Shown here: positions 1 to 64,000 of the stretch, piece after piece | Position numbering within the stretch: the first letter of the stretch is position 1 | Layout: each line of letters begins with the position of its first letter | From: Neophaeotheca triangularis | Lineage: Eukaryota | NCBI GenBank assembly: GCA_054600435.1 | Contig: BAAIJX010000030.1 | Location: forward strand, 124,001-188,000 | DNA: 64,000 nt | Reading direction: 5' to 3' | Program-made: the position numbers and the translations under genes | The notes under the pieces: generated by a model | What the model was told of the DNA's origin: nothing | The model's database searches: none | What the model saw: only the letters and a program-made list of their open reading frames with translations

Positions 1-627
1 AACAAAAAAGCAAGCCATACCCAGACCAGAAATAAAACCCTGAGTCAACCAGATCAAGCCATAATTGCCGGAGTCGTAACTTCCATCACCACTGGCCAGA
101 CTCAACATGAAGCTTCCAATGGATAGGAGAACTGTTCCAGTGCATATGAGTGCACGGCTATGGCCAGCGTCTAGAAAACGACCGACGATGGCGGAAAGTG
201 CCAACACGACGAAAGATTGCGTCGAGCCGACCAGATTGAGAAGTAGAAGGTCCCGTCCCGGGAGTAAATGTTGCATGTAAAACGATTGGTATGTGCCGTA
301 CGTGTTGACGATACCCCAGCTATTGAACATGAGAAGGAAACCGCCGAACAGGCATGCGTACGGACGCCATCCTTTGGGCCAGGTTGGCTCGTCGTCTGTG
401 TAGCCAGTCGGTCTCTGTTCGAGATCTGCAGCGATATTCAACGACCGCATGGATGGTAGGGTGTCGGCGGTGTCACGACGCTTCATCGGACCGCGAGGGG
501 GTTCTGTCATTTCCGAAGGTGATACACTCATGATGCTCGATTGGCTGGATTGATCTGGCGTTGGGTTTGCTGAAGTTTTTCTGGATTCGTCGATGGACCC
601 GGCCTGCTTGCCTTCGCGAGGAGCCAT
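1..627 (-). CDS. MFS monocarboxylate-transporter family protein (MCH/MCT-like), 5' part; runs off the window start
   Basis: Manual translation, not in the ORF track because no stop lies in the window: MAPREGKQ...WPKGWRPYACLFGGFLLMFNSWGIVNTYGTYQSFY...LNLVGSTQSF...IVGRFLDAG...LTQGFISGLGMACFFV. The ATG sits in a CCACCATGG context. Confidence 0.85.
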   Translation of the reverse strand, partial: MAPREGKQAGSIDESRKTSANPTPDQSSQSSIMSVSPSEMTEPPRGPMKRRDTADTLPSMRSLNIAADLEQRPTGYTDDEPTWPKGWRPYACLFGGFLLMFNSWGIVNTYGTYQSFYMQHLLPGRDLLLLNLVGSTQSFVVLALSAIVGRFLDAGHSRALICTGTVLLSIGSFMLSLASGDGSYDSGNYGLIWLTQGFISGLGMACFFV

Positions 628-3600
628 GGTGGGTGACTGCGTAGCCTCTGGGCGCTCAGGGCTTGGACCTAAGCCTTGGTTGGCTGGTAATCGAAGTAGG
701 TGCGGTCAATGGAGGCAAGGTGCGATGATGTGTTATTTGTTTTCCGAGAAAGTAAGTCACAACTGAGGCTCGGTGCGAGGGGCCAGGTTAAGATATATCA
801 GGGAGATATCAGATTCGGTATCGAGATGAGTGGAAAAGTAACGTTTGATCGACATTTAAAGGTTACTTTCTTTGGTATGAGCACAAAGACATGCTGACCA
901 TAGAGACTCCACCGGAAACACGTATGGAACCGCACCATCCTCGTCTTCCCCACGCATCCATGCGGTAGGGACCGTCTTGTCGACGGGTTTGAAGCAAAGT
1001 TCCCTGTCGGACAGAGCGCGTAATGGTCCCATTTGTGACGCTAGTGTCGGCCGTGAGCTACATGCTTCGCAGCAACACCAATAGATTACAGTGGCATCAG
1101 CGGCTCGGTGAGTGTTGCAGCCGGCCGAGAGGGCGCAGTAAAGGGCGATGGCATTGAAGTGACCATGTCAAAGACCGTGTGGGTCCTTGCCAAGACGTGG
1201 GTTGAGGTTGAGACGTGACAGGACCCCAAAGGCCGCGATGAAAGATACCGGGGAGTCAGCACCGCCATGGTAGAAGACGCAAGATCGACCACGCCAAGGG
1301 GCTGGGCTAGATCAAGTGTTGCTACCCACGTCTTCTTATCTTGGGTCTGTACGAGCAAAGATTCGCCAAGGGACCTTGATGATGCGTTGCCTTGTAGTCA
1401 CGCATTAGGAGATACGGCGCTTTCATGGGCAGTCTGGGCGTGTTCTTGATTATTGTCTGTGATCAAGCCTGGAAACACCTTCGTCGTCGCGTGAGTGTTA
1501 CTGCTTGCTTCCGCTGAGGCAGGCTTGCACGGGAAATCACAGGGGCAGTCTCGCTTTCAGGTTGGTGCCGCCCGTAGTCGATCATTCAAAGCTATCATCA
1601 TCGTCGTCATCGTCGTCGTCGTCGGCGGCGGGACTGCCAGCTAGTGATGGCGGCGAGAGAGGTAGTGACTACAGGTAGCAGACGGTGGGGGAAGAAAGGA
1701 CGGGAGGATTGAGAGTACTAAGGTTGCCCTTCCGTCGAGAGGCTTGCTTGGCTGCAGGCAGCGATTGACGATCTTCCGGACCGAAGCGTCGACGACCCTT
1801 GCACGTTTCCGCTTAAACGGACACGCCACGCCCACCAAAAGGCTTCTGCATCGACCGTCTTTCGACCTCACCCACCTAGTAAGAAGGTACTATGTACCTT
1901 GGGTAAGGTAGCTTTTTTGACTTTCCCGCACGTTATCTTGGGATGCATTAATAATAATTGCGGTCGACAGTACTCACAGGCGTGGTGAGGCGGCAGGCCA
2001 CACACATCACAGCATGCACGTTGTCGACTGGTCCCGGCACTTGGACTGATATCAACCTTCTCACGGAGCGTCGATCGTTACCACGCTAAACATGATCAGT
2101 CCGAGAGGCTTCGGACGGGAGAGACTCCCACACATGGGGCTGGGTAGTACTAGCAAGCGTGCAGTGTCTCGACTCTCCCTCCGTGCCTCCAAACGTGACG
2201 CGGTCCTTCATCTTGGCACCGTCTCCGGTCCTTTCCCTCAGCATCATCACCTGGGGGCAATCGCAGCTCCGAACTGGCCTCCAAGATGGCGAGATCGACA
2301 GAACGTCTCACAGCCACATAGCCGCGCAACCTTGCCCGGAGGTGGCTCCTTCAAAGATCATGCTTCATCTTGTGATGGTCAGCCAGAAGGGAACCTGGAA
2401 GTGTCACGCTCGTCTCGAGACAACCGCCAAGGCCCACAAGTCACAGAACGCAACCCCGGGACTAGGAGTCGGTTTACTCAGCACCTCTCACCAGTGTGGG
2501 AATAGGTTAGGGACTCAGGGAGGCTGTGCAATCGAGGCTCCACCGTTCCCCCACGTCAAATGCATCAGGATTGGGGATCGGGAGGGTCAATGCGGCAAAA
2601 GTGCGGAGAGACGTGTCAGCTACGACAGCTGCCAAAACGTTCCAAAGTTGCCTGCGAAGGTCCCCTACTAGTAGCCAAGGCCCATCTTGTGACAATCTCA
2701 GACATTCCCCAAGACACCTCAGACTCTAGAGGAAACGAAGAATGTTACTAGAAGCCCGCAGGGAGGGTAGCATCTCCCCAGTTTGCCAGTTGCTGAAAAG
2801 CTGCCGTGGTGTGCCAGCTTCAGTAATAACAACATGACCACGATAAAAATACATGGATAGATATCATAGCGCAATCCGGCGGAGTTTCACTGACTCTGAA
2901 AGATCGGCAAGTAACGGCAGATCCCGGCTCGTCCATGTCGTCCAGTAGTCTACGCGGTGCCCAGCCTTTTCATCATCACCCACAAGGACCACAATCACAC
3001 ACCACCCCCCGTCGTTACCCCGTCGTTAATCCGTCCCAAATCTCCAATACCTACACATGAATGGATCCATGGAACTTTCCGACGACAACGTTCCAAAAGA
3101 TTGCCTTTCTTTCGAGAAACCCGCCACGGAACCTAAATTTGCTTTCCTCGAAGCCTGATCTACCTACACTTCCAAGCCGGACTTCTCCAGTGATCCAAAC
3201 TCAAAAGTCGGAAAAGAGGCACATGAGTCGCTCTTGTTAGTTGTGTTGTCAGTGAGCCACGGCCTTCTATCAAGATGTCAGGCAGATAAGAAGGTCGAAG
3301 GCCCCTCCTCCTCTCCCTCGCAATATCATGTGGCGCGTCTCCCCCTGGTTGTCCGCTTTACACGCCATGCCTCTCATCAAGTTTTCGCAATCAAAAAGGA
3401 ATGATGAATTGCGGATAGCGCGTCGGTCCTCATTGTGTCTTGACTTACTCAGGCCTACATTTCTCTTAGATTCCAAGGTAGTCAATGCCCAGAAGCGGAG
3501 GCGATCGCCAAAGCCAGACTACAACGAGCAGCCAGCCGAAAAAAGGAAGAAAGGTCTGAACAACTCCCTGTACAAGTAGTAGATAGCAGATCAGGTCTCG

Positions 3601-3930
3601 CCTCGCCGATCCATCCAGATCGCACTTGCCAAAAGCCCACTGGCAAAACCAAAGAAAACTCCCACTCCCCGTAATGCGCCTTAGACGCCCAGCGATTGGC
3701 AGTCAGCCTCTTCTGACTTGTTGGAGGGTAATGCACGCCCCACCAACAGTTCGAGCCCGGAGCAGCTCTCAGCACTTTGTTTCGTCCTGATCTTCTTACC
3801 GCTTCCTCCGGCTCCCTCGAGCTGCGAGGCCTCTTCATCTCGACATCGAGGTCGACACTCTTCCAGCCCAAAAGTAATGTGTGCACGCGTCGGAAGGGAC
3901 AGAGTCTTGCAGAAGGGTATATCAAACGCT

Positions 3931-4810
<880 letters not shown>

Positions 4811-5595
4811 TCTTTCTGTCCGTTCTGCCTACTAGCACGGATAGTCCCTGGTATCGTCTGGGTGTCTTCCTTTCCCGGTTTTTGGGAGGCGGCTGGCTCT
4901 TGCAATCAGAGTCCAGAGCAAAGGCGCGCTATCGTTCAGATCGTGTCTTTGTTGGCTAGACGTCAGAGCCCTGGTCTCAGGATTGTCGTAGGCGTTGCGC
5001 CTCGGAGCTCCTGGTGGTAAGGTCAAAGAGCTGACAAAGAAGTCGCGGGCGAGACAAGCGCAAGCAGTGCTACGCGTCGATTGTTATGCCGGTCGCTGAC
5101 ACTGTCGTTGAAGGCGGTGAATAGGGCAGAGGTGTCACGGGTGTTCGACGTGACGTGGATTGGTGATGTTGGCAGAGGGAGGTTGGGTCGTCGGAGTTGG
5201 GGGCGCAGGCAAGCATCAGACAAGCGGTTGCTGCAGCTGCCCCCCAGCCAGCGGGCGGTGATGTCGGCCGCCCCCCTCGGAGCTGGAGTGTTAGATGCCG
5301 ACGCCAAGATTCGGCTGTTTCACTGTTTCACGTGCGACGACTTGAAGTGAAGAGTGTATGATCGACGTCTCCGCTGTTCAAATCACGATATATAAACAAC
5401 CTTGAGATACGCTCAAACGATCATCTGGTCTTGAAATTGGCTAAGTTAACGTATACAAGATTATTTTGCCCACCTTACTGCGACGCAAAAAGCAAGAAAC
5501 ACTCCACGCTTTTCGAACGCTCACCGCAATCGACCCGGGTATCGTTTCCACGCTAGATCACTCCACACCAAATGCAGTAACAAGACAATATCAAA

Positions 5596-7632
5596 TCAGA
5601 ACCACCTGGCATACGCCCACCTGATGCGCTCAGCCACTTTTCGCTGCTTATCGATGCCTGTGCGCACATCCACCAACTCCTCCACCTCCTCCACAAACTC
5701 CCTATAGATTTGCGACGGCATTGTGTGTCCAGCAGTCTGTCGCAGTAGATGCGCCTCGCAAAGCAAGAGGCCTTGATCTTTGTAGAACAACTCCCCAAAG
5801 TCGGTCGGTGTGCTGTTCGTCAGGATACGATCGATGTTTCTCAACTGTCTGACCAGCTTGCCTTGCTTCTGCGCGGCTTTTGAGCCTCGTTTCTCCACCA
5901 GATTAGAGCGTATCCAGCTGCCGAGGAAGTAGGTAACGAGAATGCCTGGCGTGAGACCGACAAAGCCAAAAACGAGCTCTTGCGATTTCAACAGGGAGTC
6001 GATGCCGCCCATTGCAACTTCGACGTCGACCTTGGTCTTCTGTATTTGAATCAATAGTGCGCGGATGAGGTTGCCTCGTGCTGCGCCCATGAATGGTGAC
6101 TGCAAGTCCTTTTCGTAAGCCTTGAGTACGGGTGTCAGGTCCCCTTCTCGGACCTTGGCTCGTATGTCTGCGATCTGTGGTTCGGTGAGTGGAGCTGAAG
6201 TGCCTGTAGCGTTGATCGGATTGTCGACGGCGAAATCTACAACCATTCGTTCGAGGCTATCGCGATCACCTTCGAGACTTCGTTTCGACATTATGCTGAC
6301 TTCGCTGCCTTCGTCGTGTCTGATTGTTTTGATAACTTGTCTTGTCGGCTCGATGACCCAGTTTCTCCAAAAGTCGATCAAAGTTGCGCCGAGATCCTGA
6401 ACCCATTGCAGTATTTCGGCTTTGCGATTGACGACGATGCGCAGGACTGTACTAGAAGAGAGAACGCCGACAGCGACGGGCAGCCAATACCGTATCAGTC
6501 GAGACGGCTTTCCGTGCCTAGTCGCCAGCTCTCGCGACGCTTTGGCGTATTCGGGCATGGCTAACGCAAGCACCCTCGTCAGTCTCTCGGCAACAGCTTG
6601 CGGCAATACAGACACGGCCGCCCCTTCGTCTGCCTCTCTGTACACCTGAGCTTCGAACAAGGGATCCTCGTCGGTCAATTCAGCAACAGCCGCATCGAAC
6701 TTCTCGACAGGCGTCTCTTCATCATTGGCCTTTACCAGCACCGCCTCCATCAAAGCAACATTGTGAGCCACAGCAGCCTTCCATTTATGCTGAGCATCCG
6801 CTGCCGACGGGCTCGCGAAACCGCTACCGTGAATGCTATCATTCGCCAAGCCCTCTCCCAGCAACACCCCCAAAGCATTCGCATCTCTCAGCCTGCCCTT
6901 CTTCAAAACCGACTGTTTCCGTCGCATCTCAGCCCTTAGCTTGGTCACCGGACCCACGGCCTGCCTCTGCAATTCTACCAAACTCCGTTCCTTGACCACC
7001 TGCTTAACCAAGCCGTAGAACTCGCTCCAGCTCTGGCTGAGACTATCAGTGGCATCCCTTCTCGCACCGCTGAAACTGAAATTGCCCCCGCGCGCTCTGA
7101 CATCCTGCCACACATCACTACCCCACTCCCATAACCGCAGAGGTGAGGTCTGTAAGCTGTAGAGTGCCGTATACCTCCTTGAGCTAAGGAGCTCGTCCCA
7201 GTACCATATATCATCCGCCAGCGCTACAGTTTCTTCCAAAATACCACTGACTACAATGCCATAAACTTGGGTGGTGGCTTTAGAAACAAGTAGCCATTCC
7301 AGATCTTTTTCGTAGTCGCTTGTGGGAGTCGAGTCCTCAGGCCCTTCAGTAACCGCCGCGTCTGCGGTTGGCTCGGTGGAGAGGGCTGAGAGAAGGGTTT
7401 CGATTTGGTCGGGCTTGAGTATGGCTTTGGTGCTGCTGCTCGGGGAGAGGCCTCTTACGGCGGCGAGTAACGCGGCGACTCTGGGCGTGATGGTAGGCTG
7501 TGGTCCGGATTGCTGCCTCGCCAGTGCAGAGTGTTCTCGGTCAGTTGAAGCTGTCGAGGTTGGCAAGCTCGCGAGCTGAAGGCGGTTGAGCTGCGCGTCG
7601 ATGCGGTGGCATTGATCGAGAACGAAGCTCAT
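5596..7632 (-). CDS. NCA2: Nuclear control of ATPase protein 2 (Nca2 family)
   Basis: 678-aa ORF with REGDLTPVLKAYEKDLQSPF...LIRALLIQIQKTKVDVEVAMGGIDSLLKSQELVFGFVGLTPG, typical of Nca2. Confidence 0.9.
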   Translation of the reverse strand: MSFVLDQCHRIDAQLNRLQLASLPTSTASTDREHSALARQQSGPQPTITPRVAALLAAVRGLSPSSSTKAILKPDQIETLLSALSTEPTADAAVTEGPEDSTPTSDYEKDLEWLLVSKATTQVYGIVVSGILEETVALADDIWYWDELLSSRRYTALYSLQTSPLRLWEWGSDVWQDVRARGGNFSFSGARRDATDSLSQSWSEFYGLVKQVVKERSLVELQRQAVGPVTKLRAEMRRKQSVLKKGRLRDANALGVLLGEGLANDSIHGSGFASPSAADAQHKWKAAVAHNVALMEAVLVKANDEETPVEKFDAAVAELTDEDPLFEAQVYREADEGAAVSVLPQAVAERLTRVLALAMPEYAKASRELATRHGKPSRLIRYWLPVAVGVLSSSTVLRIVVNRKAEILQWVQDLGATLIDFWRNWVIEPTRQVIKTIRHDEGSEVSIMSKRSLEGDRDSLERMVVDFAVDNPINATGTSAPLTEPQIADIRAKVREGDLTPVLKAYEKDLQSPFMGAARGNLIRALLIQIQKTKVDVEVAMGGIDSLLKSQELVFGFVGLTPGILVTYFLGSWIRSNLVEKRGSKAAQKQGKLVRQLRNIDRILTNSTPTDFGELFYKDQGLLLCEAHLLRQTAGHTMPSQIYREFVEEVEELVDVRTGIDKQRKVAERIRWAYARWF

Positions 7633-8828
7633 GATGGCTGAGGTATATCGACAATCCTCGCCGGTGAGCCTGGGAGTTGGTCAAGCGGCTGTAACGTTCT
7701 GTAGCTGTCGTTGCCGTTGGGTGTTCCAAGGTTGAGACGAGGGAGAAACAGGCTGAGGATGACGTCGGAAGTATGTAGTACCTGAGGTGCAGGGCTGTTT
7801 CTGTTTCTGACGGTCGGGGCGGCTGCGACGGAGAAGTTCGTGGCATTAATATTGATTGTGCTTGTCAACTACCTCGACGCAACAACAGTAATAATAATGG
7901 TCAATCGACTTGAAACAACATCAATCAGTAACGGCTCCAGGGAAGTTTTGGTTTTGTACGCGCAAATCGCTATCGAGACGTCTCAATAAGGACTCCCGAC
8001 TAACTACCTTCTAAGCCCCTGGATTATATAGGTTATACCGAAATGCCTCCTAGGCTCCCACTGCCTACCAATCCTGCCTGCTTCACAGAAGACCCGACAA
8101 CTTCTTGACTTTAGCATCTACTAGTACCTTGCAGACACATTCATTACTTCCAACATACCTCCTCAAGCCGTAGCTCATCGGTTCACTCTTATGCAATTTA
8201 CTGTTATTATCGAGGCTGACCAGGAAGATGCCTTGGCACTTTTCTTCAAAACTCCTCGGGCGCTCAGTGTGATCGCCCACTCTCTGGCTTCGATCAGTTT
8301 CAGCGGGTGCGGCGGCGACGTGGTCGACATCCTCACCGCCAGACAGCACGGCTGTGCGCGCCCCATCAAGTGGATTGCTGCCCATCTGGGTACCCATAGT
8401 CCATCTCTTCCACCTCTCAGGTTGCCGCCTAAAGCGCTGGTTCTACATAAGATACTCGAAACGGCAAGTAGCGACAGTGAGCTTTCTTTCAAGGATTATG
8501 TGTCTCCGTTGCGATCCCGATCAACGTGGTGTAAACCGCCTATCCAGCTTCATCACAATAACCGCTGGCCGTTGGCTCCACGGAGTACTGTATGTATATG
8601 TTCTCCTATGCGCAGCATCGTCATTAGTATTTCACTCCGCGCTCTCACAATCTGTCCCCTCATATAAGCCCCTGCCTATCCAGAGCACTCAACCGCTTGC
8701 CTCTTCTACAGCGACATATCAGAGACCAAAGGCCCCTCCGACACAACCACTACTCGCTCGCAATCCGCTCTCCCGCCATCCGCTGCTTCTCCAAGACTCC
8801 AACCGAAACCTTCCCGGGTCTCACCAAA

Positions 8829-9334
8829 ATGCGTCTCACGTCCGTCCTCGCTGCTTCCCTTACGGCCCTAACCCTCACCTCCGCCATGCCCGTACAGCCA
8901 CGTCAGGAGGCAAACTGTTCTGTTTCAAATTCAAGCTCATCTGCTGGGGGTGCCCTAGGCCGCCTTCTGCGAGGAAACAAAGCCTCCGCTAGCGCGTGCG
9001 CAAACGGTAGCGGTAGCGAGAGTTCGAGCCGGGTTCAGTGTAGTAAGTGGTGCCCTTTAGAAGAACCCCCATTTTCACAATTGAGTCCGGGACGGCGAAA
9101 ATACCTGGGAGCCAGGATTGCAGATTCGGAAACCATGCAGGAAGCCCCGAAGCCTTGCGCTCGGGAGAACGACTTTACAATGTTTGCTTTTGAACTGACT
9201 AGGTCTTAGATTCTCTTCTTTCGCGTGTAGGCCTCGCCGGTTGCTCATCTAGTTCATCGTCATCGTCCGACAACGGCGCGTCTTCTTCCTCCTCGAGCTC
9301 GGGAGGGCTTGTTGGCCGTGAAGGGTACGAATAA
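8829..9334 (+). CDS. Small secreted Ser/Gly-rich protein with 4 Cys; intron 9043-9209 (alternative in-frame acceptor at 9230)
   Basis: Signal-peptide-like MRLTSVLAASLTALTLTSAMP; donor TGT A|GTAAGT; branch ACTGAC at about 9194; exon 2 NSLLSRVGLAGCSSSSSSSDNGASSSSSSSGGLVGREGYE*. Confidence 0.65.
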
Positions 9335-10097
9335 TGAATTCAGCCTCCGGTGCAAATGATGAGTGGAATCTGCAAGAAGCGAAAAAGTGTCAGGACGGTT
9401 TGGAGAAGGCCAAAACTCCCATCCCACAACATCAACCTCGAATGTCGATAACATGAGTCAAGACCAAAAGATGCAAAAGTCAAATCCAACCCGCGTGCTG
9501 CTGCGAGATCCACTTCCGCCCATCTTGACTTTCTGGCAAGACCACAACCTCGCGAATCGCTTTTGTCGAAATTTTCAGACGCCAACGGGTAAACGGCCTT
9601 GCATCGCGGGTGATGATGAAGAGTGTAATCGGTAAATTCAAAAATCTTGAACTTGTACCTCTCGCCTTTTGCCTCCCGAAAACATTCGCTCAGAGAGCAA
9701 GCACCTTCATCAACAACTAGCAGGTGAAAGGAAAGGTAGGGCAGAGCGATTCTACGTGGCCTCCCATTCTCAACCTGCGTTTTCGTCCCTGGATAAGAGT
9801 GGGAAAATGCAAAGTGCGATAGAACAGAGGTAATGCTAAGTTTCCGGCAGAGAGTAAAGTCAAAAGAGTTCGCATCGGTGGTCCCTCCAGAAGAATCGTC
9901 ATCAAGCATCTTCCCTTTCTCGAGCAAGATACAAAACTACACAAAAGTCAAGAAATCTCCCCTCTTTACTCCCACAATCCCACCACCCAACAGGAAACAC
10001 ACCCCAACCCAACACTCTCAAGCCCCAAAAAAGAAAACCCCGCTCTCACCCCCCCAGACCAAAAAGAAAACCCGCCCACCCAAACCCCCCCCCCACA

Positions 10098-10769
10098 ATG
10101 CACCTCACCTCTCTCACAACCACCAGCCTCCCCCTCCTGACCCTCCTAGCCCACCCAATCACCGCCCTCCCGCTCCTCCAAAACCGCGGCCAAAACCCCC
10201 CAAAAACAACCACGCACACCACTCTCAGCGGCCTCCTCAACGGCCTAACAACCAGCGGGACCTCGAGCGCCGCCGCCGCAGCGGGCCAAAGCTCCAGCAC
10301 CAGCTCGAGCGAGTGTAGTACGTAGCGCGAACCCACCCACCCACTCACCTTTCGGCGCAAACGCGCACCCGGGCCAAAACACGCAGTAGCGGGGCTTTCG
10401 TGGATTGTTTTTTTGAGATGAGCGAGAACACGAGACTGACGGAGCGTTCGGGGGACGATAGATCTTTTGACTTGCGCGACTTCGGCTGCGGCGGGGAATG
10501 GCGAGGGGACTTCTAGTAGTGCGAGTGGCGGGGATTTGATCGATGCTGATGGGGTTGTTGGGGGAGTTGTTGGGGTTTTGCCTGGGGTGGATGGGGATGC
10601 TTTGGTCGAGGGGTATGAGGGGGAGGGAAGCGGTGCGGGTTTTCCTGTGGATGGGGAGGGGGGTTGGAAGTGTGGGTGGGAGAGTAAAGGGGAGAGCGAT
10701 GGGGGCGGGGTGGAGTGGGTGCGGTTGTTTTGTTGGAGGGAGAAGGGGGAGGAGGAGGGGAGTGATTGA
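10098..10769 (+). CDS. Small secreted Ser/Gly-rich protein, paralog of 8829-9334; intron 10318-10461
   Basis: Signal-peptide-like MHLTSLTTTSLPLLTLLAHPITALP; donor TGT A|GTACGT; branch ACTGAC 10435-10440; acceptor ATAG. The intron joins ORF 10098 to ORF 10467-10769. Confidence 0.7.
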
Positions 10770-11402
10770 ATGCAAGCTGGAGAGGGAGTGGTTGGAGGGA
10801 GTGAATTGAAGAAATTGAAGGCGGTAGTTGAAATGGCGATCTTTTGGAGCAAAGGGGCCGTTGGGCATGGGTGTCTCTAGGCTGTTACGGTGAAGTTGAA
10901 TCTGCCTGGTTGTTTCCGAAGACCAGCGGGCCGTGGTTGGATCTTTTCACCTTCCTGTTGCACTTGTCTCTCAAGTCCTGTATCATATCATAACACTCAC
11001 ACTGAAACCCAAACGAAAGTCTTCTGCCTAAAGGAAAAAAGAAAGCAGACATTATCTACCTTTTCTTTTCACTTCTCGAGCTGCGAAAGAGCTCTAGAAG
11101 ATCTTCTATCGTTCTCTTTAGTACACGCTTGCTCGCAAAGAAAAAAAAATAAAAGACTCCCGCTAATCGACAGCAACGACTCAACGAGAAAATCTTCAGA
11201 TCTTCCTTTTCCTTTCCTCTACAATCCAACTAGGCCAGTCAATTCAATCAATCAAGACGCCCTCACAGCGCCGTCGCAATGCAAAAATAGCAGCAAAGCA
11301 GCGAAGGCACATCATAGCCTCTCCTCTTCTTATCCACATTGCCTACCCCATCATATCAAAGACCGACGACGCTCTCGAACAAATTCAACCTCTTAAAATC
11401 CT

Positions 11403-12512
11403 CTACTGCGCCTTCCTAACACTCGCCAACTTCTTCTCACGCCTCCTCTTAGCCGCCTCAGGTCCACTCTCAGTATCCAAGAGGTAGTCCCACCAGCGGA
11501 ACGAACTCGCGTAGTTGCCAACAAACTTCTCATGGTGAGTGTCGTGGTGATCAGCGCCAGCCCAGAAAGGCAAAAAGTGGTGCAAACTCCACGGGAACTC
11601 GTAACCGCTGTGCGCGTCGATGGCTTGGAAGAGGCGCAGCATGATCCACACGTACATGGTGACGATGTGCAAGTCCTTTGTAATGGCGCACCAGGCAATG
11701 GGACTGCTGACGGTGCCGATGCCGAGGATCATGACTTCGATGGGCGAAGCGTATTCGGCGGCCAGGCCGAAGGGGGCCGAGTATTGGTGGTGGATTTTGT
11801 GAATGTTTTTGTAGAGAGGCCCCCAGTGCAAGGCGCGGTGCATCCAGTAGTGCCAGGTGTCTTCCAAGACGAAGAAGATGGCGATTTGGTAGGCCATTTT
11901 CCAGATGGGTGGGAATGGAACGCCGGTCGCAAGACCGCAGTAGACGGCCATGGGGTGGAAGAGCCAGATTTGCGGGAGTTCGACGGTGAAATGGGAGAGG
12001 AGGACGAGTTTGGCGCATTGCCATTGCTCTTGCGCGGTGGGGACTTTTTGCTGAAAGACACGAAGAGAGGTCGTCAGTATGGGTTTGCGCTAGACAGGGC
12101 ATGTTTGATGGGCCAGGGGTTCTCCAACTCACGTTCTGAATCTTGTACTTGTTCAACGCCGGTATGCGATCGATAATCATCCACGGCAGGCTGCGACCGA
12201 AGTACACCAACTCGTGCATGAGGAAGCTTATGATGCCCGTAGCGAGGATGTCGTTGCCCATGTAAGCGTACCAGGCAGCCCACAAACGCTCGAGGTAGTT
12301 GAGCTGAACATTGTACTTTGAGATTTGCTCGAATTCGTGCCAGTAGGTATTGGTGGTGTGCGGCAGCATGACATCTGCGAGGGTGTTGGTCGAGTTGTTG
12401 CTGGAGCAAGAGTGTGTCAGCGAGCCTGAAGATCGCGTGCCAACTTGGGTCTTTGCCTGCATATCAGTAGTACTTACACCCAATCCATGCTCAAAGTCAT
12501 GGGGGAGGCCAT
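11403..12512 (-). CDS. ERG25: C-4 methylsterol oxidase; exons 12512-12478, 12400-12133, 12050-11403
   Basis: His boxes [65 protein letters not shown]. Introns restore the frame. Confidence 0.95.
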
Positions 12513-12646
12513 GTTCAGCCCCTGTAGCCGGCGGGGTCGATCAAAAGTGTGTACGGGAGAAGCGGCGACAGCTGCAAGAAAGAACGTTGGGGGGTGTGGG
12601 AGAGGGAATGGATGTGTATGGAGGAGAAGTGGTAGGTTGAGAGGAA

Positions 12647-12672
12647 GAGAGAGAGAGAGAGAGGGAGAGAGA
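12647..12672. repeat. (GA)n microsatellite, a CT-rich tract in the ERG25 leader/promoter
   Basis: gagagagagagagagggagagaga. Confidence 0.85.
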
Positions 12673-12882
12673 TTGTGAAGAGTGAAAACGCAAGGGAGGG
12701 GGTTGGAGGTAGAGAGGAAGAGAGAAAGGGTGGTCCCGTTTCTCAATCAACAACAATGAAATGGCGAATGGCGAATGGCGGCGAATAATCGACAGCTGCA
12801 GGGCTTAGTACCCGTAGTCTCGTCGTACGTTAACTTACCTCTTTTAACTCCACTCAGCGAGCAGCGAGCCAGGGTCCAAAAA

Positions 12883-12892
12883 CTCGTATGAT
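12883..12892 (-). promoter_or_regulatory. Candidate sterol-response element upstream of ERG25
   Basis: CTCGTATGAT (reverse ATCATACGAG) about 370 nt upstream of the ERG25 ATG. It resembles the TCGTAT core of fungal sterol-regulator sites (Upc2/SrbA type). Short motif, so a chance match is possible. Confidence 0.4.
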
Positions 12893-13733
12893 CTTGCTAT
12901 AAACGCCAAGACGGCACCCACTCGTCTACCAACTGAATTCACTCACATCAAGGTAAGCTTAAAATCACATCCATCTCCTCCACCATCGACCCACCTCATT
13001 ATTCTCTACACCTTACGATAACAACAATCGATAAACATTCCATTTCCACCCCCCAACACGTGATGGTGGCGTTTCACTAGCAAACCTCCACTGTCCCGTC
13101 CACTTGGTGGTGGCGAGATGCGTCACACAATCACTCACTACATACTTCCACCGGGAGGCGGGGACCAACACTTTGGTCTCCCGTCCCGATTCATCATCTA
13201 GGACTGAGTGATGAAGAAAACGGGCCAGCCCTTATGTATCGTATCATGTACATCTGCATGCCACAATTCACCTCTCCAAGCCAGCCACTCGCCAAGGCCC
13301 ATTCGCCGGTAATCTATGGCAGCCCTACATAAACCGCGTCGACTCCCTCTCGGGCCACCATTACGAACGAGGGGGCACTCACTGATCAAAGACACTGTCG
13401 ACCAACATGGAGGGAATTCATGCAAACGTATGGACAGGTCGTATTCGTTTTGATCATCAGTCGGGACTTGCGGCCCAGCTGTCGATAACAAAAAAGTCGC
13501 TGTGCTTTCCACTGCACTCCATCTCTGCAACCAGCCTCCTTTTCTCCCCCTCTCCGCTGCAGTACGAGACCGACAGAGAAGGGAGAAGGGAAAAAGTGCT
13601 TCACATTCCCCCCGCCTGCACACTGCCCTATTTCGTCTTGTAGTTCAAAATCGCCCGCCAGGCACTAAGGATGGCCGGCCGACGAAAAGTTTCCACGCGA
13701 CTTTCAGCAACGACAGCACCTTCCATCTTCCCC

Positions 13734-16082
<2,349 letters not shown>

Positions 16083-16401
16083 GGTGAAGCAGTCGACGTC
16101 GATCGGGGTGCAGGTGAAGTCAAGTGTCGCGCGGGATTTGCTAAGGAAAGCGGGCCGAAGGGTGCCCAGTTGCAGCGTAGCGTTCAGGGACGGGCACTGA
16201 CGGGCGAGTAGCAGTGGAGGAAATGCGGCGGCGGTGGAGCGGTGCCAGCAGCCAGTAGTAGTCACTTGTGTCCACTGCCAGCATGCGGGAGAGAGAAAGG
16301 GGGAAGTAGTAGTGTCGATGACGGGTGCCGAGGTGGGTGGGCAAAAAGTCAATAGAAGTTGCAAGGTAGCCCGGGAGTAGTAGTAGCAATTGGAGAAAGT
16401 A

Positions 16402-16405
<4 letters not shown>

Positions 16406-16453
<48 letters not shown>
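16406..16453. repeat. (GTA)n microsatellite
   Basis: About 16 perfect GTA units upstream of SKY1. Confidence 0.95.
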
Positions 16454-16571
16454 TGGCTAGTAAGGTAGTAAGGTAGTAAGGTGGTCAGTACAAATACTAG
16501 TACTGATATGTAGTCTCACTGCCGCTTGCTTGCTTGCTACTCGGTGACTTAATTACTACTACTGTACGTGT

Positions 16572-16573
16572 CT

Positions 16574-16601
<28 letters not shown>
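16572..16601. repeat. (CTGG)n microsatellite
   Basis: ctggctggctggctggctggctggctggct. Confidence 0.9.
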
Positions 16602-16604
<3 letters not shown>

Positions 16605-17388
16605 GTCTGGTCTGGCGCAAAAGGTGGGCGTGGTAGTGGAGGGGTCGATAAGGTCGGTCAGGCTCCGTCGTCGTTGCGCTGTCCACGGGTATCATGCAGC
16701 CCGATGAACTGTGCGTCGACGTGATGTGATGTGATGCGATGGATGGCTGTAGATATTGGACCCGACCTACCTCCTACCTCCCAGGTGGACTCCAAGATGT
16801 GAACACCAACCCTGTCCTGTCGAGCATTACACAAATGCCTACCTACAGTACCTACCTTACCATCCCGTGACAAGGCTGGACTGGGAAGCGACAGAGTGGC
16901 TGATATGTCTCGGGCACCTCCCATGTACCGAACCGTCTTGGACGAGTACATACTACCTAGTAGGCACTACAACCATTGAATCAACAATAACATCCCACTA
17001 TCATACTAGAACCTCATCGTAATCGTCACTCAACACTCTCTTTTCTAGTACAATTCTAGTACAACTGCATCGAGTACAATACAACACTACCTACTCCCAC
17101 CCCGATCACATCACCCTCCCTCCGTGTGCTCTCCCCGCAAGCGCTGCTGATCGCTACATGTACACACCCGAACTTCCAGACCACTCTGCCTTCAATCCCA
17201 GGGTCCCCAATGGCCCGAAGTAGGTATGTATGCTGCAGGTACTCGATGCTAAGAATGTGCCACAAGTCTCGGGTCATGCTCCAGCCTCCAGCCCACGCAC
17301 GCACGCCCGAAGTTCGCCATGATAACTCGGACGCACTTCGCCAAACCGCCCGCCAAACCATGCTTTTTGCTGTTCCCTCGCAATTAGC

Positions 17389-20300
17389 TCACTTGGCAGC
17401 AATAACAGAATGCCACTTCTCCTGATCCTTGGCATCAAAATGCAGCAGCATGCCCAAGACCGGCACGAGCTGCAGTTGATGCTTCTTCTCCTTCTGCTCC
17501 AAGAACTGCAAAAGAACATTCTTCAAATACACAAAATCCACAGACTCCTTGGCCTCGGGGCCGCCTGTGGTGGCGATATTCTGCTGTTGGCCGTTGCGCG
17601 CAACCGGTGAAGCCACTCGCGAGGAATCAACCGAAGTCCTGGTAGACGACTGCACGCTGCCCTGTCGGAGCTTGCTGTTCTGCAGCGTGCGCAACTCTTC
17701 GGCCATCGAGCGCGAAGACTTCTGCAATTTTTCGAGCCTAGCTTCGCGCTCCGAGAGCAGGTTGCGCAGATCTGCTTTCTCTTTCTCCACCTCGGCAGCC
17801 TGACGCTCACCTTCATCCAGCGCGTCCCTCAGCTGCGCCATCGCCGTGCGTGTCTCATTGGCCTCCTCTTGAGCCTGCGCTGCCCGCCGCTCCAATTCCT
17901 CCCTCCGACTCTTGAAGTCGCTTTCCCTCCTTTCAACATCCTGTCTGGCCTCGGTCGCACGACTAGCCTCCCTCTCCGCGTCACGAAGTTTATTCTTGAG
18001 ATCCTCAATCTCCCTCGCTTTGCGTCTGCCAATCCCGCTAGCGTCATCGAGGGCCTTGTCGCGCTCCTCTTCAGCCAGGTCCATACGCTCCCGCATGTCT
18101 TTTACTTTGCTCTCCGCGCGACCTTCAACATCGGTGAGCAGTCTGCGCATTGTCTCGCCCTCACGGCCACGCTCGCTGAGAAGCCGGTGAGCATCCGCGA
18201 GCTCTTCTTCCAAGCTCTCGCAGCGACTCTGCGCTTCTTTCATCTGCGTGACGAGCTCGCGGGTCTGCTCGCGCATGTTGTCGGTATTGGCTTGAGCGGC
18301 GCTGTGCTGAGCAGTCTTCTGCTGCAACTCGTCCCGCAAGGCTGCGGCCTCGTTTGAGAACTTCTTGACTTGCTTGTCCAAATCGTCGAGACTGGACTTG
18401 GAGCTCTTCAATTGGTCTTGCGCTCTCTTGAGCTCGCCTTGCAGTCTATCGCGCGCCTCCACAGCGTCGTCTCGCGTGCGCTCGTTCTCTTCGAGATTCT
18501 TGCGCGACTCTTCGTAGGTGTCTTCAAGTGCTGAACTTCGCTCGTCGGCCTTCTTGGCAGTCTCTCGGAGCGCGGCGATATCGCTGTCTTTGGAAGCGAT
18601 CTGGCTCTTGTATTCCGCAATCTCAGACCTAAGGTCGCGCTCCTTTGTTTCGAGCTTCTTCAGATCAGCGTTGCTCTTATCCAAGCTCTCCTTGGTCGAC
18701 TTGAGTTGAGCTGCATCCTCTTTGCCCTGTTTGAGTTGGGGCTGGAGAGACTGCATACGCTCCTTTAGATCCGACAAGTCCTTGAATCTGCTTTGTGCGA
18801 GCTCGTTGGCAGCTTTGAGATCAGTCTCCAGCCGGCCAGCCTTTTCTGTGAGCTGCTTGTTGTCGTCCGTCATCTTCTCCATTTTCTTGTTGACTTCTGC
18901 ACCGCTAGTGGCCTGCTGTGCTTTCAACCCTTCAATCTCTTGGTCGCAGACTGACTTGGCGGTCCGGAGTGTGTCCTCTTCTTTCTTCGCATCTTCGAGT
19001 TGCTTCTTGACAGCCTCGAGTTCCTCGCTCGAAGCGGAATTTTTGGAGGACTTGGACTCTTCGAAGTCAGTCTCAAGCTTCGTGACTCGCGATTGTAGTT
19101 TGTTGCGGGCGTCCTCGGCGGTTCGCAGGTCCTTGTTGGCGCGGTCGGTCTCAGATTGCAAAGTGTCAAACTCTTCTTGAAGCTTCGACTTCTCCTCCCT
19201 TGCGATCTTCAACTCGTACTTCGCCTTCGTTGCCTCCTCGCCCAGTTCGCTCTGGCTGTCTTTGAGTGTCTCGTTCTCCTCCTTCAGCCCTTCCTCGCGT
19301 TCATCTGAGCTACGGAGCCTGCCATTGAGTTCTTCAACGCGGTTCTCCTGCTCGCTGATTTTGCGCTTCAGCTCCTCAATTTCCTCATCCTTGGCTTTGA
19401 TCTTCTCCTCGTAACCCTTGCCTTGTGCTTTCGATTCGTCAAGCTGGGTCTGCATTTGTTCCGATACCTGGCTACCGCCCGAGCGCTTGCTGAACTCCCT
19501 TTCATACTGCTCTCTGAGGTCCTTGATAGTCTGGTCTCGTTCTTCGATCACGGCTTCATGGTGTTGGATGACATTGTTCTTATCGTTATCATCTTCCTCA
19601 TGTTCCTTCCGCAAGTTCTCCAGGATCCGTTCCTGCACGACATCGATTTGCCGCTTTCCACTGGGAGCCGCGTTCTCTTTGGATGCTGTCGCACTGTCTC
19701 CATCCTGAGGTGTTTGGCCGCTTGCCGTCGCTGCCTCCGAAGCTCCGACCTTCTTCTTGGCCTTCGATTTCTTCTTCTTGTTCTTCTTTTTAGTTTCAGT
19801 CGTCGGTTCACCCTCGGCTGGAGGTGTCCCCGTCTCTGGTGTTTCTGCAATGGAGCCGGATCGCGTTGGTGCCACACTCGCCTCCGTTGAAGTGACATCT
19901 CCTTCGATGTTGGCTTTAGACTCCTCCTGGGTTTTCTTGCATTGTCCACACTCCAAGATCAAGTTGTACGCGAAGTCGCGGTCCTTCACAGCCCTATCGC
20001 GGTCGCTCACAGCTTTTTCAAGCTGACCCTTGAAGCTAGCCACTCGGTTTTCATGTCCCTTCTGGTCATCAGCCAGTTTCTTGGCATCATCACGCTCGCG
20101 TTCGGCTTCATCCAACTGCTTTCGCAGCGCCTCGGTCTTGGCCTTTTCACCTTCGATTCTTGAGATGGCGGTGGAATTCAGGTTCGACTCCGACTCCAAT
20201 CGTCTCAGCTCCAACTTCAGATTCGTAACCATCCCGTCTCCGTGCTTCTTCGCCTCTTCCAACCGTTTATTGTCATCCTTGAGGTGATTGATGATGTTTT

Positions 20301-21882
20301 GGAACGTCTCTTTCAGCTTGTCCTCGCGCTGCACGTATGCGCCATTGTGCAAGTTCTGTCGGTGCTCCTCTTGGTATCGCCTGAGGTCTTCTTCGGCAGC
20401 GGCAGCTTTGCTCTCGAGTTCCTTATTCTTGTCGGCCAAGCTCTTAGAGTACTCATTCAAACGGATTTGCAGGTTCTCTACCTCCTTCTCGGTGTTCTGC
20501 AACAAGAAGATGGCTTCCTTCTCTTGCTGCTTCGCTTCTTCACGAGCCTTGCTAGCGCTCTCCAAAGCTGTCTTGGCCTCCTCGAGTTCGGTTTGCAGTT
20601 GTGAGGTGTCGCTTCGAGCTGCCGCATCGGCCTCTTTTTGCGCTTCGTCAAGTTCAATCTGTTTGGCCTCCAACTGCCGCTCCTTCAAACCAACCTTGTT
20701 CTCCATGGCGCTGAGATCCAGCCTTGTTGATTCAAGGTCTTGCCTCAGCTGGGCGTTGTCTGTAGAAAGTTCGTTGATGTACTCCTGCTGTTCTTTGATC
20801 TTGGCTTCATGTTCGGCGGTCTCAGAAGCCATGCGGGCTTGTTCTTCATCATGCGAGAAGAACGTGTTGTCCTCTTCCGAGTGTTTCTCCCGCGTGCTTG
20901 CTGCTCCTTTTGCATCTTGGTTGGCTTTGTTGGCACCTAGAGGGTCTGACTGTGTGTCGTCGGCACTACTGTCTGTCGCATGCCTCTCCCTCTCTTCTTT
21001 CAAACCGGCAGCCTCGTCGAAGGCATCTTTGGCCTTCTTCTCAGCCTCATCTAGCTTCACCTTGAGCTGGTCCCGCTCCTTTACAACCTCATTGTGCTCT
21101 CCGGACATGCGCTTCAGCTCCTCCATGACCATGTCTCCCTTGACATTGAGCTGATTGAGGTACTCGACAAGCGCGGTGGGATCCGTGATGCTAGTGAGAG
21201 GAGTGTTCTCGCGCAAGGCAGCTTCGAAAGGCTCGATGGTAGCGACGCGGGCGTGGGCGGTACGGTAGTTCCGTAAGAGGTCTATGTAGACACATCGAAG
21301 TGAGTAAACTCAAGGAACGTTCGGGCAAAATGCGCGGATCCACAGGAACCTACCTTGATACTTTGCAGACAGAGTGTCGAGCTTGCGCAACTTCTGTTGC
21401 ACATCTTTCGGGAGCTCATCGTCGGTCTCCTTGCCCTTACCCTTGTCGGTGTCCGGGGGAGTAGCGTCATCTTTGGCAGGTGTTTCTTTCTGGTCGAGCG
21501 GTCCTTCCGTAGTTTCCTTGGTCGGCATAGGCGTCGTTACCCGAGAGATGTCGCTCCCATCTTCGCCAATGACAAACTCCTCTGGATCAAGCGACGGACC
21601 ACCATTGCTACCGGCGTTGCCAGCGTCTGTTGTTCTTAGCCGACTGTTCCCTCTCCTGGGCGATTCCGGCCTCCCACTACCCCTTCGCACGTTGCTAGGG
21701 GATCGCTTCGCCGGGCTCGAACCTGATGGTCTTTTCTGCTTCGACTCCTCTTCTGCTATCTTGCCGTCAAGGAAGTTGTCCAAGTTGAAACCCTTGAAAC
21801 GCTTATAGGAGAAAGAAGGGTGGCGTTAGCTGGCTACTTCCACTGCTTTGGTTGGATACTGTCTGGGACATACATTGAACAT
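17389..21882 (-). CDS. IMH1: GRIP-domain coiled-coil golgin; exons 21882-21874, 21801-21354, 21281-17389
   Basis: Long coiled coil ending in VDFVYLKNVLLQFLEQKEKKHQLQLVPVLGMLLHFD (GRIP domain). Introns join MFN|RFKGFNLD...KYQ|DLLRNYRTAHARV. Confidence 0.88.
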
Positions 21883-22278
21883 GATGGCGCTGTGGTTCTA
21901 ATCAAAGAGCCACCAAAGCTCATGGTAACATGCGTCGCGACGTCAGAATACGGTACAGCTGGAGTGAGAAGGCATGAAACGTTTCGGGTCGTGGGTGAGG
22001 ATCAGTGTCGCATAAGGTGCATGTAACGTAACAAAAGGTATAGAACAACATACAGCCCTCAAGCCTCATCCATGCGCACGCACGTGGTCAATGCTGAGAG
22101 AAGCCTAAGGTGGTAAGTTGTGGCTTGCCACTTCAAAAGGCTGTGGCTTTGGGAAACTCTAAGCGGACTATATCAAAATCAATTCTCTTCAACCAACGTA
22201 GAACGACGCAACCTTTGCCGGTGTTGGAAAGTAATTTGATTGATAGCAAGTTCACAAAGACCTAGCGACTCTGCGATC

Positions 22279-23571
22279 ATGCCTACAGAGTTGGAAGAGG
22301 TGAGTACAACAACCACTGCTGAATCTCGTACATCAAAACACCTGACTAACAAGACAAATTTCTCAAAAAGCTCGTCGAATTCCTGCACCATGGAAACGCA
22401 GACATTAGGAAGGTCGCATCTGAGAACCTCGTTGGCTATTCTACAGCGCAACCAGCGTTGTTCAAGCGCAACCAACTCGAGCCCATCAGAGACCTGAAAC
22501 TCCTTGTCAAAGACTACAACCCAATCAATCGCCATGCCGTCACCATGCTGGTCAATCTCAGCGAGGATGGCGAGGTGCTCAAAATGCTAGCCGACGACGA
22601 CGCTTTCCTCGAAAGCTTACTACGGAGGGTGACCGTATGTCAGTGACCCTTCCAATCGAACGATTGGAAACCCCGTCCAACCAAACCTCCCAGAAACTAA
22701 CAAAAGTGGCGACCAACAGGACAAGGAGCAGAAGAGCGCCAACCTGATTAGCATGTTACTAGCCAACATGTCCAAATCCGACAACATGACCAAGCTCCTA
22801 ACCCTCAAGCGCGAGATTCCCGAACCACTCTCTACCTCCCCGATAGCCATCGATCAGCTCCTCGACTGCTTCGTCAAAGGCGCCGGCGGCAGCCACAACC
22901 CCCACGCCGACTACGACTATCTCTCCTACCTCTTCGCGGACCTCTCCAAACACGCCCAAGGCCGCGCTCACTTCCTCTCCCCACGGAAAGAAGACTCCGA
23001 CATCGTTCCCCTGACCAAACTCACAGTCTTCACAGAGCACGAGTCAGCCATCCGCCGCCGCGGCGTGGCCAACACGCTCAAAAACGTCGCTTTCGACGTC
23101 GCCGCGCACCCGCGCCTGCTGGCCGCGGACTCGGAGCTCGACGGTGGCATCGGCATCTTGCCGTACCTCCTGCTCCCGCTGATGGGCACGGAGGAGTACA
23201 GCGACGAGGACACGGAGGGGATGCTGGACGAAGTGCAATTGCTGCCACCCGACAAGAAGCGCGAGCCGCAGCCCGACATCATCTGCACGCATTTGGAGAC
23301 GTTGCTGTTGCTGACTACGGAGCGCGAGAGCCGCGACCGGCTGCGGGAGATCAAGGTTTATCCGATTGTCAGGGAGCTGCACCAGGCGGTGGCGAATGAG
23401 GACGTGCGCGAGGGCGCCGATCGCTTGGTGCAGATTGTTATGCGCGATGAGGAGGGCGAGGGCGAGGAGCCGCCTGCGGGGTTCCCGCCGGCTATTGATG
23501 CCGCGCCGGCGCAGAAGAAGGTGCAGGAGGTGGAGGAGGATGAGGATGAGAAGGTTGTTGATATTCTGTAA
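22279..23571 (+). CDS. HGH1: HGH1/FAM203 eEF2 chaperone; introns 22300-22370, 22635-22719
   Basis: MPTELEE|LVEFLHHGN, YDYLSYLFADLS, IRRRGVANTLKNVAF, QLLPPDKKREP, YPIVRELH, DRLVQIVMRDE. Confidence 0.92.
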
Positions 23572-23877
23572 AGGGAGGAATTTGTGGAGGTTTCTGTCCG
23601 AACTCTTCGCTCCCTGTGGATGCATTACTCTCTAGCTATGATACACTTTCGTGGCTACTCGTTGGAGTAGCTGCTCGTTACCCATTGCCCGGTATGCACG
23701 CTGCTATGCTATTACTACTGTCCCATCGAACGCCGTGTCGCGCAACGCTCTTGCGCATACGTCTTGTATCGTACACCGATTCTTCTTTTTCTTTTTCTGT
23801 GACCCAGTGATAGCGGGTCCTTTACTCGAGCTGCGGCTGAAAGGAAACAGTCACAACCGCTAGCAAATTCCATCTCT

Positions 23878-26427
23878 TTACTTCCCCGGCTTCGGCGCGC
23901 CTAGAGCCGGGAACGCTGTTTCGTCCGAGGAATCGAAGTTTCGTTGCTGAGGGCGAGGTTGTTGATGCATAGCACCACGCTGTCCACGAAACCCATTGGG
24001 CTGGTAACCACGTCCTCGCGGAGCTGGTCTGCCGTATGTTTGGCCGCGAGGAGTGCCGAAGTGCGCCGGGTGCGGATGACCCTGGTGAATAGGCTGGGGT
24101 TCAAGCTGGACCTGGGGGCCGCCCAAAGGGGCTTGAAGTGCCTGTGCTGGTCCTCGTGGGGCACCAACAGGCGCAGTCGTTGGCAGAGGATATTGATGAA
24201 GTGGCTGAGGTTGCTGCTGTCGCGTAGCTGTCGCCTCAGCGGGCTTACCGCTCCAGATCTTGGGTATGTTGGCAAAGCCCGATTGGGTCTCTTCCTCAGT
24301 CGGCTCAATGAGCGGCTCAAGGAGGTGCCCGTCCTGCGGCGGTCTGTCGTACCCGACGTCCAAGAGAACGCGGTTGGCGCGCCTGAACTCATCGCGTATA
24401 GCAACGATGCCGTGGTGCGTGACGGTCCTTGCTACGTTATGACTGAGCTCGAAAGGGTCTTCGATGCAGAAGAGATATCGGTGCCGTACTTCCTTGCCTC
24501 CAGTCTGTTCCGTGCGGGCACCTGTCCAGCCTTTCTCCTGCTTGGTCCAAATGCCTCCTGGCTTCTTCAAGGCAATGACCTCGCGCATCCAGTTGAAGCT
24601 GGGGTACCCGTTTTGGGAGGCAAAATAGCGAAAGAAGCCTGCCAGAAGGCTGCCAAGGGACTCTTGGTTCGTCGTGAGCAGTCCCTGCTTAGCAGCGGCT
24701 ACAATCTCTTCTTCGTTGCGCCAGAAATCGACTTCCCAGTCCTCGACCTTGGTGGCATTGGCGCCAGGTAGGGTTGAGCTGAAGCTTGGTCGCCACGGCC
24801 CTTGGAGGTTGGGTACTACTGGAGGGCGAGCCACATTCGTGAGGTAGTGGAGCACCATCAGAACGTAGCCGTAACTGGGTAGTGTACCGGAATAGGAGCT
24901 GTTTATCTTGCGGCGTTTGGCCCAGGCTTTGACGAAGAGAACCATCGGTCGCACGCGGTTGTCGCAAAGGGAATAGCAGCGTAAAAGATGCGAGTTGTGA
25001 ATGCCAAGAGGGTTGAAGAAGATGATATCGCAGAGTATGCCAACGTCTCCCTTGGGGAAGTCCAGAGGGCCGGCTTTGCGTTCGCGCGTCTTTGGCACAG
25101 CCGGCACATGCGACTTAGTTTGATGTTTTGGAGAAGGAGGAGCCGCCTCCGTTTGAGCTGTGGGCGGAATCACGGTCTTGCCTTCTTCTTGAGCCCCAGC
25201 CTCTGCAGGCGTATCTTGTGGAGTTGGTCCAACACTGGCCCCTTGAGAGTGGTCGCCTTCTTCGCCGTCCCCAAGTCCACCTTCGTCTTGGTGGAGATGG
25301 GGGTACTTCAGCTCATTTGGAAGGAAGTCCCATCTCTCGCGCTCTCCTCGAAGCTTATCCAAGAAGCTGCCTCCAGGCTTCTCGCAGATTTTGATTATCG
25401 GTACACGAGTCCTTGTCAATAGACGTGCACCATATCCGAGATGTAGTAAATGCTTCTCCAAGGCACGTGGTAAGTCGTCTTCCAGCAACGAGAATTGTGC
25501 AGAGGTTGCATCGACGCCGTCTACCACAATGACGAGATCCATGTCCGAGCCTTGGCTTGCAAAGCCTGACATGAGACTTCCAAAGCAATGCAACGAGACT
25601 TTGGGAAGACGCTGGGGGTTTGCAGCGCAGACATCATGACAGATGCTCTCCAAATTGGCTCGAAACACGTCCTTCTCGGCGCGTTCCTCGTGGCTCATCT
25701 CTACGTTTGGCACTTCTCTATCTGCGGCGTCTTGCAGATATTGCACGGAAAATGGCATTGGTGCGGAAGAGTGGGTTCTGTTACCGTAGGCGTTCGGTGA
25801 GAAGAGTTGGCGGGGCAGTTGGTTTTGCATATGGCCCCCACGAGGCAGAGATGGGCGGGAAAAAGCGTTTGGATCGAACGACGTGTTTTGAACACGCTGT
25901 TGATTGAAAGGGCGAGCAGGCGGTCCGCGAAATTGAGGTGGAGCGTGGTGGTTGGTTCTGTGGCCAGTCTCGCGAAGATGAGGCGGGACGTAATCGTTCG
26001 GCCTGTACGGCACCTGGGAAGGGTCAAGTGGATTGGAGCTATTGAGAGTGTCATTCCCCACGTAAGGCTGGCTGTACGGGGCAGGTCCGAAACTGGCACG
26101 AGGATGAGCGCTGGCTGGCTGGGGCTGCTGGGGAGCCTGGGAGTATTCGAAGCCAGGATATGCGTTGAGAGGACGTTGTGACTGTGGCTGCTGCTGGGCC
26201 GGTACACCAGGGTAACTCGAATAACCAGTAGGCCCAGGGTGTTGCAACGGAACGTTTGGAGCAGTATGAGGGGCAAGTACATCGTTTGGCTAAGAGGTGG
26301 GTTAGTACCGTCTAAAGCAGCAATCGGCACAAGGGAAGACAACCTTTGGTGAGGCAGGGCTACTATTGAGCATCATGCGCCGAAGCTGATCCTCGAGCCT
26401 CTCTGCTTGAGCATCGTAGCCGTTCAT
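23878..26427 (-). CDS. Non-canonical poly(A)/terminal uridylyltransferase (Cid1/Cid13/Cut family); exon 1 26427-26344, exon 2 26289-23878
   Basis: FGSLMSGFASQGSDMDL nucleotidyltransferase motif, TRVPIIK, GTLPSYGYVLMVLHYL, CIEDPFELSHNVAR. Start GCCACCATG; 54-nt intron with weak GTTGTC donor and CTAAC branch. Confidence 0.88.
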
Positions 26428-27060
26428 GGTGGCCGTCAGGTTTCGCGACAATTCGCAGTACCCGAGCTGTACTAGTAGTAGTTCTGATGAAGTTTAATTG
26501 CTCATGGCCGCGATGAAGATTGGATGGCTGCGTCTCGGAGCGAGGCGAGACTTTAAACCACGAAATGACGCATGGAGACCAAGACAAACTTGAGATGGTG
26601 TTTTGAGAGGTCAAAACGTGAGAGTTGATGTCGATGTCGATGTAGGTGAGTTTACCTCAAGTTAGCCAGCAAACGCACGATACCGTGGCCCGCGCGCGCG
26701 TCGAAGCCCGTGCTGGAACCTTGGAACTCTTTCGCATTCGGCTTCGGCAAAGGCTCACTAGCGGCGGGACTTCCCGGTCCTATTGTAGAGTGAGGTGGTT
26801 GCCTATGTACAGTACCGTATGTACATTACTACCTACACCAACTTACCTTACCTACAGGTACCTGGCCTTACTCATTTGTGCGTCCAACACTTCGCTCTAT
26901 CTTGCATACGCTCATCGACGGTCACCCTCAATACCTTCGAGGTCATCAGTCCGGTAACAATCTCCCGACAGTCCTGCGACGACTGATGCGACACTCTTCG
27001 AGCTTCCTTTCATAGCTTCCACCTTGTCTCTCGGAGCATCTTTTGATCACCACACCCAAA

Positions 27061-29010
27061 ATGAGCGCGCCTTCAAACACTGGTGCTGGTGGTGGCTCAG
27101 CGAATAAGCCCAGCTGGTCGAATAACATAAACCCCCATTCGAGCGCCTTCATTCCCGCGAGGAGGAAAGTTAAGAAGATGAAGCCGCACGAGCTCCCTCC
27201 GGACCACCCTGGGTACAGGCCTCTCAAGGGGTCGGAACAAGCCAACGGAGCCGGTGCGCCAACCCCTCCTCAAGCCAGCCAGACCCAGTCGTCGAATGCG
27301 CCTGCGCAAGATATGCCTGTTCAGCCTGCTCAGCCCGTTCCACCGGAAGGACACTATACTGAATACCCCCTGCTCATCTCCAAGTCCAGCTTGGCGGACG
27401 GCATGCGATACCACGCGATGAAGTTTGCATCCAAGCTTGACTCCAAGGGAAAGCCCATCGTGGTCAATCCATACGACCCCACCAAATTCCCTCGTCCAGT
27501 CCGCCTTCTCCGCCATCCCATCGGGCAGAAGAAGCAGGTTATTGAGGAGCCCGAAGAGGCGTCAGGTGGCGACGACAAAGAACGCGAAATCCTATCAGCA
27601 AAGAGAGCTGAGCGTCAGGCAGAACGTGAAGCGAACCAAGCGCTGATCGCCCCAGCGGGCAACGAAGAAGCCAAGAAGCAGCAGAAGAAGAGGAAGATTC
27701 CAAAGATCCAGGACATATATTACGACGATACCACTGAGCAATACCAGAAGCGCGCTAAATTGCGGTATGAGGAGAAGATGCCATGGCATCTAGAAGACGC
27801 TGATCACAAAAACGACTGGGTTGGCAGTTATGTCGAGGGCTTGTCTGAGAGCAACGTATTGTTCACCATCGAGGGAGGCGGCTTCCGCATGATACCCGTG
27901 GAAAAGTGGTACCGCTTTGCACCAACGAACAAATTCCAGGCACTGAGCTCCGAGCAAGCGGAGGCCATCATGGCCAAGAAGCACGCGAATCCTCGCTGGT
28001 TCATGAAGACGCAGGACGCGGACGAGAAGAGGCAAGAGATTGAAGCTTACGAGCGAGCCAAGGCCATGAAGCAAAAGTACGGTGATGATATCTACAAGGA
28101 CATGCAAGAGGAAGCTAGAGAGCGAGCCAAAGTCAAAGCCGAGAGGAACGACGATCGTTACCAAGGCGACAAAGACGAGATTGACTTTGAGTTCACCGGC
28201 GAATTTGATGACGACGACGAAGGGCGACTATTCGGTGAGGACGAGACCGAGAACAAGGAGGTCGAAAAGCGACTTCGCGATGAGCAGAGGCAGTTCAACC
28301 TCTTCAAGGATTTGAAGGAAGGCGACGACAAGGATTGGGATGCCGAGGAGCTTGAGGAGGCAATGAAGACTAAAGAGGAGCGTCGGGCTCAGAGGAAGAC
28401 CAGGAAGGCTTTGGTGAAGAGGGAGCGTCAATTCGCCTACGAAGAAGACTCGGATTCCGACGCAAAATACGACTCTTCATCGGACGAGTCTGAAGATGAC
28501 GAGGAGACTGAACGAAAGGCAGCTGAAGAGGAAAAGGCCAAAGCCAGCGGCGAGCAGTCTGGGTCGTCAACCAAGGGCACCAACACACCGTCGGGCCGTC
28601 AGGAGAAGCGCGATCAATCCAAAGGTCTCGGCGCTTCGCTCAAGAGACCCGGCTCACCCAGTCTCTCAGACGCTAGTGGTAGTGAGGCAAACAGGAAGAA
28701 GGCAAAGGGAGTCAACGGCCGCGCAGTCAGGCCCGGCTCGCCTGGAAGCACTTCGCCAAACAACTCTCGCGCGGGCAGTCCGGCTGGCAATCGCCCAGTT
28801 CTGGTCATGCCTACGGAGGTGGAAGTGCGTGCTGCAATCCCGAACGAGGGTATCCATATATCCGCTCTTGCCGCCAAATTCAGGCACCAGTTGCCAAAGG
28901 ATCCAGACGCTAGCAAGAGGTTCATCGCGATTGTCAAGACTGTCGCATACCACGACAAGGAGAGCAGGCTTACGTTCTTGAAGGAGAAGAGAAAGCCTGG
29001 CGAGACGTAA
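27061..29010 (+). CDS. TFG1: TFIIF large (alpha) subunit
   Basis: YTEYPL, FPRPVRLLR, LRYEEKMPWHLED, WVGSYVEGLS, FRMIPVEKWYRF, acidic EIDFE..FDDDDE region, C-terminal winged-helix-like segment. Confidence 0.88.
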   Translation: MSAPSNTGAGGGSANKPSWSNNINPHSSAFIPARRKVKKMKPHELPPDHPGYRPLKGSEQANGAGAPTPPQASQTQSSNAPAQDMPVQPAQPVPPEGHYTEYPLLISKSSLADGMRYHAMKFASKLDSKGKPIVVNPYDPTKFPRPVRLLRHPIGQKKQVIEEPEEASGGDDKEREILSAKRAERQAEREANQALIAPAGNEEAKKQQKKRKIPKIQDIYYDDTTEQYQKRAKLRYEEKMPWHLEDADHKNDWVGSYVEGLSESNVLFTIEGGGFRMIPVEKWYRFAPTNKFQALSSEQAEAIMAKKHANPRWFMKTQDADEKRQEIEAYERAKAMKQKYGDDIYKDMQEEARERAKVKAERNDDRYQGDKDEIDFEFTGEFDDDDEGRLFGEDETENKEVEKRLRDEQRQFNLFKDLKEGDDKDWDAEELEEAMKTKEERRAQRKTRKALVKRERQFAYEEDSDSDAKYDSSSDESEDDEETERKAAEEEKAKASGEQSGSSTKGTNTPSGRQEKRDQSKGLGASLKRPGSPSLSDASGSEANRKKAKGVNGRAVRPGSPGSTSPNNSRAGSPAGNRPVLVMPTEVEVRAAIPNEGIHISALAAKFRHQLPKDPDASKRFIAIVKTVAYHDKESRLTFLKEKRKPGET

Positions 29011-30028
29011 GATGGAATGCGGTTGGACAGATTGCGAAGAACAACGATGTGCGTGACGAGGTGCAAGGTGGAACACGCTTGGAAACGGGCAGACTGCGGA
29101 TCACGACGATTTGCGTTGCGTGGCGAGGCTACTTGCAATTCCATTCAGGGTGATTTCTCAGTGCTACCATGTAACAAGGGGATCGGGGGACCAGTTCATT
29201 AGACTTCGAGGTCTCAAGCACGATGCTAAATGGCCTGAATAGTTGCACAAGCGCAAGGTTGATGCATTGTACTCTCGTAGAAGCAAATACTCGAAAACGA
29301 AACACGTGAAGACCAAGGCCAGCAAATACCTGTTTCACCGTGATGTTGCTGTCGCTTCATCTCCAAGTTTTCAGAGATAGCGAGCGATACAGCTGGAAAG
29401 CATGCCAGGCCAAATGGGAAGTACAAGTCGCGATACATATAACTTCCAATTGTTTGTTGCAGTCCCTGTGTATCTGCAACGCCGTACTAAAGAGTAGCTC
29501 GCAACGAAACTTTCGGATTGACGTTCGTTTCTGAGTAGGTACAAACACGGCGACACTGAACTCGCAATGGATCCAGCTTGTTAGTATTATTGCGACATCA
29601 AAAGCTCGCCGCCGGAACGGCGGTATAGGTACTTTGTGATTCACCATATCAGGCGGGCGACGAACAGAACATTTCCTACACCTCTAGCGAGGAATCGAGA
29701 ACAACAGCTGAAGTGAAGACAAAAGTTGCCTAGGGTCCCCACTTCTCCAGTGCAGCTCACCTCCGCATTATTACGCACAAAAAGGTCAAAGCACTGGACC
29801 CGTGGACCTGTGGCTCCTGCGCAAGCAAGCCAGCTTCAGTAGTACCTCACCAGCCATCCTCTTCTTCTTTCCTCTTTCTTCCCGCTCTTCACCCTTCTCA
29901 CACCACACTCCAAACCATTGCAGCTCAGTCGCAAATACTTGGCGACCTCATCTCTATCATCAAATTTACCGCGCAAGCTCCATACGCGCCTTTAACCACC
30001 GCCAAGCCTCACTGTTTCGCGGACCGCA

Positions 30029-30960
30029 ATGGCAGACAACAAGGAAATCAAGGAGGGCGATCAAGGTACGTGACTCGATGCGCTACGAGTCGCCTGAGTT
30101 TTTGCGACCCGCGCGCGTTTTTTCCAGGCCCCAATTCGCCCTTTTCATCCGAATCCCCCACGACCTTAGACGCGTCTCCTCTCGAGTGGCGGCCTGAGGC
30201 ACATATCCTACCTCGACCAATCACGTGGCTTCCCTTCCGTTGCCAATGCTTCGCCTCCTTTCCGCGCCATTGGAAGTGTCTGCTAACGCGTGAGCGACGC
30301 GTAGTCTCCTGGTCATGGGGCGGTGGCCAGCCTGGCGGCGAAGCCGTTGAGGTTGCTGAAAAGGGCGAGATTGCCATCGAGTCCAAGAAGGGCAACACCA
30401 TCAAGAAGAATGCCGATCCTGAGAACCCGGCTGTGCACGTTTCGCGCGAGGGCAATGATGTCGTGAAACGCGCCTCTGAGCTTGAGGTCGAGGAGGAAGG
30501 CGACAAGCATAAGGAGGGCGGGGACGACAAGAAGGAGGACGGCGAGGGCGAAGAGAAGGATGAGGGAGAGCAAGGGAAGAAGGACGACGACGCCGAGAAG
30601 AAGGACGATGATGCTGAGAAAAAGGGCGGTGAAGATGAGAAGAAGGAGAGTGAGGAGAAGGAGAGTGAGGAGAAGGAGAGTGAGGAGAAGGAGGATGACG
30701 CGAAGACTGGCGAGAAGCGCAAGGCCGAGGATGACGCTGAAGCCGACGAGGGTGCTTCGGACGCAAAGAAACAGAAGAGCGACGACGAGCCCAAGGCCAA
30801 TGGCGAGGAGAAGTCCGCGCCGAAGAAGAAGGGACGGCCTGCGAAGAAAGACGCCAATGGCAACGCCAACGAGAAAAAGGAGTCAGCCAAAAAGAAGGAG
30901 CCCAAGAAGGCCGCTACCGCTACCGGCGAGCCTAGGCGTAGTGGCCGCAACAGGTCGTAG
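30029..30960 (+). CDS. Hva1/TUDOR-like (DUF2945-type) protein with acidic EKES repeats and an AT-hook-like tail; intron 30066-30304
   Basis: MADNKEIKEGDQ|VSWSWGGGQPGGEAVEV...ESKKGNTIKKNADPENPAVHVSREGNDVVKRASEL; KKKGRPAKK. Confidence 0.8.
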
Positions 30961-31566
30961 GGTTTGCGCGGTCATTCGCGTCGCTTTAACCCGGCATGCG
31001 CGAGTAAGCGCGACGAGGTAACGATGTGAGCGATATCGATAAGTTACGGGTATGGTGGGTCGGGTGGATCGAGTGGCGCTATCGGATGGAAATGGAGGAT
31101 CGAAGGCAGTATCTAGGGGTTATTGCCTCAAAAGCAGCTTCACTATGCCAGTCCGGGTTGGTGTATAGTACCTACTGCCATGCCTTTTGCAGGAGATGAT
31201 CTCTATCAAGTGTATTTTCACGCTTTCAATTTTCTCGTCAAACTCTATGTCATTCCCCTCGATATCCAGGTACATGAGGTTCCTAGGTAGTTAGGTATCT
31301 TATTTGGCGTTCAATACCTACGTCTACACTGCGTTGGCCCGTGCACACAAAGTAATATGGCGAGGCGAATGCTTCAGCTTCACATCTGATGTTTGAGTCA
31401 ACAACAACACAGCCAGCACACCCTTGAAAGTAGCAAGCCAAAGCAAAAAGTGATTCCCAGCTCTCAACTGTGTCACTCTTACTCAACAAGCTAAGTGAAA
31501 GCATAACTTGCTGTCTGAACAACTCGTCCAGCCGCCAAATTTCATCTCCAAACCACTACCTCAAAA

Positions 31567-33274
31567 ATGAAGACGGACAATTACATGACGCACTGCCTTG
31601 AGCAGGCCGCTAAATCCCCTCTTCACTACCGCCATGGCGCGATTGTCGTTCGCGGCGGCAAGATCATCGGCCAGGGCTACAACGACCACCGCTCTAAGTA
31701 CGACGGCGGCGCCCTCAAAAATGGTCGCATCGCGGGCAGCGCTCTCCACGGCGCCGCTATGGCCGAGCTCAAGGAAAAGCTGAAGAAGCAGAAAAAGTCT
31801 TCGCCGCAGCCGCAGCCGCAGCAGTCGCCAAGCAAGTCCTTCACACCCTTCGAGGGCACCGGCGGCGGACCTTCAGCCAACGGGCCTCTCAGCATGCACT
31901 CGGAGATGATGGCGCTCAACTCTGCCCTCGGCGCTTCCTCAACCATGGCCTCCAGCACCTTCTCGCAGGAAAAGCCGTGCTTCAAACTACCGGGTGGTCA
32001 TGGTAAACGCAAATCGCGACTACGCCGTGAGGCGCTCGAGCAGTACGTGCGCGAGATTTGCGCGACCGTCGCACCCGGGTCTGCGGCCGGTAGCGCGGGG
32101 TGGCAGGTTCAAGAGTGCGGTTTTGAAGCTTCCGCACTTGGACGCGGTGAGGCGGACGAAGGACTCGGGCAACAATCGGCACGAGTACGAGGGAAACAAC
32201 AACGAGGAGTACAAGGCGGGCAACAACAACAGAAGGTTAGAGAAGAAGGCGCTTGCAGGTCCTCTTCACAGGGGTCGCGGGTTTCAGGCTTCCCTGGGTG
32301 GCGGGAAACATCACAGTCATCAGAACCGGAAGCAGAAACAGAACGGGACACAGAACGAGAGTGTAGGTCACAAGTATCAGAGTCAATACTCGTACGGCCT
32401 TTCTGGACAACAACAGGTGTCACAACAGAGACAACAGCGATCGCTGTCTGAGTCTAGGACGAAGTGTGAGCCACGCAAAGATGCTGAGTTGACGAGTTAT
32501 GACAACGGTAACGATCATGATAATGGTATGAAGGATGTTCCGAAGGCAGCAGCGCCGAGTCAGGGCAAGCCACAGAAGGACTACAAACGGGTAAGTCATG
32601 ATGCCATGTACAGAAAAGGGTCACTTGTTAACGCAACTCAGTCTGGAAAGATGAAAGCACGGTCGCCAGAGCCTCCACGGCCAGAGCCAATGCTGCTACC
32701 AACCGGCCAGGCATCGCACAGTTTGAGCGACCGCAAGAAGCATCCCCGCCTCAATGGCGCAGACCTCTACGTCTGCCGCTTAGGCTGGCCCAAGGGCAAC
32801 ACGGGCGATACAACTAGCAAGAAAAAGTCTCAAGGAGCCAGTGGCACCCTCCCAACCCAGCCCACAGTCAACGAGCAAAACGAAAACGCTATTGCGGGCT
32901 CTTCAAGTTCAAACACTATCTCGCCTGCTCGTTCCTTGCACGACGAACTCACGTGTACTGCCACTGCACCAGCCGAGAGCTCTCAGCCCGCTGGCAAGTC
33001 GACCGGCGATGTCAGCCACGGCGTTCGGGCCTCAAGACCGTGCTACCGTTGTATCGCTTACATGCATTCAGTAGGCATCAAGCGCGTGTTTTGGACCACC
33101 GACGAGGGGACGTGGGAAGGGGGAAAGGTTAGGGATTTAGTTGACGCTTTGGAACGGTCTTATGAGGGGAGTAAACAGGGCGAGGATGGTAAGGAGAATG
33201 GGATTCTTGGAAACGGTGTCTTCGTTACGAAGCATGAGGTTTTGATGTTGAAGAGGATGATGGGGGATGGATAG
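31567..33274 (+). CDS. Cytidine/dCMP-deaminase-like zinc enzyme with a large low-complexity insert; frame 1 N-half joined to frame 2 C-half (candidate intron 32043-32106; in-frame intron 32591-32641)
   Basis: Frame 1: CLEQAAKSPLHYRHGAIVVRGGKIIGQGYN...SMHSEMMAL. Frame 2: RLNGADLYVCRLG...SRPCYRCIAYMHSVGIKRVFWT. Second intron GTAAGT..GTTAAC..CAG, 51 nt. Confidence 0.8.
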
Positions 33275-33764
33275 TAGGATGTAGAGAAGTCCATGTCTAC
33301 GTTTCTTGCCTCCCCCTTAGGACCCCTGCGACTTCCGAAGTTAATCCGGTGTTGCGACTGCAATTCATCTTTCGTAATTAACACCATGAGTTAGCATCGG
33401 TGGAACATCAAGACTCATCGAGTTCAATTGTCAAGCGCGCCTCATACGATGTCTTCTGCAGGTTATTGAGGCTAGGTGCTTCGTCTTCAAGATCGATATC
33501 GACCCGGTTCCTGGATCGCTGCAGACCGGGGGTTTAAAGGTACAGCTACGTCACGCGAGCATCACTTGACCTGGCAGGCCCTTCGAGGCATCCACCTCCT
33601 GGAAGTGGGACATGGATTACCCCTCCCCCTCCTATAACAGCCACAATCAAAATTTCCCCTTCTCTTCACACAAAGCCCTCAGCTTCAATCAGTACAGCAT
33701 CAAGCTACCATAAACCAAACGTCTCTACCAAACCAACCTCCAAACCCCCCCACATCTACACAAC

Positions 33765-34126
33765 ATGCCTCGTGACGGATCCGGCGCCGGCGACAACGCC
33801 ATCGAGAACAGCCACAACATCGTCCACGGCAACGACCAGGGCAGCAAGGACGTAAGCAATCTCCCCATCACCCAACAAGACCCCCCATTCCCAACCCAAC
33901 CTCAAGAATCAAAACTAACCAACCGACCCCCAAGGCCCCTGCCTCCTCCGGCGTCGACCGCTCCAACAAGGCAGCACCGATGCCCCAGGCCGAATCCGGC
34001 GAGGCTCTCGAAGGCATGAACGCCTCCGGCGGCGGCAGCCAGGCCAACGTCCAGGGCACCGGCAACAGTGGGCTCGGTGACGCGAAGCCCAGCGTTGACA
34101 AGATTGCTGAGAATGCTCAGAAATAA
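33765..34126 (+). CDS. Small (92 aa) hydrophilic Gly/Ser/Asn-rich protein of unknown function; intron 33852-33934
   Basis: MPRDGSGAGDNAIENSHNIVHGNDQGSKD|APASSGVDRSNKAAPMPQAESGEALEGMNASGGGSQ...ENAQK*. GTAAGC donor, CTAAC branch, strong C-ending codon bias, TATAA at about 33633. Confidence 0.8.
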
Positions 34127-34791
34127 GGGACGGTGTCTTGTTTCGGCTGATGAGAGAGAGTTGAGAGCTTAGACGAATGGGTGTGTTGGGTTGGAACAGC
34201 CACGTTTGCTGGCCGTTGAAAGAGGTTGCGGGGTGGTGGTGACTCGGGGGCTGGACAGCTGGGGATGTGGCATGAATGGATGCATGGGCATGATAATGTG
34301 TTGAAAAGCATAGGTACGAGCGAATTGATATGTTTTATCAAATGATACTGAATGCTTGAGTTTGGCCAACGTCTATGGAAGATCACGCCACTCAGTGTCA
34401 TGGCGACCGCGGTATGCGTGACTGACTCCAGATTCGACGGCTTCCTGTTGTCATCCAATTACTGCGCAGTACACTTTGATGCCGATGGCGAGTGACCTGG
34501 TTGAAATTGACGGGCGTTTTAGGGTCAGAGTTTGGGTGCGCTAAGAAATTGACCGAAGGAGGTTTTATCAAACGTCTCCTTGGTACATTTCGGAATAATG
34601 TGCTCGTAGTGGCGAAGAATTTACTCTTCCTAAGCTCGCATTGTATGGGGTTTGATTCTCAAAGGGGTCCAACGTAGCTATGGCCTGTCTCATACTTGGC
34701 GCGTTCGGCCAGAATTCAGATGATGGAGCCAGAGAAGAAATTAAACAACCAGGTTGCGAGTATGTGCTACAAATACGAACAGCCCGCACCG

Positions 34792-36501
34792 CTAAAACGA
34801 AACATCCCCTCCAAAGCCCACAGGCCGTCTCCTGGCCCCACCCTCTTTACTAGGCGTATGCGGCACAATAGCCATGACCTGGTACAACCGCCCCATACCA
34901 TGCGGTCCTGTATCTACCAACCTCTTCCAACCCCCCTCAACCCTCTTAACCAACTCGGTCAGTTTCTCCTTCTCACCCTCAACCCCACCACCTCTCTCGC
35001 GATCCACAGCCCGCTTGACAAGCTGCGCCACTCGCTCCTCGATACCCATAGCCGCCAAAAACCGTGCCTGGTCGACGGGGCCATGCACTTCGACGCCAGG
35101 GGAGGCATTGATGGCGCTCTCGGCCAGAGCGATGAAATCCACGTCTGCGGAGATGTCGGTCGTGCCTGGCGAGTCGAGTGGAGAGACGCGGGTGTGGGAT
35201 TTGATGCCGCGAAGCGAGTTGGTGGGGATGGTTGCAGGTGGACCGTAGTCGATTATCAGCGCTGCGCCTGAGGGCTGGGGTTTCAGGACCGGTTCTTCGA
35301 AGGGTTTGGAAGGCACTTTGCGGCCGCTCGAGGGTGATTGTTGGGGGTTAGGGGAGGGTGGGTTGGAGCCACCAAGGCGGATGGCGAAGTCGCGCGTGTA
35401 GGTTTGGCTTTCGGGGCTGATTTCTATGGTGGCGCCGTCGGTGTTTTTGAGGGCTTGGTACCTGGCTGAGGTCTCGGGGAGGTAGAGGGAGTGCGGTGTC
35501 GAGGCTTTCGCCATTGTTAGCTCGAATTCGGGTTCACCTTGTATGAGTCTGTGTGGGGGCTTGGGCGAGACGACTAGTTCTCGCCATTGGTGTTGGCGGG
35601 CCGCCGAGGGCAGTCGTTTCGGAGCTGGGATCGGGCCTGTTGGTGTTTGCAATGTTGATGAGTCTTCGCTCGACTGTGGTGCAGGGGGTACAGCCTGGAA
35701 AACGTGAATTGGCAGAGCGTCGAAGAATTCGTGGGCGACGATGAAGGGTGTCTTGCTTGCTTCCTTAGGTACGAAGCGGACGTCTTCGGTCCATACGATC
35801 TTGAGATCCTTGGAGTGCTGGCTGAAACTTTGGTATCCGGTCTCGGTCTGCTGAAGGGGGTTGTCGCCACACAGACGCTTATGTTGCGCCTCTCTCAGAT
35901 TAGGGCTGGACTCGACCAGGTAGACCGCCTCAATGGCTTTTGCAAAGGCTGGAAAATTGCGAATAGTCTGTCCTCTGGTCAGCGTAAAAGCCTCAGTATC
36001 GCCTCTCTATCCGCAACTCACCCGTAGCATGTCATCCATTAGCGTTCCCCTTCCTGGCCCTACTTCCATCAAATGCACGCCCTCGCTCTTTCGACCCTGG
36101 GCAATCCATTCAGCAACAACCCACACCCCTATCAGCTCTCCAAACACCTGTGAGATTTCGGGAGACGTCACGAAGTCGCCTTTGACACCGAACTGATCCT
36201 TCTCACTTCCAGTTGTAGACGTATAGTATCCACCCAAGTCCGAGGTGAGGCATTGTCGCATGTAGGAGGCCACTGGGATCGGCCCAGTAGTCTGGTCCCA
36301 TTTTAGCAATTTGAATAGATACTCGGTCTGACACATACGTACTGTTATGGCCTCAGCTAGTTGTCTGGCCAGAGGTGTCGACCACTTGTGCCCTTCTTCT
36401 GTCGAGCTCCATCTTGCGCCGGAGACTCGGCACCTCCTAGTATTGAACTGCCCTACATTACGAGACAGCTGCCTCGCCGTTCGAGCGAAACTGCTCCTCA
36501 T
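34792..36501 (-). CDS. NDUFAF7: Mitochondrial protein arginine methyltransferase NDUFAF7/MidA; exons 36501-36343, 36291-36022, 35967-34792
   Basis: GPIPVASYMRQCLT, GDFVTSPEISQVFGELIG, EVGPGRGTLMDDMLR, AHEFFDALP, IIDYGP, DISADVDF, GMGRLYQVMAI. Confidence 0.92.
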
Positions 36502-36688
36502 ATTATATGACCGAAATCCAATTCGAGATTGAATATGGACAGAGAAAGTAGTTAGAAGTTCGAAGTTCACAGTTCGAAGTGTGAAGTCTGAGATGCGTGA
36601 AGCTCGGAGCTTCTCTTCAACTCGAACCAAAGCAACAATTTGTGGCAGATCGACCAACCCCCCTCGACAAGACCAATTTCACTTCACA

Positions 36689-38145
36689 ATGGTTTCACGA
36701 TGGGCAGAAACGGCTGAGGATGCTGCAGAGGACGCTCGGCGGAAAGCAGAAAAGGAAGAGAAGAAGAGACTGAAGGTAGAAAGGCAGCGGCGCGAGGAAG
36801 AACAACAACGACAGGCCGCTACACCGCAGGCAAACGGCCAGACCGAGGACGAGGAAGCTGCGGACCGACCGAGCAAGAGAAGACGTTTGTCTGACGAGGA
36901 GGAAGCAGAAGGTGGCACTCCAGGGCGACAACTACTTCGTTTCCAACCTCCAAGCTGGCAGTCTTGCCGCTCGGTGGAGCGTTTTGATCGGCTGAATCAC
37001 ATCGAAGAAGGCAGCTATGGCTACGTTTCAAGGGCGAAAGAGGAGGCATCGGGAGATATCGTCGCGATCAAAAAGCTGAAACTTGATCCAGTGGCAGATG
37101 GAGGGTTCCCCGTCACCGCTTTACGAGAGATTCAATGTCTTACCGCTGCAAAGCACCGGCATGTTGTCGAGCTTCGAGAGATCGTCACGGGCGAAGGAGA
37201 AGCGAGAGGGGACGTGTATCTGGTGATGGATTTCGTTGAGCACGACTTGAAGACTTTGCAAGAGGAAATGGAGGAACCGTTCGTGACGTCTGAAGTTAAG
37301 ACTCTGCTACTCCAACTGGCTTCCGCCGTTGAATTTCTACACGATAATTGGATCTTACATCGGGATCTGAAGACATCCAACATCTTGATGAACAACCGAG
37401 GCGAGATCAAGCTCGCGGACTTTGGCATGGCACGCTTCTGTGGCGATCCTGCTCCTTCCAACCTCACGCAGCTGGTAGTGACGCTCTGGTATCGGGCACC
37501 GGAGTTGCTGTTAGGTGCAAAGACATACGACAGCGCTATCGACATGTGGAGCATTGGCTGTATCTTTGGGGAGCTCCTCACAAGACAGCCGCTATTGCAG
37601 GGGAAGAACGAAGTCGATGAGCTGAGCAAGGTGAGTTAGGCACTCCAGTCTATGCAAGGCTGGAAAGAAGCAGTTGCCCATTCAAAGCCCTTTCGTTAAT
37701 GAATGCACAGATCTTTGAGCTATGCGGCATCCCATCCAACGAGAGCTGGCCCGGCTTTAAAGCTTTACCCAATGCGCGAAGCCTTCGCCTTCCTACAGGA
37801 GACAAATCGGCCGAAGGCAGCATCATCCGCGCAAAATTTCCAACGATCACCAATGCTGGAGTTGGCCTTATGAACTCTCTGCTCTCCCTAAACCCCCAAA
37901 ACCGACCTACCGCGAAACATATTCTCGAGCACCCATATTTCCACGAGAACCCCAGACCAAAGCCTACCGCAATGTTCCCCACTTTTCCTAGCAAGGCTGG
38001 GCAGGAGCGACGAAGACGTCATGCAAGTCCGAATGCTCCTGTGCGTGGCGCTGCGCCAGTTTTGGGCCAAATGGATTACGGGTCCGTCTTCAGGGGTAGA
38101 GAAACGGAACAAAAGGGTGGGGGCTTCCAACTGAAGGTTGGCTGA
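36689..38145 (+). CDS. CDK11: CDK11/PITSLRE-type cyclin-dependent kinase; intron 37631-37710
   Basis: CRSVERFDRLNHIEEGSYGYVSRA, GFPVTALRE, HRDLKTSN, LTQLVVTLWYRAPELLLG, MFPTFPSKA. Confidence 0.9.
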
Positions 38146-38191
38146 GCATACTTCGGCACACTCCATCCCGTTCCTTGGTATGTGGGTATCT

Positions 38192-39153
38192 TCACAGCTT
38201 CGACCCTCCGACTCGACCCTTGCTATGACGATAGTCGTAGTGCCAATCTTTCGTCGAAAGATCGGCACGGACTTGGTAGTTTGCCTCCGCATCTTCGAGG
38301 ATCGCCATGTCAACATCAACAACAGCCAAGCCTTCAGCAGAGCTCCCAAGTCGAGTAAGGGCTCCAGCGTAGGGCACGCAAACTTGAGACAAACCTGCGT
38401 AGCCTTTGCCAGGTGGTCCACCGGCATTTGCAAACACGACAGCTAGTACGGCAAGTCAGTGGAATCGAACAGACTCGCCGAGATTGGAGAGAAGGGTATA
38501 CACATACCACAGGTGTTCTCGAAACACCTAGCAGTCAGCATAGAATCAAGAAACAAGCCCTCCGAGGTTGGATTGACCGCCAATCCCTTTTCCGAACAAT
38601 CGCTCAGCGTCCAGAAGGTCGGTACAATGACCATCTTCGCTCCTTGCGCAATCAACTCTCTCCACGCCTCAGGAAAAGCCAAGTCCCAGCAAATGAGTAA
38701 GCCAACCTTTCCCAGCGGCGTGTCGAAAACAGGATGCACGTCTCGCGTCGAGGAAACGAGGTGCTTCCTCTCAATATCGCCCCATAGATTCTTCTTGACG
38801 TACTTGCCTGCTATTTCGCCCGAGCTGTCGATGAAGTAGGCGACATTAAGCAAGCGTTCTTCAATGGTCCCCTGATCATGTAGCTCGACTAACGTGCCAG
38901 GGACGAGATTGATAGAGAGCTCTTTTGCCAATGCGCGATACCGCTGGAGGTAAGTTTGCCAGGTGCTACAGGCTTGTTTGAACTTTGGGTCGTTGGGGAG
39001 CCAATTTAGTAGGTGGTATTCAGGGAGTACCGCGAGGTCGGCTTTTTGTAGTGCTGCGGCGCGGATGAATGACTCGGCCTTGTTGTAATTATGCTCCGGT
39101 GACATGGGCTTGGGGTGCATTTGGATCACTGCTATCTTGTAGACGGGAGCCAT
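38192..39153 (-). CDS. Carbon-nitrogen hydrolase (nitrilase superfamily) with C-terminal SKL; intron 38507-38443
   Basis: Triad motifs LAVLPEY, YVKKNLW, GLLICWDLAFPE; ARCFENTC|AVVFANAGG; ends GGSKL*. Confidence 0.9.
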
Positions 39154-39542
39154 GTTGAGGCGAGGCGTGTCGTGAGGCGAATCACGAGTGGGATGAAGTG
39201 AGTTGATGAATCAAGTGAAGCGAACTGATTGTTTGTGTAAAGTGAGTTGATGTGGTTTGAACGCAGACAATAGACACCCCTTTCAATAAGGAAACCACTT
39301 GCTTTTGTCCTAAAAGAGAACCTAGGTAGTGCTGGTAGTGAAGGTTAGGTACGGGCGGGGTCGTCTTCGATACCTTCACGGTTATTACTACTCTGTAGAG
39401 GCTCGAAATCTTGGCATTGGCCCCACAAAAAGCGCGCCAGCAACAATTTCCCCAAGCGCACTCCCACGAGCAACCTCACCACAGCGAGCTCACCGGACAC
39501 TCCTTCAGCATCTCCAACAAGACCTTGATATTCACCGCGAAC

Positions 39543-41048
39543 ATGTCTGTCCGTCAAGCGCCAGGATACCAACAGGGTGGAGAGGGAAGGAATGTGGAGC
39601 CCGATTCCGACGTTGAAGAGGAGGGACTTGCGAACGAGGCTAGCGAGCAGATGAAGTACGACGACGGCGACGGCTACGATCTCGACAGGTCGATATCAGT
39701 AGGGAGCGGGCCACAGGACATTCAAGGACAACTGGCGGCAGCAGCGCAGCCTCTCGAATACGGCGCGACAATTGAGACCAAGATCCAGAGCTACGACAGC
39801 TACTGCAACCTGTTTCACTTCATATTGAACAGCGATGGGCCGGTGGACATTGAACCGCCATCTGTAAGTGGGCTTATCGGTACGGCAAACTTCGAATGGG
39901 TGCTAACAAAGCAAAAGTACTTTTGGGCTTGGGACGTGATTGACGAATTCATCTACCAATTCAACTCCTTCTGCAGCTTCAGACAGCGTGTCGCCCTCAA
40001 CCAAGCAAACAACACGGCCAACGAAGAAGAGGTAACTTTGTTGCGCGAGAACCCGAACACCTGGGGCTGCTACTCTGTACTCAACGTGCTGTACTCCCTC
40101 ATCCAGCGCAGCCAAATCAGCGAGCAGCTCGCAGCACGCAAGAGAGGCGAAGACAGCTCCCTCTACGCTGGCGAGTATGGTAACAGGAGCCTATACCAGA
40201 TGCTCGGATATTTCTCCATCATCGGCTTGCTCAGGGTGCACTGCCTTCTCGGTGACTTCAGCCTGGCTCTCAAGACTCTCGACGACATCGAACTTAACAA
40301 GAAGGCAATGTTCGCTCGTGTCATGGCGGCCAACTTCACCACCTACTACTATGTCGGCTTCTCCTACATGATGATGCACCGCTACGCCGATGCCCTCCGA
40401 GCTTTCAACCACATCCTCATCTACGTCAGCCGCACCAAGAACTTCCAGAAGGGCGCGCAGTACGACAGCATCACCAAGAAGAACGACCAGATGTACGCTC
40501 TCGTAGCCATCTGCGTTGCCTTTTCGCCTACCAGGCTCGATGACACCATCCACACTGCGCTCAGGGAGAAGTACGGAGAGCAGCTCACCCGCATGCAGCG
40601 CGGCGGCCCAGAGGCGCTGCCCATATTCGAGGAACTCTTCCGCTCGGCCTGCCCCAAATTCATCTCCCCCACTCCGCCAGACTTCGACAACCCTCAGCTT
40701 AATGTCGACCCCGTCGATCACCATGTTGCCATCTTCATGGAGGAGGTCAAGAACAACATGTGGAGCCCGACTGTTCGCAGCTACCTCAAGCTCTACACTA
40801 CCATGGACCTGAACAAGCTTGCTGGTTTCCTCGAAGTCGACCCAGCCCAGCTGAGAGGCTGGCTGTTGGTCAACAAGCAGCGATCGAGGCAGGTCAGGCA
40901 CAACGAGGGTCCGTTGCTTGAGGGAGAGGTCGCCAACACTGTGGACCTCGACTACGCGATGCAGGGTGATCTTATTCACGTTTCTGAGGCAAAGGTGGGC
41001 AGGAAGCTGGTGGATTGGTACTTGAGGAACCTCGCGAGGACCTACTAG
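39543..41048 (+). CDS. EIF3L: Translation initiation factor eIF3 subunit L; in-frame intron 39864-39917
   Basis: WAWDVIDEFIYQFNSFC, LYQMLGYFSIIGLLRVHCLLGDF, FEELFRSACPKFI, RSYLKLYTTM. Confidence 0.93.
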   Translation: MSVRQAPGYQQGGEGRNVEPDSDVEEEGLANEASEQMKYDDGDGYDLDRSISVGSGPQDIQGQLAAAAQPLEYGATIETKIQSYDSYCNLFHFILNSDGPVDIEPPSVSGLIGTANFEWVLTKQKYFWAWDVIDEFIYQFNSFCSFRQRVALNQANNTANEEEVTLLRENPNTWGCYSVLNVLYSLIQRSQISEQLAARKRGEDSSLYAGEYGNRSLYQMLGYFSIIGLLRVHCLLGDFSLALKTLDDIELNKKAMFARVMAANFTTYYYVGFSYMMMHRYADALRAFNHILIYVSRTKNFQKGAQYDSITKKNDQMYALVAICVAFSPTRLDDTIHTALREKYGEQLTRMQRGGPEALPIFEELFRSACPKFISPTPPDFDNPQLNVDPVDHHVAIFMEEVKNNMWSPTVRSYLKLYTTMDLNKLAGFLEVDPAQLRGWLLVNKQRSRQVRHNEGPLLEGEVANTVDLDYAMQGDLIHVSEAKVGRKLVDWYLRNLARTY

Positions 41049-41644
41049 ATGATTTAGGATGGAGGGCGAAGCACGGCGTCAAGGCGTCTTTGGCATGAGA
41101 CTGCTAGCATTGCGAAGGCGCTTGGAGGGAAAAGCCACCACTCGGCACAGGTGGAGACACTTTGTCTACCGTGGTAGCGATGACTACCGAGGTACCTTGA
41201 GAGCATGCAATGGCATTCAAAAAGGGGATCGAAGCACAGCTTTCCCCTTGCTGCTATCGAGCGATATATGCTACGTATCAAAGTTTTTGTGAAAATGAGC
41301 ATTACTATAGTCTCGCCAGCAGTGTAGAATGTTTGAGTGCAATTTGCCACCAAGCCTAAGGCTCTCATAGTGCGTCAGACGTGCATGAGGTCCGAGGGTA
41401 GCCCCGCCAACCTGAAGTTTTCTGGCTCCCTCCCTTCCGCTTTGGTAAAATTTGAGACTTGCCCACACACACGCCACTTTCAAGGCCTCAACTTTCCAGT
41501 CACTTCTCCTACAACAACTCTCCGCGTTCTTGTCCGCCCTCGGACTCTCGACAAGGGCAACCAATTACATCACTCATTTCAAAACATCCACCAACCAAGT
41601 TCTCACCCAAGCAGCACTCGCTCATCAACCAGAAATACGCCAGA

Positions 41645-42892
41645 ATGTCGCGCGGGGGCAGAGGCGGTAGAGGCGGCGGAGGCGCCGGTCGCGGCGGGCT
41701 CAGCAATGGCGGCGTGGGCATCACAATGGACGACGCCGACGACTTCCAGAAGCTCATGGACAGCTACAACTCCAAAGACGACGAGGGAGACTTTCCGGTA
41801 TGTTTCTAGCCAACCCTTTCCTTTTCATCCTCTTCATCGCCCATCACCCATCACCCATCACCCATTACCAATCGCCATTCTTCAAAAAAAGCCCTGTTTG
41901 GCCCCCACGGAAGCGCGCAAAGTACCTGCATATGGGCTTGCTTGGCGCCGCCCCGGCTTCCTTCCAGCAGCGCGCTTCGTTCCCTCCCACTTTACCCCAC
42001 CGTAACCTCCATCACTCGCTGCCCCTCCAAACCTAGGTACCACCTGCAACATTACCTACTTCCCTCTTGCGCGCCCATCGCAGGAATGTGAACCGCCACA
42101 AACATGGCTTCCAGAGAGGGAGACCAAGGACTGACGCTTTATCCACCACCACAGAACGTCACCGTCGTCCCGCCAAAGCCGCCAACCAAGTCCGAGCTGC
42201 GCGCCGTCGAGCTCCAGCAGCTTATCAAGAAAGGCATTCGCGAGAGCCCCTACTACTTCAACATCGACGACAACATCAAGGCCGATGCCAAGGGAAAGCG
42301 CAAGCCCGCCGCCGCCGTCTACGACCCTTTCGAGGATGCGCCCACGTTCGGCAACAAGCACGGCAAGGTGCAGAAGAAGGGCTTGCCTAGCTTGAAGAGC
42401 ATGCAGGCTGAGATGCAGAAGGGCGGTTTCAGTATGTGTTTTTGCCTTGTCTACATGGATTCGAGATGGAAGAAGCAAATCAACTAACAACACCGTCCAG
42501 TCGACAAAACGTTCTTCCCAAAGGAACTCCAGGACGTCGTCGACCCAGCCCAACTCGCCGAAGAGGAAGAGGAAGTTCGCCAGTACGCCGCCCGCGAGGC
42601 CCGCGAGAAGCAAAAGGCCGCTCGTAGGAAGCGCGTCGACGCAATGGGCGAAGATGACGAGGGTGGCGAGGACGCCGACAAAATGCTCGATGCCATGGAC
42701 CAGGGCTCTGACACTGGCAACAAGTCCGACGCCGACGAAGACAATGCTGAAGGGGAGAAGGAGACGGATTTCGAGGACGACGAAGACGAGCAGGACGACT
42801 ACAACGCCGAAAACTATTTTGACGACGACATGAAAGATGAGGCAGGTGGAGATGATGGAGACGACGCCGGCGGCGGCGGTGACGACTACTAG
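41645..42892 (+). CDS. RPC31: RNA polymerase III subunit Rpc31-like; introns 41798-42154, 42432-42500
   Basis: N-terminal MSRGGRGGRGG, IRESPYY, YDPFEDAPTF, FFPKEL, acidic tail with DDYNAENYFDD. Confidence 0.8.
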
Positions 42893-43870
42893 ACGAGTCT
42901 TTGCCTTTTCTAACATTTGTTTGCACGAACAGGCTAGTGGTCAAGATGCCGGTGACCGTGACGACAGTGGGATCGGCCTTCCCTTTCGTTTCAAAGATTA
43001 ATCAAGACGGCTTTCGTTAACGCTGTGAAACTCTATTGCAGACGGTCCGAACGCCGAGTGCGATATGCAGCTCTGCGATGAGTTGGCATGCGGTGGCGGT
43101 CAGGAGTACTTGCAACAGCAACTACTGGGCGCGGGCGATCCATGGGAGGCGGGACTGTGATTACGCACGCATGCATGCCTGAGTGCGTGTGCGTACGGGA
43201 GGCGTCTTGCGGTGCTCTTAGATACCCTCACGGCGATTGCTTCGGCAAGGCTATGGCTATAGCTACAGGCGTATGGGAAAGCGTTTTCTTTCAATTGATC
43301 AGAAGTCCACTAATGCGCCATTTTATTTCAGACAAGCAAAGAGCAGGAATCAGATGAGACAGTCGAGGATCAAGTTGTTGGTTGGAACATCGTCGGGGCT
43401 ACCCTGGACGGGCCTTGTTCTCCATGTCGTCCGACCTTGAGCCCGCAAGATTATCATATGTAGACCTCGACAACACTCAACAAACAGCTGTAAAACCATT
43501 CTGCCTGACAATCACAAAGGAACCGTAAAACTACAACATTGTTTGGTGAAAAGGGTGAAAGCTCTATCTTCTCGAACTACGCACATGGCTAGCTAGCTCA
43601 TACAAGTAATTGAAGTAGAAGTAAAAAAAAAAAAGGAAAGAGAACCTCGACTCGTCCTTCCAACCATCATCGCAAGCCTCGTTTGTACGTCCCCTTTTCG
43701 ATTTTCTGCTAAGAGCAAGAGACACGCAATAGACACGACGAGACCAGAAGAAGGTGCAAAGGCCAAGGGACGGGAGGACGACCGGCGTAGACCCTCCCCT
43801 TCGTCAACGCCTATTCTCGTGCCGTGCTATCGAGTTGTCCCCGTCACCCCAGCTCTTCCTCGACGAAGCC

Positions 43871-45659
43871 CTAGTAAAGCTGACGGGCGTGCCTACGGCC
43901 ATATTGCGACGGCGCGTCCTGCTGCTGGCCCGGCAGCTGCTCGTGGTGCTTTTGGAAAGCGCTCTTGAGCAGGTACGCGACCCACTTGAAGAGGTCCTTG
44001 AGCGTCATGTTGCCGTGGTCGCCGCCGCCGTAGGTGGGGGTGGTTTCCGGGGCACCCTCGGTCGGGGCGTAGGAGCTCGGCATCGCCGTGGGCGCGCTCG
44101 TGGCTTGGGCTGACGACGGCAGGCCCGAGGTGATGTTGGCGATTACCGAGGAGATGTAGTTGTCGACCGAGGCGGAGGAGATGATGGAGGTCATGACGCT
44201 GGTGGGCATGGCTGAGGTGATGTTGGCCATGGCCGAGGAGTAGACAGGGGCGAGCGAGACGGTGGGAGCGGTTACCGCGGTCTCGGAGGCGGAGGGGGTG
44301 GTGGAGTTGCCGGCGTAGAAGGGAGGGGCGCCGGTCGCTTCGGGAATGGTGGAGGTGGTCGGGATGATGGCGGAGGTTTCGGGGACGTTGGCGTCGACGG
44401 TGTTGGTGTTGTCGTCGATGGGGTAGAGAGGCGCGCCGGTGCCAGTCGGGGCGATCGAGGAGGAGTTGCCGGCAGAGTAGATGGGGCCACCGGTGCCAGA
44501 GGCGGAAGCGCTGCGGCTGCGGGTGATGGTCATGGTGCTAGTGCATGGGGTGGTACTGTTGGCGCTGGGGTAAGGGGCATTGCTCGCAGAGGCGATGGGC
44601 GAGACGATACCGGAGCTGGCAGAGGTAGCGGTGGTGACAGCGTCGACCGGGGCGTCAGTTTCGGTCATTGTCGTGGTCTCGGTGACAGTGGCGGTCTCAG
44701 TGACAGTGGCGGTCGAGGTGACCTCGACAGTAGAGGTGGCCTCGGTGACAGTCTCGGTGACTTCGGCGTTGGCCTCGGTCAGTGGCGACCTCAGTGACGG
44801 TGGCGGTTTGAGTGACCTCAACGGTGGAGGTGGCCTCGCAAGAGGCAGGCTCCTCGTACTGCTGAGGGAAAGCCTCACGCTTCGCGTTCTCGTTGGTGCA
44901 GGCGCAGGTAGAGGCAACCGCCTCAGCGGTCGTTGCCTGCGAAGTAGCCGAGGCTTGGGCGGTGGTGGCGGCTGGGGTAGTAGAGACAACGTTGACGTTT
45001 GTGTTGACCGCGGTCGATTCGGAGCCAGAGTCAGAGCCGGAGTCGGATCCAGAGTCGGATCCAGAGCCGGAGCCGGAGCCGGAGCCGGACATGGTGAAGT
45101 CAATGCAAGACTCGTAGGTCTGATCAATGTCAGGTGCGTCCCAGTACCATTGAATGACACAGTCACCCGGCTGCGAGCACTCGTCGCCGACGTCTGGCAT
45201 GGTGATCTCGAATTCCTTCTGGCCGTCGGGAATGGGAGAGGCCGTGGAAGCATAGTTGTCCCAGTCAATGAGAATGTCGCTGATCATGGTGTCGTCTGAC
45301 GTCCTGACAACGGAAACGTTGGCGTTACCGGTGTGAGGAGCGCGGATGTCCACGCTGATTGGCACGACCTCACCGGCGGTGTAGGACTGAACATTTTCGC
45401 TGTTGTCGGCGAACTTGTAACCCTTGCAGAGCCAGACCTTGCAGGCTTCGGCATCGTAGTCGTCTTGGTTGCCGGCAACCTGGAGCATGCCCTGAACGTT
45501 TCCGTAGTTGTCACCGACCTGGTTGTAGTAGACCTGCATACCGCAAGCCTCTTGCAACGCATCACCAGGCATACGGGGCTCGGGGCTGGTGATGAAACCG
45601 TGGGCGTCGACCATGGCGGTCATGCCTGCCACGGCGAAGGATGCTGCGGTGTACTTCAT
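43871..45659 (-). CDS. Secreted lytic polysaccharide monooxygenase (AA16-like) with Ser/Thr-rich tail; frameshift at about 44780
   Basis: Signal peptide followed by N-terminal His: HGFITSPEPRMPG..ACGMQVY..CKVWLCKGYKFADN..DIRAPHTG..CVIQWYWDAPDIDQTYESCIDF. The tail continues in another frame to RRHARQLY*. Confidence 0.85.
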
Positions 45660-45903
45660 GTTGAGCTTTTTTGGTCCAGAAAGTGGGTAGTTTGGGTATC
45701 GAAAAAGGTAAAGCTTTCGAAAAACGAGCACCAGTGCTCGGTAGGAATCGGGGTTGGGGGGTCTAAAACGAGTGTGGATGCTCACAGAGCAAAAGAGTGA
45801 CGAGATGCAAAAAGCGAGAATGGTGTGTGGTGAGGGAAAAGGAAGCAAGAAGGGAGGGAGAAGAGGACCAAGGCCTGTTATAAAGAGGCTTCGTACTCAC
45901 CAG

Positions 45904-45955
45904 TACCTACCTACCTACCTACCTGCCTACCTGCCTACCTGCCTACCCACCTACC
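45904..45955. repeat. Imperfect (TACC/TGCC)n microsatellite upstream of the LPMO TATA
   Basis: tacctacctacctacctacctgcctacctgcctacctgcctacccacctacc. Confidence 0.85.
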
Positions 45956-46881
45956 TTAGCAGGCCCAATACCGGAGATCGACGTTCTAATGCAGGCGTAG
46001 ATGGGCTTGTATTTGCCATGTTTCGCCATGACCGTCTAGCCGCGGCTTGAATGGTGTTAAGCGAAGGGGGTATGCCTGTGCTTAGGGTGTGGTAGAGTGT
46101 GGTAGAGTGTGGCAGAATACTAGTAGTACAACAGGGCATGGCCAGTAACGAATTGATTGAAGAATTGATTGAAGAATTGATTGATGAGCCCACGGGATGC
46201 ATCGGACTTGGGAAGCATGCATGGATGGCGACGGAGGCGTGGCGCGTCGCCTCGTGTTTCCGGTAGAAGAGCAGAAAGCACAGGAGAAAGCATGACTAGT
46301 GACCACCACCTCGTCCTATCTTATTATTACTCGGTCAAGCCCCTTCATCTCGACAAGTCACAAGAGCGGTTAAGCACAAGGATACTACTGTACTTGCAGT
46401 GGTAGAGCCAGCCAGATCCGGCCCAAGCTTGTTTCAAACTGATGAAGTTGGACTTTTTTTGAAATTGGCACGCTTCGCTTACAATGCCAAGCTCTGCAAT
46501 TAACTACCTTACCTAGGTATAGGAGGGAGCCAGCTGCAGCCTCAGGAACAGACTTCACCTCATCAACCCTTCCGAGAGTACATACAGTAGTAACCTAGTT
46601 ATCAACTGCATGAAGCCGACATATCATCATCACATCTAATATAATTTACACCAAATCCTAGATGCACCGAGTGTCACCAAATGCTGGCTATCTGATCACT
46701 AAACTCAATCCTACCGGAGCCGTCTTTCTTTTTCCTTTTGCATTAGAATCCGGCTTGATTCCCAACAGCTGCCCACATCCCTGCCCACGTGGCTGTCGCT
46801 CGTTTCAATATCACCGCCAAGGACACCTCCGAAACAATATCACGTCCTTCGAGAAGGAATCCCAGGAGAACATACCTTACC

Positions 46882-47862
46882 ATGGCACCTCTGCTTATCG
46901 CCGACGTCTCCCACATAACGAACCCTCTGGCGTCGTCATCTCACCTTGAAACTTCAGCCTCGCAACTCGATGGCGTTCCGGCCGATCTGGAGAGCTTCAT
47001 CTTTTATGAAACTGCACGCCTAAGTCAAGCTGCCGGAGTATTATTGCGTCTGCCACAGGACATTATCGCCCAGTCTATAGTCGTGCTGCAGCGTTTCTGG
47101 GCCGGACCCGATGGCGGAAGCCTCTTCGATCATGACCCTTTGGTATGTCGGCGTCTGTAGGGAACCCCCAATCCAGAAACACTGAACTAATCACCAAAAT
47201 TCCCGCAGGACGCCGCCGCTGCCGCCATGTACCTCACAGCCAAACCGTCCGCTCACACCCTGAGTCCACGTCAAATCCTCACCACCTGGGCGTACCTCGC
47301 AAGCGCTCACAACTCCGGCCAAGCCCTCAGCGACCTCGCAAACCCCAAAACCACGAGCTCGCCAATCCCTTGGAACCTCTCAGTCGGCGACTACGAACGC
47401 AAACGCCTCGGACTGTACAACATCGAAGCGCACATCCTCCGCGTTCTGGGTTTCCAAACTTCAGTCGCGCTGCCTCACACCCTCTGCATCAACTACTTGC
47501 AGACTCTCGACGCTCTCAAGGACCCAGCAGGCGCCATCGCAGCCAAGCGCGCTTTTGCTCACCTGAATACTGCACTGTTGAGCCCGCAGCTTTTGTACCT
47601 CACCCATCAGCCATCTGCGCTCGCGACCGGGGCCATCTATCTCGCGGCGAGAGAGGTGAGTCTGAAATTGCCGGAATGTGAGTGGTGGGAGGTTTTCGAC
47701 GTTGAGCGGGAGGAGTTGGGCTTTTTGGTTGTGGCTTTGCGGAGTGTGGAGGGTTTTGCCGAGAAGGTTTCTGCGCGGGAGGGAGACGAGGGGGTACCGC
47801 TTACAGTCGAAGGACGCAAAGCTCAAATGGAGAGGAGACGGATGCTAGAGGCTGGAGAGTGA
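46882..47862 (+). CDS. Cyclin L-like protein; intron 47143-47208
   Basis: ETSASQLDGVPADLE, QAAGVLLRLPQDIIAQSIVVLQRF, IEAHILRVLGFQTSVALPH, IYLAAREVSLKLP..WWEVFDV, as in cyclin L. Confidence 0.8.
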
Positions 47863-48524
47863 GTGGTCGCGGGTTGCGCGTTCACGAGTCACGGGACGAA
47901 GGTTATCTGTAATGCCAGTGGCTGCTCTGCTGTGGATTGCCTGCCTAGCTCTGGAAAAGAAAGCTCCGCATGGGTTGAGATTCCTAGCCCTCAGCAGATT
48001 GCTTCCGTTGGCATGTGGCTCTGCTTTCGGCGTTGATCACGTCAGGGGAGTCGGGCCACCAATGTACCATTGGCCACTGCCAAGAAGGGAAAGCGCTCAT
48101 GGCAGAAACAGCTTGTTCTTCTACGGTGTAGCGCAGAAGGGGCACTCGGCAGAATGAGACAGAGAGGGGGGCTGAGGGGGATCGTGCCTTGGTGCGGACG
48201 GGCTGATCTGTTGAACGCCTTATCAAAAGCGTTATCCGCTGGCTTACACACGACATCGCTAGAGACCTTGTGCGGTGGCAATCGGCGGCCGGGTTCGCGA
48301 AGACAGGCGGAAAGTGAGATGAACCACTACTGCGCGGCACTCATTGCTTTTAGGTTCATCATAACTTGGAAAGCTACAGCCCCGTCAGGAGAGTGCCACA
48401 GAGCCAAAGCTGTGATGTCACGAGCTCAAAAAACCTCGTTTCCGTCAAGCTCACTCTAAGCCTAGTCACGAGGGCACGACACGCTAAAACATCTCCTTCA
48501 AAGGTCCACCGCCACCAAAACCAT

Positions 48525-49292
48525 TTACGCCTCGGGCTCCATCGCAAGCGCAATAATACTAAACTCAACATTCCCCATCTCCCTCGCGACCCTCAAATAC
48601 CGCTCAACCCCAAACTCCAACGCCCTCGGGCTCAACATGTCTTCCTCGGCAGCGAGACCGCCACGCTCAATAGGCCCACCCCACCCTCCCTCAAGCTCAT
48701 ACATACACCTACCATCGGCACCCTTGACGAATGAGACGAAGTGGTTCGGACACGGCTCAGTGGAACTCGGAGCCGTCGAATCGCCCTTAGTCGCAACCGC
48801 CATGTGCGCGTCCTCTAGCGCTTGCGAGTCGCCCAGGACTGCGGCTCTGGGCAGCGGTTTCAGCGGCTCGGTTTCCCGGAGTAAGGAGTCGATGAGGCTG
48901 CCCGGGTGGATGAAAGCTCTGGCCGAGCCGTTGGCGATGCTGTGCATGAGGGCTACCAGACCGCACGAGTGGCCTATGATCTGCCGGAACCAGGTCACGG
49001 GTTCATCGGGGCCGTGGCCGTCGTAGTAGAGGTCTGCCGACCCTTTGTCCGTGGCGCGGACGCTGTGATGGATGGTCTCGGGCGAGATGAAGACGAGGGC
49101 GTGCACCGGCCGTGGGATCGGGGAGAGCGGGTCTGGGTCGTCTAGGCTGTAGACGTCGTAGAAGCGGAGTCTGGAGGAGAGACCGAGGTTGTGCGCAAGG
49201 GTTGTGAAGATTTTGGGGTTGTTTTCGAGGGGGATGAAGGTCTTTTTGCCCGTGTCGGCAATGTGGACGCCGTTGGGTTTGGTGTGGGGCAT
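48525..49292 (-). CDS. Ubiquitin C-terminal hydrolase (peptidase C12, UCH-L3/Yuh1-like), intronless
   Basis: FIPLENNP, FYDVYSLDDP, PRPVHALVF, WFRQIIGHSCG (catalytic Cys), NHFVSFVK, MYELEG. Confidence 0.88.
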   Translation of the reverse strand: MPHTKPNGVHIADTGKKTFIPLENNPKIFTTLAHNLGLSSRLRFYDVYSLDDPDPLSPIPRPVHALVFISPETIHHSVRATDKGSADLYYDGHGPDEPVTWFRQIIGHSCGLVALMHSIANGSARAFIHPGSLIDSLLRETEPLKPLPRAAVLGDSQALEDAHMAVATKGDSTAPSSTEPCPNHFVSFVKGADGRCMYELEGGWGGPIERGGLAAEEDMLSPRALEFGVERYLRVAREMGNVEFSIIALAMEPEA

Positions 49293-49659
49293 GGTGGTGG
49301 TGAGGCTCGGTTGTTTTGGATTAGGGGTGACTTTCTGGTTGGGATTCGGTTCTCGTTCATAGACTCAATGCCATCACCACTATGTGACAACCTAAGACAC
49401 TCGACCTTGGAGGGGATTCAACACCCAGGTACCTCCTAGCACGCAGTGGGAAATAACTTTAACGACGATTGGCTCGAAAGCTCAACACGCTAACGGCTGG
49501 ATGGAATTCGGCATCAACCATGAATTTGCGCGTAATAAGCGTATACCTTAACCGGCATTATTGTTGCTTCTCGCCCCACGTGTCTCGGACTTGGCAAGTG
49601 TAGTTCACCCGCGACAGCTTCAACTTCGGGCTTGCAGTAGAAGGTGCCCTCGGCATGTG

Positions 49660-51168
49660 ATGCTGTTTTCTCGCGCCCACGGTAGAGGCGTGTCGACAAG
49701 ACTCCGCGTGCAAAGCAGATGCAAGCACCACGCGGCTGCAACGACAAGGCATGATGGGTTGAACGCCGTCATCAACCGTGGAAAAGAGCCAGGGGAGGGA
49801 AACGCTTTGGAGACGGCATCGGGGATTTTACAAGGACGGCGGGTCGCAGTCAAGGACAATATCGATACGGCCGAACTCCCCACGACAGCGGCTTCGAAGT
49901 TCTTGCGGAATTACAAGTCGCCTTTTGCTGCCACGGTTGTTGAGCTGCTGCGCGAACATGGCGCGCAGATTCACCAGACTACGAATCTTGATGAGTTCGG
50001 CATGGGATCGCATTCGCAGGCTTCGGAATTTGGACCGGCGTTGAGTTTATATACCCGGAATGGCGTACCTCTTTCGCCAGGAGGAAGCAGTGGAGGCAGT
50101 GCCGTGGCGGTAGCTACGGGGGATGCTTGGGCGGCTTTGGGTACGGACACGGGAGGTAGCGTGAGGTTGCCAGCAGCCTACACAGGTACGGTAGGCTTCA
50201 AACCAAGCTATGGGATGTTGTCGCGCTGGGGTGTGATCCAATACGCCAACTCCCTAGACACTGTTGGTATCATCGGACAGAAAGTGCAAGCGGTACGGGA
50301 CATGTTCTCCGTCCTGAGCAAACACGACAAAAACGACCCCACGTCTCTCCCATCCCCTCTACGCCAGAGACTTGCAACAACAACAACAACACCCTCTCGC
50401 AGCCTCCGCATCGGTGTCCCAACCGACTACAACATCCAAGAACTCTCCCCGCTCGTCCGGCAAACCTGGTCCCGCACCCTCTCCTCCCTCCAAACCCAAG
50501 GTCACAGCCTCCATCCCATCTCGCTCCCCCAAACCAACCAAGCCCTCTCCGCCTACTACGTGCTCGCGCCCGCCGAAGCCTCCTCCAACCTCGCCAAATA
50601 CGACGGCATCCGCTACGGCACGCGCCCGTCAGGCCCCGACGCCTCCCCTACGGCCAACAGCCCCCTATACGCACGCACGCGGGGCGAGAATTTCGGCCCA
50701 GAAGTCCAGCGCCGCATCTTGCTGGGAGCATACACGCTGAGCTCCGAGGCTAAAGATAACTACTTCATCCAAGCGCAGAAGGTGCGGAGGATGGTGCAGA
50801 GCGATTTCGACCGGGTTTTCGCTCGACGGAACCCTTTGTTCGATACTTCGCGGGACAGTGGGGTTGAGGCTGGCGTGGATGTGGTCGTCACGCCCACGGC
50901 TCCCACGCTGCCGCCTACGGTTGAGGAGGTCGGGCGTCTGTCGCCGGTCGAGGTGTTTATGAATGATGTTTTCACTGTGCCGGCGAGTTTGGCGGGGTTG
51001 CCTGCCGTTAGTGTGCCGGTGGGTTTGGACAAGGGGGTGAGGGAGGGTATGGATGAGGGGGATGTGAGGAGTGTGGGGCTGCAGGTCATTGGGCAGTTTG
51101 GGGACGATGGGGGTGTGCTTGCGGCTGCTGAGGTGATTGAGCGGTTGAACGAGACTCTTGTAGCTTGA
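49660..51168 (+). CDS. HER2: Mitochondrial Glu-tRNA(Gln) amidotransferase subunit A (start uncertain)
   Basis: Amidase signature VAVKDNI, TNLDEFGMGS, PGGSSGGSAVAV, LGTDTGGSVRLPAAY; EASSNLAKYDGIRYG; FGPEVQRRILLG. Confidence 0.9.
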   Translation: MLFSRAHGRGVSTRLRVQSRCKHHAAATTRHDGLNAVINRGKEPGEGNALETASGILQGRRVAVKDNIDTAELPTTAASKFLRNYKSPFAATVVELLREHGAQIHQTTNLDEFGMGSHSQASEFGPALSLYTRNGVPLSPGGSSGGSAVAVATGDAWAALGTDTGGSVRLPAAYTGTVGFKPSYGMLSRWGVIQYANSLDTVGIIGQKVQAVRDMFSVLSKHDKNDPTSLPSPLRQRLATTTTTPSRSLRIGVPTDYNIQELSPLVRQTWSRTLSSLQTQGHSLHPISLPQTNQALSAYYVLAPAEASSNLAKYDGIRYGTRPSGPDASPTANSPLYARTRGENFGPEVQRRILLGAYTLSSEAKDNYFIQAQKVRRMVQSDFDRVFARRNPLFDTSRDSGVEAGVDVVVTPTAPTLPPTVEEVGRLSPVEVFMNDVFTVPASLAGLPAVSVPVGLDKGVREGMDEGDVRSVGLQVIGQFGDDGGVLAAAEVIERLNETLVA

Positions 51169-51557
51169 TGTAGGTGCTATATCTTTTCAAGCTGTACAAA
51201 TATTACACTACTGCTCTACGTTCGCAAGTGACTTGAGCTTCGCTGATTGGACTAGTAGGTAGTATCAAAAGCGAATTTACAACCAAAGGTACTTTGTAGC
51301 ATGCCAAGTCCAACCTTGAAAACTAACTTCACCAACGGCTGGGGTACATACAGGTGGGGCGATCAGGACCCTGCAGGAAAGTGAAACAAGAGAGCAAGAT
51401 AAGATAAGAGTAACAAGTACAGTAGGTGGTGGTGGAGATACAGTATATACGCGTTCGCATTCCAGCAGTACATTAAGACAACCACAGTCACAGTGATTAT
51501 CCTCCTCCTCCTTCGCCCAACAATCCCACTCCCTCTAGTACCTCTGATAGTAGTAGC

Positions 51558-52899
51558 ATGTCTCAGCCTCAAGCCTCGTCGACAGCACCTGCAGCTTCCC
51601 GAAGACACTCGGAGATCATGCCTCCCCCAACTATCTCGCCCAACCCAGCGAGTGCTTCTCCTGTCCTTCACTGCAACAACACCCACCGCCCGACTAGCTC
51701 TTCCACCCACCGTAGCCCAGTCATGTCGACCAACGAGACGGCACTCCCTCTCCGACACCCTCGTCCCATGACAGCCGCCGAACTCTACCTAGAATGTGAG
51801 AAGGAGCAGGAAGCTGTCGTTAGTACTAGTACTCCGTCTGTCCACTCCGTCGACGACCACTCGGCTAACATACAAACAACAGGTTAATCGACTCACTCGC
51901 GAGCTCACAGCCTTGCGGGCCCAGACCGCAAGCGTAGCCAGCAACGCCTCAATCTCTTCAACGTCCACAGGAGCTTCACTCCTACCCATCGACATCTCAG
52001 ATCCAAACCCCACCCATCAGATGACGGGCGCCACCCACCCAACCTCCGCCAGACGGGAACGCCGAAGTAGCTCAAGCCTCAGCAACCGAAGCAGCGTCAT
52101 CAACACCTCCATCCAAGTCCAAGCCGGCAGCACCGCAAGCGGCACCAGCGCAACCGCTCACAGTAACCCCAACCCAACCACCAATCCGACAAGCGGCATC
52201 TCTCAAGCCTCCGCCGACCGCGCCGCAGCCGCAACTGGCACGGCCCACGGCTCCTCCCTAAGCCGCCAACCCTCCATCAGCGCCTCAGGCCGTTCAACCC
52301 CCGCCCGCCACTCCCTCGACCTCTCCCGGCAACCCAACACTCACAACAACAACAACAACACGACGCTCCCACCGCGCCCTTCCCTCTCCCGCTCAACCTC
52401 GCACACCTCAACCCAAGCCGTGCACCACGCGCCCTACACCTCCAACCCAATGCCACCAACCCCCCACTCCCCAACATCAACCACAACCACGAACCCTCCC
52501 AACACCGAGCTCGAAACGCTCAAGCACGAGAACGAACTCCTCCGCCAACGCGTGCGGGCCCTTGAACTCGCCCTCCGCTCCGCCAAACCCCCTTCCCCAT
52601 CCGGACGGCGCAGAGCCAGCAGCAGCAGCCACAGCAATACTTCCAACGAGCGCCCCTCTGGAGTGGCAATGGTGCAGAGTTGGGATGGTGGGGTCAGGGG
52701 CGTTGCTGGCCCCAGGGAGAGGAGCGAGAGCCAGAGTACTACTGCTAGTTCTTCGAGACGCGCAGGGGGAGGTGGGGTGGTTGGGATTGGGGGAGGTGGG
52801 CAAAGTGCGGAGGAGGAGGTTGTTTTTGTGGGCGTGGGGGAGAGTGCGGGGAGTGCTGGGCTGGGTAACTTGGGTTCTGGTGGGGGAGGGGGGAGGTAG
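51558..52899 (+). CDS. Hypothetical Ser-rich protein with short coiled coils; intron 51819-51882
   Basis: A 64-nt intron (GTTAGT..CTAAC..CAG) joins LYLECEKEQEAV|VNRLTRELTALRAQ; second coil ELETLKHENELLRQRVRALE. Confidence 0.7.
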
Positions 52900-53526
52900 A
52901 TGGGTGTGGGTGATGGCATGGGATGGGATGGGCTTAACTGGGTTCTTTTGGTTGCAGGGGTTAGCATGGGATGGGGAACGGACGGGTCATGATGCTATGA
53001 GCTTGATACAAGGACGAATTGGAGTGAGCTGGTCTCCTCGCGCTGGGCCTTTCGGGGGAGGGAGTTGTTTCACTTTTCTCAATGAATATCCGACATGAGC
53101 GTCGAAGCGAGCGAAAGGGGTAGAAGGGGGGTTTGCGCGGCGTTATGGCGTGGTTTTGAAAACTACAGGCGTCGATTGTAGGTAGCTTCTACAACTTCGA
53201 TTATCCAACGACCAGTACAGTAATGCAGAGCTTCATGGTCCGTTTTCGTCATAGCAAAGGCGAATCACCTCCCTGTCATGCCTGAGGATCGGTTCTCAGC
53301 TTTCTGACTGACTTACAGCCTCGAACCAAGCAAGCACCCTCATCCATAAATGCAGATAAAATTGCGAAGTGAGAAGATAAAAAAAAAAAAGAAACTTTCA
53401 TAAAATCCCCATCAAAACCCATCCAGCCCAGCCGTCCCCAGCGCCATCGCTAGTGGAAAACCAAAACCCCTCGCCAAAGCTCATCCTCACCCAAAACCCA
53501 AAGCCACTCTCAACCCTCCTCTATCC

Positions 53527-55332
53527 CTATCCCAAACCCTCAGCAACGCCCTCACCAATCTCCCTCTCCCACTCCCTTTCCCGATACCTGATAGGCGTAT
53601 GCACGTCCTCGTCAGGGCCATCCCGATGGCGCGACTTGGAAGACGAGCCTCCCTCGCTATGGCCAGAGACGAAACTGTCGGCCGGGGGCGCCGAAGCCTC
53701 CTGCTGCTCGCCGGTGAGCCTGCGCTTCCCTTTACCACCACCTCCACTGCTGAGACTGCCGCCGCCGCCACCACCACCGCCGCTGAACCAGCCCGCTCGC
53801 TTCCTTGGGCTAGGGCGTGGGCTATTGCCTTCCATGCCACTGGCTACACTGCTTCCCCTCCCCCTCGCATCCCCGGCAGTGCCGACGTCGCCACTCTCAA
53901 GCTCTATGAGCTCGGCATCCCTTCCCCATTTCCTGCGCCGCGTATACCGGCCCCACCCGTCCTTGCGATGCCCATCCTGCCACTTGTTATCAAAATACGT
54001 CCAACCGTCTTCCTCACCGCCACCACCGCCTCCGATCCTCTTGGCGGATTTCTCCTTCTCCCGCGCGGCGCCCTCGACCCGCCATTCGGAACTTGGCGCC
54101 CAGCGCCAGACGGTGGTGTCGTTGTCTGTTTCCGGCAGCTGAAAAGTTTCCGGCGGCTCCGTGGTGTTGAGGTGTTCGTCGGTCCAGGCCTGACGCTCGT
54201 AGCTGAAGAGTGAGTAAGTCCACCCTAGGCCGATCCAGCGGCGTTGGTTTTCATAGAGGGTGAAGGTGAAGCGGACGCTGCTGGGATTGTTGGAGGAGGT
54301 GTTGGTGGTTGTGAGGGAGGAGGTGCTGTTTTGGGTTCTCGGGGGTAGGTTGGGGCGTTTGGTTTGGCTGGAAGTGGAGGTTGCGGAGGCCTCGGAGGGC
54401 GAGGGGAAGGTGAAGCCTGTGATTGCGCTTGCGATGGTACGTATTGTGCGGCTGCGCCAGAGAATGGTGCGGACGACTCGGGCGGGGCGCGAGTGCCAGG
54501 AGAGAACTGTGGTGCCCAGTGCTAGGAAGACGCGCTGGGTCGTGAGGATGTAGAAGGGTGGGAGGGTTAGCGCGATCCATATTGGGGTGAAGAGTAGGAT
54601 GCGAAGGAAGAGGGTCGTTAGCGCGGGTCTGGTGGTGGCTATAGTGGCCGTGGTCTGCGTGCTTAGGAAGTCGGTGAGTCGGAGCAGAGGGTCGAGGAGG
54701 ATGTTGCATCTGCTGGTAAAGGTTTTGAGTGTATCGAGAATCTCGTCTAAGCTTTTGCGTTGCGTTTCCGTGTCGGAGTTGCCTCTTTTGTGTTTCTTGT
54801 CTCCAGTCCAGGCTGTACTCGAAAGTGGACTATACCTCCGTGTGTACATGCCCAGCATGATTCCAGCCACCATTACCACCGGCCCTCCCCATCTTATGAC
54901 GGGGTCTCCGTATAGGACAGTCAACCAAAACCAGATCAACAACAAGAAGCTCTCCCAAGGATCGTCGGTAGTCCAGGATAGTAAGCCTACCAAGCGATTG
55001 AGCGGCAAGATGAACGGATGCGAGTAAGCCAGTGCCCTGGTAACTTGCGGCGGCGTGGCAATGAGCAACGGGCTCTTTTGATGTATCAGAACGGAAGCGG
55101 TGGAGCTGTTCTTGGAGCTCATATGCTGTAAGTTGGGCGCAAACCCGGCCACGGTAGGCTGCACGTTGGACGAGGCAGCATTCTCGCGGTTCTGGCCTGC
55201 GCTGTCGGGGCTGGTATCGTAATGCGAGGTCATCGAGGACATCCAAGGCGTGTCTGTGGATTTCTTGGTTAGTTTCCTCTTGAGACGCTTCATGCTTGCT
55301 TGCTTGCCGGCCGTCACCGCTGTGGGCCGCAT
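53527..55332 (-). CDS. Pex23/Pex30-family peroxin with dysferlin domain (start may be 55242)
   Basis: LLSWTTDDPWESFL, FTFTLYENQRRWIGLGWT, ERQAWTDE, WRWAPSSEW, GWTYFDNKW, RYTRRRKW. Confidence 0.88.
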   Translation of the reverse strand: MRPTAVTAGKQASMKRLKRKLTKKSTDTPWMSSMTSHYDTSPDSAGQNRENAASSNVQPTVAGFAPNLQHMSSKNSSTASVLIHQKSPLLIATPPQVTRALAYSHPFILPLNRLVGLLSWTTDDPWESFLLLIWFWLTVLYGDPVIRWGGPVVMVAGIMLGMYTRRYSPLSSTAWTGDKKHKRGNSDTETQRKSLDEILDTLKTFTSRCNILLDPLLRLTDFLSTQTTATIATTRPALTTLFLRILLFTPIWIALTLPPFYILTTQRVFLALGTTVLSWHSRPARVVRTILWRSRTIRTIASAITGFTFPSPSEASATSTSSQTKRPNLPPRTQNSTSSLTTTNTSSNNPSSVRFTFTLYENQRRWIGLGWTYSLFSYERQAWTDEHLNTTEPPETFQLPETDNDTTVWRWAPSSEWRVEGAAREKEKSAKRIGGGGGGEEDGWTYFDNKWQDGHRKDGWGRYTRRRKWGRDAELIELESGDVGTAGDARGRGSSVASGMEGNSPRPSPRKRAGWFSGGGGGGGGSLSSGGGGKGKRRLTGEQQEASAPPADSFVSGHSEGGSSSKSRHRDGPDEDVHTPIRYREREWEREIGEGVAEGLG

Positions 55333-55817
55333 CTAAGGTAGGTAGATGGGCATGGGTATGGGTGATGGGTGATGGGGTTGTTCATACCAAAAGCGGCCAT
55401 GCACGCCTACCACATTCTCGCCTGGTGACGATGTGCTGCTTGCTGCCTAGAGCAGATCAGAGACAAACACAGGCGACGATGATCTGATCAGTTTGGCGGG
55501 TTGTGTGACACTTGACCAAAAGAGTCACGAAGCAAAGCATTCCATTTCCTACAACCAACCTAGATGCAGGTGGCCTGAGGCTGGCATCACGTCACATGTG
55601 AAAGCTGCCCGCTCATAGTACCACCACTTATGGAAGGTGTCCCGACTGCTCGGACGGTCCCGTAAGAATAATCTCCAGGCCAAAAGTCCGACCGCCGATG
55701 AAGCGCTCGAAGTCGGAAGAGACAGAACAGCGAGAGACAGCCAGCCAGGTCATGGCAAAAAGTGTCGACTCTTGAACCACCCAACATCCTACTCCCACAT
55801 TCTTCTCCGAGCGCAAT

Positions 55818-56361
55818 ATGGTACGCCCCTCGGTCGCGCATCTCACCCCCAACCCTACAGCTATGCTGACCACAACCCAGGCGCACCGCATAGTAACCCA
55901 AGTCTTCGTAACCGGAGCGCGGGTCTTCGGGCGAGCCTTCGCAGAAGCCTACAAACAAGCCTCCGCCTCCCAAGTACACGCTCCCCCTCGATCCATCCGT
56001 CCACCCAACCCTCAGAACTAACCCTTCCCCCCTCCCTCTCCAGAAATACGCCCAACAAATGCAAGGCCAAGGCGGCACCAGCTCCCTCTCCTCCAGCGGC
56101 CTGACGCTCGACGAAGCCTGCCGCATCCTCAACGTCTCGCCGCCAAAAGGCGGCGTCACGAACCTGGAATCCGTGCACGAGCGTTTCAAACGCCTCTTCG
56201 ACCTCAATGACCCCAAAAAGGGCGGCAGTTTCTACTTGCAGAGCAAAGTGCTACGGGCCCGCGAGCGCATCGAGATGGAGGTACGTACGGCTGAGGAAGC
56301 GCGAGAGCGGGAAGAGGAGATTGAGCAGGGTTGGAAGCCGAAACTTTACAAGGATCGGTAG
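55818..56361 (+). CDS. PAM16: Mitochondrial import motor subunit Pam16; exons 55818-55820, 55881-55973, 56044-56361
   Basis: M|AHRIVTQVFVTGARVFGRAFAEAYKQA...LTLDEACRILNV...GGSFYLQSKVLRARERI. Confidence 0.93.
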
Positions 56362-57636
56362 AGGAGGGGCGCCTTGAACGGTGTGCGGTGTGCAGCGTGG
56401 GTGTGGTAGCGTTTTGGCGGCGGGGCCTTGTGTTCAAAAGGTGTGTTCGTGCTGACTTTTGGACTTTGTTCTCGGTCTGATCGTAGGCGTCGCGCACGGC
56501 TAAGCAAGCTCCTCCGAAGCAAGAAAGTCCACCGAAGCAGGAAGCGCCGCCTTGATGGCCTGTCGACCGCGATGGGGGATGGGAGGATTGAAAAGGGGGA
56601 TTTGAGAGGGGGGCCTGTAAGAGGAAAGAGAGAGCTCTGGGTTTTCTGCATTAGCGAGGAGTTGAATCATTTGTGGCGTGGCGGGGATCATGGCATACCA
56701 GGCGAGTCCAATCTCGACCTGCCAGGCGTTTTTTCGAGGGGATATGTATGGATGTCTTTGTCTCTAGAGAGAGTTTCATTCCCGGGGACCTGTACAATAC
56801 TCTCAACTCTCCCGTTTAAAGGGGACAAATGTAAAATCGAAAATGGCCTTTCTTCTACAGCAAAGCACCTGAATTGTCCAGTTTGGTTCGGTACGTTTTC
56901 TAAAATGACCGGCTGATGAATACCGGCCTACCATGGCATCGTTGTCTTCTGAAAGATCGCAACATACCTCCTATAAAGGACTAGTCTGTGACACGAGGCG
57001 TCTTGACGATACTTGATCGAACTCCAACAGAACGAGAGCTTACACCATAACCCACCTAGCTAGAACCGGTCTGCCAGATTGCATGCATAGCTTTGCAGTA
57101 TCCTTGCCAGTCTCTCCTGCGCTGAAGACCTCAAGTTCGCCTTGCTGGCTCGCTGTACTTCGTTGCGTGCTAAACATAATACCCATGGCCTTTGCATGCA
57201 AACCTCAAGACAACCCGGGAAGTGAGTCTGTGGCTTGTGGTAATAGCATCACTGGGACAGAGAGTTGTCTACCTATCAGCGCATACTCAACAGGACGTAT
57301 ACCCCTGATGGCGAAGGAACCTTGACGATTGACACAAGCAAGCCAGACGAGACAGAGACTCGAGCAGACCAAAATAGACAAACACAACCACAAACACAAA
57401 ACACAAAACAGCCGCAGCCAGTAGCCACAGAGAGTAAATCGAACGAGAGACAAATTCATATCAATCGTATTCACAGATCAACCCCTTCTACTCAACCCGT
57501 CGCAAACACCTCACTCCCCTCAGCTCCACGCTCCTTTCGCCCCAACGCATCTCACAACCCGCAAAGCGCTTTCATTCTCGTGCCTTCGTTACGCTCATCT
57601 CATCTCATTCCGCCGTGTCGTGGAAGGTCGACAAGC

Positions 57637-57791
57637 TTATTTGCCGCAAGAGCAGCTGCCGGGGGCGCAAGTGCACGAGGTGCAGGAGCAGGAACTGCAG
57701 AGAGGGTTTTGGTTAGCGGGTGTCGGTGTGAGAGTGGCGGGGCACGGAAGAGTGAATGGGACGGGACGTACGAGTTGCCGCAGCCGCCCAT
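57637..57791 (-). CDS. 25-aa metallothionein MGGCGNSSCSCTSCTCAPGSCSCGK; exons 57791-57772, 57694-57637
   Basis: CACAATG start, GTACGT donor, GCTAAC branch, CTGCAG acceptor; 7 Cys with three CxC pairs; TATATAA about 150 nt upstream. Confidence 0.9.
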
Positions 57792-58845
57792 TGTGATGGA
57801 GTTGATTTGGTGGGGTGGGGTGGGGTGGGTTGGTTGATTGGTGGTAGTGGTTGAAGTGGATGTTTTTGGAGTTGGCTGGTAGAGTTGTTGTTGTTGGGTG
57901 TCGTTATTGGAAGAGGTAGAACGTGAGGACCAGCAAGTTGTTATATATGTAGGTATACTTGCCCCTCCATGCCGAACACGTGAGTTGAGTGACTTGTGCG
58001 GTCGGCGAGAGGGAAGGTGGGGCGTTGTGGGGACTTTTAGCTTGTTACTTGCCCTATTCGGCAACGCCGGGGAGGACCCTGCCAGTTGTTCCCGACGGCT
58101 CGACCTCTCGGCGCGTTTCTTTTGCGTCTGCCGCTAACCTGTTAAGTTAGGCACGTCGCTAGGTACCTAGGTAAGGTAGGGTACTGTACCTAGTAGGTAG
58201 GTCGTTGTCATGTCCAGTTGTGTCCTGCCGTCGAGAACTCGAGATAGGCTCGATTGCCTGCGCTGTCTGCTGCGCGAATACTAACAGCGCGTAGAGCTGG
58301 ACTTGTCCGATTGGCCGACGGTTACAGTACGTCGAGCAGCTACTTATCATCATTACTGCAATGATACTGTAAATTAATACTGTATCGCAGCTTTGGCGTA
58401 GGTGGCTGTAGGGCGGCGGCTGGGCGTGGTAATAATGGGTACCGACGTACCGTACAAGTTCCGAGTCGTGAGGTACAGTATCTACACGCTTGCGCCTTGC
58501 CCTTGCCCTTGCGGGTCTCGAGGCAAGAAGGGTCTCCGTAGCGGCTCGTTGGTCTGGCTTCTCCTCTTCTAGATGCTGGCGCGGGCTCGGCGCGCTGTGC
58601 GTCGTTTATGCGGCCGAGGAATACGGCAGACGGCTTTGTAGGGTCGAGAGTTGGAGCGGGATCGTGGAGTCGTGGCTGTGGGACTAACGTTATAGTCAGC
58701 AAGTGTCTACAGTATACTGCAGTCTGCAGCGTCTTTCGACGCGGATTGGCTGTCACGGTTTACGCGTACGTACAGCATACGACAGAACAATCACGAGCCA
58801 CCAAGACAAGTTGTTGGCGCACTGACAGAGATTAATTAGCTCCCT

Positions 58846-60789
58846 TCACGCCCTCACCTCCCTCGCCACGCTACGACTATGAATCGCACTTCTCGTCGCC
58901 TTGAACCCAGTCTCTATCAAAAAAGCAGCAGTGTTTAGGGAGACCTCGACGAGAGCTTCGGCCCTGCGTTCAGCGGCACTTGGCTCCGGCGCTGGCGCCA
59001 CTTCCTTCACTTTACGCTTGCCAAAGGGTTTATACCACTTCCTGCCGGCGTCCTTGCTGAAAGACGTCTTGCTCTTCTTCGCGACAATGGCCTTGGTTGG
59101 GGGAGGCTCAAAAGCCGTGCTTTCGGCCACTATGGAGTCGTTTTCGATGACCGCGACGGCGAGCAGCGCACATAGAGCTGTGTCGACCACGTAGGGATCG
59201 TCGAGAGCAAGAAAAGCCGGCATATCTATGATGCAGGCCGCCTGGGAGAAGTCAAGTGTCGCAAGTGCCAGCGTGTCTGCTGCTATTGCCGCCGGTGTGG
59301 CTGTGGGGTGATGAATGGCAATCTTGGCTCTCGGGCCGCTGTATGAGGTTTGTGATTCTGCTCGAGTGACGGTGATGGGGAGGTCGCCCAAAATTGGGTG
59401 GTTCAGCTTGTACGATGCTGTTACGGCGCCTAAACTATCTCTTCGTCGTGTAGTACGGATAAGCTCACATCTGTAGCGGGAGTATGCCTCTGCCACGGCA
59501 TCTTGCGCGAGTCTGGCAGCTTCGCGCGAAAAAGCGTTGGGGTCCCACTCCGCTATCACGGCCGCTTCGGGTGAATTAGCGACTGCTTCGATGGCGTCCA
59601 CAGCTGCTGCTTGAGGGAATATCGTGGACACTTGTGAATCCTTTTCTGCTCTCCCGGGCTTTGAGGAGGGCAGGACTAGCTCAGCGACAGGCCTAGCAAC
59701 GGATTCATCTGGGTTGTGCTTCTTGATTGTGAGTTGCTTCAGCGGCACAGAAGGTTTGTTCTCCGTTGCCGAAGCGATCGATTCCATGGCCCAAAAGGCG
59801 TCTTCACTATTTGGGCCAACTGTAAGGGAGGTGCCTCTATTCATCGGTTGGAACAATCCAAGTTGAAACTTGCGGCCCAAGTCTGCTTGCATCCCGAGCG
59901 AAGCCTTCCAGAGAGCTCGAAGATCGTTGATAGTCGCTTGGGGAAGTGCCTCGTATGCGTCGTGCATTGCCATCCCAGAGTCAAACCGCTTCAAGACCGA
60001 ACCTTCCACTGGGCCGCTAGACTTGCTGATCTGGTCAGGGGACAATGCCAAGGCTGGCGTTGTTGTCGGATAATAGCTTTGACGATCCAGTGGCTTTGTG
60101 GGGTCATACTGCGGAAACATTGATTTCATCGGAGGTGTGTACACTGGACAGGGGCTTGGTGCTCGTTGGCCAGTAGCGCCGCTGTTTGAGCGCACTAGAG
60201 TGGGACTTCCAGATCGAACTGACTGCGGACTGTGGTATTCCACCGTTGTTGATGGGGTGGCGTTGAATCGCTGTCGGTCGGGTAGAGGGGAGAGTCGATC
60301 GTTCTCGCTAGCTACAAAAGTATTGTCGTCGGGCACCAAGTCGGCCAAAACGTTTTGGGGTTGTTGCGGCCTGCGGAATTGTGAAACGGCACTCATTCGA
60401 TTGTTCGACGATGGCGGTCCAAAATGTGAGTTTACCGGCAAAGGTGCTAGTTCGTCCTGATCTATAGGAGTACAAAGCTCCAGGCTGTCTTCTTGACGAT
60501 AGCCTGTACCGCCATGAACTGCACCTGATATTTGTTTGCCTTGGCGTTTCAACGAGCCTTGCTCTGGTCGGTTCAGTGGTGGCGGGCCAGGCTCGCAAAA
60601 CAGAGAGTGCTTGATGTGCTCATGGGCTGGGCGGATCTGCCCTTGGCCGCGTGGACCCACTCCAGTGTCAAGCTGCAATGCAACACCTTTCATCCCACCA
60701 GGGGCATTTTGTTGTTTCGGCTTCTTCAGACTCGACTTGCGAGGCATGGTGGAAGCCGGAAAAAGAGACAAGGGAGCGTGGGAAGCCAT
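58846..60789 (-). CDS. Hypothetical protein (647 aa), Pro/Ser-rich N-half and predicted globular C-half
   Basis: Long uninterrupted ORF with good ATG context; motif MKSMFPQYDPTKPLDRQSYYP. Family not recognised. Confidence 0.75.
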   Translation of the reverse strand: MASHAPLSLFPASTMPRKSSLKKPKQQNAPGGMKGVALQLDTGVGPRGQGQIRPAHEHIKHSLFCEPGPPPLNRPEQGSLKRQGKQISGAVHGGTGYRQEDSLELCTPIDQDELAPLPVNSHFGPPSSNNRMSAVSQFRRPQQPQNVLADLVPDDNTFVASENDRLSPLPDRQRFNATPSTTVEYHSPQSVRSGSPTLVRSNSGATGQRAPSPCPVYTPPMKSMFPQYDPTKPLDRQSYYPTTTPALALSPDQISKSSGPVEGSVLKRFDSGMAMHDAYEALPQATINDLRALWKASLGMQADLGRKFQLGLFQPMNRGTSLTVGPNSEDAFWAMESIASATENKPSVPLKQLTIKKHNPDESVARPVAELVLPSSKPGRAEKDSQVSTIFPQAAAVDAIEAVANSPEAAVIAEWDPNAFSREAARLAQDAVAEAYSRYRCELIRTTRRRDSLGAVTASYKLNHPILGDLPITVTRAESQTSYSGPRAKIAIHHPTATPAAIAADTLALATLDFSQAACIIDMPAFLALDDPYVVDTALCALLAVAVIENDSIVAESTAFEPPPTKAIVAKKSKTSFSKDAGRKWYKPFGKRKVKEVAPAPEPSAAERRAEALVEVSLNTAAFLIETGFKATRSAIHSRSVAREVRA

Positions 60790-61755
60790 GGGATCCAGCC
60801 CGAAGCAAGTGTGTTAGGAGGGAATGAGAGGAATATTATCACGATCAAAGCACGCCAGGAGTATGCAGAAGGAAAGTCTTGAGTGCAAGAATCGATCGAC
60901 GAGGAGTGGGTGGGGACTTGCCTGCTATATGCCTTTAGCTGCGTACGGTGGGAGCGCTACTTGACTATTGAGGTATGCCGGACGATGCATACAATCGATA
61001 GCGGTAAGTACGCACCAAGACTGCTTCGCGCTGAATCGTGGCCATCACTTTGTAGACACGGAGCCATCACTGTCAAAGTGGCGAATGAGTAGGCTTTTAG
61101 TGCACCCAGAAGAGGTGGAGGGTGGAGGGCCAAGGTGTGCTTCCAGGTAGGGTGGGATGCAGTATCCAGGCGCTTGACGACGTGACAGGCTGGCTAAGCG
61201 CCCTTCATCTCTGGACAGCAATGAGTGGCTCCATCTGAACTTGGTCAGACCGGATAGGGATGACCAACGATTGTAGAAAGGTGCCCTTGTACGATAGTCT
61301 GGTTCTGCCCACCTCACCGCTGCTGTTGACCATGGGTGGCCTTTAAGCACTTCCAGCTGTTTTCGCGTCGAGGGGACAGGGATACAAGTATATTCGCACA
61401 AAACTGATCAATGTTACGGCCATTAGTTGATGAGTCTCGACAAAGGAAGATTGTTCGTGAAAAGAGTCGCGAGACCAGGTGTCTACTATAGGTAGTAGTA
61501 TCTACCGACTCGAATACCTACAATGTGCCTACCTTGATGGTTTAACCATAACCGGCAGCCCTCCTTCAAAATGATGAACCATTCACTGCCCATTTCAAGT
61601 CCCGGGCCGATGTGGAAGTCGGAACCTTTGCTGAGTCATCGTTCAAGGAAGCGCTCCAGCTCCGGCAGCTCATGACAGCAAACCCACGAAGCTTGACTTT
61701 GCCAGTTCCCTAGCTTCTACAACAATGGCCATTCGACGGTGATTAACCCATCATC

Positions 61756-62955
61756 ATGGTGTCCTTTTGGCCGTTTCGCGGCGACGATACCTCGGCAGCA
61801 TCCTTCGAGAAAGCACTGAGCCAGCTGTCGGACAGGATCAACAAGGCGAGCAGCCAGAATGATAATCTCCGACAGCACCAAAGACGTTTCAAGGCACTGT
61901 GGACACTCTACTCAGGCTTCGCATATATCTTGATCGCACTGATCTTGGTTCTTGTCACTGGGTGGGAGCAATGGGGACCAGTAGAGTACAGTTCCGTGTC
62001 CGGGGGACCGGTCCTGATCTTCGGCGTAAGAACTACACTGGACACCTACTACAACTACCGCATAAGCAAATCGCAAGCCCATTTGAACCATCTCCAGAAA
62101 CAGAGGGAGACGACGATTGAGAAGCTCAAAGCAGCGACCAAGTACAACAGCACGCAGCAGCTTCTGGACAAGTATGGAGGCACGCCGGCCAAGAAGAGAG
62201 GATCCTCACCTCCTGCTGGTGGGAAGCGAAAGGTGTCAAGTCAGCAGTCGAAGCAGCAGCTTCAAAACATCCCACGGACTGGGTTTGCGCCCCCACCCAC
62301 TGCGAATATACAAGGTCGACCGCCTCCACCAGGCATGGCTCCACCGAATGCAGCTCCCCCGATGCCGAACCCAAACTCAAATACAATGGGAGCATCACCC
62401 GTCACGCCTGAGCAGGCGCCTACCGAAGAGTTTGCGCCAAACGCTTTCCCTGCTTCTACAAGGCCACCTGCGCCTCGAGCTCCACCCTCGCAATACGCAG
62501 CCGACGGGCCCAAATGGTACGACCGCATTCTAGACGTTGTTCTAGGCGACGATGAAACGCAAGCGAAGAACCGCATAGCGCTGATCTGCGACGAGTGCAA
62601 GTTAGTCAACGGACAGGCTCCGCCGGGTGCAAGAACGCTAGAGGACGTGGGAAGATGGCGGTGTAGCAGCTGCCACGCCTGGAATGGTGTGGAGAGCGAG
62701 GCCAAGCAGATAATGCAGCAGATGCGTGAGGTCAAAAACGAGAGTCGGCCGGGTAGCGTGAGAAGCTCAAAGAGGGAAGCCATGGAAAGCAGCACCGAAG
62801 ATTTCGAGCGCGTAGGAAGGGAGCCGGTCGCGGTCAAAGACGAGACAGACGGCGAGGAGAGCGATGAAGTCGATGGTGTCGGCAACGACGCTGCGGCCGA
62901 TAACTCTCCGGCAGCTTCTACAAGAAGCAAAGCTCGGCAGAGGAAGAAGGCATGA
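61756..62955 (+). CDS. LNP1: ER junction protein Lunapark
   Basis: SFEKALSQLS, two TM segments, KLKAATKYNSTQQLLDKY, WYDRILDVVLGDDE, ALICDECKLVNGQA..WRCSSCHAWN zinc ribbon. Confidence 0.92.
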   Translation: MVSFWPFRGDDTSAASFEKALSQLSDRINKASSQNDNLRQHQRRFKALWTLYSGFAYILIALILVLVTGWEQWGPVEYSSVSGGPVLIFGVRTTLDTYYNYRISKSQAHLNHLQKQRETTIEKLKAATKYNSTQQLLDKYGGTPAKKRGSSPPAGGKRKVSSQQSKQQLQNIPRTGFAPPPTANIQGRPPPPGMAPPNAAPPMPNPNSNTMGASPVTPEQAPTEEFAPNAFPASTRPPAPRAPPSQYAADGPKWYDRILDVVLGDDETQAKNRIALICDECKLVNGQAPPGARTLEDVGRWRCSSCHAWNGVESEAKQIMQQMREVKNESRPGSVRSSKREAMESSTEDFERVGREPVAVKDETDGEESDEVDGVGNDAAADNSPAASTRSKARQRKKA

Positions 62956-63075
62956 AGGGAAAAGTAGCCAATCTCGTAGAGAGGTATCTAGCCAACGATA
63001 GCATGCCATCCAGCCAGCCAGCCAACCAACCTCCCAACCTCCCAACTTCCCAATCCCCCAACCTCCCCCTTATTC

Positions 63076-63650
63076 CTACAACTTCGCCCCCCCTCTCCTC
63101 TTAACAAGCGCCTCCACGGCCTCCACCCCCGCCTGAGCAACCTCAGCATCCTGCCCGGGCAAACCAGTACTAACCCCGATAGCCCCGACGACAACCCCAT
63201 CCACCAAAATCGGCACCCCGCCGCCAATAATATTAAACCTCCCGCCATTTGTATTATGAATCCCAAAAGCCACACCGCCGGGCAAGAAATTCTTATTCTG
63301 GTAATTGGCCGTGGGAACGCGGTGGCCGGCCGCCGTGTACGCTTTGTCGATGGCGATTTGGATCGAAGTGAGCTTAGCGCCGGGCATGCGGATGAAGTGC
63401 AGCAGGTGCAGGGAGGTGTCTACTAGGGCTATGTTGAAGTCTGGTGTGTGGTGGCCGAGGGAGGTTAGTTTGGGTAGTGGGAGTGGGATTTGGGGGGTCC
63501 TTTTTTTTTTTTGGGGAGGGCAGTGGGGAGGGGAGTTTGGGGGAGCCGTGGGGACCTACCTATGCCCATTTGTTTTGCTTTCTCTTGCGCGGCGTCTGAG
63601 GCCACTTTGGCCGCTTCGAGGGAGAGGTTGGGGACTGAGCGGGTGGCCAT
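63076..63650 (-). CDS. GlcG/HbpS (DUF336) heme-binding-like protein with C-terminal AKL; exons 63650-63560, 63440-63076
   Basis: LSLEAAKVASDAA..MGI|DFNIALVD..FIRMPGAKLTSIQIAIDKAYTA..GGGVPILVDGVVVGAIGVS..QDAEVA. Confidence 0.88.
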
Positions 63651-64000
63651 GGTTGGTGTTGTGGTGGTGGTGGTGGTGGTGCTTTACTGTGATCTATAGG
63701 TCTATTGTAGATAAAGTAGAAGTGTGTTGATCAACCTACATTCGTTGTTGGCTAGGACTGAGGTGCTGGAAACACTGATGTAGTCTGGCATTGGATCAGA
63801 GCGCAACCTACCGTGCTGGGCGAATGGAGCTCAGATGTAACTCGTATCGAGGCTCAATTGCCGAGGTTGCGGGGATTGAGCTTGGAGAATAGTCTCTCCG
63901 TATCAGATCAGATCAGTTCTCTAAACTGTACTGTCTCGACAAGTGCGACGGACTGTTTTCAATAGATAACAGGAGATAGGAGGGCTCCGAAGAGAAAGAA

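What the first reader, a model, noticed from the sequence alone, without database searches (positions are those of the whole stretch)
31567..33274. Zinc deaminase with its catalytic halves in two long-overlapping reading frames
Seen: the HxE motif (SMHSEMM) is in frame 1 (open 31567-32451). The ADLYV strand and the PCxxC motif (SRPCYRC) are in frame 2, which is open from about 31910 to 33274, giving about 540 nt of dual-open sequence. Codon usage switches frame near 32100-32140: over about 32140-32230, 28/30 frame-2 codons end in G/C versus 10/30 in frame 1, whereas frame 1 has 22/30 over 32011-32100. Established: CDA/dCMP-type deaminases need both HxE and PCxxC to bind zinc, so neither ORF alone is an enzyme. 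Inference: the active enzyme depends on one conditional event, either removal of the atypical 64-nt segment 32043-32106 (3n+1, giving EQ|FKSAVLKLP) or a +1 ribosomal shift near GGT_TTT_GAA (32119-32127). The default product would be a 294-aa protein lacking PCxxC. This may be an undescribed expression switch on an uncharacterised fungal deaminase of unknown substrate.
Basis: partly seen in the sequence, partly recalled or inferred. Interest (0 to 1): 0.8.

Follow-up and report, generated by a model that had tools for sequence, protein, structure and literature searches.

The report
Deaminase gene needing a +1 frameshift
A fungal zinc-deaminase gene keeps its two catalytic motifs in two overlapping reading frames in every relative examined, with no conserved intron to join them, so the full enzyme most likely needs a programmed +1 ribosomal frameshift.

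Summary
Frame 1 (ATG 31567 to TGA 32451, 294 aa) carries HSE. Frame +1 (open 31910-33274) carries ADLYV and PCYRC.

Among 44 unique related loci:
- only the window and one other locus have a matching GT...AG;
- AG precedes the junction in 21 of 44;
- the segment is 73% G+C and reads as conserved frame-1 protein (Y-V-x-x-V-C).

All relatives with enough sequence keep the same +1 arrangement. They span four classes of Pezizomycotina.

That site has a usually AAA codon followed by a rare A-ending codon in 43 of 43 loci. Frame 1 stays constrained and open downstream.

The gene therefore appears to make two products: a 294-aa protein lacking PCxxC, and a trans-frame full CDA-fold protein. The two frames are dual-coding for at least 140 nt.

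Ribosomal +1 frameshifting is inferred, not shown. RNA evidence is thin: a few low-depth contigs, all colinear with the genome.

The parts
31567..32451 (+). ORF1 (frame 1), 294 aa: N-terminal half of a CDA-fold deaminase (beta1, beta2, HSE helix), a conserved basic helix, the VQECGFE motif and a low-complexity tail. This is the default translation product.
   Evidence: Frame-1 constraint appears. The tail is kept stop-free in 37 of 37 loci.
31897..31905 (+). HSE (HxE) zinc/catalytic motif, read in frame 1.
   Evidence: H111 and E113 are invariant in the 48-sequence alignment.
31969..32028 (+). Hyperconserved block 1. Frame 1 reads EKPCFKLPG..KRKSRLRR using rare A-ending codons. Frame 2 reads ..NYRVV..N.NRDYA.
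   Evidence: Codon usage there is unlike the upstream exon. At this block CTA is 29 of 29, CGA is 24 of 29 and 28 of 32, and AAA is 24-30 of 28-34. Upstream of the site CTA is 11 of 500 Leu codons, CGA 20 of 258 Arg codons and AAA 61 of 435 Lys codons.
31981..31990 (+). Best candidate +1 shift site, TTC_AAA_CTA_C. AAA (K140) would sit in the P site and the rare CTA in the zero-frame A site. TAC (Tyr, 31988-31990) is the first frame-2 codon.
   Evidence: The synonymous-variation signal crosses from frame 1 to frame 2 here. The zero-frame codon ends in A in 43 of 43 unique loci: CTA 31, TTA 6, TCA 3, ATA, CAA and CCA 1 each. The preceding codon is AAA in 38, AAG in 4 and GAA in 1. Frame-2 stops occur 9-18 codons upstream in 6 loci, and never between here and 32127.
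31988..32590 (+). Frame-2 coding part of the trans-frame product up to intron 2. It overlaps ORF1 up to 32451.
32043..32106 (+). It is better read as frame-1 coding linker (QYVREICATV...GWQ) that is also open in frame 2.
32107..32127 (+). Near-invariant 21-nt block. Frame 1 reads VQECGFE and frame 2 reads FKSAVLK.
   Evidence: It is found with 5 or fewer mismatches in 70 of 81 sequences, and is in phase with frame 1 in 69 of 70. The third bases of CAA, TTT and GAA are fixed.
32449..32451 (+). Stop codon of ORF1 (TGA). In many relatives it lies at the same place, where frame 2 reads S-A-S-K.
32591..32641 (+). An ordinary spliceosomal intron: GTAAGT...TTAAC...CAG, 51 nt, in frame, no stop, 43% G+C.
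   Evidence: Orthologue models read KDYKR|SGKM without these 17 residues. The frame offset between the flanking parts varies among loci.
32642..33274 (+). Last exon in frame 2, holding ADLYV (32759-32773), PCYRC (33038-33052) and the stop TAG (33272-33274).

Best explanation
This is one fungal gene with two long overlapping reading frames. It yields two proteins that share the first 140 residues.

Ribosomes that stay in frame 1 make a 294-aa protein. It has the HxE half of a CDA-type deaminase and a frame-1 tail, but no PCxxC.

A fraction of ribosomes shift +1 and continue in frame 2. After removal of the ordinary 51-nt intron they reach ADLYV and PCYRC. This gives the only product with a complete zinc site, about 551 aa.

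The most likely shift site is TTC_AAA_CTA_C (31981-31990). Peptidyl-tRNA-Lys sits on AAA, the A site waits on a rare A-ending codon, and the overlapping +1 codon TAC is read instead.

What is shown here:
- The two-frame architecture is conserved.
- No conserved intron joins the frames.
- Frame-2 constraint starts at this site.
- Frame-1 constraint continues downstream of it.

What is inferred:
- That the event is ribosomal.
- Its efficiency.
- That ORF1 has a function of its own.
For: 1. The architecture is conserved.
- All 30 sequences with both halves placed have the second half in +1.
- More distant loci show the same two readings.
- Named relatives come from Dothideomycetes, Leotiomycetes, Sordariomycetes and Lecanoromycetes.

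2. There is no conserved intron.
- 25 of 44 unique loci have no GT[AG]NG[TC]...YAG candidate of length 3n+1 at all.
- Annotated gene models bridge the frames in many different ways.

3. The frame switch can be located.
- In frame 1, K, P, F, K, L have synonymous fractions 1.0, 1.0, 0.73, 0.78 and 0.54. The next three frame-1 codons drop to 0.04, 0.00 and 0.08.
- In frame 2, Y, R, V have 0.73, 0.83 and 0.80 (codon counts also).

4. The site has the expected features.
- The A-site codon is A-ending in 43 of 43 loci, and AAA precedes it in 38 of 43.
- Leu CTA and TTA together are 25 of 500 Leu codons upstream of the site.

5. The frame-2 ORF brackets the site.
- Frame-2 stops lie 9-18 codons upstream in 6 loci.
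- No stop lies between the site and the 21-nt block in 37 of 37 loci, where resampling predicts P(open) of 0.18-0.93 per locus.
- The upstream interval behaves like the null: 32 open against 26.6 expected.

6. Frame-1 codons downstream are forced by frame 2. CGA_CTA_CGA in frame 1 reads D-Y-D in frame 2.

7. Both halves are needed for the fold.
- The top 24 VIA rows are all CDA-fold deaminases, Z 8.8-5.3, spanning model residues 1 to about 530.
- A trans-frame reading passes the Pfam cut-off at 29.9 bits against 25, while ORF1 alone does not.

8. RNA-library contigs are colinear with the genome over 31865-32014 (site A) and 32083-32286 (21-nt block). No joint was seen.
Against: - There is no direct evidence of a trans-frame protein or of frame-2 ribosomes.
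- RNA evidence is three small-share runs and five low-depth contigs. They may contain DNA. 32015-32082 is uncovered.
- The P-site codon is not universal: AAG in 4 loci and GAA in 1. Re-pairing of tRNA-Lys on AAC/AAT is poor, so a simple slip is not obvious.
- No stimulatory RNA structure is supported. Only a 4-5 bp hairpin was predicted, at about 0 to -1.4 kcal/mol, with 0 covarying pairs.
- Within the 21-nt block both frames show some synonymous signal, so a shift there cannot be excluded.
- In the overlap, substitution phase is nearly flat: 188, 168 and 136. Both frames look weakly constrained.
- Frame-2 openness upstream of the block is unremarkable per locus. The loci are not phylogenetically independent.
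- The window itself has a perfect GTACGT and a CAG, so splicing in this one species is not excluded.
- Whether CTA and the other A-ending codons are decoded slowly in these fungi is assumed from codon usage. No tRNA data were available.
Confidence: 0.55

Rival explanations
1. The +1 ribosomal shift occurs in the near-invariant 21-nt block, at TTT_GAA_N (32122-32128). This is essentially the reader's second option. All ribosomes would read frame 1 up to VQECGF(E).
For: - The block is the most conserved DNA of the region: 70 of 81 sequences match with 5 or fewer mismatches.
- The third bases of CAA, TTT and GAA are fixed. These are 3 of only 6 such columns among 72 conserved-residue columns.
- Base 15 of the block takes all four bases with the frame-1 residue unchanged.
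- Frame-2 signal is unambiguous from base 29 on: His synonymous fraction is 0.88.
- G+C at third positions flips phase here.
- Reading TTTG as one step gives one continuous 568-residue protein.
Against: - It does not explain the frame-2 Y-R-V signal at 31988-31996.
- It does not explain the fixed rare codons CTA and CGA, which spell D-Y-D in frame 2.
- It does not explain why frame-2 stops are absent between 31984 and the block but do occur just upstream.
- Double coding alone can explain the block's invariance.
- tRNA-Phe would have to re-pair UUU to UUG.
- GAA is not a rare-codon candidate.
Confidence: 0.12
2. Splicing joins the frames. Either the 64-nt GTACGT...CAG segment (32043-32106) is a working intron in this species, or each lineage uses its own weak or non-canonical intron.
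For: - The window has a consensus 5' site and a CAG, with length 3n+1.
- L049 has an equivalent pair.
- Two annotated relatives, P0014 and P0015, carry exactly this junction in their models.
- 19 of 44 loci have some GT[AG]NG[TC]...YAG candidate.
- The gap 32015-32082 has no RNA cover.
Against: - 25 of 44 loci have no candidate at all, and only 2 have one at this place.
- AG precedes the junction in 21 of 44 loci.
- There is no branch-point-like motif.
- G+C is 73%, against 43% in the real intron.
- The segment is conserved frame-1 protein, with all indels in multiples of 3.
- The X2 contig runs unspliced from 32083 into the next part. Only 24 nt of it lie in the segment.
- Gene models disagree with each other.
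Confidence: 0.12
3. Two separate polypeptides are made. ORF1 and ORF2 would be translated independently, through an internal transcript or non-AUG start, and would assemble into a split deaminase.
For: - Both frames are kept open and constrained over a long overlap.
- Prokaryote-style gene calls on unannotated contigs list the two ORFs separately. None of those listed is longer than 433 aa.
Against: - Frame 2 has no conserved ATG between its bracketing stop and the conserved part.
- Frame-2 constraint begins exactly at a site with shift-like features rather than at a start-like context.
- ORF2 alone lacks beta1, beta2 and the HxE helix of the fold.
Confidence: 0.06
4. The frames are joined by an RNA-level single-base change (editing or polymerase slippage), or the locus is a decaying pseudogene or assembly artefact.
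For: One low-depth RNA-library contig has an extra A after 31903.
Against: - That insertion shifts the wrong way and lies upstream of the frame-2 bracketing stop.
- The contigs over both candidate sites have no indel.
- No long homopolymer is present.
- The same architecture occurs in dozens of independent assemblies and four fungal classes, with strong purifying selection on both halves.
Confidence: 0.04

Closest known systems
Chromosomal +1 programmed frameshift genes of Saccharomyces cerevisiae (ABP140, EST3, OAZ1, YFS1/YPL034W) and Ty1/Ty3. Source: PMC12719033; I read the abstract, introduction and found passages.
   Same: - ORF2 lies in +1 without its own start.
- The shift is thought to happen with peptidyl-tRNA in the P site and a slowly decoded zero-frame A-site codon.
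- The site is conserved across species.
- The synonymous-substitution pattern changes frame at the site. The YFS1 paper uses the same argument.
   Different: - The motif here is AAA_CTA_C-like, not CUU_AGG_C, CUU_AGU_U, GCG_AGU_U or GCG_UGA_C.
- The zero frame does not stop soon after the site. It continues for about 155 codons under selection, so the two frames are dual-coding.
- The shift divides the two catalytic motifs of one enzyme domain.
- Nothing has been tested experimentally.
PaYIP3 (Rab-GDI displacement factor) frameshifting, conserved in Pezizomycotina. Sources: PMC3777964, found passages; PMC5009743, found passage.
   Same: - A cellular gene of filamentous ascomycetes whose long form needs a frameshift.
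- Two products, short and long.
- Conserved over very long times.
- Capnodiales and Ophiostomatales have a +1 configuration.
   Different: [quoted passage not shown]
- The extension is a poorly conserved C-terminal ORF, not the second half of a catalytic domain.
- It is a different gene family.
- No structure is supported here.
Collision- or stall-linked +1 frameshifting at inhibitory CGA codon pairs in yeast. Source: PMC6301793; I saw only the abstract in the search listing.
   Same: Rare CGA_CTA_CGA lies 30-36 nt, about one ribosome footprint, downstream of AAA_CTA in most loci. A stalled leading ribosome could therefore hold a trailing one on the shift site.
   Different: - In yeast this is an error that Mbf1/Asc1 suppress, not a programmed event.
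- The spacing argument here is my inference.
- The same codons are also explained by frame-2 coding (D-Y-D).
CDA-superfamily zinc deaminases (TadA/ADAT2, dCMP deaminase, cytidine deaminase; Pfam PF00383).
   Same: - HxE and PCxxC motifs are present.
- The beta1-beta2-alpha-beta3-alpha-beta4-beta5 core appears in the model.
- All 24 top structural rows are such deaminases, Z 8.8-5.3.
- There is a weak sequence match to TadA 2nx8, E 0.031.
   Different: - About 270 mostly disordered residues lie between the HxE helix and beta3, and about 85 between beta3 and PCxxC.
- No subfamily assignment is possible and the substrate is unknown.
- Foldseek on the whole model found nothing at E of 0.001 or better.

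Membership tests
CDA-fold zinc deaminase superfamily (PF00383) | H(A/S)E motif on a helix | tested here: met
   HSE lies at 31897-31905 in frame 1. H111 and E113 are invariant in 48 sequences. They sit in helix 110-124 of the model.
CDA-fold zinc deaminase superfamily (PF00383) | PCxxC motif at the start of the next core helix, in the same polypeptide | tested here: inconclusive
   PCYRC at 33038-33052 is invariant and starts helix 493-502. It is in the +1 frame, so the same polypeptide requires the inferred shift.
CDA-fold zinc deaminase superfamily (PF00383) | Pfam gathering score | tested here: met
   The trans-frame reading P0121 scores 29.9 bits against a cut-off of 25. ORF1 alone scores 23.8 bits, which is below it.
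CDA-fold zinc deaminase superfamily (PF00383) | Fold similarity to solved deaminases | tested here: met
   In VIA-align wide, ranks 1-24 are all CDA-fold deaminases. The best is 3dmo_A, with Z 8.8, rmsd 4.4 and 109 aligned residues. Caveats: mean model pLDDT is 55, and Z near 8 is middling by the tool's own note.
CDA-fold zinc deaminase superfamily (PF00383) | Deaminase activity and substrate | not testable with these tools
Programmed +1 ribosomal frameshifting | ORF2 in +1, overlapping ORF1, with no conserved start of its own | tested here: met
Programmed +1 ribosomal frameshifting | Conserved shift site with a slowly decoded zero-frame A-site codon | tested here: inconclusive
   The AAA_CTA pattern is conserved and the A-site codon is A-ending in 43 of 43 loci. 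These codons are rare in the gene's own upstream part. tRNA abundance and decoding speed could not be tested.
Programmed +1 ribosomal frameshifting | The coding signal changes frame at the site | tested here: met
   Synonymous fractions cross at AAA|CTA. Frame-2 stops bracket the site.
Programmed +1 ribosomal frameshifting | mRNA colinear with the gene (no splicing or editing at the site) | tested here: inconclusive
   There are no conserved splice signals. Low-depth RNA-library contigs are colinear over both candidate sites. DNA carry-over cannot be excluded, and 32015-32082 is uncovered.
Programmed +1 ribosomal frameshifting | A trans-frame protein, or frame-2 ribosome footprints, observed | not testable with these tools
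   No proteomic or ribosome-profiling data are at hand.
Spliceosomal intron at 32043-32106 | GT...AG boundaries conserved in orthologues | tested here: not met
   A matching pair occurs only in the window and L049, of 44 unique loci. AG precedes the junction in 21 of 44.
Spliceosomal intron at 32043-32106 | Branch-point motif and intron-like composition | tested here: not met
   There is no [CT]T[AG]A[CT] in the last 48 nt. G+C is 0.73, against 0.43 for intron 32591-32641.
Spliceosomal intron at 32043-32106 | Non-coding (free of protein-level constraint) | tested here: not met
   Y-V-x-x-V-C is conserved in frame 1 with synonymous changes. All length differences are multiples of 3.
Spliceosomal intron at 32043-32106 | Spliced junction in RNA | tested here: inconclusive
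   No joint was seen. One contig is colinear from 32083 across 32106/32107, but with only 24 nt on the upstream side and depth 2.

The most novel reading that the evidence does not exclude
An ancient translational switch may be shared by at least four classes of Pezizomycotina. It would decide, on one mRNA, between an inactive half-deaminase (ORF1) and the complete enzyme.

The switch would be a +1 frameshift at AAA_CTA, triggered when a leading ribosome stalls on the rare CGA_CTA_CGA codons one footprint downstream and a trailing ribosome is held on the shift site. Enzyme output would then track tRNA supply or ribosome traffic.

The roughly 155-codon overlap would be genuine dual-coding sequence. 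Its two products might pair, in the manner of an active and an inactive deaminase subunit.
Probability: 0.15. Interest if true: 0.9.

Novelty: new variant of a known kind. Interest (0 to 1): 0.8.

Why it matters
Very few chromosomal genes of fungi are known to need programmed frameshifting. A 2025 paper counts a fourth in baker's yeast (PMC12719033, abstract). PaYIP3 is the filamentous-fungus example (PMC3777964).

If this case holds, it would add three things:
- a new gene family conserved across four classes;
- a shift motif unlike the yeast ones;
- a long stretch selected in two frames, with the frameshift placed between the two halves of a catalytic zinc site, so that recoding efficiency directly sets the amount of active enzyme.

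It also has a practical consequence. Public gene models of this family are mutually inconsistent at this point and are probably wrong in most genomes.

It is directly testable in culturable species that carry the gene.

Tried and rejected
RNA runs
- Only three runs were found, with shares of 0.08, 0.06 and 0.05.
- Laying them gave five records and no joint. 31450-31801, 32015-32082, 32357-32692 and 32844-33350 have no cover, which says nothing either way.
- X2 record 3 lays only 18-21 nt pieces of a 2375-nt contig. I take it as unrelated.

RNA structure
- A small hairpin (TTCAA/TTGAA) in the 21-nt block has a consensus energy of about 0 to -1.4 kcal/mol and 0 covarying pairs.
- A long-range pairing between block 1 and the 21-nt block, which I noticed by eye, is not kept in the clade with the variant block.

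Other mechanisms considered from the sequence and dropped
- IRE1-type unconventional splicing: the loop sequences vary.
- A 22-nt GT...AG micro-intron: its last base is not conserved, and it is too short for a spliceosomal intron (my knowledge).
- Transcriptional slippage: there are only 3-5 identical bases.
- A +1 shift at the ORF1 stop codon: the stop position and context differ among clades, and even between close relatives L039 and L003/L014.

Readings and searches that gave nothing usable
- Phase-of-substitution analysis could not place the switch inside the overlap.
- The region D control is contaminated by intron 2 and later frame changes, so it is not used.
- Reading AAAC or CTAC as single steps each met a second in-frame word further on. 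Neither gives a clean one-step translation.
- Foldseek against PDB found no match at E of 0.001 or better.
- No genome is held for this window.
- Earlier-findings look-ups returned nothing.

Literature
- Searches listed no paper on frameshifting in this deaminase family.
- They cover only the held open-access library, and I read only the listings plus the three papers cited.

Not run
- Complex prediction, because I do not claim that the two products bind.
Full report
**Observation**

- Frame 1 runs from ATG 31567 to TGA 32449-32451 (294 aa) and holds SMHSEMM.
- Frame +1 is open from 31910 to 33274 and holds ADLYV (32759-32773) and PCYRC (33038-33052).
- The overlap is 542 nt.

Pfam sees PF00383 in ORF1 only below its cut-off (23.8 against 25 bits) and sees nothing in the frame-2 parts. 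The neighbours are ordinary fungal genes: TFIIF-alpha, an Hva1_TUDOR protein, a Methyltransf_28 gene and a kinase. No whole genome is held for this window.

**Relatives**

A search with the frame-2 part found 415 proteins at E of 0.001 or better, among 4279 candidates. A search with the frame-1 exon found 189 at E of 1e-5 or better.

Annotated full-length models of about 450-570 aa come from four classes: Dothideomycetes, Leotiomycetes, Sordariomycetes and Lecanoromycetes. I checked the class for four of them.

In the listed rows, every model of about 450 aa or more comes from NCBI annotation. Gene calls on unannotated contigs list the two ORFs separately, and none of those is longer than 433 aa.

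The annotated models disagree at the junction.
- Some read on in frame 1 through YV..VC...VQECGFE and jump later.
- Some enter frame 2 much earlier.

That spread is what one expects if predictors find no real intron.

**Genomic loci**

A scan of metagenome contigs gave 122 confirmed relatives, of which 80 were kept.

In the 29 loci plus the window where tblastn placed both the end of exon 1 and the start FKSAVLK, the second part is always in +1. The gaps are 52, 64, 67, 73, 82 or 97 nt, all 3n+1. More distant loci show the same two readings. One of them, L051, has an extra true intron inside exon 1.

**The proposed intron**

The intervening DNA is not intron-like.
- The window's GTACGT arises from CAG_TAC_GTG. 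Most relatives have C before TAC.
- The AG before the junction is present in 21 of 44 unique loci.
- Only the window and L049 have a GT[AG]NG[TC]...YAG pair ending there.
- 25 of 44 loci have no 3n+1 candidate anywhere in the permitted range.
- The segment is 73% G+C with no branch-point-like motif. The gene's real intron (32591-32641, GTAAGT...TTAAC...CAG) is 43% G+C.
- The segment encodes Y-V-x-x-[VI]-C in frame 1, with synonymous changes.
- In the AlphaFold model, helix 147-168 runs across the proposed 5' site at a pLDDT of about 70.

By contrast, the real intron behaves as an intron should. Orthologue models read KDYKR|SGKM without its 17 residues. The frame offset across it varies among loci.

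**Where the frames change**

A 21-nt block (32107-32127) is almost invariant.
- 70 of 81 sequences match it with 5 or fewer mismatches, and 69 of those 70 are in phase with frame 1.
- 5 of the 11 without a match (L002, L030, L059, L071, L079) end at or just after exon 1.
- Three diverged ones that I checked (L058, L062, L066) carry diverged versions.
- The third bases of its CAA, TTT and GAA codons are fixed. These are 3 of only 6 such columns among 72 conserved-residue columns, in 35 of 38 loci. Three loci were dropped because my extraction hit a stop.
- G+C at third positions flips from the frame-1 phase to the frame-2 phase here.
- Frame 2 is unambiguous from base 29 of the block on.

At first this pointed to TTT_GAA as the shift site. 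Reading TTTG as one step gives a continuous 568-residue protein.

**A second block changes the picture**

A second hyperconserved block lies 90-153 nt upstream of the 21-nt block, measured from its AAA. In the window it is 31969-32028.

There frame 1 (EKPCFKLPG..KRKARLRR) uses codons that are rare elsewhere in the same exon.
- In the block: CTA 29 of 29; CGA 24 of 29 and 28 of 32; AAA 24-30 of 28-34.
- Upstream of the site: CTA 11 of 500 Leu codons; CGA 20 of 258 Arg codons; AAA 61 of 435 Lys codons.
- These choices spell N-Y and D-Y-D in frame 2.

Column by column, the synonymous signal crosses between frames at TTC_AAA|CTA.
- In frame 1, K, P, F, K, L have fractions 1.0, 1.0, 0.73, 0.78 and 0.54. 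The K and P columns were fixed by my search pattern in that call, but one search shows K in 34 of 35 and P in 35 of 35 without it.
- The next three frame-1 codons drop to 0.04, 0.00 and 0.08.
- In frame 2, Y, R, V have 0.73, 0.83 and 0.80.

The zero-frame codon after the lysine ends in A in 43 of 43 unique loci: CTA 31, TTA 6, TCA 3, and ATA, CAA and CCA 1 each. The lysine codon is AAA in 38, AAG in 4 and GAA in 1.

Frame-2 stops lie 9-18 codons upstream of this site in six loci. None lies between the site and the 21-nt block in 37 of 37 loci.
- Resampling gives P(open) of 0.18-0.93 per locus for that interval. The sum of log10 P is -8.0, but the loci are not independent.
- The interval just upstream behaves like the null: 32 open against 26.6 expected.

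So frame 2 appears to be translated from 31988 on.

**Frame 1 does not stop mattering there**

- Block 1b (K-R-K-x-R-L-R-R) and Y-V-x-x-V-C keep frame-1 synonymous variation.
- The frame-1 tail stays stop-free for 18-119 codons past the 21-nt block in 37 of 37 loci. Resampling gives P of 0.000-0.16 per locus.
- Downstream of the ORF1 stop, T-ending frame-2 codons precede AA/AG/GA codons in 199 of 1115 cases. That frequency would give frame-1 stops about every 15 codons.

The simplest reading is two products and a dual-coding overlap. The invariance of the 21-nt block then follows from double constraint (VQECGFE in frame 1, FKSAVLK in frame 2).

**Results that weaken this reading**

- The substitution phase in the overlap is nearly flat.
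- Residue-level constraint there is weak in both frames. The apparent value for frame 1 (about 0.72) is no better than the off-frame control (about 0.75).
- No RNA structure is supported.
- The ORF1 stop moves in some clades.

**The protein**

An AlphaFold model was built on a 48-sequence alignment headed by the reading. Mean pLDDT is 55, and 312 of 568 residues are below 50. It nevertheless gives the CDA core:
- beta1 (22-29) and beta2 (32-38);
- the HSE helix (110-124);
- beta3 (398-406);
- the PCYRC helix (493-502);
- beta4 and beta5.

Foldseek found nothing at E of 0.001 or better. VIA-align against 48,161 chains ranks 24 CDA-fold deaminases first, with Z 8.8-5.3. The alignments span residues from both frames. 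The best sequence match among solved structures is TadA 2nx8 at E 0.031. The substrate remains unknown.

**RNA**

Only three runs hold small shares of the stretch.
- Their contigs are colinear with the genome over 31865-32014, 32083-32286, 32206-32356 and 32693-32843.
- No joint was seen.
- One contig has an extra A after 31903, at depth 2.

This fits an unspliced, unedited message at both candidate sites. It is weak evidence: depth is low, DNA carry-over is possible, and 32015-32082 is uncovered.

**Comparison and verdict**

The pattern has four parts: an ORF2 in +1 without its own start, a conserved site with a rare zero-frame A-site codon, a switch of the synonymous pattern, and a bracketing stop. 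This is the same kind of argument used for yeast YFS1 (PMC12719033).

PaYIP3 is the precedent in filamentous ascomycetes (PMC3777964; PMC5009743).

This case differs in three ways:
- the motif;
- the long overlap selected in both frames;
- the placement of the shift between the two halves of a catalytic site.

My probabilities are:
- about 0.7 that a conserved ribosomal +1 event joins the frames;
- 0.55 for the whole stated model with the shift at 31981-31990;
- 0.12 for a shift in the 21-nt block;
- 0.12 for splicing;
- the remainder for separate translation of the two ORFs or RNA-level events.

The four literature searches that returned results listed nothing on this gene family.

Noticed in passing
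window 31903/31904: One RNA-library contig (run X1, 151 nt, depth 2) has an extra A after 31903, inside the HSEMM codons, and a G>A change at 31974. The insertion would shift the frame the wrong way. It is probably an error or a strain difference.
   Followed up: partly
window 32017-32025 and equivalent places in loci: The rare codons CGA_CTA_CG(A/C) lie 30-36 nt, about one ribosome footprint, downstream of AAA_CTA in most loci. This could be a chance result of frame-2 coding (D-Y-D), or a stall site that positions a trailing ribosome on the shift site.
   Followed up: partly
window 32591-32641: The gene's real intron is 51 nt, in frame and free of stops. Retaining it would only insert 17 residues. 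One annotated orthologue (P0037) keeps an equivalent insertion in its model.
   Followed up: partly
window 32440-32451 and loci: In many loci from different clades the ORF1 stop sits at the same place, where frame 2 reads S-A-S-K or A-R-K. The codon before Lys is always T-ending (TCT, CGT, CAT), as if the stop itself were kept. Other clades stop earlier.
   Followed up: partly
L051: This locus has an extra, AT-rich 64-nt intron with a branch-point-like motif inside exon 1. It still has the +1 arrangement further on.
   Followed up: partly
L069: In this diverged locus the NSGEK motif, which relatives read in frame 2, lies in the frame of exon 1. There is a further frame change somewhere in the low-complexity middle, which could be an intron, an indel or an assembly error.
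   Followed up: no
window 30491-30693: Tandem repeats of 15-24 nt units (GAG/GAA/AAG-rich) lie in the C-terminal part of the upstream Hva1_TUDOR-domain gene (29734-30960). Several off-frame ORFs are open across them on both strands.
   Followed up: no
window 34792-36678, minus strand: A Methyltransf_28 (PF02636) gene is split into two adjacent ORFs: profile positions 1-39 in 36010-36678 and 39-248 in 34795-36006. This is most simply an ordinary intron or phase change at about 36006.
   Followed up: no
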